This document shows positions 1 through 64,000 of a DNA stretch of 64,000 bases, piece by piece; position 1 is the stretch's first letter, and every line of letters starts with the position of its first letter. Position numbers and translations under genes: made by a program. The stretch is taken from positions 33,812 to 97,811 of the forward strand of contig CAYSAY010000002.1 of assembly GCA_964429215.1 (NCBI GenBank), read 5' to 3'. Source of the DNA: an uncultured Gammaproteobacteria bacterium (GTDB lineage Bacteria > Patescibacteriota > Microgenomatia > UBA8517). Under the pieces are notes generated by a model, which worked only from the letters and a program-made list of their open reading frames with translations, had not been told where the DNA came from and made no database searches.

Positions 1-315
1 TTTTTCAAATAAACTTAAATCTAATTTACCTTCTTTGAATGCTAAGCCGAGATTTTTAGGAAATACTGAATTGATATCAGCTAATACAGTTTTACCAATA
101 TATTTTTCAAGAGGAATATTATCAATTGTTGTTCCTTTATCATCCATGTGTGCAAATGCATCTGCATGAGTTCCTATATGTGTTGACATTTGTAAATATC
201 GAAGTCTCCATCCTTCTTTATCTAAATTATGAATTTGTTTGATGTTAACTTCTGGATCTCCAGGATAAACTGGCATTTTATCAAAAAGAGGTTGTGATAA
301 ATCAATAATTTGCAT
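1..315 (-). CDS. cyclase family protein (kynurenine formamidase-like), C-terminus beyond window start
   Basis: Manual rc translation from ATG at 313-315: MQIIDLSQPLFDKMPVYPGD...STHIGTHADAFAHM, matching the HxGTHxDxPxH cyclase motif. Open to position 1. Not in ORF track because it is partial. Confidence 0.55.
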   Translation of the reverse strand, partial: MQIIDLSQPLFDKMPVYPGDPEVNIKQIHNLDKEGWRLRYLQMSTHIGTHADAFAHMDDKGTTIDNIPLEKYIGKTVLADINSVFPKNLGLAFKEGKLDLSLFEK

Positions 316-338
316 TGAGTTATTTTAACACAAAAAAC

Positions 339-623
339 TTAACCTTTTCCTGAAGTAAATACACTCCTAAAACCTTTTGCCCACTTTTCTAAAGCATCAC
401 CAAAACCGGCAACAATTTGATCAGCTTGTTCAACTGCGTCATCTTCTGCGCCAACAGGTAACTCACCATGATTTTGACTTTCTAATTTTTCGAGAATTCC
501 ATCATAGATAGCCATGCCGGTTTGTAATGCAAGGCTTTCTTTTTCAGTTAAAAACTGTGTTGCAACTTGGTCTGACAAAACTACTTTACCAGTAATCTCT
601 CGTCTGTCGTTATCTTTCTTCAT
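339..623 (-). CDS. small hypothetical protein (~94 aa); the ORF-track N-terminal extension to 872 is probably spurious
   Basis: Internal Met (MKKDNDRREITGKVV...) at 621-623 starts where AT-rich coding composition begins. Upstream of that, the ORF runs over the GC-rich palindromic non-coding island. Confidence 0.4.
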   Translation of the reverse strand: MKKDNDRREITGKVVLSDQVATQFLTEKESLALQTGMAIYDGILEKLESQNHGELPVGAEDDAVEQADQIVAGFGDALEKWAKGFRSVFTSGKG

Positions 624-639
624 ACTATGGGTGATATTA

Positions 640-1250
640 TACCAGCCAATTATTCTGCATTCAACCTTTAGTGATGCATTCTTCCTGCCATACACATTGG
701 CCAAAGGCCAACACCCCTGTAAGCTTTGGGGTGTTTTGTGTTGGGCAGGATCCCTGTAAAGGGATATTTCAGTAGCAATGGTTTTGTTGTTTTGGTGTTC
801 TAACCAAGTGCTTTGCCAAAGGCACTTTTGGAGTTGTTTTCTAGCACTTGGGTAGTTGCCCTGAAAGGGCAAATTGCGACTGAAATGTCATATTTTGTCC
901 GTACGGCTAGCCGTTAACCGTCCAGCGGACGGTAACACGGACAAAAGGCCGTAAATACGGCCAGTTAACGGAGTCGATGGAGCTTCTTCCTGACACCGTT
1001 AACTACCCGTCAGGCGCTCGCAAGCGACTGACTATAAAACCCCTTTTCCTTTTGGCGTATTGCGACCGAGCGAAGCGAGGGAGCAAGAAGACAAGCAATG
1101 CGTTAAGCGAAGCCACGAAGTGGCTGAGCGAGGAAACCCGAGCTCCGCAACAATTCCTTCCCCTTTGACCCCTCCCTTGTTGCTCCGCTAAAACTTCAGA
1201 AATTTGTGGTAAAATAAGTTCGAGCGGAATCGTAAACGCTCACATAAAAA
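640..1250. ncRNA. GC-rich, hairpin-dense non-coding island; candidate large structured RNA of unknown family
   Basis: Many perfect stems with GNRA/UAA-type loops: ccugcc...ggcagg, acacccc-N-ggggugu, uugcccu-gaaa-agggcaa, ccgucc-agc-ggacgg, ggccgua-aa-uacggcc, gccacgaaguggc. GTTAAC occurs three times. GC is clearly higher than flanking DNA. No credible protein; only short ORFs on both strands. Confidence 0.3.
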
Positions 1251-1251
1251 T

Positions 1252-1902
1252 ATGGCAGAAAAAGAAAAAATATCAAACACAGGCACTATAATTATAGTGA
1301 CAGGACGAACGGGGTGTGGAAAAGATTTTTTGGTCGACGAATTAGAAAAAATGGCTTTGAGTGAGTTAGGTTTGAGCCGTGTTGTAACACACGCAACACG
1401 TCAACCCAGAGTTGGCGAAATTAATCATACCCATTATCACTTTTGTAGTGATTTGGACTTAAATGCAATGCATTCAAACAATGAGTTAGTTGAAACGCCT
1501 GTTATTACTGGTTCTTCACGTAAAGCTACATCCAAAAAAGAATTACTTCAGGTACTGGAAGGTAAACATAAAATTTGGAGAATTGATTTATCTTTAGCTG
1601 CAAAAATAGCAAGTGGCGAGTATTATCACAATCAATTTGATAGCCAAACAGCTGATATTCTAGCAAGTTCTACTGTTGTAATTTATATAGATGTTGAGCA
1701 AGAAATATTAAATAGTCGAAGACAAAGTAGAGATAAAGAAAAATATGACCCCAATGAATACGCAGAAAGAGATGCTCAAGAATTGGACATAATCAATTTG
1801 CACGGTCATCATTTTAGTACTCGGATTTTAAATCCTGATGGTAAAATTGATGAAACGAAACAGAATTTATATAATTTGGTTAGTGAATTTATAAACAACT
1901 GA
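1252..1902 (+). CDS. guanylate kinase-like P-loop kinase
   Basis: Walker A GRTGCGKD, and THATRQPRVGEINHTHYHF resembles the guanylate kinase TTRxPRxGExxGxxYxF motif. Confidence 0.55.
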   Translation: MAEKEKISNTGTIIIVTGRTGCGKDFLVDELEKMALSELGLSRVVTHATRQPRVGEINHTHYHFCSDLDLNAMHSNNELVETPVITGSSRKATSKKELLQVLEGKHKIWRIDLSLAAKIASGEYYHNQFDSQTADILASSTVVIYIDVEQEILNSRRQSRDKEKYDPNEYAERDAQELDIINLHGHHFSTRILNPDGKIDETKQNLYNLVSEFINN

Positions 1903-1906
1903 CATC

Positions 1907-2416
1907 ATGTTAACTTTAGAAAATATCAATTTAGCACAAAGAATAGTAAGTTTAATTGCGCTTTTACTTTTGTCTATTCAAATAAGTTCAAATACTAACA
2001 AAAAGCTATTTACTTTTTTTATGTATTTATTTGTTCTTATCCAACCATTTTTAATCATCTTGGCTCGATATATATTTAACAGTGATTTAGATCCTTTTTA
2101 CATGTTTACTGATCTTTGTGTTCTTTGTGGAAACAAAGCTGAATTTACAGTCAACTTCTTAAGAATTGCCTTTTACAGTGTATCCGTTGCTGTTTTTGTC
2201 CCACTAATTAAAAACTACGATAAGTTCTTGAAAAAATATTGGAAATATTCAGAAGTATTTTATTACGTAGGTTTTTATGCACTTTCAATTTATGTATTTA
2301 ATTCAAGCCCACTAATTAAATCAAATATGTTTTTACTTTACTTCTGGGGATTACAAGTATTCGTATTAGCTAAAATGATCGAAAAAATTAAGCGATCTTT
2401 TCAACCTCTCGTTTAA
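1907..2416 (+). CDS. hypothetical polytopic membrane protein
   Basis: 169 aa, several hydrophobic segments, no recognisable motif. Confidence 0.45.
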   Translation: MLTLENINLAQRIVSLIALLLLSIQISSNTNKKLFTFFMYLFVLIQPFLIILARYIFNSDLDPFYMFTDLCVLCGNKAEFTVNFLRIAFYSVSVAVFVPLIKNYDKFLKKYWKYSEVFYYVGFYALSIYVFNSSPLIKSNMFLLYFWGLQVFVLAKMIEKIKRSFQPLV

Positions 2417-2597
2417 TTGGGGTAATTTTACCTGTTTCTCGGTATTCCTTTTGCAAATCTGCAATATCTTTTGCGTATTTTTGACCTACAATAACTTGAT
2501 AAGGTGGAACAATACCTTCTACTATTGTATCTTGAGCAGACTTGCCAATCCCCATTCCAGGAAAAACTCTTGATGGTTTAGCTTGTGTTATTGTCAT
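2388..2597 (-). CDS. small hypothetical protein
   Basis: 69 aa ORF ending in TAA; no motif recognised. Confidence 0.3.
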   Translation of the reverse strand: MTITQAKPSRVFPGMGIGKSAQDTIVEGIVPPYQVIVGQKYAKDIADLQKEYRETGKITPIKREVEKIA

Positions 2598-2609
2598 AAT
2601 AGTATTATA

Positions 2610-4160
2610 TCAATCCTTTTCAAACTTTTGCAAATATTTTCTTAAAAACTCCCTCCAGTCATGATGGTCATCGTCATCGTGACCTTCATCATGCTTATTT
2701 TTGTTACCTATATTTATTTTGTAAGTGTCAGTATCTCTTCCGCTTAATTTACCTGAATACTTTTCTGTTTCCACTTTTCCATTTAAGTCATATATAAAAC
2801 TATCCAAATTATACTTTCCTTTAAGTCCTGTTATTTTTAATTTATATTTACCATTTGCAGGTTTTTCAAAAAGTAATATTTTTACAGGATTGCCTGATTT
2901 GATAGAAGGGTTTGTTAAGCTATTAATTGGTTCTTCAACAAAAACTTGAGTTGGGGCAAGTAAACCGTTTGATGTATATAATTCTAAGTTAAACTGCGGT
3001 TCAATTACAAACATCATATATGAAAGATCAGAGTGGGTTGGTGTAAAAGTATTTATGGCAAGAAAATTATTTCCATATGGAGTTAAGTCATTACGGCTTG
3101 CATATCCAGGGTCATTAATAGTATAAGTTTCGCCAATTTTTCCTGTGGCTACAATAAAATGTCCAGGCTCTTTTAAAATTGCTGGTCTATTATTATTTAA
3201 TTCATTGTCAAGATTTGCAGTTGTTGCATCTAGCCTTTTATATTCAAGTGTTGGAGTTAATAAAGTATCGTGTTGCTTTGTATACCTACTTACTGCAAGC
3301 TAATTAATAAGTCCATTTCTAATGTATCCATCCTTTTGGTTTTTAAGCCAAGTGTTAAGTGTATCGGGCATAACGTTGTGTCCGTGGTATCTCAAAACCA
3401 TAACAGCGGAAGTTAGAGCGCAACCAAATTCATGAATAGTGTTATTAGTAAACCCATATATTTTATTTTTCCACGGTTCACTATATTGTTTTAAACTCGG
3501 AACAGTTAAAAATGGACTAGCTGATGGTATTGCAGACGCAGTCGGTGAGGGAGAAGGCGAAGGCGACGGCGATGGACTTGGGGATGAGGAAGGCGAAGGA
3601 CTCGGTGTTGGGCTAGGTGATGCTGTGGGTGTAGGAGTTGGAGTGATTGTGGGTGCTATAGTTGGCGTTGTAGTCGGTGTTGGAATATCTCCTGTTCGTA
3701 TGCAATCTGTCCATGTAGCTTCATCAGGAGTTGTTCCAGGAATTACACCATACATAATTCTAATTGAGTCATAAGTTGGTGGAGTATCAAAATCAAGTCC
3801 ATATGTTCCATTTGGTAAAACGTGGTAAGTTCCTAGTGGAATTTCGTTACTCCAATAATGACCTGTTCCGCTGTTTTGTTTGCATGCAAGTGATCCATTT
3901 CCGTTTTGGTCTGCACAAAACGGATCAGAAAAGTTATTCCACGGTATTCCCAAATCAGGCGAACTGACATTTGTAATTAAAGATTGACCGTTAGCACGTA
4001 AATATTGAACAACTGCTAATTTATCAACATCTGTTGTTATGGCAAAATCAAGTCGATTGCTGTTAATTGTTGCTTCGTAAGTACAAGTGGATGCAAAGGT
4101 CGATGAAGGAAATACTGCATATAAAATGAGTATCAAAATCAATGTAATTTTGTATCTCAT
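2610..4160 (-). pseudogene. secreted C39-like cysteine peptidase with Pro/Ser/Thr linker, interrupted by one in-frame TAG at 3300-3302
   Basis: ORFs 3300..4160 and 2610..3017 are in the same frame. The 94 codons between them (3018-3299) contain no stop; checked codon by codon. Signal peptide MRYKITLILILILYAVF, a (P/S/T)n linker, catalytic Cys in GCALTSAVMVLRY before the TAG and His in GHFIVATG after it. Context NGLIN-TAG-LAV suggests an original TGG (Trp). Confidence 0.6.
3540..3690. repeat. low-complexity GC-rich repeat encoding the (Pro-Ser/Thr)n linker of the peptidase gene
   Basis: ggcgaaggcgacggcgatgg... on the + strand encodes TPTPTPTASPSPTPSPSPSSSPSPSPSPSPSP on the - strand. Confidence 0.5.
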
Positions 4161-4253
4161 AGCAAATCTATTAATTAAGTTTGAAATTTTTTTAAGCTGC
4201 TGTCAATAGTCATTATTGCTAGACTGCAAGCACTTTTATTATGTGGCTATTAA

Positions 4254-5048
4254 ATGTATGATATGAAAATGAAACTAAATATAATTGGAAAACTGATGTA
4301 CTTACACGAAATTGTTTGGAATTATACAGATTGGTATAAATTGTTGATAAATCGATTGCTTCACAATGTTACTACTATTCTTAGGATGAGAAATGGTATT
4401 TTTATCTTAGGAGGAAATAGAAGTTTGATCGTAGATTTAGCCTCCGAGATATTTATTCACGAAGTATATAATCCAAAAGAGATGAAAATAAATCCAGGGG
4501 ATTTAGTTATTGATATCGGTGCAAATATTGGGGTATTTGGACTATATGCATCTAAAAACTTAGCCTCTATGGTATACGAGATTGAACCATTGGTTGAAAA
4601 TATACCTATAATTAAATCAAATTTTGAGAAGAATAATTTCAAAAATCTAAAAATTCTGAATGTTGCTGTTTCAGACAAAGATGGTTCAGACAAACTATTT
4701 ACTGCAGATTTAGATTCACATGGTCTACTTTTTGATCATAACGTCCAAGGAGGTTTAACTAAATTTAAAATCGTTAAAACAATGACTTTGGAAACCATAA
4801 TTAAAAAAAATAAAATAAATCATATTAATTTTTTAAAAATGGACTGCGAAGGAAGTGAGGGAAATATTTTTAAATCCACCAAATCAAAGACATGGAAAAT
4901 GATTGATAAGGTTGCAATTGAGTATCATGATAACGTGTCGGTTTTGAATCACCAAAATATAGTTAGTAAGCTGACTTCAAATGGGTACAAAACAAGGATT
5001 GTAGAAAACGATAATTTTTTTGGATATATATATGCATGGAGAAATTAG
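4254..5048 (+). CDS. FkbM family methyltransferase
   Basis: VIDIGANIGVFGLYAS motif typical of Methyltransf_21/FkbM; 264 aa. Confidence 0.65.
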   Translation: MYDMKMKLNIIGKLMYLHEIVWNYTDWYKLLINRLLHNVTTILRMRNGIFILGGNRSLIVDLASEIFIHEVYNPKEMKINPGDLVIDIGANIGVFGLYASKNLASMVYEIEPLVENIPIIKSNFEKNNFKNLKILNVAVSDKDGSDKLFTADLDSHGLLFDHNVQGGLTKFKIVKTMTLETIIKKNKINHINFLKMDCEGSEGNIFKSTKSKTWKMIDKVAIEYHDNVSVLNHQNIVSKLTSNGYKTRIVENDNFFGYIYAWRN

Positions 5049-5051
5049 ATT

Positions 5052-5801
5052 GTGAATTTTACTATGAACAGAAATAGAGATTTTTATAATGGTTTTCATA
5101 AATCCTCAACACTCCAAACGAAATTGATTTCTGATAACAATTTCACTTATGAAACAACACTAAAAGTTTTTAATAAACACATAAAATCATCAGATACTGT
5201 TTTGGATGTGGGATGCGGAATTGGTGTTATAAGTTTATATTATGGAAATAAATGTAAATCTGTACATGGAATTGATATTTCTGACAAGGCAATTACATTT
5301 GCAAATGAAAGTGCAAAAAAACTTAAACTTAACCAAAAGATAAAATTTGAAGTTGTTGATTTTCCAAACAAATACTTAGCAAAGAAGTTTGACAAAGTTA
5401 TTTTTTCTGAAACTTTGGAACATATTGAAAATGAAGATTTGGCTCTTCAGTCAATTTCTAAAATGTTGAATAAAAATGGTAATCTGGTTGTTACTGTCCC
5501 ATCTGTCAATTCATTTATCTATAGAATAGGCTTAGCGAAGAAGTTTGATAAAGAAGTGGGGCATTTAAGAAGATACACAGTCGATTTTTTAAAGTCAAGA
5601 TTAGAAAAGAATGGTTTTAAAGTTTTAAAAATTTATAAAAGAGAAGGACTTGTTAGAAATATTCTATTTTTTATAAAACCATTTGGATTTTTAATAAAGT
5701 TTATGAAAGGTTTTATTGGTAAATTTGTTATTTGGTTAGATTCACAAACAATTAAACTTGTTGGGGAATCTCAAATTATAATTGTTGCTACTAAAAAATA
5801 A
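5052..5801 (+). CDS. class I SAM-dependent methyltransferase
   Basis: Motif I VLDVGCGIGVISL, motif post-I DKVIFSETLEH, LVVTVP; 249 aa. Confidence 0.65.
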   Translation: MNFTMNRNRDFYNGFHKSSTLQTKLISDNNFTYETTLKVFNKHIKSSDTVLDVGCGIGVISLYYGNKCKSVHGIDISDKAITFANESAKKLKLNQKIKFEVVDFPNKYLAKKFDKVIFSETLEHIENEDLALQSISKMLNKNGNLVVTVPSVNSFIYRIGLAKKFDKEVGHLRRYTVDFLKSRLEKNGFKVLKIYKREGLVRNILFFIKPFGFLIKFMKGFIGKFVIWLDSQTIKLVGESQIIIVATKK

Positions 5802-5803
5802 TT

Positions 5804-6604
5804 ATGAAAATTCTTTTTTTGTCCAAATATCCAACAACACATATAGGAGGGGTGGAGAGGCATGTACGCGAGGTAGGGTCAAGGGTACAGGGTTCAGGGA
5901 ATAGTTTAAAAACAATAACAACTGAAGATATAAATCCACCTAAGATTAAATATTTTGGACTGTTGTATATCTGGTATTGGTTATTTAAAAATCGGGATTT
6001 AATCACAAGGTGTAACCTTGTGCATATACACGATGTTTTTATTTGGTACTTACCATTTAGATTTCTATTTCCAATTAAAAAAGTATATATAACTTTCCAT
6101 GGTTGGGAGGGAAAATTTCCTCCAACACTATGGTCGATTTTCAATAAACGAATTGCAAATAAATTAACAAATGGAAGTATTGCAGTAGGAAAATATATTG
6201 AGAAGTGGTATGGAATTAAGGCAGATTATGTTATTTATGGTGCAGCACAGCCATTAGCTGTTGGTCGTTCGTCATTAGCCAAAGCAAAAAACAATTTAGT
6301 TTTCTTAGGCAGAAAAGATGCAGATACAGGTTATTTTGAATTTTTAGTATGGTTAAAAAGTCGACCAGAGTTGAAAGTTAAATATGTAACTAATGAACCA
6401 AATCCAGAGAAATTTCTTCAAACTGCAGAGTATTGTGTACCCTCCGGATATCTTTCATATTTAGAAGCTAAAAATATGGGTTGTAAAATAATGACCTTTG
6501 CTAATAATCCATTAAAAGTTGATTATTGGAATGAAATTAAGCAACTTAAATCAATTCCAACTTGGGACGCCGTTTCCGATGTCTATTTAAAATTGTGGAA
6601 GTAA
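5804..6604 (+). CDS. compact glycosyltransferase, family 4-like
   Basis: N-terminal GGVERHV and C-terminal YCVPSGYLSYLEAKNMGCKIMT resemble the GT4 PS..EgfglvllEAmA motif. Confidence 0.5.
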   Translation: MKILFLSKYPTTHIGGVERHVREVGSRVQGSGNSLKTITTEDINPPKIKYFGLLYIWYWLFKNRDLITRCNLVHIHDVFIWYLPFRFLFPIKKVYITFHGWEGKFPPTLWSIFNKRIANKLTNGSIAVGKYIEKWYGIKADYVIYGAAQPLAVGRSSLAKAKNNLVFLGRKDADTGYFEFLVWLKSRPELKVKYVTNEPNPEKFLQTAEYCVPSGYLSYLEAKNMGCKIMTFANNPLKVDYWNEIKQLKSIPTWDAVSDVYLKLWK

Positions 6605-6649
6605 ATGTGGTGTTATTCGATAACTAGTAATATAATTCAATTAAATTAA

Positions 6650-7180
6650 ATGAAGAAAGTATTATTTCTACAAAGTTGGTTTTCAAAAGTTACAGATAAT
6701 TGGTATCCATGGCTTGAAACAGAGTTAAAGAAAAAGGGATTCGATACTTATTTTCCCGATATTCCAGAAATGAGAAAAGATGTGCCTGATATGGCTAAAA
6801 TTTTAAAATTTATTGAGTCTTTGAAAGTAATCGATAAGGATACAATTATAATCGGACACAGTCTTGGTAATTTGTTAGCAATGAGATTGGCTGAAAAGTT
6901 TAAATATAAACAAATGGTTTTAGTTTCAGCTTGGGACTATGATGATCTTTGTGAGGGACACGTATTGTTTTGGAAAAATAAAATCAATCATTCCAAGATT
7001 AAAGATCACGTCAAAAATATCACTGTAATTCATTCTGATAACGATCCATATTACACAGCAATTTCTGCAGAGGATACAGCAAAGAGATTAAATGCTAAAT
7101 TAATTATTATTAAAGGTGGTGGACATTTTGGTTCAAAAGAGGGAACAAAAAAGATGCCTGAGATATTAAATCTTTTGTAA
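6650..7180 (+). CDS. serine hydrolase of the YdeN/RBBP9-like alpha/beta-hydrolase family
   Basis: 176 aa with GHSLG nucleophile elbow, a later Asp (HSDNDPY) and His (GGGHF), in the order typical of this family. Confidence 0.55.
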   Translation: MKKVLFLQSWFSKVTDNWYPWLETELKKKGFDTYFPDIPEMRKDVPDMAKILKFIESLKVIDKDTIIIGHSLGNLLAMRLAEKFKYKQMVLVSAWDYDDLCEGHVLFWKNKINHSKIKDHVKNITVIHSDNDPYYTAISAEDTAKRLNAKLIIIKGGGHFGSKEGTKKMPEILNLL

Positions 7181-7189
7181 AACTCTATT

Positions 7190-8173
7190 ATGAAAATAAA
7201 AACAAGTGAACTTCAAAATTTGGTTATGAAAGCCATGACCAAAAAGTATGATGAAGAATATTCATCAAGGATGACAGAACTTGTTATGTTCGGTGAGTTG
7301 TCAGGAAGAGTTTCCCATGGACTAGTTAGATTACTTGTTGGGGGAAATATACTTTTACAAAACCCGATTGGTAAAGCTGAAATAACAAAAGTAACAAAAC
7401 TGTCGTCAATGATTGAAGGAAATGGAAACCCTGGAATGCTGGTTGGTTCGTTAGCATGCGACGAAGTTATTAGAATCGCAAAAGAAAATGATTTTGGGAT
7501 AGTTGGTACTAAAGGTTCGTTCACATCATCAGGTGCATTGACTTATTATCTTGAAAAAATTGCTAAAGAAAATTTAATAGGAATTGTAATGGCAGAATCT
7601 CCAATGAGTACTCCACCAAATGGTGGAATAGAGCCTTTGTTTGGTACTAATCCTATTTCATTTGGTATACCTGCAAACCCTAAACCAGTAATTTTTGATA
7701 TGGGGACAACTGCTATTACTTTTGGTGAACTGCTTAATGCTAAAGCTCTAGGAAAGACAATCCCTGAAGGAGTTGCTCTTGACTCAGCGGGAAATCCTAC
7801 AACTGATCCTGAAAAAGCAATGGAAGGTGCCACTCTTCCATTTGATAAATCATATAAAGGTGCAGGACTTTGTATGATGGTTGAAATACTTGCTGGTACT
7901 TTACCACATTCTGGATATACAGGAATTGACTTAGATAATGGGTGGGGAAGTATGTTTTTGGCATTTTCGCCAAAATTATTGGGTGATGTTGAAGAATTCA
8001 AAAATCGAATGGAAAAAATGATAGATAAAATTAGAAATTCTAAAACAAAAGATGGAAGTAAAGTTAGAATTGTTGGTGAGAAAACATTGGACACAAGAGA
8101 TAAAAATTTAAAATTAGGAGAGATAGAAATTGCTGATAGGATGTATGAATTGTTGGTTGAAGCAATAAAATAG
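7190..8173 (+). CDS. malate/L-lactate dehydrogenase family (Ldh_2) oxidoreductase
   Basis: GELSGRVSHGLVRL (GxxSHGxxR) and overall length/pattern of the Ldh_2 family. Confidence 0.6.
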   Translation: MKIKTSELQNLVMKAMTKKYDEEYSSRMTELVMFGELSGRVSHGLVRLLVGGNILLQNPIGKAEITKVTKLSSMIEGNGNPGMLVGSLACDEVIRIAKENDFGIVGTKGSFTSSGALTYYLEKIAKENLIGIVMAESPMSTPPNGGIEPLFGTNPISFGIPANPKPVIFDMGTTAITFGELLNAKALGKTIPEGVALDSAGNPTTDPEKAMEGATLPFDKSYKGAGLCMMVEILAGTLPHSGYTGIDLDNGWGSMFLAFSPKLLGDVEEFKNRMEKMIDKIRNSKTKDGSKVRIVGEKTLDTRDKNLKLGEIEIADRMYELLVEAIK

Positions 8174-8196
8174 AGTTATTTGATATAATTCTCCAT

Positions 8197-9078
8197 ATGA
8201 CTCCAAGAAAAAATACCTTAAACGTTTCTGTTTGTGTGACGATATTTAATGAAAGCAAAGAAACAGTTAAAAGTCTTCTTGATGCACTAAATTCTCAAAC
8301 TTTAAAACCAGATGAAATTATTATAATTGATGCAAAAGATTATAATAATTGTTCGCGGTCTAAGGGTAGAAATATTGCAATTGGTAAAGCTAGAAATGAA
8401 ATTATTGCCATTACTGATGCGGGGTGTGTACCACACAAGGATTGGCTGACCCGCCTATGTTCAAAATTTCAAATAGGCGAGGCAGGGAAAAATATAGTGG
8501 TTGCGGGCGGTTATAACATGGTTACTAGGAATAATTTTGAAAAAGCCGAGTCAGTATTTTTAGGAGTTATTACTAAAAATATGGATAAAGATTATATGCC
8601 GTCTGCTAGATCAATGGCTTTTACTAAAAGCATATGGAAAAAAGCAGGAGGATTCCCTGAAAAACTTGGAAATACTGCAGAGGATACATTGTTTAATGTG
8701 GAGTTGGTTAAAGCTGGAGCAAAATTTGTGACTGCTAAAAAAGCAGTTGTTGACTGGTATTTGCCAAAGTCGATTAAAGATTTTGCATTAAAGATATATG
8801 GATATGCAAAAGGGGATGCAGAGTCGAAGATTTGGTGGCATCCTGTTAAAAAGTGGAGAACTCATAATTTAAAAATCATGACAGTTTTTGCGCGATATGT
8901 GTTGGGTATTGGATTGTTTTTTGCGAATAGTTACGTCTTCGTACTATACGCTACTCTCTATACGCTATACGCTGCCAGCAAAGCTGGCCTTTGGGGTATT
9001 CCTTTGCAATTTGTTTCTGATTTTGCAGTCATTGCAGGCTTTTTACGAGGTATACTTAAACTATGCGTAAGAATTTGA
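8197..9078 (+). CDS. glycosyltransferase family 2
   Basis: VSVCVTIFNE...IIIIDA..., DAG motif, C-terminal TM helices. Confidence 0.65.
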   Translation: MTPRKNTLNVSVCVTIFNESKETVKSLLDALNSQTLKPDEIIIIDAKDYNNCSRSKGRNIAIGKARNEIIAITDAGCVPHKDWLTRLCSKFQIGEAGKNIVVAGGYNMVTRNNFEKAESVFLGVITKNMDKDYMPSARSMAFTKSIWKKAGGFPEKLGNTAEDTLFNVELVKAGAKFVTAKKAVVDWYLPKSIKDFALKIYGYAKGDAESKIWWHPVKKWRTHNLKIMTVFARYVLGIGLFFANSYVFVLYATLYTLYAASKAGLWGIPLQFVSDFAVIAGFLRGILKLCVRI

Positions 9079-10265
9079 TTTGGGCTGTTTTTGCAAGGGG
9101 AGTATTTCGTGTACTAACTATTGCAAAGACCTTTATTTTAGCAAGAATTCTTAGCCCTTCTCAGTTTGGCGTATTTGGAATAGCCTTTTTGGTTTTAGGT
9201 TTGCTTGAAATGTTAACTGAAACTGGTGTTAACGTAGTGCTTATTCAACAGGACAAAAAGATTGATGATTATATTAATACTGGATGGGTTGTATCCATAA
9301 TCAGAGGAATTTTAATTTCTTTATTGATTGTCATATTAGTTCCAGTAATTACTTTATTTTTCAATTCTCCAGAATCAAAAAATATTTTATATTTAACAGC
9401 AATAATTCCATTCTTACGAGGGTTTATTAATCCGTCTGTGGTTAAATATCAAAAAGACTTGGAATTTAATAAAGAATTTGCGTTTAGATCTGCAATTATA
9501 TTTGTTGAAGTTTTTGCAACAATAGTTATTGCATCAATTTTAAAGAGTGAAAATTCACTTGTTTTTGGGTTAATTATCTCTGTGTTACTTGAAATTGTTC
9601 TTTCTTTTGTATTTTTAAAGCCAAGACCAAAATTTGAATTTGATTACAAGAAATTGTCTAATATGATTTCTAAAGGTAAGTGGATGACGGGAGCTAAAAT
9701 ATTTGATTATTTATTTACACATGGTGATGACATTGTCGTTGGAAAACTTTTGGGGAGTTTTAGTTTAGGTATTTATCAGCAAGCTTACAAAATATCAAGT
9801 TTACCTATTTACGATATTGCTGAAACATTTCAAAAAGTCACATTTGCGACATACTCTAAATTAATTTCTGAAAAGAAGAAGGTGATTTCTGTTTATATTA
9901 AAACTCTTATAGCAACCTCTGCAGTTATTATTCCATTTGGAATTATGATATACATATTTCCAAATCAAATAGTGTTGCTTCTTTTAGGTGAAAAGTGGTT
10001 AAGTGCCGTACCTGTTTTAAAGGTGCTTGCAGTTTTTGGAATAATAAAAACTTTAGCAAATAGTGTTTTTCCGATACTTTTAGCATATAAAAGACAAGAC
10101 TTGTTAATGATATTAACATTAATAGGAATTATTGGCTTGGGTATCACAATTTACCCATTAACTTTAAAATATGGTTTAGTAGGCGCAGGGATATCTACAA
10201 TTATTGGAAGTTTAGTAATGATCCCACCTGCTTATTATTGGTTGAAAAAAGTTACTCATGAATAG
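9063..10265 (+). CDS. polysaccharide biosynthesis protein / Wzx-type flippase
   Basis: 400 aa, about 12 TM segments, typical Polysacc_synt architecture; overlaps the upstream GT2 end. Confidence 0.65.
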   Translation: MRKNLIWAVFARGVFRVLTIAKTFILARILSPSQFGVFGIAFLVLGLLEMLTETGVNVVLIQQDKKIDDYINTGWVVSIIRGILISLLIVILVPVITLFFNSPESKNILYLTAIIPFLRGFINPSVVKYQKDLEFNKEFAFRSAIIFVEVFATIVIASILKSENSLVFGLIISVLLEIVLSFVFLKPRPKFEFDYKKLSNMISKGKWMTGAKIFDYLFTHGDDIVVGKLLGSFSLGIYQQAYKISSLPIYDIAETFQKVTFATYSKLISEKKKVISVYIKTLIATSAVIIPFGIMIYIFPNQIVLLLLGEKWLSAVPVLKVLAVFGIIKTLANSVFPILLAYKRQDLLMILTLIGIIGLGITIYPLTLKYGLVGAGISTIIGSLVMIPPAYYWLKKVTHE

Positions 10266-10279
10266 TTTCTATATGAAGT

Positions 10280-11506
10280 ATGAATAGCGTGTATTTAAAT
10301 TATTATTTTAATGGAGAACTTGGTAGAGAGTTAATTTATTTACGGGAGATAGCACTAAGTCATGCCTTACCTCTTGTAGGACTTACTACATCTCATGAAT
10401 GGTTATCTTACGGTCCATTTTATTATTGGATAATGCTTCCTTTCTTTAACTTGTTTCAAGGCAACCCATACAGTTTGTTCTATGTGGTATTTGCTGTTTC
10501 TTTTTTAGGTTTGTTTTTAAACTACTATGTAGTTAATAAGATTATTAATAAAAACATTGCCCTAATTTCAACTATTATGCTTGCCATATCTCCTTTATTA
10601 GTTTGGCAAACAAGGCTTTCTAAATTGCATACTTTCTTTTTTATATTAAGTCCAATACTTATGTATTTACTACATAAATTATGGAATAAAGAAAAAAAAT
10701 ATTTATTTTGGACTGGACTAACATTTGGATTAATGTTTAGTTTCCACTTAAGTCAAATACCACTCTTCGCTGTGATCATATATTTATTATTTATGAAGAA
10801 ATATGATCTTAAAAGCTATGTATTACTCACACTAGGAGTAATAACACCTAATATCGGATTAATTATAGATAACCTTAAGATTTTAATCTGGATTCCTTAC
10901 AGAATAATAAAATATCCAATTGTTGAAATTGGAAATACTTTTCACTCAGTCTATGAGTACTTAGGGAAAAATTTAATTTGGAATAAAGATTTGTGGTTGA
11001 TACCTTTAATTTTAACAATATTTTTATTTATCCATTATGTACGAATAAATTGGAAAAGTTACAAAAATAATTTTATAACTTTTTATTTAATATCGATTAT
11101 TGGTATTACGTTTATAGCAAATATACTTCATGGTGGAGCGCCAGTTCATTACTTTTTACCAATATATACTACGATACCTTTATTTTTGTCGATCTATATA
11201 GCTAAATTAAAATATTGGCCTATTATTACAATAATTATATTTTTTGTAAATTTTAATTTTTACTTTCACTTTGCAAACCCTGATGATTTTATTCCAATAG
11301 CAAGTCAAAACGAATTGGCAAAAAAAACAGTTAATGAAGCAAATGGTAAAGAAATAAATTTAAAACGAATTGGGCCTAATGATAATTATCCTGAAGATTA
11401 TGCACAGAACTATAAATATCTAATTTTGTGGAATGGTGGTAAATTAAGTGAAAATTCTGAATATGTTGTTACCATTAATGAATATGAATACTTTAACCTT
11501 AAATAA
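10280..11506 (+). CDS. polytopic membrane protein, possibly GT-C fold (ArnT/PMT-like) glycosyltransferase
   Basis: 408 aa, many TM helices followed by a soluble C-terminal domain; assignment is by architecture only. Confidence 0.35.
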   Translation: MNSVYLNYYFNGELGRELIYLREIALSHALPLVGLTTSHEWLSYGPFYYWIMLPFFNLFQGNPYSLFYVVFAVSFLGLFLNYYVVNKIINKNIALISTIMLAISPLLVWQTRLSKLHTFFFILSPILMYLLHKLWNKEKKYLFWTGLTFGLMFSFHLSQIPLFAVIIYLLFMKKYDLKSYVLLTLGVITPNIGLIIDNLKILIWIPYRIIKYPIVEIGNTFHSVYEYLGKNLIWNKDLWLIPLILTIFLFIHYVRINWKSYKNNFITFYLISIIGITFIANILHGGAPVHYFLPIYTTIPLFLSIYIAKLKYWPIITIIIFFVNFNFYFHFANPDDFIPIASQNELAKKTVNEANGKEINLKRIGPNDNYPEDYAQNYKYLILWNGGKLSENSEYVVTINEYEYFNLK

Positions 11507-12044
11507 AACTAACATTACTGACTTTGCAAAGGAACGTAATGAATTGCTAAAGAAGTCTAAATCTGAGTGGAATTTATTTTTAGATAATGATGAGACAATT
11601 ACTAATCCAATAAATCAGTTATTCAGTAAAACAATAAACGATGCATACTATATTTACAGGAAGAATTATTTTTTAGGAAAATATGTTGGGACTGATAAAA
11701 TAATTCGTTTGGTAAAAAAGGGAACTGGAAAATGGATGAGAGGGGTGCATGAAGTTTGGGTTCCAAATGATTTGTTACGTGTAGGAGTTATTAATGATAG
11801 TTTCATTACTCACAATACTGCGTCAAATTTGGCTTTATATTTAGAAAAAGTAAATTACTATTCAACATTGCATGCAAAAGCTAATTTTAATGAAGGAAAA
11901 AGATCAAGTATTTTTAAAATTATATTTTATCCAATTGCTAAATTTATATTTACATTTGTGAAATCAAGACATGTTGTATTTAGTATAATGCAGTCACTGC
12001 ACTCTTTTATATCATGGTCAAAATTATATTTGCGACAATATTAA
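11448..12044 (+). CDS. glycosyltransferase family 2 (KdtX/WaaE-like) lacking the usual N-terminal ~50 aa
   Basis: WNLFLDNDE (DxD), RLVKKGTGKWMRGVHEVW, LALYLEKVNYYSTLHA match the GT2 KdtX-type pattern. Its start overlaps the upstream gene by 59 nt. Confidence 0.45.
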   Translation: MKILNMLLPLMNMNTLTLNKTNITDFAKERNELLKKSKSEWNLFLDNDETITNPINQLFSKTINDAYYIYRKNYFLGKYVGTDKIIRLVKKGTGKWMRGVHEVWVPNDLLRVGVINDSFITHNTASNLALYLEKVNYYSTLHAKANFNEGKRSSIFKIIFYPIAKFIFTFVKSRHVVFSIMQSLHSFISWSKLYLRQY

Positions 12045-13066
12045 TTCTTTTTCCTTTAGGGCAGTTAACTAAAATTAACGGTGTTAATTTAATAGATGTT
12101 GCTGTAGGTTTGCTAGCAGTAATAACAATTCTTAAAAGACCAAAATATCCAGAGTGGTTTAAATATTTTTTATATTTTATTTTGTTCTGTGTGTTCGGTT
12201 TATTGGTCAACTATGCACTATTCTCTATACCCTCTGCACTATACCTAGTCCGTTTACTTGCCTATTCTTTTGTTGCAGTTTATGTTTTTAACTATGTTAA
12301 AGACAAAACAGCTATTAGTCATTGGCTATTGGCTATTAGCACGGCGTCGGCTGCACTCGGCTGGGCGCAGTACTTATTGCTTCCTGATACACGATTCATA
12401 TTTAACTATGGTTGGGATGACCATTTATATAGAATGATAGGAACTTTTTTTGATCCAACATATTTAGCACTTATTATTTTATTAGGTATTATTGTTGCAA
12501 TTTATACAAAGAGCAATAAAGTTTTTTGGTTTCTTTTGATTAGCTTAGCCTTTACTTATTCTAGGGCAACATATTTGGCCTTAGGATTATTACTTTTGTA
12601 TAAGAAGAAATTTGTAGCAATTGTAGTTTTTGCAATTGTTGTAATGTTATTACCTAAAATGCTTTCGGAAGGAACTGATTTTGGCAGAGTAGTTAGTGGT
12701 AATAATAAATTAAATAATTATATTGAAACTACTCAGATATTTTTAAAATCACCTGTACTTGGAATTGGATTTAATAATTTGTGTAGTGCAAAAGTAAAGT
12801 ATCTAAACGTTACAAACACAGAGTCGCATGCTTGTTCAGGTTCTGATTCTTCGATATTATTTCTACTTGCGACAACAGGGATTGTTGGTTTAATTTTTTT
12901 CATAAATTTTGTATCAAAAATGCCTAAAAGTCAATTGCTAGTGACTAGCGCTGTAGTTGTGCTGATACATAGCATTTTTGCCAACAGTTTATTTTATCCA
13001 CATATCATGTTCTGGTTATTCGCACTTGTAGGGTTAAAGGCTGAAGTTAACAATAAAAGAAGTTGA
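12014..13066 (+). CDS. O-antigen ligase / Wzy-like membrane protein
   Basis: Polytopic protein with AFTYSRATYLALGLLLL Wzy_C-type motif. Confidence 0.6.
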   Translation: MVKIIFATILILFPLGQLTKINGVNLIDVAVGLLAVITILKRPKYPEWFKYFLYFILFCVFGLLVNYALFSIPSALYLVRLLAYSFVAVYVFNYVKDKTAISHWLLAISTASAALGWAQYLLLPDTRFIFNYGWDDHLYRMIGTFFDPTYLALIILLGIIVAIYTKSNKVFWFLLISLAFTYSRATYLALGLLLLYKKKFVAIVVFAIVVMLLPKMLSEGTDFGRVVSGNNKLNNYIETTQIFLKSPVLGIGFNNLCSAKVKYLNVTNTESHACSGSDSSILFLLATTGIVGLIFFINFVSKMPKSQLLVTSAVVVLIHSIFANSLFYPHIMFWLFALVGLKAEVNNKRS

Positions 13067-13747
13067 TGTTTCATTTCCTGCAGGATCGACTGCTTTTACA
13101 TCAAATTTGTTTTCACCTTCTGTGAGTGTAGTTGTAAAGGTAAATGTTCCGTCATCTTTTAAAGAAACAAATCTATCATTTATTGTTAAGTCTGCAGATT
13201 CGTCAACTGTACCTTTTACTGTTAATTGCCTCTGTCCTGGTCCGTAATAGGATGAACCATCTTTAGGACTTTCCACAACAAGTTCTGGCTCAGTATTATC
13301 ATAAATAATTTTGTATGTTTTAGTTTGTGTACTTGAATTACCTGCAGTATCTTTCGCTATAGCATCAATTGAATTTTCTCCTTTATCTAAATTGAATACA
13401 AATGTGAATTGTCCTTCATTATTTGCAACAACTTCACTGACACTATTATTTGATCTTATTGAAATAACTGCTCCATTTTCAGAAATTCCAGTAATTTCTA
13501 GGTTTTCATCTTTAGAGAACTCTGGTATATTTTCAAATTGTGGAGGGGCAGGTGGCGTTGTGTCTGTTATTTCTATTGGTTTATTTGAATCTCCGATATT
13601 ACCTATAAAACCTGCAAATTTAACTAAAGTTGGTAAACCTAAAAATATTAAAAAAACTATAGCAATAATCGATAGTAATACATAGGTAACTGCTCTTCTA
13701 ATATTTCTCTTTTCTTCAACCGAGGCTAATCTAGAATATTTTTTCAT
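13034..13747 (-). CDS. membrane-anchored surface protein with tandem bacterial Ig-like domains
   Basis: N-terminal TM, then beta-rich repeats (TVKGTVDESADLTINDRFV..., GENKFDVKAVDPAGNETS) typical of Big-like folds. Confidence 0.45.
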   Translation of the reverse strand: MKKYSRLASVEEKRNIRRAVTYVLLSIIAIVFLIFLGLPTLVKFAGFIGNIGDSNKPIEITDTTPPAPPQFENIPEFSKDENLEITGISENGAVISIRSNNSVSEVVANNEGQFTFVFNLDKGENSIDAIAKDTAGNSSTQTKTYKIIYDNTEPELVVESPKDGSSYYGPGQRQLTVKGTVDESADLTINDRFVSLKDDGTFTFTTTLTEGENKFDVKAVDPAGNETSTSFIVNFSL

Positions 13748-13760
13748 CGTATATAGTATA

Positions 13761-14606
13761 ATGTATTTTATACCACTTTATATGGATAAATACAAAGCAG
13801 TTTGGGTAAGTCATTCTTCAATTTCAGATTTTTTAGTTTGTCCACGTGCTTATTACCTTCGAAATGTGTATAAAGATCCAAAAACTGGTAATAAAATAAC
13901 TGTAACTTCACCTGCCTTGTCACTTGGCCAGGCTGTTCATGAAGTTGTGGAAAGTCTTTCTGTGTTGCCTGTTGAAGACAGGCTTAAAATATCACTTCTC
14001 AAAAAATTTGATGTTGCCTGGGAGAAAGTATCAGGAAAACTGGGTGGGTTTAAATCAAAAGAGGAGGAAGAGACTTATAAAGAGCGTGGTACAGTAATGC
14101 TTAAAAGAGTAGAAGAACATCCTGGACCTATTTTAAATAAAGCCGTCAAATTGCCTTCTGATTTTATACCTAATTATTATCTCTCTGAGGAAGATGAAAT
14201 AATTCTTTGTGGAAAGATTGACTGGTTGGAATATGTAGAGGCTACTGATTCAGTTCATATTATTGATTTTAAAACTGGTAAAAATGAAGAAGATGGTGAA
14301 TCACTTCAGCTTCCAATTTACTTATTGCTTGCTACAAATTTACAAAGCCGAGCAGTATCAAAGGCATCTTATTGGTATTTGGACAAGTCTGATGATTTGA
14401 TTGAAAAAGAATTACCTAATATCGTTGACAGTAAAGATAAAGTTTTAACTGTTGCTAGACGTATTAAACTTGCAAGGCAACTTAACCATTTTGTTTGTCC
14501 TAAAAATGGTTGTATGAAATGTAGGCCACTTGAAAGAGTTTTAAAAAATGAAGGTGAAAAGGTAGGTACTTCAGATACTAGACAAGATATTTATATTTTG
14601 CCATAA
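13761..14606 (+). CDS. PD-(D/E)XK nuclease, Cas4/RecB-like with Cys cluster
   Basis: GKIDWLE (D) and IIDFKTGK (DxK) core. One N-terminal Cys (VCPRAYY) plus C-terminal CPKNGCMKC, as in Cas4/AddB-type FeS nucleases. Confidence 0.6.
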   Translation: MYFIPLYMDKYKAVWVSHSSISDFLVCPRAYYLRNVYKDPKTGNKITVTSPALSLGQAVHEVVESLSVLPVEDRLKISLLKKFDVAWEKVSGKLGGFKSKEEEETYKERGTVMLKRVEEHPGPILNKAVKLPSDFIPNYYLSEEDEIILCGKIDWLEYVEATDSVHIIDFKTGKNEEDGESLQLPIYLLLATNLQSRAVSKASYWYLDKSDDLIEKELPNIVDSKDKVLTVARRIKLARQLNHFVCPKNGCMKCRPLERVLKNEGEKVGTSDTRQDIYILP

Positions 14607-14610
14607 ATTC

Positions 14611-15114
14611 ATGCAAAAAAAAGTTGTTGTAAACAATATTATGCAAAAAGATTTTGTATACTATTTGACGGAAAAAATTGGTCATAATTTTGATCCAGAT
14701 TTTAAACCAGAATTAACACCACAAGAAATGCTTGCACTCGGAGTTTTTGGTGGTAAATATATGACAGATTGCAAAAATGAATTCCCTGAAGATTAGTATA
14801 AAACTGCTAAATTATGCCATGAAAAACATGATTCAGAATTAAATTTTTTTAAAGTAAATGCTAGTCAGCCACTATCTGTTTGGATTAAAAAAGGATGGAT
14901 AAATGAAGATGATCCAAGAGGTTGGTTTCAGTGGTATTGTAGATATTTTATGGGAAGAAGAACACTTGATGACGAAAGACAAATAAAGAGGTGGAAATCT
15001 TTTAAACGGCATGTATCACAAGTTAAAATAAATTGTAAAAAAGGTGATTTAAGTTGCAGAATTGTACAAAGACAAGCACTACTTCATTGGGCATATGATT
15101 CAAGAGTGATTTAG
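14611..15114 (+). pseudogene. conserved hypothetical protein (GWFQWYCRYFMGRR motif) interrupted by in-frame TAG at 14794-14796
   Basis: The 61 aa ORF continues in the same frame for 105 stop-free codons to TAG at 15112-15114; verified codon by codon. Context FPED-TAG-YKT is compatible with an original Trp codon. Confidence 0.5.
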
Positions 15115-15121
15115 GAAATAT

Positions 15122-16150
15122 ATGATAATCAAAAAATTATTTTTAATTATTTTAATAGTACTAGCGATTTATTTTGTTTATTCACGTTTTTCAAAAGAAG
15201 ATAAAATTATTGATTTAATTAGTCAAAATAATAATATTGAAAAACCTCAAGAAAGTTTTGCATTTGAAGAAATGACAATTCCATATCTTCAAGATAGAAC
15301 GTATGAAAGTAAATTAAATGATTTAAGTGTTTTGTCTGAAAATAGTAATTACACATCTTATTTAACTTCGTACTCATCTGATGACTTAAAAATAAATGGT
15401 CTCCTTACAATTCCTAAAGGAGAAGTGCCTGATGGTGGATTTCCAGCAATTGTTTTTGTTCATGGATATATACCACCTGAAAGTTATAGAACCACTGAAA
15501 AATATACTGCCTATGTTGATTATTTAGCAAGAAATGGTTTTGTTGTGTTTAAAATTGATTTAAGAGGGCATGGAAGTTCTGAAGGCACTCCTGGAGGAGC
15601 ATATTATTCTAGTGATTATGTAATTGATACATTAAATGCATACCCAGCCTTGCAAAATGCAGACTTTGTGAATAAAAATAAAATTGGTTTGTGGGGGCAT
15701 AGTATGGCAGGAAATGTAACTTTTAGGAGTATGGTTGTTAAAAAAGATATACCTGCGGTTGTTATCTGGGGTGGTGCTGGGTTTACCTATTCTGATTTCT
15801 TGGAGTTAGGTATTGGGGATAATAGTTACAGGCCTCCTACTAATAATTCAGAAAGAGCGAGGAAAAGAAAAGAGCTAATGGATAGTTATGGGCAGTTTGA
15901 CCCTAATAGTTGGTTTTGGAAACAAGTTACTCCGATTAATTATGTAGATGGGGTTACAACAAAAATACAACTACACCATGCAACAGATGATGATGTTGTA
16001 AATATTGAATATAGTAGAAACTTGAAGAATATTCTTTCAGAAAAAAATTTTGATTTAGAATTATTTGAATATCCAAACGGAGGTCATAACATTTCAGGCG
16101 CATCATTTTCCAAAGCAATGCAACAGACAGTTGAGTTATTTAAAAAGTGA
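15122..16150 (+). CDS. alpha/beta hydrolase (S9 prolyl-oligopeptidase/dienelactone-hydrolase-like), membrane anchored
   Basis: N-terminal TM; VFVHGY..., DLRGHGSSEG, nucleophile elbow GHSMAG. Confidence 0.6.
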   Translation: MIIKKLFLIILIVLAIYFVYSRFSKEDKIIDLISQNNNIEKPQESFAFEEMTIPYLQDRTYESKLNDLSVLSENSNYTSYLTSYSSDDLKINGLLTIPKGEVPDGGFPAIVFVHGYIPPESYRTTEKYTAYVDYLARNGFVVFKIDLRGHGSSEGTPGGAYYSSDYVIDTLNAYPALQNADFVNKNKIGLWGHSMAGNVTFRSMVVKKDIPAVVIWGGAGFTYSDFLELGIGDNSYRPPTNNSERARKRKELMDSYGQFDPNSWFWKQVTPINYVDGVTTKIQLHHATDDDVVNIEYSRNLKNILSEKNFDLELFEYPNGGHNISGASFSKAMQQTVELFKK

Positions 16151-16218
16151 ACTATAATCGCAATATAGCAATTCCGATTTTAGAATTTGCTTCTGCTCAC
16201 AAAAAATATAAATAAAAT

Positions 16219-16533
16219 ATGACAATTGAAGATAGGTTACGCGAGATAAGGGGATTAGCTTCACCAAGAAAAATTAATGCGGTTATTCACCCGGTTGAAT
16301 CAGATGCTAACACAATATTCAGTTCTTTACCTGACGATGTAAAAGCAAGATTAGATAGAGGGTCTGGTAAATTAGAAAGAAAAAAAAGATTTCTTAAAAA
16401 TTTGCAATCATTAGTTGAAGGTGGTTTTTCAATATCTCATTTAGTTCAAATGGATGACGAATGTGTAGATAATAAAGGTAGAATTAAAGAAGATAGGCTT
16501 AGAGATATAATCGCTGGCAAACATGACGATTAA
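16219..16533 (+). CDS. hypothetical protein
   Basis: 104 aa, charged, no motif. Confidence 0.35.
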   Translation: MTIEDRLREIRGLASPRKINAVIHPVESDANTIFSSLPDDVKARLDRGSGKLERKKRFLKNLQSLVEGGFSISHLVQMDDECVDNKGRIKEDRLRDIIAGKHDD

Positions 16534-17483
16534 TTTAAATATCTTTTAATTTTTAAATCTTCAAGTAAACTAATTTCAATTTTTAATTTTTCTTTAAAAC
16601 TAAATATTGCTTCATTTTCACCAAATTTATCAAATTCTAATCTTGCCGGGATGTTATCCTTTATCATTTTTGGGAAATCTCCTAATCTATCTCCTGTTAA
16701 AATTAAATGAATTCCTGCATATGCGCCCATTGAAGATAATCTTTTTATTGCATCCTCAATTTCTACACTGTATAGGTTGAAAACTGTACCTATGTAAATA
16801 ATTACAGGAAATTTTTGAGATTCATTTTTATTCAGTATTTCAATTCTTCTATCTATTTCACGAGATAGCCATCTTAGTGCAGATAATGATTTGTCAGTTT
16901 CGTTAATTATTGGAGCAAGAAGATGGGGAATATTATTAAATTTACTAAGATTGTTTGTTGCGTCGTCGATGATTAGTCTGACATCTTCTAAAGTAAACTT
17001 AGATAATAAAAATAATAAATATGTTTTTAGGAATTCATATTTTTTACTGATAATATTACCTGTAACTATTAAATTACCAATTTTACTAAAATCTGTGTTT
17101 AGATACGGTATATCAAGTGGATTGTTTAGAGATTTGACCTCGTCTGGCAAGAAATCAGCAATAATTGGATTATATTTTTTAGTTGGATCAATAAGTTCTT
17201 CTTTTTTCTCAATAATTAACATTTCACTATTCTTTTCCTTAAATTCCTTAAAAGATTTAATTAGTACCTCTCTTGGTCTACTACTACCATCAGAAGGAGT
17301 AAGTACTCCTGTGCTTTGTAATTGATCTATAAGTCTTGCGGCTCTTGCGTATCCGATCGAAAGTCTTCTTTGAAGTAGTGAAGCAGAAGCCCTATCGTAT
17401 TGAATACATGTCTTTACTGCTTCTTCTAATAAATTGTCTGGATCTACTGAAATTCCGGGAACTGATGAATATATATCTATCAT
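16530..17483 (-). CDS. FtsK-like protein with N-terminal gamma (KOPS-binding wHTH) domain and degenerate motor domain (Walker A/B lost)
   Basis: N-terminus DNLLEEAVKTCIQYDRASASLLQRRLSIGYARAARLIDQLQSTGVL matches FtsK gamma. Downstream LEDVRLIID..IPHLLAPI...ALRWLSREIDRR and AGIHLILTGDRLGDFPKMIKDNIPARLEF match the FtsK motor. Walker A is TGNIISKK and the Walker B position reads IIYIGTV instead of DE. Confidence 0.55.
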   Translation of the reverse strand: MIDIYSSVPGISVDPDNLLEEAVKTCIQYDRASASLLQRRLSIGYARAARLIDQLQSTGVLTPSDGSSRPREVLIKSFKEFKEKNSEMLIIEKKEELIDPTKKYNPIIADFLPDEVKSLNNPLDIPYLNTDFSKIGNLIVTGNIISKKYEFLKTYLLFLLSKFTLEDVRLIIDDATNNLSKFNNIPHLLAPIINETDKSLSALRWLSREIDRRIEILNKNESQKFPVIIYIGTVFNLYSVEIEDAIKRLSSMGAYAGIHLILTGDRLGDFPKMIKDNIPARLEFDKFGENEAIFSFKEKLKIEISLLEDLKIKRYLN

Positions 17484-17565
17484 AATTTTAATATAGTCCT
17501 AAAAAAATATATTTGCAAGAGTAGGGGAGTGGAAGGCATAAATTAAATTTGATATACTATAGTAT

Positions 17566-17817
17566 ATGGAAAAAAGAAAATTTGAAGAAGTTGGTTTAAA
17601 TGTTGCTACTAATCATAGAGAGGCTTCTTCTGAGGAAATTCTTGTGGCAATGGCCGTAGCAGGTCGTGCTATTAGCCCTAAAGAATTAGCAGCAATGTCA
17701 GGATATCCACTAACGACCGTAAAAAAGTGTTTAAATATTTTGAAAAGAGAAGCTTTAGTTGAAAAACACAGGGATGGACTGAGATTTTATTATTCACTGA
17801 GAGGAAAGCAAAAATAA
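17566..17817 (+). CDS. small winged-helix DNA-binding protein
   Basis: 83 aa; ISPKELAAMSGYPLTTVKKCLNILKREALVEK..GLRFYY is typical of wHTH. Confidence 0.4.
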   Translation: MEKRKFEEVGLNVATNHREASSEEILVAMAVAGRAISPKELAAMSGYPLTTVKKCLNILKREALVEKHRDGLRFYYSLRGKQK

Positions 17818-17820
17818 TTT

Positions 17821-18123
17821 ATGACTGAAGATCTAAGAATGATAGCGTGTGTACAAGGCAATTTAAATACACAATTGCCAGAAGCAGCTTTTCGCATTTC
17901 ATATGAATCAGGAGGTATACCGATTACTCCGTGTGCTGGATGCCAATTTAAAACTCATTTAGAAAGAATTGCTAAGATTGCAGAAGAAATAGCCAGAGCT
18001 AAAACGATAGGAGTTGCGTTAAAACAACATGAGAAACATGCAGTACTAGTTTTTGAACATAAAGAAAGACTGCATGTTAGATGTACCTGTCGTTGTTGTA
18101 CTGAAGTAGTTAAGGAAGAGTAG
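17821..18123 (+). CDS. Cys-rich hypothetical protein
   Basis: 100 aa; CAGCQFKTH ... RCTCRCCTE clusters suggest metal binding. Confidence 0.35.
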   Translation: MTEDLRMIACVQGNLNTQLPEAAFRISYESGGIPITPCAGCQFKTHLERIAKIAEEIARAKTIGVALKQHEKHAVLVFEHKERLHVRCTCRCCTEVVKEE

Positions 18124-18355
18124 AATTTAAAAAATTTAATCAAATACTGTAAAATACTCCATGGGAATAGAAAGCGAACGAGTTGAATATCAGTTAATTT
18201 AAAACCTGTATATAAAACTACCCCACAAGGGTGGGATTGTAGAAGCTGTATTGATTGAAAAGCCGAAAGTAAATTCAATTTCAATTGAAGAATTACTACT
18301 GAATTAGTTACTTCTGTTTGGAAATAGGTAAGCAAAAGTAAAATTTCATCTAAAT

Positions 18356-18697
18356 ATGGTGATGTACTATAATACCCAAATGCCAGAAATATTAAGATTG
18401 CCAGATTCAGGGCGCACAAATGAATTTTATGCTGATTTTACGTTGAAAGACGATGATGAATTTGTAGTGGTAACAGAAGGTTGGATATTTGCACCACATA
18501 GAGGTAATGAAATGATGGATATAATACAGTCCAAGCTCTCGTTATTAGCTCGTGATAGAAATAAGACCTTCATACATTTATATGAAGCCTCAACTATTGA
18601 AGGTAAAAAATTAGTTCAGCGAAATTCAAGATATAGCTATGTCGGAAGATCACATGCAGGTTATTCAGTTTATAAAGCTGTTTATGAACCAGAGTAA
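18356..18697 (+). CDS. hypothetical protein
   Basis: 113 aa ORF, no motif. Confidence 0.35.
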   Translation: MVMYYNTQMPEILRLPDSGRTNEFYADFTLKDDDEFVVVTEGWIFAPHRGNEMMDIIQSKLSLLARDRNKTFIHLYEASTIEGKKLVQRNSRYSYVGRSHAGYSVYKAVYEPE

Positions 18698-18709
18698 CAT
18701 TTTAGAACT

Positions 18710-18943
18710 ATGACAAACACAATTTTTACAAATAAGGCACTTTCAAAAATGAAAGATGTTGGACTTTCTGAATCCTTAGTGCTTGATGCTTTTAACTCCG
18801 GAATAGTTGAAAAGTGGTCTACTGGAGGTGGGTATAATAGTGTTAAAAAATATAATGGCTACGAAATTGGAGTTGCTTGGCTTCGAGACGAAAAAGGTGC
18901 ATACATAATCACTTCAGTTTGGAAAAGAGATAATAGGAGATAA
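18710..18943 (+). CDS. hypothetical protein
   Basis: 77 aa ORF. Confidence 0.3.
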   Translation: MTNTIFTNKALSKMKDVGLSESLVLDAFNSGIVEKWSTGGGYNSVKKYNGYEIGVAWLRDEKGAYIITSVWKRDNRR

Positions 18944-19003
18944 TCTTATTTGCAATTTATATAGTTGATCTTTCTTCTGTTTTGATCAAAGATCAGAATA
19001 GGT

Positions 19004-19390
19004 ATGAAAATTAGTCGTGACTCGGCAATTCAAATTTTAAAATATTGTGATAAACACAAAAAGTTTAATTTCCCATTCTTTGTAATGTGCAAAGAATATT
19101 CCCCAGAAGATGATGATTTTGTAGAAATTGGACCTGATGAATGGCAAGCAATTGAAGATGATGACACTTATCAAACATTTGAACTGTGGGAAAAACAGCC
19201 TCAATCAGATACAGAGATAATTTTAGATAGATTAAATATCTTAATTAAAAATTACAAAAAGTATTTAAAAAATGAAGCTTCAGATGACGAAAATTCAGAA
19301 TTGTCTGATTTGCATCAGTTCATCTCCGGCAAACTTGATGCATATGTAGAATGTAGAGATATAGTTTTAGAAATTAGTAAAGTTGTATAA
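19004..19390 (+). CDS. acidic hypothetical protein
   Basis: 128 aa, Asp/Glu rich. Confidence 0.35.
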   Translation: MKISRDSAIQILKYCDKHKKFNFPFFVMCKEYSPEDDDFVEIGPDEWQAIEDDDTYQTFELWEKQPQSDTEIILDRLNILIKNYKKYLKNEASDDENSELSDLHQFISGKLDAYVECRDIVLEISKVV

Positions 19391-19400
19391 TAGTTAAAAA

Positions 19401-20168
19401 ATGGATTTAAATTTTGATACAGCCTTGTTAAGTAATTATGTTAGTAATTCTCAAAAAGCAAGAATATTGACTGAAAAATGGACGTTAAATAATATTTATT
19501 GTCCTAGTTGTGGTGACTTTGTTAATGAATATGCAAACAATGCGCCCGTTGCTGATTTTTATTGCTCGAAATGTAATGAAGATTTTGAACTAAAATCGAA
19601 GTCTGGAAAATTTAACGCTTCAATTTCTGCAGGTGCATATTCTGAAATGATTAAAAGAATTAGTTCTAGAGAAAAGCCAAATTTTTTCTTTCTAGAGTAT
19701 GTTGCTAAGTTATTAAATGTGAATGATTTTTTCGTTGTCCCTAAACATTTTATTATCAAAGAAATTATCGAAGAGAGGAAACCTCTAAAAGAAACTGCAA
19801 AAAGAGCAGGTTGGGTAGGCTCAAATATAAAGTTCTCAAAAATACCAAAAGCAGGTCAGATATATTATGTAGAAAAAGGAATAGAAATTCCAAAACCAAT
19901 CGTATTGGAAAAGTGGCAAAAAACTGTATTTTTAAAGAAAGTTGATGATGTTAACGCAAAAGGTTGGATTTTGGACATTATGAATTGTATTGATTCTCTC
20001 AACAAAAAAGATTTTACTTTGCAAAATATATATGCTTTTGAAAACGATTTGTCTGTTATCCATCCTGAAAATAAAAACATAAAGCCTAAAATTAGACAGC
20101 AGTTACAATTCTTAAGAGACAAAGGCTATCTAGAATTTATCGAGGCTGGAAAATATCGACTGAGATAG
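19401..20168 (+). CDS. DpnI-like methylation-dependent restriction endonuclease (PD-(D/E)XK N-domain plus C-terminal winged helix)
   Basis: NSQKARILTEKW, CPSCG...NNAPVADFYCSKCNEDFELKSK, PNFFFLEY, and C-terminal IRQQLQFLRDKGYLEFIEAGKYRL closely resemble my recollection of the DpnI family. Confidence 0.6.
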   Translation: MDLNFDTALLSNYVSNSQKARILTEKWTLNNIYCPSCGDFVNEYANNAPVADFYCSKCNEDFELKSKSGKFNASISAGAYSEMIKRISSREKPNFFFLEYVAKLLNVNDFFVVPKHFIIKEIIEERKPLKETAKRAGWVGSNIKFSKIPKAGQIYYVEKGIEIPKPIVLEKWQKTVFLKKVDDVNAKGWILDIMNCIDSLNKKDFTLQNIYAFENDLSVIHPENKNIKPKIRQQLQFLRDKGYLEFIEAGKYRLR

Positions 20169-20203
20169 TTGACTTTCTTTCAAATTCGATCAATGATCAG
20201 AAT

Positions 20204-20407
20204 ATGGATGAAAAAATCAAAAAATTTCCAAAACATTCTTGTCAATTTTGTGGTTGTGAGCGTAAGTTAGTTGAAACAATTATAGATGATGAGTTTTTTT
20301 GGGATAAAGATGAACAAACATATCAGCCTGATAAGTTTACTGACATTTTTGAACATACTGGCAATAATCGCTGTGTACAGTGTGAAAAAGAATGGTCGGG
20401 TACGTGA
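20204..20407 (+). CDS. small zinc-ribbon protein
   Basis: 67 aa with CQFCGC ... CVQC pairs. Confidence 0.35.
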   Translation: MDEKIKKFPKHSCQFCGCERKLVETIIDDEFFWDKDEQTYQPDKFTDIFEHTGNNRCVQCEKEWSGT

Positions 20408-20441
20408 ATCTTCCGACTAGAAGGGTAATTGATCGCCAGAA

Positions 20442-21061
20442 GTGGTTAGGAATTTAATTTTAAGATATTCAAATGAAGGCGATAATTTGTTAGATCCAAT
20501 GATAGGTGGTGGTACAACTGCTATTGAAGCAAGGATTTTGAATAGGAATATAATAAGTATAGACGTTAATGCAAAAGCTGTTGAGAGAACTATTAAGTGC
20601 CTTCAATTTGATGCCCTAAATTCATCTGTACAAAGTGTGATGGTCGGAGATGCAAGAAACTTAAAAATAGTAAAGGACAAAAGTATTGATTTTGTGTTAA
20701 CTCATCCTCCATATGTAGACATTATAAAATATAGTGATGGCAAATTAGAAAATGATTTGTCTAATATTCATGAGATTGATAAATTCATAGTAGAAATTAC
20801 AAAGTAGCTAAAGAGTTATTTCGTGTACTAAAAAATGGAAAATATTGTGCTATTTTAATAGGCGATACTAGACGAAATAAAATGTATCAACCATTGGCTT
20901 TTAAAGTTATGGATGCATTTTTGAAAGTTGGATTTAAATTAAAAGAAGATATTATTAAAAAACAATTTAATTGTACTGCTACTGGTTTTTGGGTTAAAAA
21001 GTCTAAGGATTTAAATTTTTTGTTAATAATGCATGAACACCTATTTGTATTTCAGAAATAA
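20442..21061 (+). pseudogene. SAM-dependent N6/N4 amino-methyltransferase (DNA MTase-like), disrupted by a -1 frameshift near 20800
   Basis: Frame A: LLDPMIGGGTTAIEA (motif I), IISIDVN, IDFVLTHPPY (motif IV), then TAG at 20805. Frame C from 20801 continues KVAKELFRVLKNGKYCAILIGD...LLIMHEHLFVFQK to TAA at 21059-21061. The shift sits in the run acaaag. Confidence 0.55.
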
Positions 21062-21082
21062 ATTAATTTATAAAATCTTCAG

Positions 21083-21556
21083 GTGTATAATCGAGCCATG
21101 AGGAAAGTGGATGGGAATACTTTAAATGCCAGGATTGGGAGGCATGTTGAAGTGGAGATTGATATTAGAGAGAATTTGGCTTGGAATTTGATGATGCAGG
21201 TGGTTAGATTTTTTGTAGTTCCTGTTAAACTTTTTAATGAATACTTTACAAAATTTAAACTTTCCAAAACTTCAAGATTTTATAATTTAGTTAATTATCC
21301 ATTGTCTGATTATTTATTTAAAAAAACTATTGAAGCAGTAGTTATATTAGGACTATTTAGCATAGGATTATATGCATTTGAATTTGAAGAATTTCAGTTT
21401 ATTGTTGCAATGGTTTTAATTGCTTTAATATTATTTTTGCCGGCATTTTTAAAAATTTTGTTTTTGGCTTTTGTAATGCTTGTTGAGTTGATTGTGAGAA
21501 TTATTAAATCAATCTTTTTTACAGTTAAATCATTGGTTACTGAAAGGACTTATTAA
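21083..21556 (+). CDS. hypothetical membrane protein
   Basis: 157 aa, C-terminal hydrophobic helices; start uncertain. Confidence 0.3.
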   Translation: MYNRAMRKVDGNTLNARIGRHVEVEIDIRENLAWNLMMQVVRFFVVPVKLFNEYFTKFKLSKTSRFYNLVNYPLSDYLFKKTIEAVVILGLFSIGLYAFEFEEFQFIVAMVLIALILFLPAFLKILFLAFVMLVELIVRIIKSIFFTVKSLVTERTY

Positions 21557-21570
21557 ATATAAATTTGAAG

Positions 21571-21622
21571 TTTGTATACATGTTTTAAAAGATGTATACA
21601 AAGTACACCAGTTTGTATACAT
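21571..21622. promoter_or_regulatory. three copies of 11-nt motif TTTGTATACAT (two direct at 21571 and 21612, one inverted at 21592) about 20-21 nt apart, followed by TATATAAT -10-like box
   Basis: Read directly; all three centre on GTATAC. The array lies in the 85 nt upstream of the DUF3800 gene start at 21642. Confidence 0.4.
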
Positions 21623-21641
21623 TAGGGTATATAATTAATAT

Positions 21642-22226
21642 ATGGATAACAACCTGTTATTTATTGATGAATCTGGTGACCATAGCTTAAATAATATTAA
21701 TTCTGACTTTCCAATATTTGCATTATTAGGATTAATAATTGAAGAATCAAGTTATAAAATACTAATTAATGAAGTTAATGACTTTAAAAATAAATATTTT
21801 AAGACAACTAGTGTCGTATTACATAGTAGAGAAATAAGAAAATGCGAAGGCGTGTTTGCAATCCTTTTTGACTTAAAAGTTAAGGAGGAATTTTATAAGG
21901 ATTTAAATTCAATTATTACAAATACAAACTTTATGCTTGTTTCTTCTGCAATACTAACTTTAGCAAAGCGTTATAACGAGCTTTTATATAAAGGTAGTGG
22001 TGTTGTCTCTTCAGGAAGATTTGTAAATAGATATAATCAGGAATTGTTATTTAAACGCAAAAGCCAAAATGATATAGGATTACAATTAGCTGATTTGTGT
22101 GCATACCCAATAGCAAGACATGTGTTGTATCCAGAAGAGCCCTATCCGGCGTTTGAAATAATTAGGAGTAAAATTCGAAACAATCGTGGAAAAGTTGAAG
22201 GTTTTGGAATTAAGATATTTCCTTAA
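21642..22226 (+). CDS. DUF3800 family protein
   Basis: N-terminal LLFIDESGD and C-terminal GLQLADLCAYPIAR are characteristic of DUF3800. Confidence 0.55.
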   Translation: MDNNLLFIDESGDHSLNNINSDFPIFALLGLIIEESSYKILINEVNDFKNKYFKTTSVVLHSREIRKCEGVFAILFDLKVKEEFYKDLNSIITNTNFMLVSSAILTLAKRYNELLYKGSGVVSSGRFVNRYNQELLFKRKSQNDIGLQLADLCAYPIARHVLYPEEPYPAFEIIRSKIRNNRGKVEGFGIKIFP

Positions 22227-22290
22227 AAAAACAAAAAGCCTTCTTTCGAAGACCTTTTGCCGATCGGGGACACCCCGGTCCATTCTTATT
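22227..22290. terminator. bidirectional terminator region between convergent genes
   Basis: A stem in aaaaagccuucuuucgaagaccuuuug and the GC hairpin cggggacaccccg. On the - strand the hairpins are followed by a U-run (ttttgttttttt). Confidence 0.45.
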
Positions 22291-22328
22291 ATATACCACA
22301 TCTGTCAAGTTTAGCAAACTAGATCAAA

Positions 22329-23702
22329 TTATATCAATTCCTTTAATTTTTCCCAGATTTTGACCATGGCGAGGGTGTCTAGGCCACAGTATTCTAATAA
22401 TTCTTTTGCTTTTGATTTGTCTGTTGTGTGGATTAACTCCCACCAAACTAGCATTGCTTGATCGCCTTTGTTTACAGCCAACTTTTTATATGAGAGGTCT
22501 GGAACCATTACAGGTAAAACATTTTTGATTGACCAACTGCCTAGGAAGTCTGGATGAATGTAGAGTTCTTTGTTAATGAAATCTGCTAGGTCTATCATTC
22601 TACTATTTACATCATCCAAAAATTCTTTGTATTCTGGATATAATCCTGCAATGTCTTTATTTCTTTCAAATTCAAAAGTTTTATTCCAGACTACTACTGA
22701 AGCAGCATCTTTAATGTCCTCTTTTAGTTTTTTAATTAAATTTACTGATGGGTCACCTAATTCAGTTTCTAAATATTCTTGATGCATCATTGTTCCGTCA
22801 CTCTCTACTATGTGCAATGAATACTGGAAAACCATATGTTGATATGGCTTGTAGCCTTTATAAATTGGAATTGCTAGCGGGTAAGTTTCATAATCTAAAA
22901 AGTAAATTGGAAAAACAAAAGTATTTAAAAAGTCTGATAATCCTGTTGCATTTAAATATGGAGTATTTGATTTAATTATATTTTTGATTAACGTTTGTTT
23001 AGGTGAAAGTGGAAAACTGTCTGGGATATCTTTGATTTCTAAAATCCTTGAATCTTTTAACTCTCTTTTCTTCTGTGGGTGGAGGGCTGGGATATGGTAA
23101 ATTGATTTTTCTGGTAAATTTGGGTGACAAAGTGAGATACATGGGCAGGACTTAGGATCTAAACATGTTTCTACATGGTCTGGAGTGTCTTTACCTGCCA
23201 CTTTTTCTGCTTCCATCATTTTCTCCTGTATTTCTATGGTTAGTTCCATTACTTCATTTGTAACGTCGTTTATTTGGAAGAGTTCTTTGATATTTAGTGA
23301 ATCTGATAATATATATTCTTTGTTTAAATTAACTACATATACTTTATTTATTTTAATTGTTTTACTTTTTACAATGTATTGGAAAGTGGCATCATATAAA
23401 TGTTCTTTTTCTACTTTGGTGGTACTTTTAACTTCATATAAATCGTAGGTATCATCAGTATTTTTAATTAATGCATCTGACCTTGATTCAAAACCATTTG
23501 AAATAAAGGTTTCTTGCCAAATTGCATGGGGGAGAAGTTTGTGGGCTAGAGTTTCAACTTCATAACCTTGCTTCATTAAATGTTGGTCATATACTGATGG
23601 AGTAAGGTTATTTAATTTGTTGTGCTTATCTGCCCAGAGATGCATAGGGGACTTTAAAAAAAGTAGAAAGTCTGATTTTGCGATCATTTTAATATTATAC
23701 AA
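22329..23702 (-). CDS. DUF2779-like predicted nuclease (PD-(D/E)XK-like N-terminus, RNase H-like C-terminus)
   Basis: MIAKSDFLLFLKSPMHLWADKH start, DLYEVKS, CxC pair, and FLDYETY resembling a DEDD-like exonuclease motif. Confidence 0.5.
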   Translation of the reverse strand: MYNIKMIAKSDFLLFLKSPMHLWADKHNKLNNLTPSVYDQHLMKQGYEVETLAHKLLPHAIWQETFISNGFESRSDALIKNTDDTYDLYEVKSTTKVEKEHLYDATFQYIVKSKTIKINKVYVVNLNKEYILSDSLNIKELFQINDVTNEVMELTIEIQEKMMEAEKVAGKDTPDHVETCLDPKSCPCISLCHPNLPEKSIYHIPALHPQKKRELKDSRILEIKDIPDSFPLSPKQTLIKNIIKSNTPYLNATGLSDFLNTFVFPIYFLDYETYPLAIPIYKGYKPYQHMVFQYSLHIVESDGTMMHQEYLETELGDPSVNLIKKLKEDIKDAASVVVWNKTFEFERNKDIAGLYPEYKEFLDDVNSRMIDLADFINKELYIHPDFLGSWSIKNVLPVMVPDLSYKKLAVNKGDQAMLVWWELIHTTDKSKAKELLEYCGLDTLAMVKIWEKLKELI

Positions 23703-23745
23703 CTTTTAATTAATTCTATTGACTTCGGTTTGAGTTTGGGTTAAA

Positions 23746-24770
23746 TTGAATAGAATGACCATTCCTAAAGAAATGATAATTTACAAAACTCCAAATGGTG
23801 ATGTAAAAGTTGAAATTCTATTAAGAGGCGAAAATATCTGGCTTACTCAAAAGACAATATCTAAATTATTTGATTGTTCTATAGATAATGTATCGCTTCA
23901 TTTAAAAAACATTTTTAAGGAAGGAGAACTGTCAGAGAATTCAGTTGTCGAGGATTACTCGATAACTGCTGAAGATGGAAAAAGTTACAAAACAAAACAT
24001 TATAACTTTGATGCTGTCATAGCTGTTGGTTATAGAATTAATTCAATAAAAGCTACACAGTTTAGAATTTGGGCAACCAAAATAATAAAAGAATATATAA
24101 TTAAAGGCTTTGTCATGGACGATGAGAGGTTGAAAGATCCAGACTATATTTTTGGCAAAGATTATTTTGAGGAACAACTGGCAAGAGTTAGGAATATTCG
24201 TTCAAGTGAACGAAGAATGTATCAAAAAATTACTGATATTTATTCAGAATGTAGCGCTGATTACGATTCAGATAGTGATATTACTAAAAAGTTTTTTGCT
24301 ACAGTTCAAAATAAACTACATTTTGCAATTACAGTCAAACAGCAGCTGAAATAATATGTAAAAGAGTGGACAGTAGAAAAAAAGATTTAGGATTAACTAC
24401 TTGGAAAAATGGGCCAGTGGGCAGTATTCGAGAAACTGATGTAATTATAGCTAAAAATTATTTAAATGAAAGCGAACTAGATCAATTGAATAGAATAGTT
24501 ACAATGTATTTAGATTATGCAGAATTCCAAGCAAAAAACAGAGTTGCTATGTATATGAAAGACTGGATTGAAAAATTAGATGCATTTCTTCAATTTAATG
24601 AAAAAAACATACTTTTTGATTATGGGAAAGTGAGTAATAAAGTTGCAGAAAAGTTGGCAATTAAAGAATATAAAAAGTATAAGATTGCAAAAGATAGAAA
24701 TTATTTTTCAGATTTTGATAATGTTGTTAAAAAATATCTAAATTATCAAAAAAATGAAGTTAAAATTTAA
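23746..24770 (+). pseudogene. RhuM family protein, split by a 1-nt deletion in an A-run near 24337-24339
   Basis: ORF1 23746..24354 (WLTQKTISKLFDCSIDNVSLHLKNIF..., FRIWATKIIKEY) is the RhuM N-half. ORF2 24366..24770 (LGLTTWKNGPV..VIIAKNYLNE) is the C-half in another frame. The other frame across the junction reads TAAEIICKRVDSRKKDLG, which fits the family. Confidence 0.6.
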
Positions 24771-25959
24771 AAGAATATATAGTGTTGTTAAAATAAACAT
24801 TAAGAAATTTATATTTCCTTTGTGGCTTTTACCCTTAAAACTTATTACTTATCCTGTTTATTTTTCATTTTATTTAACTTGGAAAATTATATCTTGGCCT
24901 TTTCGTAAGTGGTCTAACTTTTTTAAGTGGATATTCTGGAGTTTCACGATTATTTATTTCCTTTTTTCTTTACTAGTCATTTTTGATTACTTAAGTCGAG
25001 AATATGGAAGTTTTGATAAAATGTTTTGTGGTACTGGAGTTAAGACTAAACTTCAAAATTCAGTAGTTAGAATAATTGGTGGAGAAGGCGAAGGATCTGG
25101 ATTTTTCATAACTCCTACTGAAGTTGTAACAAATTTCCATGTAATTGCTGATGAACCTAGTCCTAAAGTAGTATTTCCTGATGGGACATTTCAAACGCCT
25201 AAAAAGATTGTGGGTGATAAAAAGATGGATATTGCTGTTTTGACATTGGATAAAGAGTTCCCTGAAATGGTTTATGAATTACCTGAAAAACTTGGTCTTG
25301 TCGCTGATGAACCACTTCTTTCAGCAGGTTTTCCACTTGGGTCTGAAGTTGTTGGCGGTGTTTCTATTGTAAAAGGTAATTTTATAGAATTTAGAAGAAG
25401 TAGAAAAGATGTAGTAAGTTACATTCAAACTAGTTTAAGTTTAGTCCCAGGAATGAGTGGTGGGCCTCTAGTAGACCAATGCGGTCAAGTTGTGGGGGTT
25501 AACACAATGAGCCTTGCTGGAATATCATTTTTTATAACTGCCTCTGACGTTAAAGCAAGTCTTCCTAACCTTACTGATCAAGAAATAGTTAAAATTAATG
25601 TTGATCCCAAAAAATCTCCTGATCAAGCTGTGTATGCGTTTTATACATATTTGAAAGCACGTAACATGGAAAAGGGATATAACTTACTTAGTGCAAAGTA
25701 CTTAGAAAAGACAAATTATACAGAGTGGACAAATAGATTTACTGATATATTGGATGTAAACATAGTTTTGACGGAACTTGTTGAAGACAGTGATACTCAA
25801 GTATTTGTAAAATTTGGAACTACTAACTGGGTGGATGGAGAAACTGAATATCATTTCTATGAAGGTACTTGGGATACTGTAAATGAGGAGGGGACTTATA
25901 AAATGGATAAAAGTAAGATAAAAGAAGTAACTGAACCTAACTGGGAGTGGTTTTATTAA
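24754..25959 (+). CDS. membrane-anchored trypsin-like serine protease (S1 family) with C-terminal uncharacterised domain
   Basis: N-terminal TM helices; catalytic triad contexts TNFHVIA, DIAVLTL, GMSGGPL. Confidence 0.65.
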   Translation: MKLKFKRIYSVVKINIKKFIFPLWLLPLKLITYPVYFSFYLTWKIISWPFRKWSNFFKWIFWSFTIIYFLFSLLVIFDYLSREYGSFDKMFCGTGVKTKLQNSVVRIIGGEGEGSGFFITPTEVVTNFHVIADEPSPKVVFPDGTFQTPKKIVGDKKMDIAVLTLDKEFPEMVYELPEKLGLVADEPLLSAGFPLGSEVVGGVSIVKGNFIEFRRSRKDVVSYIQTSLSLVPGMSGGPLVDQCGQVVGVNTMSLAGISFFITASDVKASLPNLTDQEIVKINVDPKKSPDQAVYAFYTYLKARNMEKGYNLLSAKYLEKTNYTEWTNRFTDILDVNIVLTELVEDSDTQVFVKFGTTNWVDGETEYHFYEGTWDTVNEEGTYKMDKSKIKEVTEPNWEWFY

Positions 25960-27101
25960 TTAATTTTTCTGCTCTCCAATATTTTGTCAATTTGTGTTGC
26001 ACGACTTGCAACCATTAAATCGGCAGCAATTTTTTCTATTCCATAATCTTTTTTAATTCCAATTTTACCATCTGATAAAAAGTGTTTTAATACTACCATT
26101 AATTGAACAATTCTTGGATCAAATGAACCGCAGAGCGCTGCAATGTCTAGATCGTGATAAAAAACTCCAGCTGCTGCATATGAGTCTAAATGTTTGAGAA
26201 TTAGTGGAAGCTTTTTTTTGTAGTCATGTGCAAACAATTCTTTGTCAGGGACATCGTCTAATACCCATCTTGCATTTAACCTGGGAGAGAAAGGGTCTTT
26301 GATACCTGTTAAGAAATCATTATTTTCAGCTCTTACTCTTGCTATTTCGTCGGTATTTTTTACGTCATTATATTCGAGAGTTTGGTGATTGTTTCGTGCA
26401 CGTAGTTTTAGCATGACTGTAGCATTCCATAACCCCTCAGCAATGTTTCCTTTACTCATAATTATTGAAAAAGTTAAAAACTTAGATAAATTGACTCCTT
26501 CAGCTCCTTTATTTTTTTCAACCCAGTCCCAAAGTGGTTTGACTTGTTGGTTATAGAGATTCGCGATAGTTTCATTTGATGAATCAGTATCTTGTAGTAT
26601 TGCTTCAATGTTATTTAAAATTGATGATCCTGGGTTAACCTCTAATAAATGTTCTGAACCTTTTATATTTTCTTGGCTGAATTCAATTTGTTTACTATTT
26701 CTACTACTATCAACTAACCTAATTAAAATATCGTTAAGGTCATTCATTTCAAATGAACTTAATGCATTTTCTATTTCTTGAGGACTTTTTAGAGAAGCTA
26801 AATTAAGTAAATCAATCGCGGCACCTTTGCCAATTTTTGAAATATTTAATATATCTTCAAATTCATCAAGACCTATATAATTTTCTGGTTTGTCGTAAAA
26901 TGCTAGTGGTTGATCGTTTGTAGCTGCCCATCTGTCATGTCCATTAATTGCGTCTAATAGTAATTCATCTGTGAATTGAAATTCAGGGTTACTTTCAGGA
27001 AATTTTAAACCAGATAAATTGTTTGGTATGTCTTCCTTATCAATCAGATAATTGCGTACGCTCTCAAGAGTTGTTTCTGACAAAATTATCTGAAATTTCA
27101 T
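25956..27101 (-). CDS. hypothetical protein
   Basis: 381 aa ORF with no motif I can name. Confidence 0.35.
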   Translation of the reverse strand: MKFQIILSETTLESVRNYLIDKEDIPNNLSGLKFPESNPEFQFTDELLLDAINGHDRWAATNDQPLAFYDKPENYIGLDEFEDILNISKIGKGAAIDLLNLASLKSPQEIENALSSFEMNDLNDILIRLVDSSRNSKQIEFSQENIKGSEHLLEVNPGSSILNNIEAILQDTDSSNETIANLYNQQVKPLWDWVEKNKGAEGVNLSKFLTFSIIMSKGNIAEGLWNATVMLKLRARNNHQTLEYNDVKNTDEIARVRAENNDFLTGIKDPFSPRLNARWVLDDVPDKELFAHDYKKKLPLILKHLDSYAAAGVFYHDLDIAALCGSFDPRIVQLMVVLKHFLSDGKIGIKKDYGIEKIAADLMVASRATQIDKILESRKIN

Positions 27102-27199
27102 CTAATTTTTTACTTACACCCGAAGCATCCCCAGCGGCTTTAAGCAATCCTATTCCTGCTAATTTTAAAAAATCTCTTCTTGATATATCTGACATATTT

Positions 27200-27273
27200 T
27201 GGAGCTGGTGGGTAGAATCGGACTACCGTCGATGGTTTACGATACCACTGCTCTGCCACTGAGCTACACCAGC
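27200..27273 (-). tRNA. tRNA-Thr (anticodon CGU), CCA encoded
   Basis: rc folds as GCUGGUG/CACCAGC acceptor, GCUC/GAGC D-stem, GUGGU/ACCAU anticodon stem with loop AUCGUAA, GGUAG/CUACC T-stem, discriminator U, CCA. Confidence 0.8.
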
Positions 27274-27290
27274 GAAGTCTTAATTATATC

Positions 27291-27986
27291 CTAATAGCCA
27301 ATGAATTTCTCAGTTTTCACCCTGTCTTGTGGAATCTTCATCTCATCTAAAATATCCTCCATTGCATTGGCGAATGTATTTGGTCCTACGGACCAGAACA
27401 TGCAATTTTTAATTTCCAATTTACAATTTCCAATGAATTCTAAAATTTTTAATTTATCAATTCGGCCAACTAGAGATGTATCAATATATTCAATTTTAAT
27501 AAAATCATTTTCTTTTTGCCATTTGTCTAATTCCCTTTTAAATACATGGTCAGAATCTGAATTGGAATAGATTAAAGTCATTTTAATTCCTAATTTATTA
27601 TCAATATTATATTTAATCATTGATCTAAATGGTGTTATTCCAATACCTCCTGCTAAAAAAATATTATTTGTAATATTTTTGTCAATAATAAATGCACCAA
27701 ACGGTGCGCGGGATTCGATTTCTGATCCTATCTCTAAACTATCAAGATTTTGTTTGAATTCTGATTCTTTCCTTATTCTTGTTGTAATTTGAATAAATTC
27801 TTCTGTGGGTGAATTTGCTATTGTAAATTGCTTGGTTATTTTACCTAAAGTAATATAGGCATATTGCCCTGGCTGCCAAGTAAATTTTTCACTAGGAGCA
27901 AAAAAGAATGATTTTGCGTCTTTTGCTTCAATAACTTCTTTGACAAGTTTTAAGAACATGCTAATATTATATATTATGTGCTTCAA
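27291..27986 (-). CDS. FNR-like FAD/NAD(P)-binding oxidoreductase
   Basis: QFTIANSP (RxYS-like FAD site) and LAGGIGITPF NAD(P)-binding motif. Confidence 0.55.
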   Translation of the reverse strand: MKHIIYNISMFLKLVKEVIEAKDAKSFFFAPSEKFTWQPGQYAYITLGKITKQFTIANSPTEEFIQITTRIRKESEFKQNLDSLEIGSEIESRAPFGAFIIDKNITNNIFLAGGIGITPFRSMIKYNIDNKLGIKMTLIYSNSDSDHVFKRELDKWQKENDFIKIEYIDTSLVGRIDKLKILEFIGNCKLEIKNCMFWSVGPNTFANAMEDILDEMKIPQDRVKTEKFIGY

Positions 27987-28152
27987 CTGTGGATGTGAGG
28001 AACCAGAAAACGATATGGGTAAGTCTGCTGTAGTTGGTGCTTCACTTATTGAATCTTCATTTGTAGAAATGGCAAAAGAGTGGGGAATCAGTGTGGAAGA
28101 GACAAAAGAGAACGTATATAAACTTCTTAAAAAGCAATTAAATAAAGATTAA
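27940..28152 (+). CDS. small hypothetical protein
   Basis: 70 aa ORF; real start may be the internal Met. CGCEEPE motif. Confidence 0.25.
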   Translation: MTSFKNMLILYIMCFNCGCEEPENDMGKSAVVGASLIESSFVEMAKEWGISVEETKENVYKLLKKQLNKD

Positions 28153-28484
28153 CGATCTTCTTTTTTGATTAGATTCCAGTGGTATTTGTATAGAGGAACT
28201 CCTACAAGAAGCATTGCAAGTGCTGTGGAAACTTGTCTTTGCCTATTTCTTGTTGTTTCTTTGTCCTGTTGTGCTTTTTGGTCTGCTTTTTCTTGATCAG
28301 TTAGAGCAATTTCTTTCCCTGTTGGGTCAAACTTTGAAGTTAATGGATAATCATACCTGTCTGCTTCTTTAAATAGATATACTTTCATTCCAAGATCTAC
28401 AATTTGAATTGTTCCTATTACTGCAATAATTAATCCTATGAAGGAGAAGAGGTATAAATATAAAAGACGGATACTAAATTTCAT
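28149..28484 (-). CDS. hypothetical membrane protein
   Basis: Two TM segments flanking a charged stretch. Confidence 0.35.
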   Translation of the reverse strand: MKFSIRLLYLYLFSFIGLIIAVIGTIQIVDLGMKVYLFKEADRYDYPLTSKFDPTGKEIALTDQEKADQKAQQDKETTRNRQRQVSTALAMLLVGVPLYKYHWNLIKKEDR

Positions 28485-28502
28485 GTAATTTTAATAATAC
28501 AA

Positions 28503-29054
28503 TTAATTATTTCTACAAGCAACTGCGTCTACCATCGCTGGTTTAATCATAGCTTCAAATGTTGCTTGCTGTCCGCTTGCAAAATATCCGATTACATCAC
28601 CTGTAGCTGAATCGATTATTTCAACATCATTACTCGCCCCCAAGACTCTTCTCATTCCGTACAAAGTTCTTTTGTTGGCTTCTGTGTATGAACCTTTTTC
28701 AACACACAACCTGCCTTTTTCAGGTTTTGGATCTGGCACTACTTTATAATCTGCACATGTTTCAAAATTTGTAATATGTCCAGGAGGTGTTGGTTCGCAA
28801 CTTGTGGATGTGCTGTTGTCACTATTTGCAGTTAAATCTTCTGTCGTGGTAGATGGTGCTGCCGTCCCATCGCTATTGTATGTGTCTTGTGCTAATGCAG
28901 GTCTACCATCACGATTGGTATCACCTGTTGCTGAAGTTATATCTGTATTTGATCCTTTATATATTGCAATTCCTCCTGCTGCAGCAGCTATCCCGAATAC
29001 AACAGCTGCTTGTATACCAAGATCTCTCCATGTTGCTCCTTCGTGTTCAGCCAT
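28503..29054 (-). CDS. hypothetical secreted/anchored protein, GC-rich gene
   Basis: N-terminal hydrophobic GIQAAVVFGIAAAAGGIAIY and an Ala/Thr/Ser-rich body. Codon usage is visibly more GC-rich than the neighbours. Confidence 0.35.
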   Translation of the reverse strand: MAEHEGATWRDLGIQAAVVFGIAAAAGGIAIYKGSNTDITSATGDTNRDGRPALAQDTYNSDGTAAPSTTTEDLTANSDNSTSTSCEPTPPGHITNFETCADYKVVPDPKPEKGRLCVEKGSYTEANKRTLYGMRRVLGASNDVEIIDSATGDVIGYFASGQQATFEAMIKPAMVDAVACRNN

Positions 29055-29140
29055 GCGGAATTATATGACTTTTTAATGTCTAATAGCAAGTTTTTAAAAC
29101 ACTTATTGACTTCGTGTATCCTTTGGTTTAATGTTAATTT

Positions 29141-29971
29141 ATGCTAGCTTCTGAATTAATTATATTTAAAGGTAAAAATATTAGAAGAAAATGGAATTCA
29201 AAAAATGAAAAGTGGTATTTTTCTGTAGTTGATATTATTTCAGTTTTGATCGATCAACAGGATCATAAACGGGCTCAGAGTTATTGGACAACACTTAAAA
29301 ATAGACTTAAAGATGAAGAGAGTCAGGTCATCACAAAATGTGACCAACTGAAAATGACAGCTTCAGATGGTAAAAAATATTTGACCGATGTAGCTGATGT
29401 TGAAACATTATTTCGTTTAATACAGTCAGTTCCTAGTCCTAAAGCAGAGCCTATTAAGTTGTGGCTTGCTAAAGTGGGTTATGAAAGACTTCAAGATATG
29501 TCCGATCCTGCAAGATCACTAAATCGCGCTCGTAATTACTGGCAAAAAATGGGAAGAAGTGAAAAATGGATACAACAACGGATGATGGGTCAGGAAACTA
29601 GAAATAAACTTACAGATTATTGGAAAACACATGAAGTAAATGAACAGAATGAATATGCAATTCTAACAAACATTATTCATGAAGAGTGGAGTGATTTGTC
29701 AGTTAAAGAATACAAAAAGTTAAAAAGTCTTAAAAGTGAAAATTTGCGTGATCATATGACTGAAGCGGAGCTTATTTTTTCTGCTCTTGCAGAGTTTTCA
29801 ACAAGACAAATTGCAGAAAAGTTGAATTCAATAGGATTTGAAGAAAATAAATTGCCTTCCAAAAAAGGTGGAGGAATTGCTAAACTTGCTAGAACTGAAT
29901 TGGAAAAGAAAATAGGTAAATCTATAATTTCCGACACAAATTATTTACCTGTTCGTAAAAAACTAAAATAA
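29141..29971 (+). CDS. DNA-damage-inducible protein D-like (Bro-N domain)
   Basis: N-terminal Bro-N-like IRRKWNSKNEKWYFSVVDIISVL; C-terminal LRDHMTEAELIFSALAEFSTRQIAEKL resembles DinD. Confidence 0.5.
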   Translation: MLASELIIFKGKNIRRKWNSKNEKWYFSVVDIISVLIDQQDHKRAQSYWTTLKNRLKDEESQVITKCDQLKMTASDGKKYLTDVADVETLFRLIQSVPSPKAEPIKLWLAKVGYERLQDMSDPARSLNRARNYWQKMGRSEKWIQQRMMGQETRNKLTDYWKTHEVNEQNEYAILTNIIHEEWSDLSVKEYKKLKSLKSENLRDHMTEAELIFSALAEFSTRQIAEKLNSIGFEENKLPSKKGGGIAKLARTELEKKIGKSIISDTNYLPVRKKLK

Positions 29972-29972
29972 T

Positions 29973-31007
29973 ATGGCAAATACTATCAAATGCAAGACTT
30001 GTGGGGCTATTATTGACGTGGCTGAGGAGTTAGCACATGATATTAAAGAATCTGTTGTTTTAGAGGAAAGGAAGAAGGCTCAAAATGAGGTTGATGAGGT
30101 TAGAAGAAAGTTTACGAATGATATGGGAAAGCTTCTTGATGAAATTAAAACACTTCGGGAAAAGGATGAAATGCGAGATATTGAGATGAAAAAGAAATTA
30201 ATGGAGAGTGAGGAAACAATAAAACAGGACGTAAGAAGAAAAACTGAAGAAGAACATCAATTAAAGGATGCTGAGAAAGAAAAGTTAATTCAAGATCTTA
30301 AAAAATCACTTGAAGATGCACAGAAAAAGGCTACTCAAGGCTCGCAACAGTCACAAGGTGAAAGTTTGGAATTGACTTTAGAAACTAAATTACGGCAAGA
30401 ATTCCCTAATGATGAGATTTCAGAAGTTAAAAAGGGAGTTAGAGGAGCTGATATAACTCAATTGGTTGTAGATAAATTAAATAGAAAATGTGGATCTATT
30501 CTTTGGGAATCTAAAAATGCTAAATGGAGTGATGGATGGATTGAAAAGTTAAAGGAAGATCAAAGACAGGCAAAAGCAGATCTTGCAGTTTTAGTTACAG
30601 TTAATCTTCCTGAAGGAATTAATACATTTAATTTTGTGCGTGGAGTATGGGTTTGTAGTTGGACTAGTTTTGTCCCTCTTGCACTTGCGTTACGCTTTAA
30701 TCTTATTAATATCTATTTTGAAAAACAGAATGCTGTAGGGGTTGATGAAAAAATGAAAGTTTTGTATGAATACTTAACTGGAAATGAGTTTAAACATAGA
30801 GTTGAAGGAATTGTTGAAGCCTTTGGCACATTACAAGATGATATTGAACGGGAAAAGAGATGGTTTTCTTCAAAATGGGCAAGGCAAGAAAAAGAAATAA
30901 GAAAAGTAATTGACCATACTCATGGTATGTATGGGGATTTACAGGGAGTTACAGGAAGAGCTTTACCTGAAATAAAATCATTGGAATTATCTGAAAATAC
31001 GGATTAA
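29973..31007 (+). CDS. DUF2130 family protein
   Basis: N-terminal CxxC and coiled coil. C-terminal GESLELTLE...CGSILWESKNAKWSDGWIEKLKEDQRQAKADLAVLV...MYGDLQG matches my recollection of DUF2130. Confidence 0.55.
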   Translation: MANTIKCKTCGAIIDVAEELAHDIKESVVLEERKKAQNEVDEVRRKFTNDMGKLLDEIKTLREKDEMRDIEMKKKLMESEETIKQDVRRKTEEEHQLKDAEKEKLIQDLKKSLEDAQKKATQGSQQSQGESLELTLETKLRQEFPNDEISEVKKGVRGADITQLVVDKLNRKCGSILWESKNAKWSDGWIEKLKEDQRQAKADLAVLVTVNLPEGINTFNFVRGVWVCSWTSFVPLALALRFNLINIYFEKQNAVGVDEKMKVLYEYLTGNEFKHRVEGIVEAFGTLQDDIEREKRWFSSKWARQEKEIRKVIDHTHGMYGDLQGVTGRALPEIKSLELSENTD

Positions 31008-31022
31008 ATGTGAGCGGGTAAC

Positions 31023-31093
31023 GGTAATCGAAACCGTATCTACTCCTTGGGAAGGAGTCATTCTACCACTAAACTATACCCGCATTTCATTCC
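31023..31093 (-). tRNA. tRNA-Gly (anticodon CCC)
   Basis: rc folds as GCGGGUA/UACCCGC acceptor, ACUCC/GGAGU anticodon stem with loop UUCCCAA, ACGGU/ACCGU T-stem, UUCGAUU T-loop; no encoded CCA. Confidence 0.8.
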
Positions 31094-31111
31094 GCTTTTA
31101 ATTATAGCAAA

Positions 31112-31726
31112 TTAACGAGGTAGGACTAGAATGTTTCCAGCATAAATTATATTTGGAGTAGTGATTTTATTTTCTCTTGCAATTTCTACCCATTTATAGC
31201 CATCACCGTAGGCTCTGACTGCAATTTTCCATAGTGAATCACCTTTTACTACCTCATAAGTTGCTGAAGTTAATGTAACTGGTTCATTTGAAGTAACAGA
31301 AGTGGCAACTTCTTCTGATTCGATAACCACATCATTTGATGCTACAACATCAATTTCTGGAATAACTAATTCTTGATCAACATCTAATACACTTGCATTA
31401 GGTAATTTATTTTCAGTTGCTATGTCAACCCATCTAAAACCATCTCCATAGTAGTTTTCGGCAATTGTCCAGAGACTTTCTCCTTTTTCGACTTTGTGAG
31501 TTTTCACTGTGGATTCAATAGAATTTGGTTGATCAAGCAACGCTTGTGGTATTGTTCCTCTGTCTGCTTTTAAATACTTAACTACTAAGGTTGAAACTAC
31601 AATTACTACCAAAATTCCCAAAAACATACTTATTGAAGTTTCATTCAACTTTATTTTTTTAAGAAGATTTTTTAATTTGTTTTCCAATTTAATTGCCCAA
31701 TCATCAGGGCAGAAGATATAAGACAC
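31112..31726 (-). CDS. membrane-anchored protein with two LysM domains
   Basis: N-terminal TM; two repeats of the GxSLWxIA..YGDGxxWxxIAxxN form. Confidence 0.65.
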   Translation of the reverse strand: MSYIFCPDDWAIKLENKLKNLLKKIKLNETSISMFLGILVVIVVSTLVVKYLKADRGTIPQALLDQPNSIESTVKTHKVEKGESLWTIAENYYGDGFRWVDIATENKLPNASVLDVDQELVIPEIDVVASNDVVIESEEVATSVTSNEPVTLTSATYEVVKGDSLWKIAVRAYGDGYKWVEIARENKITTPNIIYAGNILVLPR

Positions 31727-31975
31727 AATTTATATTAGTTGTTTATTGATGTCAAGTGGAGATCTGAATCATCTTGAAATTCCATAGTAGTTATTATTAT
31801 TGGTTGGATAGAATATTTTAAATATGAAACATATCCAACTGTAATATTTATTACTATAAGGAGTGCGACAAAAGATTTAAGTAATCCAAATTTCATGTCT
31901 GTATTGTATACTATAAGATATAATAAGTCAAAAATTGTACGTGTTTAGGACTCTAATGTTATAATTATTTGTATT

Positions 31976-32416
31976 ATGGCAACCATTTTTGAAAGTATTA
32001 ATTTTATTGTTGAATCTAAAGAAAAACCAGAAATTGATAGGCTTGAAGGTGGTCATATAAAAATATCTCCAAAGATAGAAATAGAAGATCGAACTAAATT
32101 AACTCCACAACAGGCAATTGAATTAATGAGGCTAACTATAGTTGTTGGAATAGCCATGAAAGAAGGAATGAAAAAGTCTGGTATAAATATAGGCAGAATT
32201 AATTATCAAGATAATGGAAATTGGACTCCTCATTTTCATATTCATTTGTACGGTCGAGCAATTGACGCCAAAATTCAAAAGTTTGGTGACCCGATTATTA
32301 GTGGATATAGGGAAGAATACAAACCTTTAAATTCAGATGATATTACAAATATAAAAGAAGAGATTGAAAATCAATTTAAATTGGAAAAGTTTCTGGATTC
32401 TTCTTGGGGACTCTGA
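31976..32416 (+). CDS. HIT-like (histidine triad) family protein
   Basis: PHFHIHLYGR fits the HxHxHxx HIT motif. Confidence 0.45.
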   Translation: MATIFESINFIVESKEKPEIDRLEGGHIKISPKIEIEDRTKLTPQQAIELMRLTIVVGIAMKEGMKKSGINIGRINYQDNGNWTPHFHIHLYGRAIDAKIQKFGDPIISGYREEYKPLNSDDITNIKEEIENQFKLEKFLDSSWGL

Positions 32417-32459
32417 TTGTATCTGTGAGAAATTTATCAATCAATTAATTATTTCGTTT

Positions 32460-32538
32460 CTAATTTGTAATGCGGTACGTTAAACGTACCAATTGCCAAG
32501 TTAAACTTGGCGGAGTCAATGGTACGAGTTTAGAACTT
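32460..32538. repeat. copy 1 of local repeat family: 16-mer CTAATTTGTAATGCGG, a 38-nt twin-hairpin insert, then a 25-mer AGTCAATGGTACGAGTTTAGAACTT
   Basis: Direct reading. The insert tacgttaaacgtaccaattgccaagttaaacttggcgg has two 6-bp-stem/UAA-loop hairpins. The flanks are identical to copy 2. Confidence 0.5.
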
Positions 32539-32575
32539 TAATATAGAATGTTTTAGGTGATATTATTACAATAAA

Positions 32576-33166
32576 ATGGAAAGCACTCAGAGAGAAAATA
32601 CTCAATCGAATAATTTTTCGTGGCGTGATGCATTAGAAGATCATAAAGAATGGCTTCAAACGGATATTCCTTTTGGAGAATACCATGGATTTAATTATAA
32701 GGAAGCTGGCTTCGATCTTGAAACTCAAATGAAACAAAGGAGAGACGGAATAATTATTGATGTTGGCGGTCCAACTCGTACATTTGGCGAAGCATTTAAT
32801 GTTGACTCAAGTGCATTCAAAAGAGTATTTAGTACAAATATATCCAAAAAAGCTTATACGTTTTCATCCGAAAATGTCGATTTTCAAGCTGATGGTAGGA
32901 AGTTACCGCTTTCTTCAGATTCTGTAGATGTTGTTTTTGCCGAAGGAGTTATGAGACCGTTGGCTTCTGGCTTCATAGAAGAGGGAGCTAGAGTGCTTAA
33001 ACAAAACGGGTTAATGTTAATTCATTCGTGCAACGAAGCCTCTATCAAAATAGGTGAAAATCTTGGCTTAGAAGTTAAGGAAATTGTTAATGTAGATGAA
33101 AAAGATCCTGGTGACCTATTTCTAGTTGTGTTTCAGAAATTGGTTGATGTAAAGCCTGAGAATTAA
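32576..33166 (+). CDS. class I SAM-dependent methyltransferase-like protein
   Basis: IIDVGGPTRTFGEAF (motif I-like), DVVFAEGVM, ARVLKQNGLMLIHS. Confidence 0.45.
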   Translation: MESTQRENTQSNNFSWRDALEDHKEWLQTDIPFGEYHGFNYKEAGFDLETQMKQRRDGIIIDVGGPTRTFGEAFNVDSSAFKRVFSTNISKKAYTFSSENVDFQADGRKLPLSSDSVDVVFAEGVMRPLASGFIEEGARVLKQNGLMLIHSCNEASIKIGENLGLEVKEIVNVDEKDPGDLFLVVFQKLVDVKPEN

Positions 33167-33258
33167 ACATACTCCAAATTAAGTTAGTATTTTTTTTAAA
33201 TATATCAGAAGTTCTAGTCCCATCACGGGGTATATGCAGTTTGATATAGTTATTGAAG

Positions 33259-33299
33259 CTAATTTGTAATGCGGAGTCAATGGTACGAGTTTAGAACTT
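33259..33299. repeat. copy 2 of local repeat family (16-mer + 25-mer, no insert)
   Basis: ctaatttgtaatgcggagtcaatggtacgagtttagaactt is identical to the copy-1 flanks. Confidence 0.5.
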
Positions 33300-33319
33300 A
33301 CAAATAAGGTAAACAACTC

Positions 33320-33655
33320 TTATCCTTTCTCCCCCCACGCTTTTTTTCTAAGTTTCTTTAGAAGTTCTTCTTCCGCTGGGTTCTGATCGACAAACTCCAT
33401 GCTCTCAAGTCTACGAAGCATACCATTTTCACTTGGAGATAATCTTGGATATTGAAAATCAGGATCATCTATAAGATTTGATATAGCGTCAAGATTTTGA
33501 AGTAGTTTTTTAACATGCGTTTCTTCTACTTCTGATGATCCTCGCTCATTAGCTTCTTCAGCTCCTTTGATGTGAGTGTCTGCAGATTCTAAAAATGCAT
33601 TAAAAAACAAATTTGATGCAGTCGGTCTATTTTCTTGGTTCTTTTTTTCTGACAT
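33320..33655 (-). CDS. hypothetical protein
   Basis: 111 aa charged ORF. Confidence 0.3.
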   Translation of the reverse strand: MSEKKNQENRPTASNLFFNAFLESADTHIKGAEEANERGSSEVEETHVKKLLQNLDAISNLIDDPDFQYPRLSPSENGMLRRLESMEFVDQNPAEEELLKKLRKKAWGEKG

Positions 33656-33734
33656 ATTATAATTTATCTTAATTATATCAAAAGTTCGAAAATAATTATT
33701 AAAATTGAATAATTGATATATTTAGATATACTTT

Positions 33735-34079
33735 TTGTGCCTAATTTGTAATGCGGGATCGACGAGACTCGAACTCAGGTCTATAGCTTGTACTCGAAAT
33801 ATATTAAAACGTGTTCAAGTAAAGTATGGTGATGGTAAATCGTCAAATAGTCAGGGTGCTATCGTTGTAAAATTAGATTATGAGAATAGGAGAAAAGATA
33901 ATTTCACCTATAAATCTTCCGAAGTAGATTTACTTGTTGTTTACATACCAAAAATAGATAAACTTTGTAGTTTTCCACTTGAAATATTTGAAGGTAAACG
34001 TAAATTAACTATTCGAATTGAGAAACCAAAAATAAATCTTGTAAAGGGTATTATTTTTGCAAAAGATTATTATTGGTAG
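33735..34079 (+). CDS. hypothetical protein (start uncertain; overlaps repeat copy 3)
   Basis: 114 aa ORF; the DLLVVYIPKIDK segment is faintly nuclease-like. Low confidence. Confidence 0.3.
   Translation: MCLICNAGSTRLELRSIACTRNILKRVQVKYGDGKSSNSQGAIVVKLDYENRRKDNFTYKSSEVDLLVVYIPKIDKLCSFPLEIFEGKRKLTIRIEKPKINLVKGIIFAKDYYW
33741..33776. repeat. copy 3 of 16-mer CTAATTTGTAATGCGG fused to an inverted 24-nt copy of the tRNA-Asp 3' end (T-arm + acceptor)
   Basis: 33753-33776 is the exact reverse complement of 34363-34386 (gagttcgagtctcgtcgatcccgc). Confidence 0.55.
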
Positions 34080-34125
34080 CGATTATTTGCTTTTTAATGT
34101 AAAATTGCATTGTAAAACTTTAGGT

Positions 34126-34387
34126 GGGGTCGTAGCTCAATTGGTTAGAGCGCTTCCCTGTCGATTTGTGGCAGCTCTTTCTAGCAATATTAAGATGTTA
34201 AATCAGGCTAATTCGGGGAAACCTTTAAAATGGTAATCCCGAGCTAAATCACCGATTAAATCGGTGTAAATGTGTAGAGACTATATACCTGACAACCCTA
34301 GTGGTTGATGAGATAGTCCAAGCTTTAAGGAAACTTAAAGATCGTTGCACGGAAGAGGTTGCGAGTTCGAGTCTCGTCGATCCCGCC
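34126..34387 (+). tRNA. tRNA-Asp (GUC) interrupted by a ~186 nt group I intron (34162-34347) in the anticodon loop
   Basis: Exons: GGGGUCG UA GCUC AAUUGGUUA GAGC G CUUCC CUGU | CAC GGAAG AGGUU GCGAG UUCGAGU CUCGU CGAUCCC G CC. The intron follows U and ends in G. Inside are AAUUCGGGGAAACCU and GUGUAGAGACUAUA, like the J3/4-P4 and P7 elements of small IC3 tRNA introns. A candidate IGS GUGG can pair with exon CUGU. Confidence 0.7.
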
Positions 34388-34406
34388 TAGAGTTTTACAA
34401 TTAAAT

Positions 34407-34655
34407 TTAAACAACAATAACAACCTTACCTTTGAAGTTTTTTAAGGCTAAATTAGATCTTTCTCCTCCTTCGTTTTCAATTGTTCCGTTTTCAATAGCT
34501 AGATATCCACGAATTCCCTTGTCCGTTTCGTTAAAATGTTGACCGCGGTTTTTAAGTACCATCATTACATTTCCTACCACTCGAAATTCATGTATCATCC
34601 CATCATCTATCGGACTTAAATCTTTCCTCATAATTTCAGTATAGTCTTTTATCAC
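34407..34655 (-). CDS. hypothetical protein
   Basis: 82 aa ORF. Confidence 0.3.
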   Translation of the reverse strand: MIKDYTEIMRKDLSPIDDGMIHEFRVVGNVMMVLKNRGQHFNETDKGIRGYLAIENGTIENEGGERSNLALKNFKGKVVIVV

Positions 34656-34766
34656 AAAAATATAGTATTAAAATATCCTATATTTTGACTTATGACCTAT
34701 AATATGTTATATTTTCTTCATCAAATTCGCTTGCGAAATTGATATATCCTAAGTGTGAGGTGAAAA

Positions 34767-35036
34767 ATGGTTGCAGTTGTGACAGGAATATTTGGTGGTG
34801 GTGTTGTTTATGCTAATCCAGAGTTAACAGTTACTTTCGAGGATGAAACCTCGGTCTTTGCCAGATATGTTGACAAAGATAAGTTTGTTGATTCGCTAGA
34901 AAAGCTAAACGATGAGGAATTGGCCATCGGCCTTTTCCTGATCATCAAAAATAGAAATGTCGTTACAATTAGTTGCGAAAGTCATGAAGTTCATCTAAAT
35001 CGAAATGAACTACTTGATAAATTATATAGCAGCTAA
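34767..35036 (+). CDS. hypothetical protein
   Basis: 89 aa ORF followed by a terminator. Confidence 0.3.
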   Translation: MVAVVTGIFGGGVVYANPELTVTFEDETSVFARYVDKDKFVDSLEKLNDEELAIGLFLIIKNRNVVTISCESHEVHLNRNELLDKLYSS

Positions 35037-35038
35037 AC

Positions 35039-35092
35039 CAAACCCTCATCTTGATGCTTCGGCATACAAGCTCTGAGGGTTAGTTTTTTTCT
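35039..35092 (+). terminator. Rho-independent terminator
   Basis: aacccuca...ugaggguu long stem followed by aguuuuuuu. Confidence 0.5.
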
Positions 35093-35109
35093 TCTGGTAT
35101 ACTTAATTC

Positions 35110-36789
35110 ATGACTAATTTGGAGATTTCAGAATTACTTCGCAATGTAGCTTCAGCTTACCAATATCATGATCAAAACAAATACAAATTCCAAATAATTG
35201 CTTACAATCGCGCTGCTGACTCCATTGAACACGCTAACTCTGAACTTAAAGATCTTTGGGATGATGGAAAACTTGATGAACTACCTTCAATTGGAAAATC
35301 CATTGCTGAGCATTTAGACGAAATATTTCGAACTGGAAAATCAAAACATTTTGAAGAACTTATGAAAGATATACCTCAGGAGGCTTTTACTTTGATGGTG
35401 CTTCCTAAAGTAGGACTTAAGACTGCAATGAAAATGATAGGCGAATTGCCTAAAGAAGAATTGGCAGAAAAAATAAAGGAAGCCGAGTTGATATTAAACA
35501 AAGTTAAAAGGCATTTACTACCATACGCCGAAACTATAGCTTTAGAGGTCACAGAATGGTTAAAAGAAGTGCCTGGTATAGAAAAGATGGATACATTAGG
35601 CTCTCAACGAAGGAAATGCGCTACAGTAGGGGATATTGATATTGTTGTTGCAACTTTAAATTCTGCCGAAGTTATGAAAAGATTTATTGCTTTCCCTAAA
35701 ACTCAAAAGATTATTGAACAAGGGGAACATACTGCGTCACTTTTACTTCCTGGTAATGTACAAGTTGATTTACTTGTGATGGAACCTTCTCGATATGGTT
35801 CAGCTTTACAGCATTTTACAGGTAGTAAGTTTCATAATATAGCTCTGCGTGAGCATGCCAAGAAAATGGGATATAGTTTGAATGAATACGGAGCAAAAAA
35901 AGAGAACAGTAATGAGCGTTTAGCCTTTAAAACTGAAGAAGAGTTTTATAATTTTCTAAAACTTGATTATATTGAACCTGAACTTAGAGAGGACACAGGC
36001 GAAATTCAAGCGTCTATTAACAATTCTCTGCCTGACTTAATTACTCTAGGTGATATCAAGGCTGATTTGCAAATTCATAGTAATTTTGACATTGAAACAT
36101 CACACGATTTGGGAATTAACTCGATGGAGGAGATTGCAATTAGGGGCCATGAATTAGGATATGAGTATTTAGCATTTACAGAACATAACCCAAGTAAAAA
36201 AGGTCATGGTGAAAAACAAATAGAAGATCTCTTAAAAAAGAAGAAAGAAATTGTAGAACAATTAAATTACTCGCATGAAAAGAGAGGAATATATTTATTC
36301 AATAGCCTTGAGATTGATATGGGTAAAGATGGATCTTTGCCTGTTTCCGTGAAAGGTTTGGAAACGCTAGATTTTGCATTGGTATCAATTCATTCAAGTT
36401 TTGACCTGCCTCGACTCGATCAGACGAGTCGGGTACTTGATGCTCTCTCTCATCCTAAGGTTAAGATTTTCGCGCATCCTACAGGACGTAAAATTAACGA
36501 AAGAGAAGGAGTTGAACTTGATTGGGATAAAGTTTTCGATTTTTGTCTTAAAAATAATAAATGGATCGAAATTAATGCTGACCCAATGAGGCTTGATCTA
36601 CCCGACACTTTAGTGCGTGATGCAGTAAAACTGGGAGTAAAACTTACAATGGGTACAGACACACATTCAATTGATATGATGGACAATATGAAGTATGGAA
36701 TCAATGTTGCAAGAAGGGGTTGGGCAGAGAAAAAAGATGTGATAAACTGTTTAAGTCTTGAAGACTTTAAACAAGAATTAAGAAAGTAG
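35110..36789 (+). CDS. polX: DNA polymerase X family protein (Pol beta-like domain + PHP domain)
   Basis: N-terminal helix-hairpin-helix/Pol-beta-like region, GDIDIVV nucleotidyltransferase motif, C-terminal PHP-type His/Asp-rich domain; 559 aa. Confidence 0.75.
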   Translation: MTNLEISELLRNVASAYQYHDQNKYKFQIIAYNRAADSIEHANSELKDLWDDGKLDELPSIGKSIAEHLDEIFRTGKSKHFEELMKDIPQEAFTLMVLPKVGLKTAMKMIGELPKEELAEKIKEAELILNKVKRHLLPYAETIALEVTEWLKEVPGIEKMDTLGSQRRKCATVGDIDIVVATLNSAEVMKRFIAFPKTQKIIEQGEHTASLLLPGNVQVDLLVMEPSRYGSALQHFTGSKFHNIALREHAKKMGYSLNEYGAKKENSNERLAFKTEEEFYNFLKLDYIEPELREDTGEIQASINNSLPDLITLGDIKADLQIHSNFDIETSHDLGINSMEEIAIRGHELGYEYLAFTEHNPSKKGHGEKQIEDLLKKKKEIVEQLNYSHEKRGIYLFNSLEIDMGKDGSLPVSVKGLETLDFALVSIHSSFDLPRLDQTSRVLDALSHPKVKIFAHPTGRKINEREGVELDWDKVFDFCLKNNKWIEINADPMRLDLPDTLVRDAVKLGVKLTMGTDTHSIDMMDNMKYGINVARRGWAEKKDVINCLSLEDFKQELRK

Positions 36790-36799
36790 GTGATTAATT

Positions 36800-37360
36800 A
36801 TGAATATAACATTAATAATATTAGCTGTAATAGTAATAGGCGCTTTTTGGGTTGTATCTATTTATAATTTTTTTGTATCTAGCAAAGCTCGTATTAAAGC
36901 TTCTGTGCAGGAAATTGGAAACCAACTTAAAAGACAATCAGATTTAATACCTAATCTTGAATCATCTGTAAAAGGCTATCTAAAGCATGAAAAAGGAATA
37001 CTTGAAATGCTTGCTGAGGCAAGAAAATTAGTTAGTAAGGGTAAAGATGCGTCAATACAGATTTCAGATGCACTTGCAGGTCTTAGAGTCGTTGTCGAAA
37101 GCAATCCAGAACTTAAGGCAAATACTGTTGTTGAGAATTTGATGGGTGAACTTCGAGATACATCTGACAAAGTAATGTATGCAAGAAGACTTATGATCGA
37201 CTTGACTGCTGACTATAACGTTAAAAGAGTATCTGTTCCATCAAATATCGTTGCAAACATGTTTGGTTTTACAGAACTTAAAGGTCTTGAAACTGCAGAA
37301 AGTGGTGAACACTTAACAGTAAGTGATGCAGAAATGAAAAGCCCTAAGGTAAATTTGTAA
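36800..37360 (+). CDS. lemA: LemA family protein
   Basis: N-terminal TM then the typical LemA sequence (QSDLIPNLESSVKGYLKHEKGILE...). Confidence 0.7.
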   Translation: MNITLIILAVIVIGAFWVVSIYNFFVSSKARIKASVQEIGNQLKRQSDLIPNLESSVKGYLKHEKGILEMLAEARKLVSKGKDASIQISDALAGLRVVVESNPELKANTVVENLMGELRDTSDKVMYARRLMIDLTADYNVKRVSVPSNIVANMFGFTELKGLETAESGEHLTVSDAEMKSPKVNL

Positions 37361-37797
37361 TGACTAGATTATTTGATATTATGCTCTGGCCATTTATGTG
37401 GATTCTTGGCGGATTTAACTTTCCTGTCCAGGAAACACATGCTTGGCATGTTAAAAAGCATAATTGGGGAAAACAAAAGGGATTAGTCGTTAAAGAAGTT
37501 GATAAAAAAGCATTGTTTGGGCATGAAGCCCCATTTGGACTTTTTCATATGCCGATATTTGGCGGTTTAACCAAGTATGTCGTAATTGAAGCTTCAGGAC
37601 ATAATAATTATTGGCAAATTGGATGGGAAGAAAATTTACATTCATTACCCATTAAACAAAAAAGAATTGCAATGCTTGTGGGTAAAAGGGGTTTTGTGGC
37701 ATATGGACTTGGTGATACTGGACAAAAGTTAAATTTGAAAATTGTTGGATTTGGAGAACTTGGAGACGGAAAGTATAATGAGATAAGATTATTTTAA
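37360..37797 (+). CDS. hypothetical protein
   Basis: 145 aa ORF lying between LemA and HtpX. Confidence 0.35.
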   Translation: MTRLFDIMLWPFMWILGGFNFPVQETHAWHVKKHNWGKQKGLVVKEVDKKALFGHEAPFGLFHMPIFGGLTKYVVIEASGHNNYWQIGWEENLHSLPIKQKRIAMLVGKRGFVAYGLGDTGQKLNLKIVGFGELGDGKYNEIRLF

Positions 37798-38730
37798 ATG
37801 CAGAATATATATGAAGTTTCTCAAAGTAATAAAATAAAAAGTGGTGTAATTACCACTGCATTCTTTTTGTTTTCAGTTGTTGCTATTTATTTTATTTCTC
37901 AAGCTTTTGGCTATTATAATGGTTATGAAGTTGGTGGATTTGGATACGTTGGCGTTGCTTTAATCGTATCTGGTGTATCTACTTTTGTCAGTTATTATTA
38001 CTCAGATAAAATTGTATTAAGTATATCCGGTGCTAGGGTTGCTAATTCTACAGAAGATAAAATGTTTACTTCTGTTGCCCAGAATTTATGTATTGGTGCA
38101 GGGATACCAATGCCTAAATTGTATGTTATAGAAGATACTGCCCCAAATGCATTTGCAACTGGTAGGGATCCAGACCATGCAGTTATTTGTGTTACAACTG
38201 GTTTATTATCAAAGTTAAATAGAACTGAACTCGAAGGAGTAGTTGCTCATGAGTTAACTCATGTAAAAAATTATGATATTCGATTAATGAGTATTGTCTC
38301 AGTAATGGTTGGATTAATTGCATTATTAGGAGATTGGTTTTTTAGAGCTAGACTATTTGGAGGAGGAAAAAGCAGAGATAATGATAATAACCAATTGGGG
38401 GCGATAATAATGGTTATAGGAATTTTATTTGCGATACTTTCACCAATTATTGCAACTTTAATACAACTGGCCATATCTCGTCGTCGTGAATTTATGGCTG
38501 ATGCTGGATCAGTAGAAATTACCAGACAACCACAAGGGTTAATGTCGGCACTTGCAAAGATTTCTGCTGACACTGAACCATTGGAAGCTGCTAACAAGGC
38601 TACTGCTCATTTATATATTATTAATCCTTTTAAAATGGGAATTAGTGGAAATGTCGGTCGTTTTGCTAATTTATTTAATACGCACCCTGCGATTGCAGAT
38701 AGAATAGCAACACTTCAAAAAATGAGTTAG
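37798..38730 (+). CDS. htpX: M48 family metallopeptidase HtpX homolog
   Basis: HELTHVKNYD (HExxH), TM helices, M48 topology. Confidence 0.7.
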   Translation: MQNIYEVSQSNKIKSGVITTAFFLFSVVAIYFISQAFGYYNGYEVGGFGYVGVALIVSGVSTFVSYYYSDKIVLSISGARVANSTEDKMFTSVAQNLCIGAGIPMPKLYVIEDTAPNAFATGRDPDHAVICVTTGLLSKLNRTELEGVVAHELTHVKNYDIRLMSIVSVMVGLIALLGDWFFRARLFGGGKSRDNDNNQLGAIIMVIGILFAILSPIIATLIQLAISRRREFMADAGSVEITRQPQGLMSALAKISADTEPLEAANKATAHLYIINPFKMGISGNVGRFANLFNTHPAIADRIATLQKMS

Positions 38731-39057
38731 TTGAAGTATGATATCAATATGGCAAAGTTAACAAAAAAGGACGTACTCCATGTCGCAGAACTAAGTAACT
38801 TAACGCTTAGTGATGCTGAAATTAAAAAATTTACTCCACAGCTTGATAAAATAATTGACTTCGTAGCGAAGCTTTCTGAAGTTGATACTGAAGGCGTTGC
38901 TCCAACAAGCCAAACAACTGGGATTACCAACGTTACTCGCGAAGATGTTGTAATAAGTGAAAACGGTTTGAGTCAAGATGAAGCACTTAGTGGAACTGAT
39001 GGACATAATGGTTACTTTAAGGTAAAAGCGATTCTGAAGAATCGTAGTAGTATGTAG
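38731..39057 (+). CDS. gatC: Asp-tRNA(Asn)/Glu-tRNA(Gln) amidotransferase subunit C
   Basis: ~100 aa with the GatC pattern (LSNLTLSDAEIKKFTPQLDKIIDFV...VDTEGVAP), immediately upstream of gatA/gatB. Confidence 0.7.
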   Translation: MKYDINMAKLTKKDVLHVAELSNLTLSDAEIKKFTPQLDKIIDFVAKLSEVDTEGVAPTSQTTGITNVTREDVVISENGLSQDEALSGTDGHNGYFKVKAILKNRSSM

Positions 39058-39072
39058 TATGTAGAAAGTAGT

Positions 39073-40458
39073 ATGCAAACACAAACGCCATTAACAATAA
39101 AAGAGACACAGGACGGATTAAAATCTAAAAAATTTAGTGCAGTGGAACTTGTTGATGCATATTTGGCACAAATTAATAAATATAATAGTGATTACAACGT
39201 TTTTTTGACAGTTACTGAGGAAGAGGCTTATAAAAAAGCAAAGGAGTTAGATAAGGTTGGTTTATATGCTTCCCCGTTGTCAGGAGTTGTCACTTCATAC
39301 AAAGATATATTTTTGACTAAAGGGGTAAGGACCACTGCAGCGTCTAAAATTTTGGATAGCTATATTCCACAGTACTCTGCAACGAGTGTTAAAAAAATCG
39401 ATGAGGCAGGTGGAATTATGATAGGAAAATTAAATTGTGATGCATTTGCACATGGTTCAAGTGGTGAAAATTCTGATTATGGTCCTACTTTAAATCCTTG
39501 GAATAAAGAGTACATTCCAGGTGGATCTTCATCTGGATCAGGAGCAGTCTTGTCTGCGAATATGAGTTTGATTTCAACTGGTACAGATACATGTGGATCA
39601 ATTAGGTTGCCTGCTAATTATGGTTACTCAGTTGCACTTAAACCAACATATGGAGCTGTGTCCCGATACGGTGTTATTGCAATGGCTTCTTCACTTGATA
39701 CTGTTGGTTCGTTAGGAAGATGTGTAGAAGATGTAGAAACAGTATTTAACGTTATTAAAGGTACTGACAATCTTGACGGTAATGTTACTGATCATAAAGC
39801 GACGTTCATTGATCACAAGTTTCGTATTGGAATTCCAAAAGAATTCTTTGTAGGTGGACTTGATAAGGAAATTGACAAAAATATTCAAGAAGCAATAAAT
39901 ATCTATAAAAAAGAGAATGTAGAATTCGTTGAGGTATCCTTGCCATCGACAAAATATGGAATATCTGTCTATTACATAATCCAACCCGCAGAAGTATCAA
40001 GTAACTTGGGAAGATTTGATGGAATTCGATATGGAAATGATAGAAATAGTTTTGGTGAAGAAGCAAAGAGAAGGATAATGCTTGGTAGCTACGTGCTTTC
40101 GGCAGGATATTATGATGCGTATTATGAAAAGGCAATGAAGGTTAGAACTATAATTAAAAATGAAGTTGATGAGGTGTTTACAAGGGTTGATGCCTTGATT
40201 GCACCAGTTGCACCAACACCTCCGTTTAAAATTGGTGAGAAGTCTGATGATCCGCTTGCAATGTATTTAACTGATATCTATGCAGCTACAGCTAATCTTT
40301 GCGGAATACCGTCAATTGCAATTCCTTCTGGTTTTAGTAACAAAAAGTTGCCTTTAGGCTTTCAATTAATGGGACCAAGGTTTGGTGAGGATACACTTTT
40401 TAAGTTAGGGAAAATATACGAAATGTCGACAAATTACAAACCGAAGGTGGCAATCTAA
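39073..40458 (+). CDS. gatA: Glu-tRNA(Gln) amidotransferase subunit A
   Basis: Amidase signature GGSSSGSGA, 461 aa, gatCAB order. Confidence 0.85.
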   Translation: MQTQTPLTIKETQDGLKSKKFSAVELVDAYLAQINKYNSDYNVFLTVTEEEAYKKAKELDKVGLYASPLSGVVTSYKDIFLTKGVRTTAASKILDSYIPQYSATSVKKIDEAGGIMIGKLNCDAFAHGSSGENSDYGPTLNPWNKEYIPGGSSSGSGAVLSANMSLISTGTDTCGSIRLPANYGYSVALKPTYGAVSRYGVIAMASSLDTVGSLGRCVEDVETVFNVIKGTDNLDGNVTDHKATFIDHKFRIGIPKEFFVGGLDKEIDKNIQEAINIYKKENVEFVEVSLPSTKYGISVYYIIQPAEVSSNLGRFDGIRYGNDRNSFGEEAKRRIMLGSYVLSAGYYDAYYEKAMKVRTIIKNEVDEVFTRVDALIAPVAPTPPFKIGEKSDDPLAMYLTDIYAATANLCGIPSIAIPSGFSNKKLPLGFQLMGPRFGEDTLFKLGKIYEMSTNYKPKVAI

Positions 40459-40473
40459 GAATTTATAAATTAT

Positions 40474-41757
40474 ATGAAATATATAACAATTATTGGGCTT
40501 GAAATACATATAGAACCAAATACAAAATCTAAAATGTTTTGTAGTTGTTCTCAAAACCATTTTGGAGCTAAGCCAAATAGCCAAACTTGTCCAATTTGTT
40601 TAGGTCTCCCTGGTGCGCTTCCGATTGCAAACAAAGAAGCGATTAGAAAAGTTATTCAACTTGGTTTAGCGTTAGGATCTACTATTAGTGATAAAAGTAA
40701 TTTTTACAGAAAGCATTATTTTTACCCTGATTTAGCAAAAAGTTTCCAAACAAGTCAAAAGGATAATCCTTATTGTATCGGTGGTGAGTTAATGGGTAAG
40801 CAAATTAATCATATTCACCTGGAAGAGGATGCAGGTAAATTAATTCATGACACTTTAAATGGAGAAAAAGTGTCGCTAGTCGATTTTAATCGTTGTGGCT
40901 GTGCATTAATTGAAATGGTTACAGAACCAGTATTCCACAGTGTTTTAGAGGTTATAAGCTTTACGAAGGAACTTCAGTTAATTGCAAAGTACTTGGATAT
41001 TAGTAATGCTGATATGGAAAAAGGAACAATGAGACTGGAGGCAAATATATCACTTTCAAAAGATGGTTCACTACCTGATTACAAAGTTGAACTTAAAAAT
41101 ATTAATAGTTTTAAGTTTTTGGAGAAAGCACTAAATGCTGAAATTGAAAGACAAACTATTGCACTTGATAGTGGTGAAAAATTAGTACAGGAGACTAGAG
41201 GTTATGATGAAAATACAAAGAAAACTTTTTCTCAAAGAGTGAAGGCAGATTCTAACGATTATCGATATTTTCCAGAAGCAGATCTTCCCCCTGTAGATAG
41301 TACAGAGTACAAAGTACTGAGTACACAGATAGAACTTCCACAACAAAAGAGAGAAAGGTTTGAGAATGAATATAAACTTTCAAAAGATTATATAGAAATA
41401 TTAGTTTCAGATATATCTAGGGCAAATTATTTTGAGAGTGCAGTAAAACTTGCTCCTGACTTAACAAAGTCAGTTGTAGATTTAATGATTAACAAGCAAC
41501 TTGATAAAGAATATCCTGAACCAGCAGGACTTGTTAAAAAAATAAGGGAAATAACAAATGTTGTTTATGCGACAGCGACAGAAGTTGAAGAATCCATTGA
41601 AAAAGTATTGTCAGAAAATCCTGATGTTGTTACATCTTACAAAAATGGTAAAGGTCAAGTTGTGGGATTTTTGATAGGGCAAGTACAGAAAAAATTACAA
41701 GGTAAAGGTAACACTAAATTAATTACTGAAAAAATTATTCAACAAATAAATGCCTAG
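40474..41757 (+). CDS. gatB: Asp-tRNA(Asn)/Glu-tRNA(Gln) amidotransferase subunit B
   Basis: N-terminal IGLEIHIE...FCSC and overall GatB pattern. Confidence 0.85.
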   Translation: MKYITIIGLEIHIEPNTKSKMFCSCSQNHFGAKPNSQTCPICLGLPGALPIANKEAIRKVIQLGLALGSTISDKSNFYRKHYFYPDLAKSFQTSQKDNPYCIGGELMGKQINHIHLEEDAGKLIHDTLNGEKVSLVDFNRCGCALIEMVTEPVFHSVLEVISFTKELQLIAKYLDISNADMEKGTMRLEANISLSKDGSLPDYKVELKNINSFKFLEKALNAEIERQTIALDSGEKLVQETRGYDENTKKTFSQRVKADSNDYRYFPEADLPPVDSTEYKVLSTQIELPQQKRERFENEYKLSKDYIEILVSDISRANYFESAVKLAPDLTKSVVDLMINKQLDKEYPEPAGLVKKIREITNVVYATATEVEESIEKVLSENPDVVTSYKNGKGQVVGFLIGQVQKKLQGKGNTKLITEKIIQQINA

Positions 41758-42949
41758 GAAATTTTTTTTACTTTGGATATCACAAATCCTTTCTCAAGTA
41801 ACTTTAAACGTACTTAATTTTTTACTTTTAGCACGATTATTTGATGTTACACAATCTTCGATTGCGACTTCACTTTTGTGGGTTGCTTATGCATTACCTA
41901 CGATATTTTTTGGCCCGATTGGTGCCAGTTTTGCTGATTTACTAAGTAGAAGAAAGACACTTATGATTACTAACTTTTTGCAAGCACTTGTTATATTTAT
42001 ATTTATATTTACTCATACTTATTCAATATTTTTACTTTTTGCTGTTATTATTTCTTATTCATTTTTAAATCAATTTTATGTACCTGCTGAGATAGCTAGT
42101 TTGCCGTCACTTGTCCCTGAATCTAAACTTTCTAAAGCTAATAGTATGTTTTTTTTGACCCAACAATTATCACTTATAGTTGGGTTTGGGTTTGCAGGAT
42201 TAATTGAAAATTGGATTGGGTTTAACGGTGCCTTGATTTTATGTTCCACATTACTTTTTGTAGCATTTATTAGTGTTTCTTTTCTGCCTAAATTAAATCC
42301 AGTTGCAAAAGTACCTAAAAATTGGGAAGAACTAATAAAAGTTTTTTTAAATCATATATTAGAAGGATATAGGTTTATAAAAAATATGAAGTCAGTTTTT
42401 TATCCTCTAGGACTACTATTTGTAATCCAAGTAGGTCTAACTATCGTTATTGCTAATTTGCCAATAATAGCAAATGAGATTTTGAATGTACCAACTAATT
42501 TAGCAGGATTGTATGTTGTTGTACCTGCTGGTATAGGAGCTACACTTGGGTCATTTTTAATAAATAAAATGGTTAAAAATAAGTGGAGAAAAAAGAAAAT
42601 GATTGATATAAGTTTAGGACTTTTGGGGGTATCTGTCCTTGGATTAATTTTTGGTAAGGTTATGACTTCGTCTTTATTTATTGTACTTATTGGAATAGGA
42701 TTTGTGGGAGTTAACATCCCCACTTTAACTTTTCTGCAAGAAGTAACTCCTGAGTGGTTAAGAGGAAGGGTGTTTGGAAACTTATTTTTCATAATTACAA
42801 TTACAACTATATTACCTGTAATCTTTTCTGGAGTAATTTCAGAATTTTTTGGAGTAAAAACCCTCTTAACAATTTTAGCTCTTGGTGTTATTCTAATTCT
42901 GACCTTTTCACTTAATAAAGGCCAAAAACTAATACAAGAAAATTTTTAA
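41750..42949 (+). CDS. MFS transporter
   Basis: 399 aa, 12 predicted TM segments. Confidence 0.6.
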   Translation: MPRKFFLLWISQILSQVTLNVLNFLLLARLFDVTQSSIATSLLWVAYALPTIFFGPIGASFADLLSRRKTLMITNFLQALVIFIFIFTHTYSIFLLFAVIISYSFLNQFYVPAEIASLPSLVPESKLSKANSMFFLTQQLSLIVGFGFAGLIENWIGFNGALILCSTLLFVAFISVSFLPKLNPVAKVPKNWEELIKVFLNHILEGYRFIKNMKSVFYPLGLLFVIQVGLTIVIANLPIIANEILNVPTNLAGLYVVVPAGIGATLGSFLINKMVKNKWRKKKMIDISLGLLGVSVLGLIFGKVMTSSLFIVLIGIGFVGVNIPTLTFLQEVTPEWLRGRVFGNLFFIITITTILPVIFSGVISEFFGVKTLLTILALGVILILTFSLNKGQKLIQENF

Positions 42950-42950
42950 A

Positions 42951-43580
42951 ATGGATAAAAGGATTAATTATACAAGTCATTACATTAAGGAAAATCTTGT
43001 TGTTAGAAAACCGATACCCCGTGCTGAAAGAAAATTATTGAATAAATTAAATATTGCAGAGGAGGCCGCTAAAAGAAATAATACTACTGATTTTTTGACA
43101 GGATTACCTGATCGTAATCAATTAGCTATTGATCTTGCTGACGCTGAAAAAAAATTAAGAGATGGCAAATCTACGTATGCAGTTGTCTTTTTTGATGTTG
43201 ATAATTTAAAAAAAGTTAATGATCAACTAGGTCATTCAGAAGGTGATAGTTTGTTGGTAAGAATCTCGACAATTTTAAAGTATTGTGTCCGTGATAATGA
43301 TGCATTATATAAAATTGGAGGAGACGAAATGATTGTGCTTTTGCGTGACATAGATCCAGACAGCGTTGATGCTGTTTGTACAGGATTAATGAAAGCTGCT
43401 AAAACAAATCTTTGGCATCAACTCAAGATATTAAAAAATGATGCATATAAAGATGTCGGGTTGTCCGCTGGCTATGCCACACCAATCGGAGATGAAAGTG
43501 CTACTGATGTGTTTAAACGATCAGATGCTAATATGTATTTAGATAAGCAACACAGAAAGGCCTACCGAACTAGTGACTAA
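42951..43580 (+). CDS. GGDEF-domain diguanylate cyclase (standalone)
   Basis: FLTGLPDRNQL, VVFFDVDNLKKVND, GHSEGD, IGGDEM active-site motif. Confidence 0.65.
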   Translation: MDKRINYTSHYIKENLVVRKPIPRAERKLLNKLNIAEEAAKRNNTTDFLTGLPDRNQLAIDLADAEKKLRDGKSTYAVVFFDVDNLKKVNDQLGHSEGDSLLVRISTILKYCVRDNDALYKIGGDEMIVLLRDIDPDSVDAVCTGLMKAAKTNLWHQLKILKNDAYKDVGLSAGYATPIGDESATDVFKRSDANMYLDKQHRKAYRTSD

Positions 43581-46500
43581 ATTTGTTCATCTTCACAATC
43601 ATACAGAATATTCACTTCTTGATGGGCTTTCGAGAATTAAAAAACTTTTCGCTCACATTAAAGCAAATGAAATGGATGCTGTGGCAATCACTGATCATGG
43701 AACTATGTATGGTGCTGTGGAGTTTTTTAAAGAAGGAAAGAAACAGGAGGTAAAACCTATTATTGGCCTTGAAGGGTATATAACTCGTGATATGAATTCA
43801 AAAATTAAAGATAATTTTCATGTTACCTTGCTTGCTAAAAACTATGAAGGTTATAAAAATTTGATGAGATTAACTTCTATTGCACACATTGAAGGATATT
43901 ATTATAAACCGAGATTTACTAAAGAAATTTTAGAGAAGCATAAAGAAGGAATTATTTGTTTTTCAGGTTGTCCTGCTGCAGAAATACCTCAATATTTAAT
44001 TGATGGAAACTATGAAGAAGCCAAAAAACTAACAGAGTGGTATGCAAGTACCTTTAAAGATGATTTTTATGTTGAAATTCAAAGACACGCGTATGAAAAA
44101 ATTATTCCTGGTATTGCAGTTCAGGAACTTAAGGCAACACTTCAACGAGTTGCTGATGAAGGCAAAAAAGTTGAAGAAGGAGTAATTAAATTATCAAGAG
44201 ATTTAGGAATTCCTCTAGTTGCAACAAATGATGCACACTATATCAAAAAAGAAGATGCTGAAGCTCAAGATGCACTCCTATGTATAGCCACTGGCAAAAA
44301 TGTATCAGATCTTAAGAGAATGAGATACATTGATAATCCTGATTTTTATGTTAAAAGTCCTGATGAAATGATTGAAATATTTAAGGACTTACCTGATGCT
44401 ATAGAAAATACAGTCAAGATTGCTGATAAATGTGAGGTTGAAATACCTATCGGAGCTTGGTCATTTCCAAAATATAACTTACCTGCTGGTAAAACTGATG
44501 CAGGATATCTTGAAGAATTGGCCTGGGAAGCTTTACCTAAAAAGGTTGATGAAGTAACAGAAGAGGCAAAAGAGAGATTAAAATATGAATTAAGCGTTAT
44601 TAATACCAAAGGTTATTCTCCTTACTTTTTAATTGTCCGTGATATGGTTAATTGGTGTGCTCGTAATGGAATTATTACAAATACTAGAGGTAGTGCTGCA
44701 GGTTCACTTGCATCGTTCGTATTAGGTATTACAACAGTTAACCCTCTTATTTATAATTTGCCTTTTGAACGTTTTTTAAATCCTTATAGACCTTCACCCC
44801 CTGATATTGACTTTGATATTTCTGATAATCGTAGGGATGACGTAATTAAATATATCTCAGACACTTACGGAGCTGAAAAGACTGCACAGATTTGTACATT
44901 TGGAAGAATGTTAACGAAGGCTGCTGTAAGGGATATTGCTAGAGTATTGGGCTATCCGTACGCCACAGGAGACAAAATAGCAAAGCTTGTTCCTTTAGGT
45001 GCGCAAGGACACCCTATGACTTTTGAGAGAGCTCTAAATGAAACTCCTGACCTTAAGGCGTTATATGAAAGTGATGCTGATACAAAGAAGATTATTGATC
45101 TTGCAAAAGCTGTTGAAGGTAATGCAAGACATTTGTCTGTTCATGCTGCTGGAGTCGTTGTTGCACCAACAGTAATTACTGATTTTGCTCCGATTCAAAA
45201 AGAAACAGGTGGAGAAAAAATTATTACTCAATATGAAATGCATGCTTGTGAAGATGTGGGGCTCATAAAATTTGACGTCTTGGGAATTCGAAATTTATCA
45301 ATTCTTGGAAATGCAATTCAAATTGTGAAAGATATACAAGGAATTGATATCAATTTGCATGATGTTCCAATCGATGGATCAAAGGATGAACGTGCTAAAA
45401 AAACATTTGAAATGCTTTCTCGTGGAGAAACAATGGGAACATTTCAATTAAATGGTGGAGGGATGACAAAGTTTTTGAAAGAACTTAAACCTGAAAGAGT
45501 TGAAGACATCATGGCCATGGTGGCACTTTACAGGCCTGGTCCTATGGCAGTTATACCTGAATATATTGCTAGGAAAAATGATCCTAGTTTAATTAAGTTT
45601 TTAGATCCTAGGATGGAGAAATTTTTAAATATGTCATACGGATTAATTGTTTATCAAGATGATCTTTTATTTTCTGCTATTGACCTTGCTGGTTATACCT
45701 GGGAAGAAGCTGATAAATTCAGAAAAGCAGTTGGAAAGAAAATTCCAGAGGAAATGGCAGCCCAACGCGAGAAGTTTGAATCTGGAATTATGAATAATGG
45801 GCAGACGAAAGAATTTGCTGAAAAGTTGTGGAAACTTTTTGAACCTTTCCAGTCATACGGATTCAATAAAGCTCACGCAGCCTCTTATGGAATGGTTGCT
45901 TATTACACTTCTTATATGAAAGCTAATTACCCTGCAGAATATATGAATGCTCTACTTTCTGCGGAAAGCTCAGATGCTATTAAGGTAAGCCAAGCAGTTC
46001 ATGAGTGTAGAAGGATGGGTATAAATGTTTTGGTTCCTGATATTAATGAATCTAATTTAGATTTTTCTATTTCGACCGACGAGACTTCTTTGAATAATAA
46101 AGCTATTCGGTTTGGATTGTCTGCAATTAAAAATGTAGGAAACGTGGCAATTGAAATTATTTTAGAAGCTAGAAAGGCTGGTCCATTTTTAACTTTTATG
46201 GATTTTATTAATAGGGTTGATGCTAGAAAGGTAAACAAGAGGGTTTTGGAAAGCCTTATTAAAGTTGGGGCTATGGATAAGTTTGGAAAAAGAACTGCAC
46301 TTCTTGCTGCAATTGACCTTGTTAAGGCAAAGCTTTCAAAGCCAAAAGAAAATAATGGACAATCTGGATTATTTGCTGAAACAGATATGGCAAAAACATC
46401 CGCATTTGTTACTGATTCTTCAATTATTGATAATTCTGTAGACGATTATACAGATGAAGAAAGGGAAAATTTTGAGAGAGAACTGTTGGGTTTTTCTATT

Positions 46501-47037
46501 TCTGCCAAACCTATTAACGAACTACTTGATCCGTTGGAAGATGAAATTACTTGTAGAATCTGTGATATTGACCCTGAAGAGCAAAAAGGGAAAGAAATAA
46601 CTCTTGCTGTTGTTATACGTGAAGTTAGAGTTATTTTAACTAAAAAGAATAATTCAGAAATGGCTTTTGTAAAAGCTGAAGATACATCAGGTTCTGTAGA
46701 TGTTGTAGTTTTTCCTAAGCTCTATCAGACGACAAAAAATTTGTTGCTCGATGGAAAAGTGGTACTAATTTCTGGTAAAGCTGATTTGAGAGAGGATGAA
46801 ATATCATTTTTGGTTGAAAAAATGATTGAAGTTAAACATGATAGTAGTCATCTTGTTACTATCCCTGCAGGTACAAAACAAGATAAATTATTAAAATTAA
46901 AGGAGCTATTTGATAATAATCTAGGAGAAGATCTAATCTCTCTTTATTTTGAAGTGGACCAAAGAAAAATCCTTGCAAAACAGAAAGTCGTATGGAGTGG
47001 GGAACTGGAAAAAGAGATTAGGAAAATTTTGATATAA
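43573..47037 (+). CDS. dnaE: DNA polymerase III alpha subunit
   Basis: N-terminal PHP domain FVHLHNHTEYSLLDG; 1154 aa. Confidence 0.9.
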   Translation: MTKFVHLHNHTEYSLLDGLSRIKKLFAHIKANEMDAVAITDHGTMYGAVEFFKEGKKQEVKPIIGLEGYITRDMNSKIKDNFHVTLLAKNYEGYKNLMRLTSIAHIEGYYYKPRFTKEILEKHKEGIICFSGCPAAEIPQYLIDGNYEEAKKLTEWYASTFKDDFYVEIQRHAYEKIIPGIAVQELKATLQRVADEGKKVEEGVIKLSRDLGIPLVATNDAHYIKKEDAEAQDALLCIATGKNVSDLKRMRYIDNPDFYVKSPDEMIEIFKDLPDAIENTVKIADKCEVEIPIGAWSFPKYNLPAGKTDAGYLEELAWEALPKKVDEVTEEAKERLKYELSVINTKGYSPYFLIVRDMVNWCARNGIITNTRGSAAGSLASFVLGITTVNPLIYNLPFERFLNPYRPSPPDIDFDISDNRRDDVIKYISDTYGAEKTAQICTFGRMLTKAAVRDIARVLGYPYATGDKIAKLVPLGAQGHPMTFERALNETPDLKALYESDADTKKIIDLAKAVEGNARHLSVHAAGVVVAPTVITDFAPIQKETGGEKIITQYEMHACEDVGLIKFDVLGIRNLSILGNAIQIVKDIQGIDINLHDVPIDGSKDERAKKTFEMLSRGETMGTFQLNGGGMTKFLKELKPERVEDIMAMVALYRPGPMAVIPEYIARKNDPSLIKFLDPRMEKFLNMSYGLIVYQDDLLFSAIDLAGYTWEEADKFRKAVGKKIPEEMAAQREKFESGIMNNGQTKEFAEKLWKLFEPFQSYGFNKAHAASYGMVAYYTSYMKANYPAEYMNALLSAESSDAIKVSQAVHECRRMGINVLVPDINESNLDFSISTDETSLNNKAIRFGLSAIKNVGNVAIEIILEARKAGPFLTFMDFINRVDARKVNKRVLESLIKVGAMDKFGKRTALLAAIDLVKAKLSKPKENNGQSGLFAETDMAKTSAFVTDSSIIDNSVDDYTDEERENFERELLGFSISAKPINELLDPLEDEITCRICDIDPEEQKGKEITLAVVIREVRVILTKKNNSEMAFVKAEDTSGSVDVVVFPKLYQTTKNLLLDGKVVLISGKADLREDEISFLVEKMIEVKHDSSHLVTIPAGTKQDKLLKLKELFDNNLGEDLISLYFEVDQRKILAKQKVVWSGELEKEIRKILI

Positions 47038-47045
47038 TAAATATT

Positions 47046-47468
47046 ATGAATAAAACAAAAATAAATTCTAGAGAATTTGCCGAGCGACTTGGATCTTATT
47101 CTCACGGGTATAAAATAGATTTTGGAGACTCAGAAATGATATTTACGACCGGGCAGATTGGACTGGACAAAAAGGGAGACGTGGTTTTTCCTGAAAGTAT
47201 TACTAAACAAACAGAATTTGTATTTGAAAGCTTGAAAAAAATATTAGCAGAAGCTGGTGCAGATTTTGACGATGTCGTCAAGGCTGTTATATATGTTACT
47301 GATATGAATTTATTTTCTGAGATATCTAAGGTTAGAAATAAATATTTTAAGAATTCAGAACCAGTATCGACATTGGTAGAAGTAAGTAGACTTGTTAAGG
47401 ATGGTTGCCATATTGAGATAGAGCTTGTCGCCGTAAAGAATAAATTAAAGGAAACTAGAGGAATTTAG
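47046..47468 (+). CDS. ridA: RidA/YjgF family protein
   Basis: 140 aa with the typical RidA pattern (FTTGQIGLD..., VKAVIYVTDMNLF). Confidence 0.65.
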   Translation: MNKTKINSREFAERLGSYSHGYKIDFGDSEMIFTTGQIGLDKKGDVVFPESITKQTEFVFESLKKILAEAGADFDDVVKAVIYVTDMNLFSEISKVRNKYFKNSEPVSTLVEVSRLVKDGCHIEIELVAVKNKLKETRGI

Positions 47469-47532
47469 GGGAAATCTGAACAGTGTGCTAAATTCCTCCT
47501 TTAAATTCCCTTAAAATCCCCTAATATTAATT

Positions 47533-48246
47533 ATGGACCCTGTGATACAGGCTCAGATTGATAAAACCATGCAAGAGCTTGGTCAGTCAACTAAACCAAG
47601 AGAAAGGTCAAGGATTTCAAAAACTTCAAATGGATATATTTTCTTAATTGCTTGGGCAAATGCAAGTTTGCTTCGTGTTTTAGCTACCAGGTTTACAGAT
47701 TCACTTCCAAGATCTTTATATCGCTTAAAATCGCAACTGGATGATGCATGTAGGTCAGTTGTAGCTAATATTGAAGAAGGGTATGCAAGACAAACAACAT
47801 CTGAATATATAAATTTTTTGGGATACTCAAGAGCAAGTTTAATAGAAGTCAAAGGCGATCTTCAAAGAAGTTTGCAGGATGGTATTTTGGATTCTGCAGT
47901 AGGATCAAGTCTTTTAGATCTAAAAGTAAATTTGGCTGATTGGCATGAAGTATTGAAAAGGACCGTTGTTTCAAAGCCAAACGAAATTAAAGGATTTTGC
48001 GGGAAGTTAAAGGAACTTAGGCTAAAGCGTGGATATACCCAGAGTCCGTTATATACCTTTAAATTCCTATATAAACCTGTAGATAATTTGAAAGTACAAG
48101 ATTTAACTTTTGAAATATTTATCGAACTTGTAAACAAAACTGATTGGAATATTAGAAAATTAATAGAATCTCTTGAGAAGAAACTAAATTCCGATCAAAA
48201 ATTTTATCAAGTAGAGAAAATGCGAACATTTGAGAAATTTAAGTAA
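47533..48246 (+). CDS. four-helix-bundle protein (23S rRNA intervening-sequence protein family) with C-terminal extension
   Basis: ACRSVVANIEEGYARQTTSEYINFLGYSRASLIEVKGDLQ matches the family pattern. Confidence 0.5.
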   Translation: MDPVIQAQIDKTMQELGQSTKPRERSRISKTSNGYIFLIAWANASLLRVLATRFTDSLPRSLYRLKSQLDDACRSVVANIEEGYARQTTSEYINFLGYSRASLIEVKGDLQRSLQDGILDSAVGSSLLDLKVNLADWHEVLKRTVVSKPNEIKGFCGKLKELRLKRGYTQSPLYTFKFLYKPVDNLKVQDLTFEIFIELVNKTDWNIRKLIESLEKKLNSDQKFYQVEKMRTFEKFK

Positions 48247-48278
48247 CCTAATAGTTAAGACTTTTCAGAAGGAAGTAT

Positions 48279-48716
48279 TTGATATATAATACCCATATGT
48301 CACTTAGAATTAAACACAACGAGGTCGAGTTTGGTGTCGGAGACAGAATCAAAGTCTACCAAAGAATTAAAGAAGGCGAAAAAACCAGAGTAGCCTTTTT
48401 TGAAGGAATGGTTCTTTCTATAAGCGGCAAACTAGATCGAAAGATGTTTACCGTAAGAAGAGTTGGTGAGGCTGCAATTGGAATTGAAAGAATTTTCCCT
48501 ATAGCACTTCCATCTATTGAAAAGATCGAAGTAATTAAAAGAGGTACAAGAGGTGTAAAACAAGCAAGACTTTATTACACTCGAGATAAGTCAACAAAGG
48601 AAATTGATAAAATTTATTCAAGAAACAATAGAAGAGAGCTTGCTAAAAAACAAGCTACTGAAAATACCACTAAAACAACAAAGGTTGTAAAGGCAAAGAA
48701 AACCCCAAAAAAGTAA
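48279..48716 (+). CDS. rplS: 50S ribosomal protein L19 with Lys-rich C-terminal tail
   Basis: FGVGDRIKVYQRIKEGEKTRVAFFEGMVLSI...RRVGEAAIGIERIFPIALPSIEKIEVIKRG. Confidence 0.75.
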   Translation: MIYNTHMSLRIKHNEVEFGVGDRIKVYQRIKEGEKTRVAFFEGMVLSISGKLDRKMFTVRRVGEAAIGIERIFPIALPSIEKIEVIKRGTRGVKQARLYYTRDKSTKEIDKIYSRNNRRELAKKQATENTTKTTKVVKAKKTPKK

Positions 48717-48738
48717 GTAATCCTGTTATACTGTTTAT

Positions 48739-49257
48739 ATGATAATTCTAGGAATTGATCCAGGCACTGCAACTACTGGTTTTGGTTGTATTAACATAAC
48801 TGATGTGTCAGCAGTTACTGGGAAAGGTCTTCAAGTTATAGAATGGGGTTTAATTGAAACTGATAAATCACTTCTAAAAGAGGAACGACTTGAAATTATT
48901 TACGAAAAGACACTTAAATTAATTACTAAATTCAAACCAGATGTCTTTGTATTTGAGAAAGTATTTTTTTCAAATAATGCTAAAACTGTAATTGCTGTAG
49001 GGCAAGCTCAAGGGGTAATGTTGTTGGCTGCAAGGAAACTTAATGTTTTTGTTGCTGAATATGCTCCCGGGACAATAAAGAAACTAATTACAGGAAGTGG
49101 AAGAGCTAATAAGAAGGAAGTTCAGGAACATGTAAGAAGAATATTAGGAAGTAAAGTAAAAAGTGAGAAGAAAAAGAAAACTCATTTTGATAACGCTGCA
49201 GATGCATTAGCAATTGCTATGACTCATGCCATGAAAATTTATGAAAATAAAGAATAA
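48739..49257 (+). CDS. ruvC: crossover junction endodeoxyribonuclease RuvC
   Basis: MIILGIDPGTATTGFG start and RuvC-like length and pattern. Confidence 0.8.
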   Translation: MIILGIDPGTATTGFGCINITDVSAVTGKGLQVIEWGLIETDKSLLKEERLEIIYEKTLKLITKFKPDVFVFEKVFFSNNAKTVIAVGQAQGVMLLAARKLNVFVAEYAPGTIKKLITGSGRANKKEVQEHVRRILGSKVKSEKKKKTHFDNAADALAIAMTHAMKIYENKE

Positions 49258-49294
49258 ATTTGCTCACTTGAAGTGATGAAATTTTACGAAACGA

Positions 49295-49561
49295 ATGTTT
49301 AAATTAGGCACTGTAATTAATTATTTACCAAAAACTCAGATTGCGATTATCCAATTATCGGCGGATTTATTCATTCATGAAAAAATTAAATTTGTATTTG
49401 AAAAATATACATTATTTGAACAAGTTGTTGATGAGATTCGATTGGATTATAAAAAAGTTGATTTTGCTAAAGCAGGATCAGTAGTAGGAATACATATAGA
49501 TATGTTAGTATTAGGGGAAAATGGGAAAATTGAAACGGGGACAGAGATCTTCAGGAGTTGA
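49295..49561 (+). CDS. hypothetical protein
   Basis: 88 aa ORF. Confidence 0.3.
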   Translation: MFKLGTVINYLPKTQIAIIQLSADLFIHEKIKFVFEKYTLFEQVVDEIRLDYKKVDFAKAGSVVGIHIDMLVLGENGKIETGTEIFRS

Positions 49562-49934
49562 TTGGCAAGTAGCTGAGGATATCGAGAGCCGAACAAACAA
49601 ACTAATTAAAGAACTTGAACTGGAATGGCTGTCTTATGGTCGTATATTTTATTATCGCTCCACAGGAAGTACAGCAAGGGCATATGCAAGAACTTGGGGA
49701 CTTCCTCGACTTTGGCAAACAGTTTTAACAGTTGAACCTGCCTATATTGTTGAGGTAATTTCTGAACACTTTGACAAATTATCCCAAAGACAACAAGATG
49801 AAATAATCTTACACGAGCTATCCCATATTCCAAGAAATTTTTCAGGAGCACTTACCCCACATACAAAAAGAGGTCATAATAATTTTAAGGATAAGCTTAG
49901 GCAAATGATTGTCAAGTTGGACAGCCTAAAATAA
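49521..49934 (+). CDS. putative zinc metallopeptidase (SprT/WLM-like, HExxH)
   Basis: IILHELSHI motif; overlaps the upstream ORF by 41 nt. Confidence 0.4.
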   Translation: MGKLKRGQRSSGVDWQVAEDIESRTNKLIKELELEWLSYGRIFYYRSTGSTARAYARTWGLPRLWQTVLTVEPAYIVEVISEHFDKLSQRQQDEIILHELSHIPRNFSGALTPHTKRGHNNFKDKLRQMIVKLDSLK

Positions 49935-49990
49935 ATTTATAGTTTTTAGTTCTTAATTTTTATTGAATTTCTAATTACTATTTAATAATT

Positions 49991-50350
49991 ATGAATAATA
50001 AATATGATTTAGAAGAAAGATTAGCTGTATACGGTGAAAGAGTTATTAATTTGTGTAAAGATAATTTTAAGAACGAATTTGCAAAGTCAATCATAAATCA
50101 ATTGTTGCGTTCAGGTACATCGATTGGTGCAAACTATAGTGAGGCAAATGGTGCAAGCAGTAAATTAGATTTCAAAAACAAAATACATATTTGTAAAAAA
50201 GAGGCAATTGAGACTAAATATTGGCTAAGAATGTTAAGCAATGCCATACCTAACGAAACTGAGAAGTGTAGAAAATTGTGGAAAGAAACTCAAGAATATA
50301 CATTGATATTCTCTAAAATTATTGGAACTATGCGTTTAAATGCTAAATAG
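49991..50350 (+). CDS. four-helix-bundle protein (23S rRNA IVS protein family), second copy
   Basis: QLLRSGTSIGANYSEANGASSKLDFKNKIHICKKEAIETKYWL. Confidence 0.5.
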   Translation: MNNKYDLEERLAVYGERVINLCKDNFKNEFAKSIINQLLRSGTSIGANYSEANGASSKLDFKNKIHICKKEAIETKYWLRMLSNAIPNETEKCRKLWKETQEYTLIFSKIIGTMRLNAK

Positions 50351-50399
50351 AAAATATGAATTGAATTAAAATTGAGAATTAATAATTAGAAATTAAATT

Positions 50400-50951
50400 A
50401 TGAAAATAATTGTATTACATGGTGATGATACGATAAAACTTTATGACAGGCTCCAAAAGTTTATTGAAGAGGCAAAACGCCGATCATGGAAGATTACAGA
50501 TTATAGTTTAGAAGAAGTAGAAAACCAAAGTCTTTTTGGTGAAGAAAATTTTTATATATTAAAGGATTATAAGTTGCTGGAGAAAAAAGTTATAGAAAAG
50601 CTAAAGAATTATTCTGGTAATTTAATTATTTATCATGAAGGTAAAATACCTGCTCCAGTACTTAAAACTTTTGAAGCTACAAAGGTGGAATTGTTTGAGC
50701 TGCCACAGCTAATGTGGAAATTTTTGGATAATATGACTGTACAAGGTCTTCATGAGTTAATTAAAACACAACCCGTTGAATCGTTAATTGGTTTGATTGC
50801 CTGGAAGTTAAAGCAAAAATATCAAAGACACCCAACAACTGAGGTGACACAAATGATATCAGAATTAGCTGAGATTGATTATAAATCTAAAATTGGCAAG
50901 GTTGATTTATTGTTGTCACTTGACTTGCTGTTGTCTAAAAGATTAGTATAA
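50400..50951 (+). CDS. short DNA polymerase III delta subunit-like protein
   Basis: MKIIVLHGDD start and C-terminal ELAEIDYKSKIGKVDLLLSLDLLL resemble HolA, but at 183 aa it is short. Confidence 0.35.
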   Translation: MKIIVLHGDDTIKLYDRLQKFIEEAKRRSWKITDYSLEEVENQSLFGEENFYILKDYKLLEKKVIEKLKNYSGNLIIYHEGKIPAPVLKTFEATKVELFELPQLMWKFLDNMTVQGLHELIKTQPVESLIGLIAWKLKQKYQRHPTTEVTQMISELAEIDYKSKIGKVDLLLSLDLLLSKRLV

Positions 50952-50967
50952 GTTTCATATAAATTGT

Positions 50968-53187
50968 ATGAGATTTGCAAAACCTATTGCCAAAAATCAA
51001 CTCGAAAAAATATTTTTAGGTCAAGTTGAAAAAGACACACCTGATAAAGTTAAAAATAGTAAATTAATTGATTTAAATAACGAAGGTGAGTTTGTTTTTA
51101 CACTTCGAAAAGAGCATTTAACCGAGTTTGATATAAATAGTGAGGGACTTGGAATATTATCTTGGTTTGAGAATTATAAAGAGGAAGCAAAGGTTTCTAC
51201 TGCTGGCATCAGAGGTCTACAGAATCCTCTTTATCCATGGGATACTAGGTACCCTTTAAATCTAATTGGAGTAACGTTGGCAACAATGGGTAAAGTTTTG
51301 GTTGCAAAAGAAGATGGTTTGGTAAAAGAAAAGATTGCTGCGTGCGAAGTTAGATATAACTCTAAACAATATGTGGAATTGATTGCTAGAATACAGGCAG
51401 CAAATGGAATAAAAACATATTTAACAGAAAATTATCAAACAATTCCAATATTTTTAATTTCCTTTGTTATTTTTATGAACGATTTATATGGTGGTGAATA
51501 TGTTACTTCTTCACACGCTATGTGCAAGAAAATAGCAACAAAAGATTTGAATACTCAAGGAAGTCAATATATTCCAAGTGAATCATTGAGATTCGTTGAA
51601 AAAGTAGAAGAAATATTAAAGATTGTAAATCAAGAAGGTAAATATACAATGAAGTTTTCATCTTTAGATAATATAAATATTGATTTTGAATTTTTGAAAT
51701 CAATAAAAAATGGAATAGATGACTATGTGAAATATTTAAAAAATGGAATAGCTACCGAAGTTAATTTAAAAGCCATTAAAAAGTATAAAAATAAATTAAT
51801 TATAGATACCGTGGGTGGCAGTTTGACCAATACTTTTTTACCTGTCTTGAAACAGCTAGGAATTGAGGACAAATTTTATTTTGTACATTCTGAGGAAGAT
51901 TCGTTTAATCATGGTGTTGGAAAGATTATTAACGAGGACGGTAAATTTTTTGATTGGAGTTGTGATACTACAATAATGAAAGCTGATCTTAAAACACTTG
52001 AAATTAAAATACCCGTTGTTGGAACTATTAATTATGGTGAAATTCTAAAAGACTATCCAATAGGTACTGTAATTTTGATGACCGATCCAGATGCCGATAG
52101 ACTTGTCACTGCTGTACTTGAAACAAAATCAAAAATAGATATTTTAAAAAAGATGGGAATTGTATACTCAGAAATTGATGGTGAAAGAATACTAGTATTG
52201 TTTACCCCTAATCAATCCTTTTTGATGAATATTGATTTTCAAAAGAAAGCATTAATTAATGCTGGTCTTTGGGATAAATACAATTGGTTTGTTATTAAAA
52301 CCTCAGCTTCTCAGAGAAGTTGGGATGAGTGGTGCATTAAAAATAATATACCTGTAATCAACACCCCAGTAGGGTTTAAAGAACTCGCTGATACGATGAT
52401 TAACGTCGAAAGAAAGATTGAAAATTCTAGTGGTGAAGATATTTTTATAAATGATGTGTTTGGAAAATCTATAAATATAGGAAAGAAACCAAGAATGCTA
52501 TTTGCAGGTGAGGAAAGTGGTGGAGAAATTTTTGGTCCACCTGAAATGATATTGAGTAAAAAGGGCAGAAAAGCAATTTCAATGCGTGAGAAAAGTGCTG
52601 GGGAAGCCATTATCATAACATCAGCAATGGTTAGCTATTTAGATGACCAAGGTCTGACTTTAGTGGATTATTTAAATAATATATTTGTTGAAAACAATAT
52701 TGCCTTTAGATACGAAATTAGAATTGATCAAAAATATTATAACGAAAGTGAACCTGACATCAAGAAATTATTAATTGAAAAAGAAAAAGGTATGAAGTTA
52801 AAGTCCCAAAACAACTCGTACTTTTTAAGTTTGGCGATAGGACTTAGAGATAAAATATTGTCAATCGAACAAGTCAGAGAAGTGCTAACTGATAATTTTA
52901 ATGAACTGAACTTTTCTGACCTTGTTGATATTCTATTTTGCGGTGATGGAACTTATTTTTTGTTTAAGGACAAATGTATGGAAGTAAGGCCATCAGGAAC
53001 AGATGCAGTAAACAAGGCATATTGTTTTGGTAAAGATCAGTGGGAGAATATTAAGTATGCCCAAACTATTGCAACATTTGATGGAACTAGAAATAAATTA
53101 CATATAAAGTATATACCATCAGAATTTTACAACAGAATAGAAAAGTATAGTTTTGAAATATATACACATTATAAAGAGAACCAATAA
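50968..53187 (+). CDS. alpha-D-phosphohexomutase superfamily protein (PGM/PMM-like), unusually long
   Basis: STAGIRG (GTxGxRG-like) and TSSHAM in place of the canonical TASHNP phosphoserine loop; 739 aa. Confidence 0.5.
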   Translation: MRFAKPIAKNQLEKIFLGQVEKDTPDKVKNSKLIDLNNEGEFVFTLRKEHLTEFDINSEGLGILSWFENYKEEAKVSTAGIRGLQNPLYPWDTRYPLNLIGVTLATMGKVLVAKEDGLVKEKIAACEVRYNSKQYVELIARIQAANGIKTYLTENYQTIPIFLISFVIFMNDLYGGEYVTSSHAMCKKIATKDLNTQGSQYIPSESLRFVEKVEEILKIVNQEGKYTMKFSSLDNINIDFEFLKSIKNGIDDYVKYLKNGIATEVNLKAIKKYKNKLIIDTVGGSLTNTFLPVLKQLGIEDKFYFVHSEEDSFNHGVGKIINEDGKFFDWSCDTTIMKADLKTLEIKIPVVGTINYGEILKDYPIGTVILMTDPDADRLVTAVLETKSKIDILKKMGIVYSEIDGERILVLFTPNQSFLMNIDFQKKALINAGLWDKYNWFVIKTSASQRSWDEWCIKNNIPVINTPVGFKELADTMINVERKIENSSGEDIFINDVFGKSINIGKKPRMLFAGEESGGEIFGPPEMILSKKGRKAISMREKSAGEAIIITSAMVSYLDDQGLTLVDYLNNIFVENNIAFRYEIRIDQKYYNESEPDIKKLLIEKEKGMKLKSQNNSYFLSLAIGLRDKILSIEQVREVLTDNFNELNFSDLVDILFCGDGTYFLFKDKCMEVRPSGTDAVNKAYCFGKDQWENIKYAQTIATFDGTRNKLHIKYIPSEFYNRIEKYSFEIYTHYKENQ

Positions 53188-53189
53188 AT

Positions 53190-53966
53190 TTATTTATCCC
53201 CTTTAAGTTCAAGAAGCTTGTCCATGAGGTATTCACCGCCGAGATGCTCGCCATCGATAAAATAATCTGATTGCAAGTGTTCTTTGTCTGTTGTTATACC
53301 AATACCAGCTGTATCTGTCATGTCTTTGTCATTTATCCCATTTCCTACAGCCATAGTTTGAGAAATGTCTACACCAAGCTGTTCTGCTAACTTCCTTAAA
53401 CCAACACCTTTATTAAATCTATAAGGAGCTATGTCGTATGCTTCGCCATTCCACCAACAATAAAATTCATTTTTGGAGTCATGTTTTTTAACGATTTCAT
53501 CTATTGCTGGAATTGCTTCAAAACAATGTAGTGTGATTAAAAATTGCTTTGGCTCAAAACCACGTGCTTTTTCGTTTTCAATTGCCAGTCTCTGTAAGTC
53601 AACGGTAATTTTACGAAGCGTTTCTAATTCGTAATTAGTAAATTTATCAGTCTGCTTAAGTTCGCCTTCTTTAATTGTAAAAATACCAATTTCTCCAATT
53701 ACGCTTGCATTTCCCCAGAGCATACCTTGAAAAACTTTGGTTAAATACATTGTGCTTCTTCCACTATTTACGGTAACATGGAAATATTTTTTTAGTCGAA
53801 TCATTTTTTGTAGAATACGATCTTCAAGTGGGGAAGTTTTAACCTTTAGTTCTGTCCCCTTTTCTGAAATCTCTGTGCCTTTTTTAATTGTTACCCCATC
53901 TACATCAAAACAAACTACTTTGATATCCCTTATATCTTCTGCTGTTAAGTCGTCTAACTGTTTCAT
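53190..53966 (-). CDS. HAD-superfamily hydrolase (Cof-like, subfamily IIB)
   Basis: Motif I VCFDVDGV, late GNGINDKDM. Confidence 0.6.
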   Translation of the reverse strand: MKQLDDLTAEDIRDIKVVCFDVDGVTIKKGTEISEKGTELKVKTSPLEDRILQKMIRLKKYFHVTVNSGRSTMYLTKVFQGMLWGNASVIGEIGIFTIKEGELKQTDKFTNYELETLRKITVDLQRLAIENEKARGFEPKQFLITLHCFEAIPAIDEIVKKHDSKNEFYCWWNGEAYDIAPYRFNKGVGLRKLAEQLGVDISQTMAVGNGINDKDMTDTAGIGITTDKEHLQSDYFIDGEHLGGEYLMDKLLELKGDK

Positions 53967-54038
53967 TCAAGAGATGTTATCAATATTTTACGTTGGTTGC
54001 AAGTATAGGATTAATGATTTATTATTTCCATATAAAAT

Positions 54039-54953
54039 ATGACTAAAATTCTCTCATTCGGATCAGTCTATTTAGATATAAATTCAGTAGGTTTTCCAGA
54101 CTTAGATATTCTTAAAGTTGAATATGAAATCGTAGGTAATGAATATGAGTGTGAAATTGGCGGTTCTGCAGCTAATTTTTGCAAAGAACTTTCAATTTTA
54201 GGAATAGATACATTGTTTATATCTAAAATTGGTAATGACCAGATTGGCAAAATAATTATAGATCTTTTTCAAAAAACTAAAATAGATTTTAGACCAATTA
54301 TTAGCGGGGACTCTAAAAGTAATGTTGGAATTAATTTAATTCAAAAGAATGGTAAAAGATTTATGGTTGTACTAGGAAATTCAAATAAGACAGCGACTTC
54401 ATATGAGTTTCTCGAAAAAATTAAAAACAGTCTTTCTGATATTAAATATTTATATTTAGGCGGTGTTAACAAATTAAAATTACTTAACGACACTTTTTTT
54501 ACGGATTTAATAAAAACAGCCAAGAGCCATGCTATTTCGATTGTTTTTGATCACGGTAGATTTACAAATTTTAATTTGGTCGCGAATATAAAAAAAGATA
54601 AATCAATTTTAAATTTGTTGGATAAAAATGATTTTTATTTACCCAGCGAAGATGAATTTTTATCCTTAATGCAAGAAAGTGATATAAATGTTGCGTATGA
54701 GAAATATTCAAATATTACAAATTGTAATTTAGTAATAAAACAAGGCAAAAGTGGTGCATCGTACTTTGCAGAAGGTAAGTTGTTAACGATTAACGCCCAC
54801 AAGATACAAATTATAAATACTGTTGGTGCAGGAGATGCATTTAACGCAGCTTTTATTAAATCAATTTCGGAATCAAATAATATTGACAATGCTGTTGATT
54901 TTGCAAATAAATTTGCATCACTTAAAATATCAGGATATTATAATAAGGTATGA
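54039..54953 (+). CDS. PfkB family carbohydrate kinase
   Basis: C-terminal NTVGAGDAFNAAF motif and N-terminal GG-like region. Confidence 0.65.
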   Translation: MTKILSFGSVYLDINSVGFPDLDILKVEYEIVGNEYECEIGGSAANFCKELSILGIDTLFISKIGNDQIGKIIIDLFQKTKIDFRPIISGDSKSNVGINLIQKNGKRFMVVLGNSNKTATSYEFLEKIKNSLSDIKYLYLGGVNKLKLLNDTFFTDLIKTAKSHAISIVFDHGRFTNFNLVANIKKDKSILNLLDKNDFYLPSEDEFLSLMQESDINVAYEKYSNITNCNLVIKQGKSGASYFAEGKLLTINAHKIQIINTVGAGDAFNAAFIKSISESNNIDNAVDFANKFASLKISGYYNKV

Positions 54954-55843
54954 AATTAAGTACAGAAGTAAAATTAATTCTAGCTGACGTTGATGAAACA
55001 ATCGCTGACGTTTATACAGATGCTACTCCAGAAATGATATCAGAACTAAATAAAATTTTATCAAAAGGAACAGCATTGTTTTTAGTTTCCGGCGGAGGAC
55101 TTCAAAGCATAAGAGAAAGGGTAACTGATAAATTGGATAAAGATTTAAGGCATCGAGTTCTCGTTGCTCACTGCACAGGTGCTGAAGTATGGGGATTTGA
55201 ACTCAACGGAGAGTTAAAGAAAGATCCTTTTTATGGAGTTTACGATGAAAAAATGTCAGTATCGCAAAAGAAAAGATGGAGAGAAATAATTGACAGCATT
55301 ATCTTAAAGTATAAATTGGTTACTTATCCAACAATGCCTACAAAGAAGTTTATTGAATTGACTAATGGGAATAGAAATTCAATTATGTTGGCAGATCGTG
55401 GTCCTCAAATTACTTTAGAATTTCCAAATAGTGAAGATATGAGGCCTCCTATTCTTGAGGATTTAAAAACAATATATATACAAGAAAATTTTCCTGTTCA
55501 CCCTAAACTTGCTGGAATGTTTGCACTAGATAACCCATTAGATGGTGTAGATAAAACATTTGCAATTGATACCATATTGAATAATAAAGAAATTATAGGT
55601 AATTTAAATTTACCTCTAGATATTAGGAATAAATCAGATTTAGTCGAAATTTGGGGAGATAAATTTGCGGAAGTTGGAGGTTCTGACTTTATGATGAGTA
55701 AAGCCGTCTCACCAAAGGTAAAATCAGTTGATTTTAGAGAAGAATCCGAGGAAAAGTTTGCAGATGGATATAACATAATGGTTTGGAGGGGCAAGAAACA
55801 TTTGCATGAAGGTCTTCTGGAATATCTTCAAGGTAGCATATAA
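54950..55843 (+). CDS. HAD-like hydrolase family protein (possible sugar phosphatase)
   Basis: LILADVDETIADV resembles HAD motif I (DxDxT); rest unassigned. Confidence 0.4.
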   Translation: MKLSTEVKLILADVDETIADVYTDATPEMISELNKILSKGTALFLVSGGGLQSIRERVTDKLDKDLRHRVLVAHCTGAEVWGFELNGELKKDPFYGVYDEKMSVSQKKRWREIIDSIILKYKLVTYPTMPTKKFIELTNGNRNSIMLADRGPQITLEFPNSEDMRPPILEDLKTIYIQENFPVHPKLAGMFALDNPLDGVDKTFAIDTILNNKEIIGNLNLPLDIRNKSDLVEIWGDKFAEVGGSDFMMSKAVSPKVKSVDFREESEEKFADGYNIMVWRGKKHLHEGLLEYLQGSI

Positions 55844-55850
55844 TTAAAAC

Positions 55851-56687
55851 ATGAATTGGATTGTTTTATCAATTTTTGCCGGGATAGCTTCATCTGCATT
55901 TAGTGCCATTAATAGAATTGCATTAAAGGATAAGGGCGACTCAACTGCCTATGGTTGGTGGTTTGAAGTTGTTAGATCTATTTTTTTTATCACAATTGTC
56001 TTAAGAAATCCTTTTCCTGAATTAGATTTAAGCTCATTAACTAAATTGATATTAGTAAGTTTTTCTGAGATGTTTTCAGTTTATGTCTTTATGCGTATGC
56101 ATGCATTGACTGAATTGTCTGTTTCTTCAATAATATCACGTTTAAGAATTGTCTGGTCTCCAATCATTGCGTGGCTAGTTATTAATGAGCGTTTAACTTC
56201 TGTTGAGTATCTTGGCATCATAATAATATTTTTAGGTATAGCAATTGTTAGTTCTCCTAGTGAAATTAAAAAAGACAAGGGAATAAAATTTGCATTATTA
56301 TTTTCATTTTCAAGTGCGTTGTTAAGCACGCTTGTAAAGAACGCAAGTGTAAATTTATCTAGTGAAATTATAATACTATCTCAAGGGATTGTTCCAATCA
56401 TCTTACTTCCAATTCTGATGAAAAGTAGATTTCAACGAATTTGGGATTCAGCTTCAAATAATTTGTTTAATATATTATTAGCAGGTAGTTTTAATATTGC
56501 GAGTTCATACTTATTAGTAGAAGCACTAAGGCTAACTGAAGCAAGTAAAGTAGTTGGTATTTATCAGGCCATGACAATTCTGTCTGTTATTTATGGAATA
56601 TTTGTATTAAAAGAAAAGGATAAGATGTATAGAAAAATAATTGGTACTATAATTGTTATATTGGGAATTATTCTAACAGTTGTCTAA
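55851..56687 (+). CDS. DMT-superfamily (EamA-like) membrane transporter
   Basis: 278 aa, about 10 TM helices in two halves. Confidence 0.55.
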   Translation: MNWIVLSIFAGIASSAFSAINRIALKDKGDSTAYGWWFEVVRSIFFITIVLRNPFPELDLSSLTKLILVSFSEMFSVYVFMRMHALTELSVSSIISRLRIVWSPIIAWLVINERLTSVEYLGIIIIFLGIAIVSSPSEIKKDKGIKFALLFSFSSALLSTLVKNASVNLSSEIIILSQGIVPIILLPILMKSRFQRIWDSASNNLFNILLAGSFNIASSYLLVEALRLTEASKVVGIYQAMTILSVIYGIFVLKEKDKMYRKIIGTIIVILGIILTVV

Positions 56688-56715
56688 ACAGTTAAGTGAG
56701 TAGTATAGTAGAATC

Positions 56716-57753
56716 ATGAATTTAAATGAAGATTATACAAAATTAGATCCAGATGGAGTCGAAAAGGCTTTGGAAAAGTTTCCAGAACAAATTAAAAATG
56801 CCTTTGGGCAAGTACAAAGTACAAAGTACATAGTACAAAGTTTCGATACGATAGTTGTTTCTGGTATGGGAGGGTCAAGTAATGCAGGGAAAATTGTTCA
56901 AGGATTATTAGAAGATAATTATACGAAACCATTTGCTGTGTATAACGATTATGGTTTACCTGCTTGGGTTAATGATAAAACTTTAGTTGTTTTAAATAGT
57001 TATTCAGGAAATACAGAAGAAACACTTTCAGGCTATGAAATTGCTAAAAGTAAAAACGCGCAAATTATTGGAATTGCGACTGGTGGAAAAATTGGTGAGA
57101 TGGTAAAGGCAGGAGTTATTCAAGGAGCAGTAATTGATCCGAAAGATACTAATCCTACAGGATTTCCTAAGTCTGGACTTGGAGTGTCGCTTGGAGGGTT
57201 GCTTGGGGTTCTATTAAATATTGGCGTTATAACAAACGCAGAAGCTGAAATAAATACAGCATTGGTAGAACTTATTGATATTAGGGCTAAATGGAATTGC
57301 AAAGAAATGGCTGAGAAGCTACATGGTTCAATCCCTGTATTGCTTGGTGGTAGGCCGCTTCTTGGCGCATTGAACGCTGGAAGGAACGCAATGTGTGAGA
57401 TATCCAGAAATTTTACTGAGTTCTATGATTTTCCAGAAGTTAATCATGTTCTTGTTGAAGCTGTGGGTAAACCTGCTTCAGCTATATCCAAAAAATATTT
57501 ATTCTTTGAAAGTAAATTTAATCACGACAGAGTAAAACTACGATTCCAAATAACAAAAGATATTTTCATCGAACAAAATCTAAGTACTATGTCCTATGTA
57601 CTAAGTACTTCGAGTGTATTGGCACAATCACTCGAATTAGCTCATTATTGTGCATGGGTAGGTTTTTATCTTTCGATTTTAGATAATACAAACCCTGGAC
57701 CTGAACCTTGGATTTTAAAACTAAAATCTGCCCTTTCCCAGCCGGTGCATTAA
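56716..57753 (+). CDS. SIS-domain bifunctional phosphoglucose/phosphomannose isomerase-like protein
   Basis: IVVSGMGGSSNAG ... VVLNSYSGNTEETL ... IGIATGGKIGE pattern of the archaeal-type PGI/PMI family. Confidence 0.5.
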   Translation: MNLNEDYTKLDPDGVEKALEKFPEQIKNAFGQVQSTKYIVQSFDTIVVSGMGGSSNAGKIVQGLLEDNYTKPFAVYNDYGLPAWVNDKTLVVLNSYSGNTEETLSGYEIAKSKNAQIIGIATGGKIGEMVKAGVIQGAVIDPKDTNPTGFPKSGLGVSLGGLLGVLLNIGVITNAEAEINTALVELIDIRAKWNCKEMAEKLHGSIPVLLGGRPLLGALNAGRNAMCEISRNFTEFYDFPEVNHVLVEAVGKPASAISKKYLFFESKFNHDRVKLRFQITKDIFIEQNLSTMSYVLSTSSVLAQSLELAHYCAWVGFYLSILDNTNPGPEPWILKLKSALSQPVH

Positions 57754-57768
57754 TGCTATATTGAATAT

Positions 57769-60048
57769 ATGACTACACTGCCACTTGTAATCGACTTCAA
57801 AGATATTGATAAAGATTCTCTTGCTTTAGTTGGTGGAAAGGGCGCAAACCTTGGTGAAATGACCAAAGCAGGTTTCCCTGTTCCTAATGGTTTTGCAGTT
57901 ACAGTTCCTGCTTATGACATATTTTTAAAGGAAAATGATATATCTTCCAAAATTTATGACATACTTGCAGTAACAAATGTGGATGATCCTGCACAACTTG
58001 AGAGTGCTTCTAAAAAGTTACAGAAATTAATTAATACGAGTAAATTTCCTGATGCTGTTTTTAAAGATGTAAATAAGTCTTATAAGAAACTATCTGGAAG
58101 ATTTTCCCAAGCTTTAGTTGCTGTACGATCATCTGCAACTGCTGAAGATTTGCCTGGAATGAGCTTTGCCGGGCAACAAGCAACATTTTTAAATATTAAA
58201 GGAGAGTCTAACTTACAAGTTGCAATTCGTGAATGTTGGGCATCACTTTTTACTCCTCGTGCAATTTATTACAGAGTTCAGAATAAAATTAAACACGAAA
58301 AGGTAGGAATTTCTGTAATAGTTCAAAAAATGGTGCAATCTGAAGTTTCTGGAATTATGTTTTCAATTGACCCTGTTACTAACCTTAAAGATAGGATAAT
58401 TATTGATTCCGTTTGGGGACTTGGAGAAATGATTGTGCAAGGATCATATATTCCTGATCATTATGTTGTACAAAAAGAAACTTTTGCGATACTTTCAAAG
58501 GAAGTAAATGAACAAAAGATGCAATATATTAAGAATGGTCAAGTAACTAAAGAGATTGCTGTTCCTACTAAAAATATTAATAGAATTAAATTAAGTGATG
58601 AACAAATTGTTCATTTGGCAAAGTTGTCACAAAAACTTCATGAACATTATTACTTTCCACAGGATTCAGAATGGGCTCTTGAGAAAGGAAAATTATATAT
58701 AGTTCAAACAAGGCCAATAACTACTATTGAAAAAACAAAGGCAGTACATAGTACACAGGACAAAGTACAAAGTGAAACAACTGCGCCAATTCTTAAAGGT
58801 ATACCTGCAAGTCCTGGAATGGGGACGGGAACAGTTAGAATTCTTAAGTCTCCTAAGGAGATTGATAAGATTAAAACAGGAGATATTTTAGTTGCTCCTA
58901 TGACATCTCCTGATTATGTACCAGCCATGAAGAAGGCAACTGCAATTGTCACAAATGAAGGTGGTATGACATCACATGCTGCAATTGTATCTCGTGAAAT
59001 GGGTATCCCTTGTGTGGTCGGTACTAAGGATGGAACTAAAATACTAAAAGATGGAGACTTAATAACTGTTAATGGATCGACTGGTGAAATATATATGGGA
59101 GGAAACAAAGATAATAAGATAAGAGGGACAAGTCCTGATTTGGTGACTCATCATTCTAATCCTAAATCCTCAATTAAGACTGCAACAAAGGTCTATGTTA
59201 ATCTTGCGGAACCTGATTATGCAGCAAAAGTAGCTAAGATGAATGTTGATGGTGTTGGTCTACTTCGAGCAGAGTTTATGATAGCAAACATAGGAATACA
59301 CCCTAAAGAAGCAATCAAAAGACACACTCAAGGTATATTTGTCGATAAATTAGTAAAGGACTTAACAACATTTTGTGAATCTTTTTATCCTAGACCAATA
59401 ATTTATCGTGCAACTGATTTTAAATCTAATGAATATAAAAGTCTTGAGGGGGGTATTCATTGGGAACCAAAGGAACCTAATCCAATGCTTGGGTTTAGAG
59501 GAGCATTCCGTTATATTTCTGATCCTGAAGTATTCAACTTAGAGTTACAAGCTTTAAAGAGGGTTCGTGAAAAATACAATAATTTACATATCATGATTCC
59601 TTTTGTTAGGTCTCCAGAAGAACTTCGTAGGGTAAAAAGACTTGTAAATGCTGGAGGATTATTTGATGACCCTACATTTAAGTTTTTAATGATGTGTGAA
59701 CTTCCAGTAAACGTTATTATGCTTGAAGAGTTTATTAAAGTTGGAATTGACGGAGTTTCTATTGGAAGTAATGATTTGACAATGTTGTTACAAGGAACTG
59801 ACAGGGATAATTCAACTGTCGCAACTGAATTTAATGAAATGCAACCTGAGGTTATTTGGGCACTTAAAAGAGTAATTAAAACTTGTAATAAATTTGGCAT
59901 AACTTCTTCTATTTGTGGACAAGCAGCAAGTACTTATGATGAGCTTGTAGAAATACTTGTTAAAGCTGGAGTTACTAGTGTATCTGTTAATCCTGATGCT
60001 GTAGACAGGGTTCGAAGAATGATTCACGAAACAGAAAAAAACGTTTAA
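57769..60048 (+). CDS. ppsA: phosphoenolpyruvate synthase / pyruvate, water dikinase
   Basis: N-terminal LVGGKGANLGEM, central phospho-His domain GGMTSHAAIVSREMGIPCVVG, C-terminal PEP-utilising domain. Confidence 0.8.
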   Translation: MTTLPLVIDFKDIDKDSLALVGGKGANLGEMTKAGFPVPNGFAVTVPAYDIFLKENDISSKIYDILAVTNVDDPAQLESASKKLQKLINTSKFPDAVFKDVNKSYKKLSGRFSQALVAVRSSATAEDLPGMSFAGQQATFLNIKGESNLQVAIRECWASLFTPRAIYYRVQNKIKHEKVGISVIVQKMVQSEVSGIMFSIDPVTNLKDRIIIDSVWGLGEMIVQGSYIPDHYVVQKETFAILSKEVNEQKMQYIKNGQVTKEIAVPTKNINRIKLSDEQIVHLAKLSQKLHEHYYFPQDSEWALEKGKLYIVQTRPITTIEKTKAVHSTQDKVQSETTAPILKGIPASPGMGTGTVRILKSPKEIDKIKTGDILVAPMTSPDYVPAMKKATAIVTNEGGMTSHAAIVSREMGIPCVVGTKDGTKILKDGDLITVNGSTGEIYMGGNKDNKIRGTSPDLVTHHSNPKSSIKTATKVYVNLAEPDYAAKVAKMNVDGVGLLRAEFMIANIGIHPKEAIKRHTQGIFVDKLVKDLTTFCESFYPRPIIYRATDFKSNEYKSLEGGIHWEPKEPNPMLGFRGAFRYISDPEVFNLELQALKRVREKYNNLHIMIPFVRSPEELRRVKRLVNAGGLFDDPTFKFLMMCELPVNVIMLEEFIKVGIDGVSIGSNDLTMLLQGTDRDNSTVATEFNEMQPEVIWALKRVIKTCNKFGITSSICGQAASTYDELVEILVKAGVTSVSVNPDAVDRVRRMIHETEKNV

Positions 60049-60051
60049 ATT

Positions 60052-61320
60052 ATGAGTACCATAAAGCACATTTGGGCAAGAGAGATATTAGATAGCAGAG
60101 GAATTCCTACTGTTGAATGTTACTGCCAATTAGATGATGGAAGGTTTGCAACTGCTTCAGTTCCTGCTGGAACTTCTACGGGGAGCCATGAGGCATTAGA
60201 ACTTAGGGATAAAGATGCTGCTCGTTATATGGGCGAAGGTGTACTTAAAGCTTGTGAAAATATCAATTCAGTATTAGGTCCTGCTTTAGTTGGTATGGAT
60301 CCAACTCACCAAGCAGAAATTGATCAGAAATTAATATCAATTGATGGAACAGAAAATAAATCAAAATACGGGGGGAATGCGATTTTAGCTATTTCTGAAG
60401 TTGCTTGTAAGGTTGCATCACTAGTTCAAGGAAAAGCTCTTTATACATGGATAAATGAATTAGCTGTAGAAAGAGGAATAGCAAAGGGAGTAAAGATCCC
60501 TACTCCTTTATTAAATATGATAAATGGAGGATTGCACGGAGCAGGTAACCTAGATTTTCAAGAGTTTTGGATGATACCTGCAACAAGTAAAAAATTTTCA
60601 GTTGGACTTCAAATGGGGGTAGAAATTTATCATGCAATTGGAGACAATTTGTCAAGACGTGGTGCAATTCATTCTGTGGGTCATGAAGGTGGTTATGCTC
60701 CTAATTTATTTACAAATGCTGATGCATTTGAGGTATTTGTAGAATCAATTAAACAAACAAGTTATTCTCTTGGAAGAGATGTATTTTTAGGACTTGATAT
60801 AGCTTCTAACAGTTTTTATAAAGATGGTGATTATTTAATTCGAGACAGATCATCATCTCTTTCTGATGATCAGTTATTAGATTATTATAAAGAACTTGTT
60901 GGTAATTATAAGCTAGCTATTATTGAAGATGGGTTTCAAGAAGATGCTTGGAATTCATGGAAGAAATTATATGCTGATATGTCAGGCAATGTGATAATTG
61001 CAGGCGATGACTTATTGGTAACAAATCCTAAAAGAGTACAAAAGGCTATTGATGAAAAAGCTTGTAACGCTGCAATTGTTAAACCTAACCAAATAGGTAC
61101 TGTTACTGAAAGTTTACAGGTAGTTAAAATGGTAAAAGACGCAAATTGGAAATTAATAACATCTCATAGATCTGGTGAAACTAATGATACTTTTATTGCT
61201 GATTTTGCAGTAGGTGTTGCATCTGATTATGCAAAGTTTGGTGCACCTGCTAGAGGAGAAAGAGTCGCAAAATATAATAGGTTAACAGCAATAGAAATCG
61301 AATTAGATTATTTTAAATGA
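60052..61320 (+). CDS. eno: enolase
   Basis: IWAREILDSRGIPTVE start and 422 aa enolase pattern. Confidence 0.9.
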   Translation: MSTIKHIWAREILDSRGIPTVECYCQLDDGRFATASVPAGTSTGSHEALELRDKDAARYMGEGVLKACENINSVLGPALVGMDPTHQAEIDQKLISIDGTENKSKYGGNAILAISEVACKVASLVQGKALYTWINELAVERGIAKGVKIPTPLLNMINGGLHGAGNLDFQEFWMIPATSKKFSVGLQMGVEIYHAIGDNLSRRGAIHSVGHEGGYAPNLFTNADAFEVFVESIKQTSYSLGRDVFLGLDIASNSFYKDGDYLIRDRSSSLSDDQLLDYYKELVGNYKLAIIEDGFQEDAWNSWKKLYADMSGNVIIAGDDLLVTNPKRVQKAIDEKACNAAIVKPNQIGTVTESLQVVKMVKDANWKLITSHRSGETNDTFIADFAVGVASDYAKFGAPARGERVAKYNRLTAIEIELDYFK

Positions 61321-62984
61321 CCCCAAAGTTTGTAATATTAACTGTTTTAGATGGCTGGGGATTATCTGCACCTTCTGCAGGGAATGCCATTTCGCTTGCT
61401 AATACTATAAATATAAATAGGTATATTGCAAGTTATCCTCATACAGAATTACAAGCAGCAGGTGAGTCTGTAGGGTTACCTAGAGGAGAAGCAGGTAATA
61501 CAGAAACAGGACATTTAAATCTTGGTGCAGGAAGGATTGTTTATCAAGACTTACTTCGAATTAACATGTCGATTGCTGATGGATTGTTTGCATCAAACAA
61601 AGTTTTATTGGGAGCTATTGAACATGCCAAAAAGAATAATTCGAATCTGCATGTAATGGGTTTAGTGGGAGCTGGAGGAGTGCATTCAAACCTTGAGCAT
61701 TTGTTTGCAATTTTAAAAATGTGTAGAGAGCAAAACTTTGATAGAGTGTTTTTACATTTGTTTACAGATGGTAGGGATTCACCTCCTACTGCAGCAAAAA
61801 TATATATTGATAGAATTAGGGAAGTTTGCGCTAGAGAGAAGGTGGGAGTAATTGCTTCAATAATGGGACGTTATTGGGCAATGGATAGGGATAATCGATG
61901 GGATAGAACAGCTAAGGCTTATTTTGCTTTGACTTTGGGTCAAGGTAATTTAGTTAAGACTCCTGAAGAAGCGATTGAGACTTCTTATGTAAACGGTAAA
62001 ACAGATGAATTTGTTGACCCCGCATTGATCTGCGATCAAACTGGTAAGGCTATTTCTTTAATTAAAGATAATGATGCTGTAATATTTTTTAACTTTAGAA
62101 TTGATAGGCCTAGACAACTATCTAAAGCATTTGTTTTTAAAGATTTAGCTCAAGCAGTAAGCACTACATCGTTTGATCCTTATATGGTTAAGTATAAGAA
62201 AAAGCATTTGGAGACAGCTCATTCATCACTGCCTGAAGTAGTACCTTTTGTGAGAACTACTAAATTAAACAACTTGTATTTTGCAACCATGACTCAATAT
62301 GAAAAAGAACTAATTAAAGAGGGAGCCTTTGTTGCTTTTGCTCCTGAAACTGTTGAAATGCCGTTGGGTCGTGTAATAGCTGAAAATGGATATAAGCAAC
62401 TTAGAGCATCTGAGAGTGAAAAGGAGAGATTTGTTACATTCTATTTTAATGGTCAGCAAGAGTTGCCAATGGATCAAGAAGATAGATTAATAGTTTCTTC
62501 ACCAAAAGTTGCAACTTATGACTTAAAGCCTGAAATGAGTGCAATTGAATTAACTGACACTGTTATAAATAAACTCAAAATAAGTTTGGATTATAAATTT
62601 ATATTAATAAATTTTGCAAATGTGGATATGGTTGGACATACTGGAAATATTGGTTCGGCTGTTAAAGCTTGTCAGATAGTAGACGAGTGTGTAGCAAGAA
62701 TTGCAAATTTTTGTTTGGCGTATGATGGTGCGCTTGTGATTACTGCAGATCATGGAAATGCTGAGGAAATGATAGATGCCCAAAGTGGTCAAATTGAAAC
62801 AGAACATTCATCAAACCCAGTACCACTGGTAATTATTAGTAAAGATTTAACAGGTAGGTCTCAGATGTTACCTTCTGGAGTTCTTGCAGATGTGGCGCCA
62901 ACCATATTGACTTTGTTAGGACTTGAAATACCATCGCAAATGACGGGAAGAAACTTGTTAGGCTCTTCCGTATTTTCTAATTAA
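61317..62984 (+). CDS. gpmI: 2,3-bisphosphoglycerate-independent phosphoglycerate mutase
   Basis: LTVLDGWG, ...GGVHS, C-terminal metal-binding region; 555 aa. Confidence 0.85.
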   Translation: MTPKFVILTVLDGWGLSAPSAGNAISLANTININRYIASYPHTELQAAGESVGLPRGEAGNTETGHLNLGAGRIVYQDLLRINMSIADGLFASNKVLLGAIEHAKKNNSNLHVMGLVGAGGVHSNLEHLFAILKMCREQNFDRVFLHLFTDGRDSPPTAAKIYIDRIREVCAREKVGVIASIMGRYWAMDRDNRWDRTAKAYFALTLGQGNLVKTPEEAIETSYVNGKTDEFVDPALICDQTGKAISLIKDNDAVIFFNFRIDRPRQLSKAFVFKDLAQAVSTTSFDPYMVKYKKKHLETAHSSLPEVVPFVRTTKLNNLYFATMTQYEKELIKEGAFVAFAPETVEMPLGRVIAENGYKQLRASESEKERFVTFYFNGQQELPMDQEDRLIVSSPKVATYDLKPEMSAIELTDTVINKLKISLDYKFILINFANVDMVGHTGNIGSAVKACQIVDECVARIANFCLAYDGALVITADHGNAEEMIDAQSGQIETEHSSNPVPLVIISKDLTGRSQMLPSGVLADVAPTILTLLGLEIPSQMTGRNLLGSSVFSN

Positions 62985-63593
62985 CCCTACTACTTTACCT
63001 TGGATGGTTACCTCTTTGGCAAATATTGGTGACATGGATGCATTTGCTGGTTCAAGTCTGATTCTTGTAGCTTCTTTAAAGTATCTTTTAAGTGTCGCCA
63101 TACCATTTTTAAGTAATGCCACAACTATTTCTCCATTATTTGCAGTTTCTGCCTGTTCGCAAATTACATAGTCTCCATCGTTTATATGATCTTCTATCAT
63201 TGATAAACCTCGAACTTGCAGGACATATACTCTTTTTGTCCCTGAGGCAAAATTTGGAGGAATAGACATATGGGCTGATGGATCTGTCATAGGTTCAATT
63301 GGTTGACCTGCTGCAATAAATCCTAATATTGGCACTGTTACACCTTCGTTACTCATACTCACATTTGTGGTTAACTCCATTTTTCGTAGGCGTCCTGAAG
63401 TACGTTTTAGTAAACCTTTTTCGACTAGTCCTTGAACATGTTCATGTACTGTTGCAAGTGAATTAACTCCAATTGCGTTTGCTATTGCACGTAGTGTTGG
63501 AGCATAACCAGTACTTTCAATATTTTGTTTTATGAAGTCTAATATTTGAGCTTGTCTTTTGTAAACTACTGGTGCTGAATTGATTTTGGTCAT
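62958..63593 (-). CDS. lexA: LexA repressor
   Basis: N-terminal wHTH (RAIANAIGVNSLATVHEHVQGL) and C-terminal S24 peptidase (GLSMIEDHINDGDYVI ... GKVV). Confidence 0.8.
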   Translation of the reverse strand: MTKINSAPVVYKRQAQILDFIKQNIESTGYAPTLRAIANAIGVNSLATVHEHVQGLVEKGLLKRTSGRLRKMELTTNVSMSNEGVTVPILGFIAAGQPIEPMTDPSAHMSIPPNFASGTKRVYVLQVRGLSMIEDHINDGDYVICEQAETANNGEIVVALLKNGMATLKRYFKEATRIRLEPANASMSPIFAKEVTIQGKVVGLIRKYGRA

Positions 63594-63661
63594 AGTTCAT
63601 AATACGAACCTTAACCGAAATAGTCAACTGTATCTTTTTGTATCATGATATAATTACACAC

Positions 63662-64000
63662 ATGCAATTCAAGTTAAAAACAAATTATACACCAATTCCT
63701 GAACAACAGAGAGCAGTAAATCAGTTAGTCAGTAATATCAGTAACTCAGTAAAATACCAGACACTTCTTGGAGTTACTGGTAGTGGGAAAACTTTTACTG
63801 TAGCAAATGTAATTGAGAAACTTCAGAAACCTACTTTAATAATTTCTCATAACAAAACATTGGCTGCTCAACTTTATCAAGAGATGAGGGATTTATTTCC
63901 TGACAATGCAGTATCTTACTTTGTTTCTTACTATGATTATTATCAACCAGAGAGTTATATTCCTTCAACAGATACTTACATTGAAAAGGATTCTGCGATT
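63662..64000 (+). CDS. uvrB: excinuclease ABC subunit B, N-terminal part (continues beyond window)
   Basis: QQRAVNQL..., [15 protein letters not shown] Walker [15 protein letters not shown]; divergent from lexA. Confidence 0.8.

Follow-up and report, generated by a model that had tools for sequence, protein, structure and literature searches.

The 64-kb stretch of DNA analyzed here (hereafter the window) comes from a Microgenomatia bacterium whose tRNA-Asp(GUC) gene is almost certainly split by a self-splicing group I intron, compact and ORF-less, inserted between U35 and C36 of the anticodon. The sequence, boundaries, structure, covariation, and homology of this intron are established for the window allele; catalysis is argued by analogy, from the in vitro splicing of a close homolog rather than from an experiment on this allele. 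Judging from the nearest loci, which come from Microgenomates and Woesebacteria MAGs and have a PolX neighbor in common with the window, the host is a member of the Patescibacteria (Microgenomatia). Its DNA has a GC content of 32.6%, and the neighboring genes are bacterial housekeeping genes that include GatA, GatB, and PolX. The gene and the elements of its intron are as follows:

34126-34387, + strand: tRNA-Asp(GUC) gene, exons and intron together
34126-34161, + strand: 5' exon of tRNA-Asp, 36 nt; acceptor 5' strand, D arm, anticodon-stem 5' strand, and loop bases C32 U33 G34 U35
34162-34347, + strand: ORF-less group I intron of 186 nt, splitting the anticodon after position 35; last base G34347
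34158-34174, + strand: P1 hairpin, 34158-34162 with 34170-34174
34176-34195, + strand: P2, UCUU (34176-34179) with AAGA (34192-34195); loop with conserved AG(C/U)AAU
34203-34292, + strand: P3, 34203-34207 with 34288-34292; encloses the P4-P6 domain and the 5' strand of P7
34213-34242, + strand: P4 (34213-34218 with 34237-34242) and P5 (34221-34223 with 34232-34234), with adenines in J4/5 and J5/4
34243-34273, + strand: P6 (34243-34244 with 34272-34273) and P6a (34250-34256 with 34260-34266)
34279-34318, + strand: P7, the guanosine-binding helix, GACUAU (34279-34284) with AUAGUC (34313-34318); forms a pseudoknot with P3
34293-34307, + strand: P8 hairpin, CAACC (34293-34297) with GGUUG (34303-34307)
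34320-34347, + strand: P9.0 (AA 34320-34321 with UU 34345-34346), P9 (34323-34329 with 34334-34340), and omega-G
34348-34387, + strand: 3' exon of tRNA-Asp; C36 A37 C38, anticodon-stem 3' strand, variable loop, T arm, acceptor 3' strand, and G73 C74 C75

Removal of positions 34162-34347 joins GGGGTCGTAGCTCAATTGGTTAGAGCGCTTCCCTGT to CACGGAAG...CGATCCCGCC, giving a 76-nt product that ARAGORN recognizes as tRNA-Asp(gtc) with a regular cloverleaf; the sequence-only reading had anticipated both a canonical tRNA-Asp with G73 and a 186-nt insertion that follows a U and ends in a G, and both are borne out. The last base of the 5' exon, U35 (U34161), serves as U(-1) of the intron, and the terminal omega-G is G34347. 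Eight junctions would leave a 7-nt anticodon loop, yet the pairing of U(-1) with omega-G occurs at 35/36 and at none of the other seven. In Escherichia coli, the identity set of tRNA-Asp consists of the GUC anticodon, G73, C38, and G10, and each is present here (G73 at 34385, C38 at 34350, and G10 at 34135). The CC that follows G73 is encoded, while base 34388 is a T, so that A76 is not.

The group I identity of the insertion is far beyond chance. Rfam's group I model (RF00028) has a single match in the 64-kb window: it aligns from end to end with positions 34146-34340 of the + strand and scores 88.5 bits (gathering score, 50; E 2.9e-21). The two core motifs that had been singled out from the letters alone, AAUUCGGGGAAACC (34210-34223, J3/4-P4) and GUGUAGAGACUAUA (34272-34285, J6/7-P7), both align to the RF00028 consensus. 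The central proposal of a small group I intron splitting the tRNA-Asp(GUC) anticodon is thus supported, with exact boundaries.

The internal guide, in contrast, differs from the one originally suggested. GUGG (34168-34171) had been put forward as the guide sequence, but pairing in that register requires three wobbles, and we reject it in favor of the conserved register GGCAG (34170-34174). In this register, exon CUGU pairs with GCAG (34171-34174) and intron base C+1 with G34170, which places the splice-site wobble U34161.G34171 inside a 5-bp P1. Among the matches listed, intron base +1 and the nucleotide immediately 5' to the wobble G form a pair in 41/42 Asp introns and 72/73 Asn introns (113/115 altogether), and this pair covaries as C-G, A-U, and G-C, a count that is independent of the helix model. 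A 3-bp P10 is possible between GUG (34168-34170) and CAC of the 3' exon (34348-34350); it is weak, and it was set aside as evidence for the 3' splice site because the pairing is absent from 28 of the 42 Asp introns among the matches listed. A promoter and terminator scan was uninformative: it returned 7 sites where 4.2 were expected, and its only "terminator" was the P1 hairpin.

Covariation supports most of the helices in a model drawn from the window sequence and eight close relatives. The window sequence has standard pairing at every pair of this P1-P9 model. In the 8-sequence alignment of close relatives, 96.3% of cells pair, compared with 37-46% when partners are slid, and 22 pairs have changed on both sides, mostly in P2, P3, P6a, and P9. 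A covariance model built from the close relatives (R1) recovered 103 full-length matches from 100 sources, or 102 distinct sequences. Across this wide set, 89.0% of cells pair (35-44% with slid partners) and compensatory changes occur at 42/52 pairs, counts that are biased in favor of the model because the wide alignment was fitted to it; the covariation score is 0.49, against 0.15 for shuffled and 0.06-0.10 for slid alignments.

Individual helices contribute unequally to this signal. P3 has compensatory changes at 5/5 pairs and is 95.7% paired, and in the wide set P4 and P5 covary at 7/9 pairs and P8 at 5/5. All seven P6a pairs covary, next to a symmetric UAAAU/UAAAU internal loop, as do all seven pairs of P9, which is capped by a GAAA tetraloop. 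P2 covaries at 4/4 pairs within the close subgroup and is weaker in the wide alignment (72% paired), and P9.0 is weak, at 58% paired. P7 is invariant in sequence among the eight close relatives, retains 5 of its 6 pairs in 86-94 of 102 sequences, and has zero compensatory changes in the wide set; this is expected for the guanosine-binding helix, and it means that covariation cannot support P7.

Taken as a precursor RNA, this architecture would splice by the established group I mechanism. GGCAG would pair with CUGU and C+1 to form P1 and so mark the 5' splice site with the U34161.G34171 wobble, while the P3-P8 domain, the P4-P6 domain, and the P7 pseudoknot would make up the catalytic core. An exogenous guanosine bound at P7 would cut after U34161; omega-G34347 would then replace it at P7, and the freed 5' exon would attack after G34347. 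The resulting ligation would join GU to C, producing the GUC anticodon within a standard cloverleaf.

The subgroup to which the intron belongs is less clear-cut. By the Michel-Westhof criterion, IA introns reportedly carry extra P7.1/P7.2 pairings between P7 and P3'. The window intron does not have this feature: J7/3 consists of only 3 nt (AUA, 34285-34287), leaving it without P7.1/P7.2. It also has no P5abc, and this minimalism is what fits the "IC3-like" label of the sequence-only reading. That label is at odds, however, with a published survey that, using model scores and a tree, assigned to IC none of the Patescibacteria tRNA introns and grouped those of tRNA-Asp and tRNA-Asn with IA (PMC13011429). 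The primary sequence sides in part with the survey, as J8/7-P7' and the segment that follows match the Asn introns labeled IA1 and not the introns labeled IC3: after P8, the latter have GAAGAGAAAGUCCAGACCACAA, whereas the window intron has GAUGAGAUAGUCCAAG. In the same survey, however, several Asn introns exceed the window intron in length and have an extra P7.1/P7.2-like hairpin region after P7 (those labeled IA1) that the window intron does not share, and four encode HNH endonucleases (PMC13011429).

The window intron belongs to a class that is already published and experimentally validated, and the core finding is not new in itself. Nakagawa et al. (mSystems 2026, PMC13011429) examined 95 complete Patescibacteria genomes and reported group I introns at 35/36 in 15 tRNA-Asn(GUU) and 3 tRNA-Asp(GUC) genes; earlier, Williams (bioRxiv 2020, 10.1101/2020.01.27.920355; the tFind preprint) had raised the number of known tRNA/site classes from 4 to 21. 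The sequence-only reading had called the host tRNA noteworthy for lying outside the classical bacterial set, a view that is now out of date. Membership in the 35/36 class follows from the GU/C junction in tRNA-Asp(GUC), and the three published members compared below are all recovered by one covariance model. The window sequence is absent from the tables of Nakagawa et al. (PMC13011429) and hence represents a further member, not one of those listed. Its intron is 86% identical to the published tRNA-Asp intron of GCA_030583725.1, 73% to that of GCA_001029755.1, and 50% to a Paceibacteria example. In the phage collection, by contrast, a blastn search with the precursor gave zero matches.

Two of these published introns and one further locus are among the closest known counterparts. 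In Candidatus Woesebacteria GW2011_GWF1_31_35 (GCA_001029755.1, CP011214.1; locus L076), the exons are 100% identical to those of the window, and the insertion site, guide GGCAG, and core are the same; the two introns, neither of which has an ORF, are identical over 45 nt in the P4-P5 block and over 24 nt in J6/7-P7. The Woesebacteria intron differs in length (196 versus 186 nt) and by compensatory changes in P2, P6a, P8, and P9. Its precursor self-splices in vitro: sequencing placed the junction at 35/36, and an omega-G-to-C mutant failed to ligate the exons (PMC13011429). A search of the 8-kb locus around this gene found no homolog of the endonuclease ORF that lies beside the window tRNA (described below). 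The tRNA-Asp intron of GCA_030583725.1 (Microgenomatia), also at 35/36, is 184 nt long, and its exons differ from ours by 1 nt. Among the matches listed, the closest relative appears from sequence comparison to be a Microgenomates MAG locus (JBAQKY010000026.1; L049), where the intron is 88.8% identical, the exons are 100% identical, and a neighboring PolX gene is common to both.

The tRNA-Asn(GUU) introns of Patescibacteria and the classical bacterial tRNA introns offer further comparisons. The former occupy the same 35/36 position and have the same CUGU/GCAG P1 and the same J8/7-P7' block (GAUGAGAUAGUCC). The window intron scores 212.8 bits against R1, the highest of all sequences, and the best matches outside the seed are tRNA-Asn loci (137-166 bits), which points to one compact intron lineage residing in both tRNAs, with CUGU common to the two. 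The classical introns, all IC3, are found in Azoarcus tRNA-Ile, Anabaena/Nostoc tRNA-Leu(UAA), cyanobacterial tRNA-fMet, and Agrobacterium tRNA-Arg. Like the window intron, they are small, ORF-less, located in the anticodon loop, and spliced by the same mechanism, and their J3/4-P4 (AAUUCGGGGAA) and J6/7-P7 (GUAGAGACU) are similar. They are inserted, however, at 33/34, 34/35, or 36/37, whereas the window intron is at 35/36.

Two alternatives would undercut a functional tRNA-Asp intron, one by moving the junction and the other by denying that the gene works. If the true junction were 33/34, the gene would be tRNA-Ala(UGC), which is how ARAGORN and tFind annotate some genes of this kind (PMC13011429), and the junctions k=1 and k=2 would indeed yield the Ala loop CUUGCAC. 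These junctions carry C/G or U/U, however, and not U(-1)/omega-G; the conserved P1 sets the splice-site U.G at U35 in 102/102 distinct sequences; and the body of the tRNA is Asp-type, with G73 and C38. The best BLAST match of a gene with identical exons was an uninterrupted tRNA-Asp (95%), and the sequenced spliced product of that identical-exon homolog was joined at 35/36 (PMC13011429). The Ala reading is effectively refuted, and we give it a vanishingly small probability. The second alternative, that the intron is a dead relic in a tRNA-Asp pseudogene and that the genome has an intact copy at another site, could draw on the decay of the adjacent endonuclease gene (described below) and on the few bacterial genomes, described as rare, that have both interrupted and uninterrupted copies (PMC13011429). 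The window covers 64 kb of a contig of roughly 242 kb, and a second, uninterrupted tRNA-Asp beyond it, if present, would make splicing dispensable. Yet all core helices are intact with standard pairing throughout, the intron scores highest against the family model, and the exons are identical to those of GCA_001029755.1, where the interrupted gene is the genome's sole tRNA-Asp (PMC13011429). A functional, self-splicing intron accounts for these observations, and we consider a relic very improbable, if slightly less so than the Ala reading.

Immediately upstream of the tRNA lie two features that, together with the intron-bearing gene, make up a unit of about 650 bp whose right boundary coincides with the 3' end of the tRNA:

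33735-34079, + strand: remnant of a PD-(D/E)XK (PF11645) homing-endonuclease gene, 5'-truncated, 114 codons; ends 46 nt before the tRNA
33753-33776, - strand: inverted copy of the tRNA-Asp 3' end (GAGTTCGAGTCTCGTCGATCCCGC), perfect over 24 nt (E 1.5e-8), near the left edge of the unit

The endonuclease gene in the window is probably inactive, to judge from its sequence. The ORF matches PF11645 (E 1.8e-12) over profile positions 40-135 of 138 only, and thus has no intact N-terminal half of the domain; the inverted tRNA fragment supplies the first codons of the ORF. Relative to intact 136-aa relatives, about 42 N-terminal codons are lost, with the block FELGYIPSRPLYDSRYDL and the native start deleted. 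These homologs are 80-89% identical to the ORF over the shared part, and in one source they go by the name "group I intron-associated PD-(D/E)XK endonuclease"; NCBIfam has no model for the protein. I-Ssp6803I, the PF11645-type enzyme of PDB entry 2OST, is encoded inside a tRNA-fMet intron. The window ORF matches 2OST weakly and keeps the QVK motif, but unlike the I-Ssp6803I gene it is truncated and lies upstream of the tRNA instead of inside the intron.

The same arrangement recurs in related genomes in several states. Intact endonuclease genes occur 36-52 nt upstream of an intron-bearing tRNA-Asp in 7 places (five distinct proteins), and four of the five distinct loci share the exon sequences of the window exactly; at L049, by comparison, about 200 nt more of the gene has been lost than in the window, so that intact, truncated, and nearly deleted states coexist. 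A diverged inverted tRNA fragment is present in the same place at L049, L125, L127, and L131, and at the last three it lies 44-46 nt before the endonuclease start. With LysM/tRNA-Gly and PolX as the reference, the unit is flipped at L049, L126, L127, L130, and L131 and collinear at L125. Simple recombination between the two 24-nt repeats was considered as the source of the inversion and fits incompletely: the inverted block at L049 reaches 84 nt past the left repeat. A minus-strand Rfam search (E<=10) around the inverted fragment returned no relevant intron or tRNA remnant, and at none of the other Asp loci listed is the 3' end of the resident tRNA duplicated (<=3 mismatches).

One tentative interpretation is that this cassette, with its inverted tRNA 3' end and free-standing endonuclease, is a two-part mobile unit, in which the PD-(D/E)XK enzyme would act as a homing partner by cutting intron-less tRNA-Asp at the insertion site, with repair then copying both parts; the window would represent its decay phase. 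The inverted tRNA end would let the cassette flip while keeping its tRNA, or would be the trace of such flipping. The five distinct intact enzymes beside intron-bearing tRNA-Asp genes, the name given to the homologs, the coexisting states of the gene, and the occurrence of the unit in either orientation between an unchanged pair of neighbors in sister Microgenomatia genomes are all consistent with such a unit, as is the finding of other PF11645 genes inside cyanobacterial tRNA-fMet introns (PMC13011429). There is also a precedent in phages, where collaborative homing has been documented (PMC3984707), likewise involving a free-standing endonuclease beside an ORF-less intron; by analogy, the window unit may be of this kind. 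Several observations run counter to mobility, however. Paired amino acid identities of endonuclease and PolX (89/78, 85/74, and 67/57%) fall in the same order, with the endonuclease always higher, and this parallel divergence points to vertical descent under purifying selection, not to recent transfer; recent horizontal spread of the endonuclease is accordingly unsupported. The endonuclease ORF gave zero tblastn matches against 122 loci and is absent from the 41 species-representative tRNA-Asp loci listed, and in the window itself the enzyme is short of those N-terminal residues. On balance, we regard the mobile unit, and specifically a homing function of the cassette, as possible but rather unlikely, and we consider that the intron itself is probably inherited vertically, although the neighboring endonuclease gene, now broken in the window genome, might once have mobilized it.

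If the endonuclease does target intron-less tRNA-Asp, this would explain how ORF-less introns arrive and persist in reduced genomes. It would also place collaborative homing, so far on record only for phages, in a cellular genome and an essential tRNA gene, and would qualify the published inference of low mobility from the absence of internal endonuclease genes (PMC13011429). We found no description of the endonuclease cassette and its inversion, which may be new.

The intron has more immediate consequences for annotation. With default settings, ARAGORN does not call the tRNA-Asp site in the unspliced window, and with introns allowed it reports a spurious "tRNA-Stop(tta)" there. Such a genome thus seems to have no tRNA-Asp, and completeness scores based on tRNAs come out too low. 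Nakagawa et al. made the same point, having found that standard tools missed or miscalled Patescibacteria tRNAs with 35/36 introns (PMC13011429).

Our scan of species-representative genomes adds scale to this problem. It yielded at least 118 loci, almost all from Patescibacteria, and a first typing rule (a G/CAC junction plus a perfect stem) resolved 32/122 loci; brute-force use of ARAGORN was ambiguous, and explicit cloverleaf scoring was adopted. Two viral loci (L120 and L122) lack any tRNA-like sequence on the 5' side and probably fit the search pattern by chance. Cloverleaf scoring shows the intron in no fewer than 41 further tRNA-Asp genes, where it measures 183-246 nt, and in at least 73 tRNA-Asn genes, compared with 3 and 15 in the 95 complete genomes surveyed previously (PMC13011429), indicating that the 35/36 intron is common in the phylum. 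Almost all of the tRNA-Asp carriers listed come from genomes titled as Patescibacteria groups.

Both in the window and in sister genomes, an intron-bearing tRNA-Asp lies next to an endonuclease gene. In the window, the 3' end of the endonuclease ORF lies 46 nt upstream of tRNA-Asp, and a 24-nt inverted repeat flanks the two on both sides:

33735-34079, + strand: 114-codon ORF of the PD-(D/E)XK homing endonuclease type; its match to PF11645 is confined to the last two thirds (C-terminal) of that profile
33753-33776 (- strand) and 34363-34386 (+ strand): perfect 24-nt inverted repeat of the tRNA-Asp 3' end

Since the native start and about 42 codons are missing relative to intact 136-aa relatives elsewhere, this ORF is a decayed endonuclease gene. 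Sister-genome loci retain the intact gene, in every case with a tRNA-Asp carrying the 35/36 intron 36-52 nt downstream.

Intact endonuclease gene plus intron-bearing tRNA-Asp in sister-genome loci
L125: 2933-3718
L126: 3001-3732
L127: 1931-2712
L130: 2001-2717
L131: 1931-2722

Because the published survey of Patescibacteria tRNA-Asp and tRNA-Asn introns searched for endonucleases in intron interiors only (Nakagawa et al., mSystems 2026, PMC13011429), this linkage would have escaped it. At locus L132 (917-1405), the endonuclease homolog most diverged from the others, at 46% identity, stops 1 nt short of a tRNA-Pro(CGG) that has no intron and is itself part of an array of six tRNA genes; the tRNA-gene linkage of this family may therefore reach past tRNA-Asp.

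Diverged copies of the tRNA-Asp 3'-end fragment occupy the same place as in the window in L125, L127, L131 and L049 (Microgenomates MAG JBAQKY010000026.1); among the relatives compared with the window, the fragment was not found in L126 or L130. The inverted fragment may serve as a site of recombination or as a partner in RNA pairing, or it may be a relic. In five relatives (L049, L126, L127, L130 and L131), the unit of fragment, endonuclease gene and tRNA-Asp has the opposite orientation, with respect to conserved flanking genes, to that at window positions 33669-34390; in L125 it is collinear. The conserved flanks are LysM/tRNA-Gly on one side and PolX on the other, and the gene content between them and the unit varies from genome to genome. 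The window tRNA-Asp gene encodes C74 and C75 and is followed by T (34386-34388), so A76 must be added post-transcriptionally. Farther downstream lies one further feature:

39073-41757, + strand: genes for the amidotransferase subunits GatA and GatB, 5 kb downstream of tRNA-Asp

Among the matches listed, the top hits to the window-type intron model beyond the seed set (137-166 bits) fall in tRNA-Asn genes (loci L053, L085, L047, L043, L003, L032, L048 and L036), which suggests that one compact intron lineage has moved between Asn and Asp genes; the CUGU half-loop is common to both. For several loci with the intron (L006, L014, L044, L054, L058, L071 and L072), the title of the source MAG names Gammaproteobacteria or Pseudomonadales. 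Their GC content is 35-41%, their exons are 85-95% identical to those of the window (tRNA-Asp cases only), and these labels look unreliable.

Two IMG/VR contigs with a viral classification also carry a 35/36 intron, in tRNA-Asp genes placed within a dense tRNA array:

L119 (194 kb), 1366-1668, - strand: tRNA-Asp with a 228-nt 35/36 intron
L121 (88 kb), 8019-8321, - strand: tRNA-Asp with a 228-nt 35/36 intron

The same array includes an uninterrupted 88-nt tRNA-Asp(gtc) called by ARAGORN, and an HNH endonuclease ORF abuts it in L121 (7034-8059, - strand). Since ORFs near the array are mostly orphans, a phage origin of these contigs is plausible but unproven.

Three loci (L007, L040 and L111) each contain two separate full-length intron-model matches within a few kb, and thus two intron-bearing tRNA genes close together.
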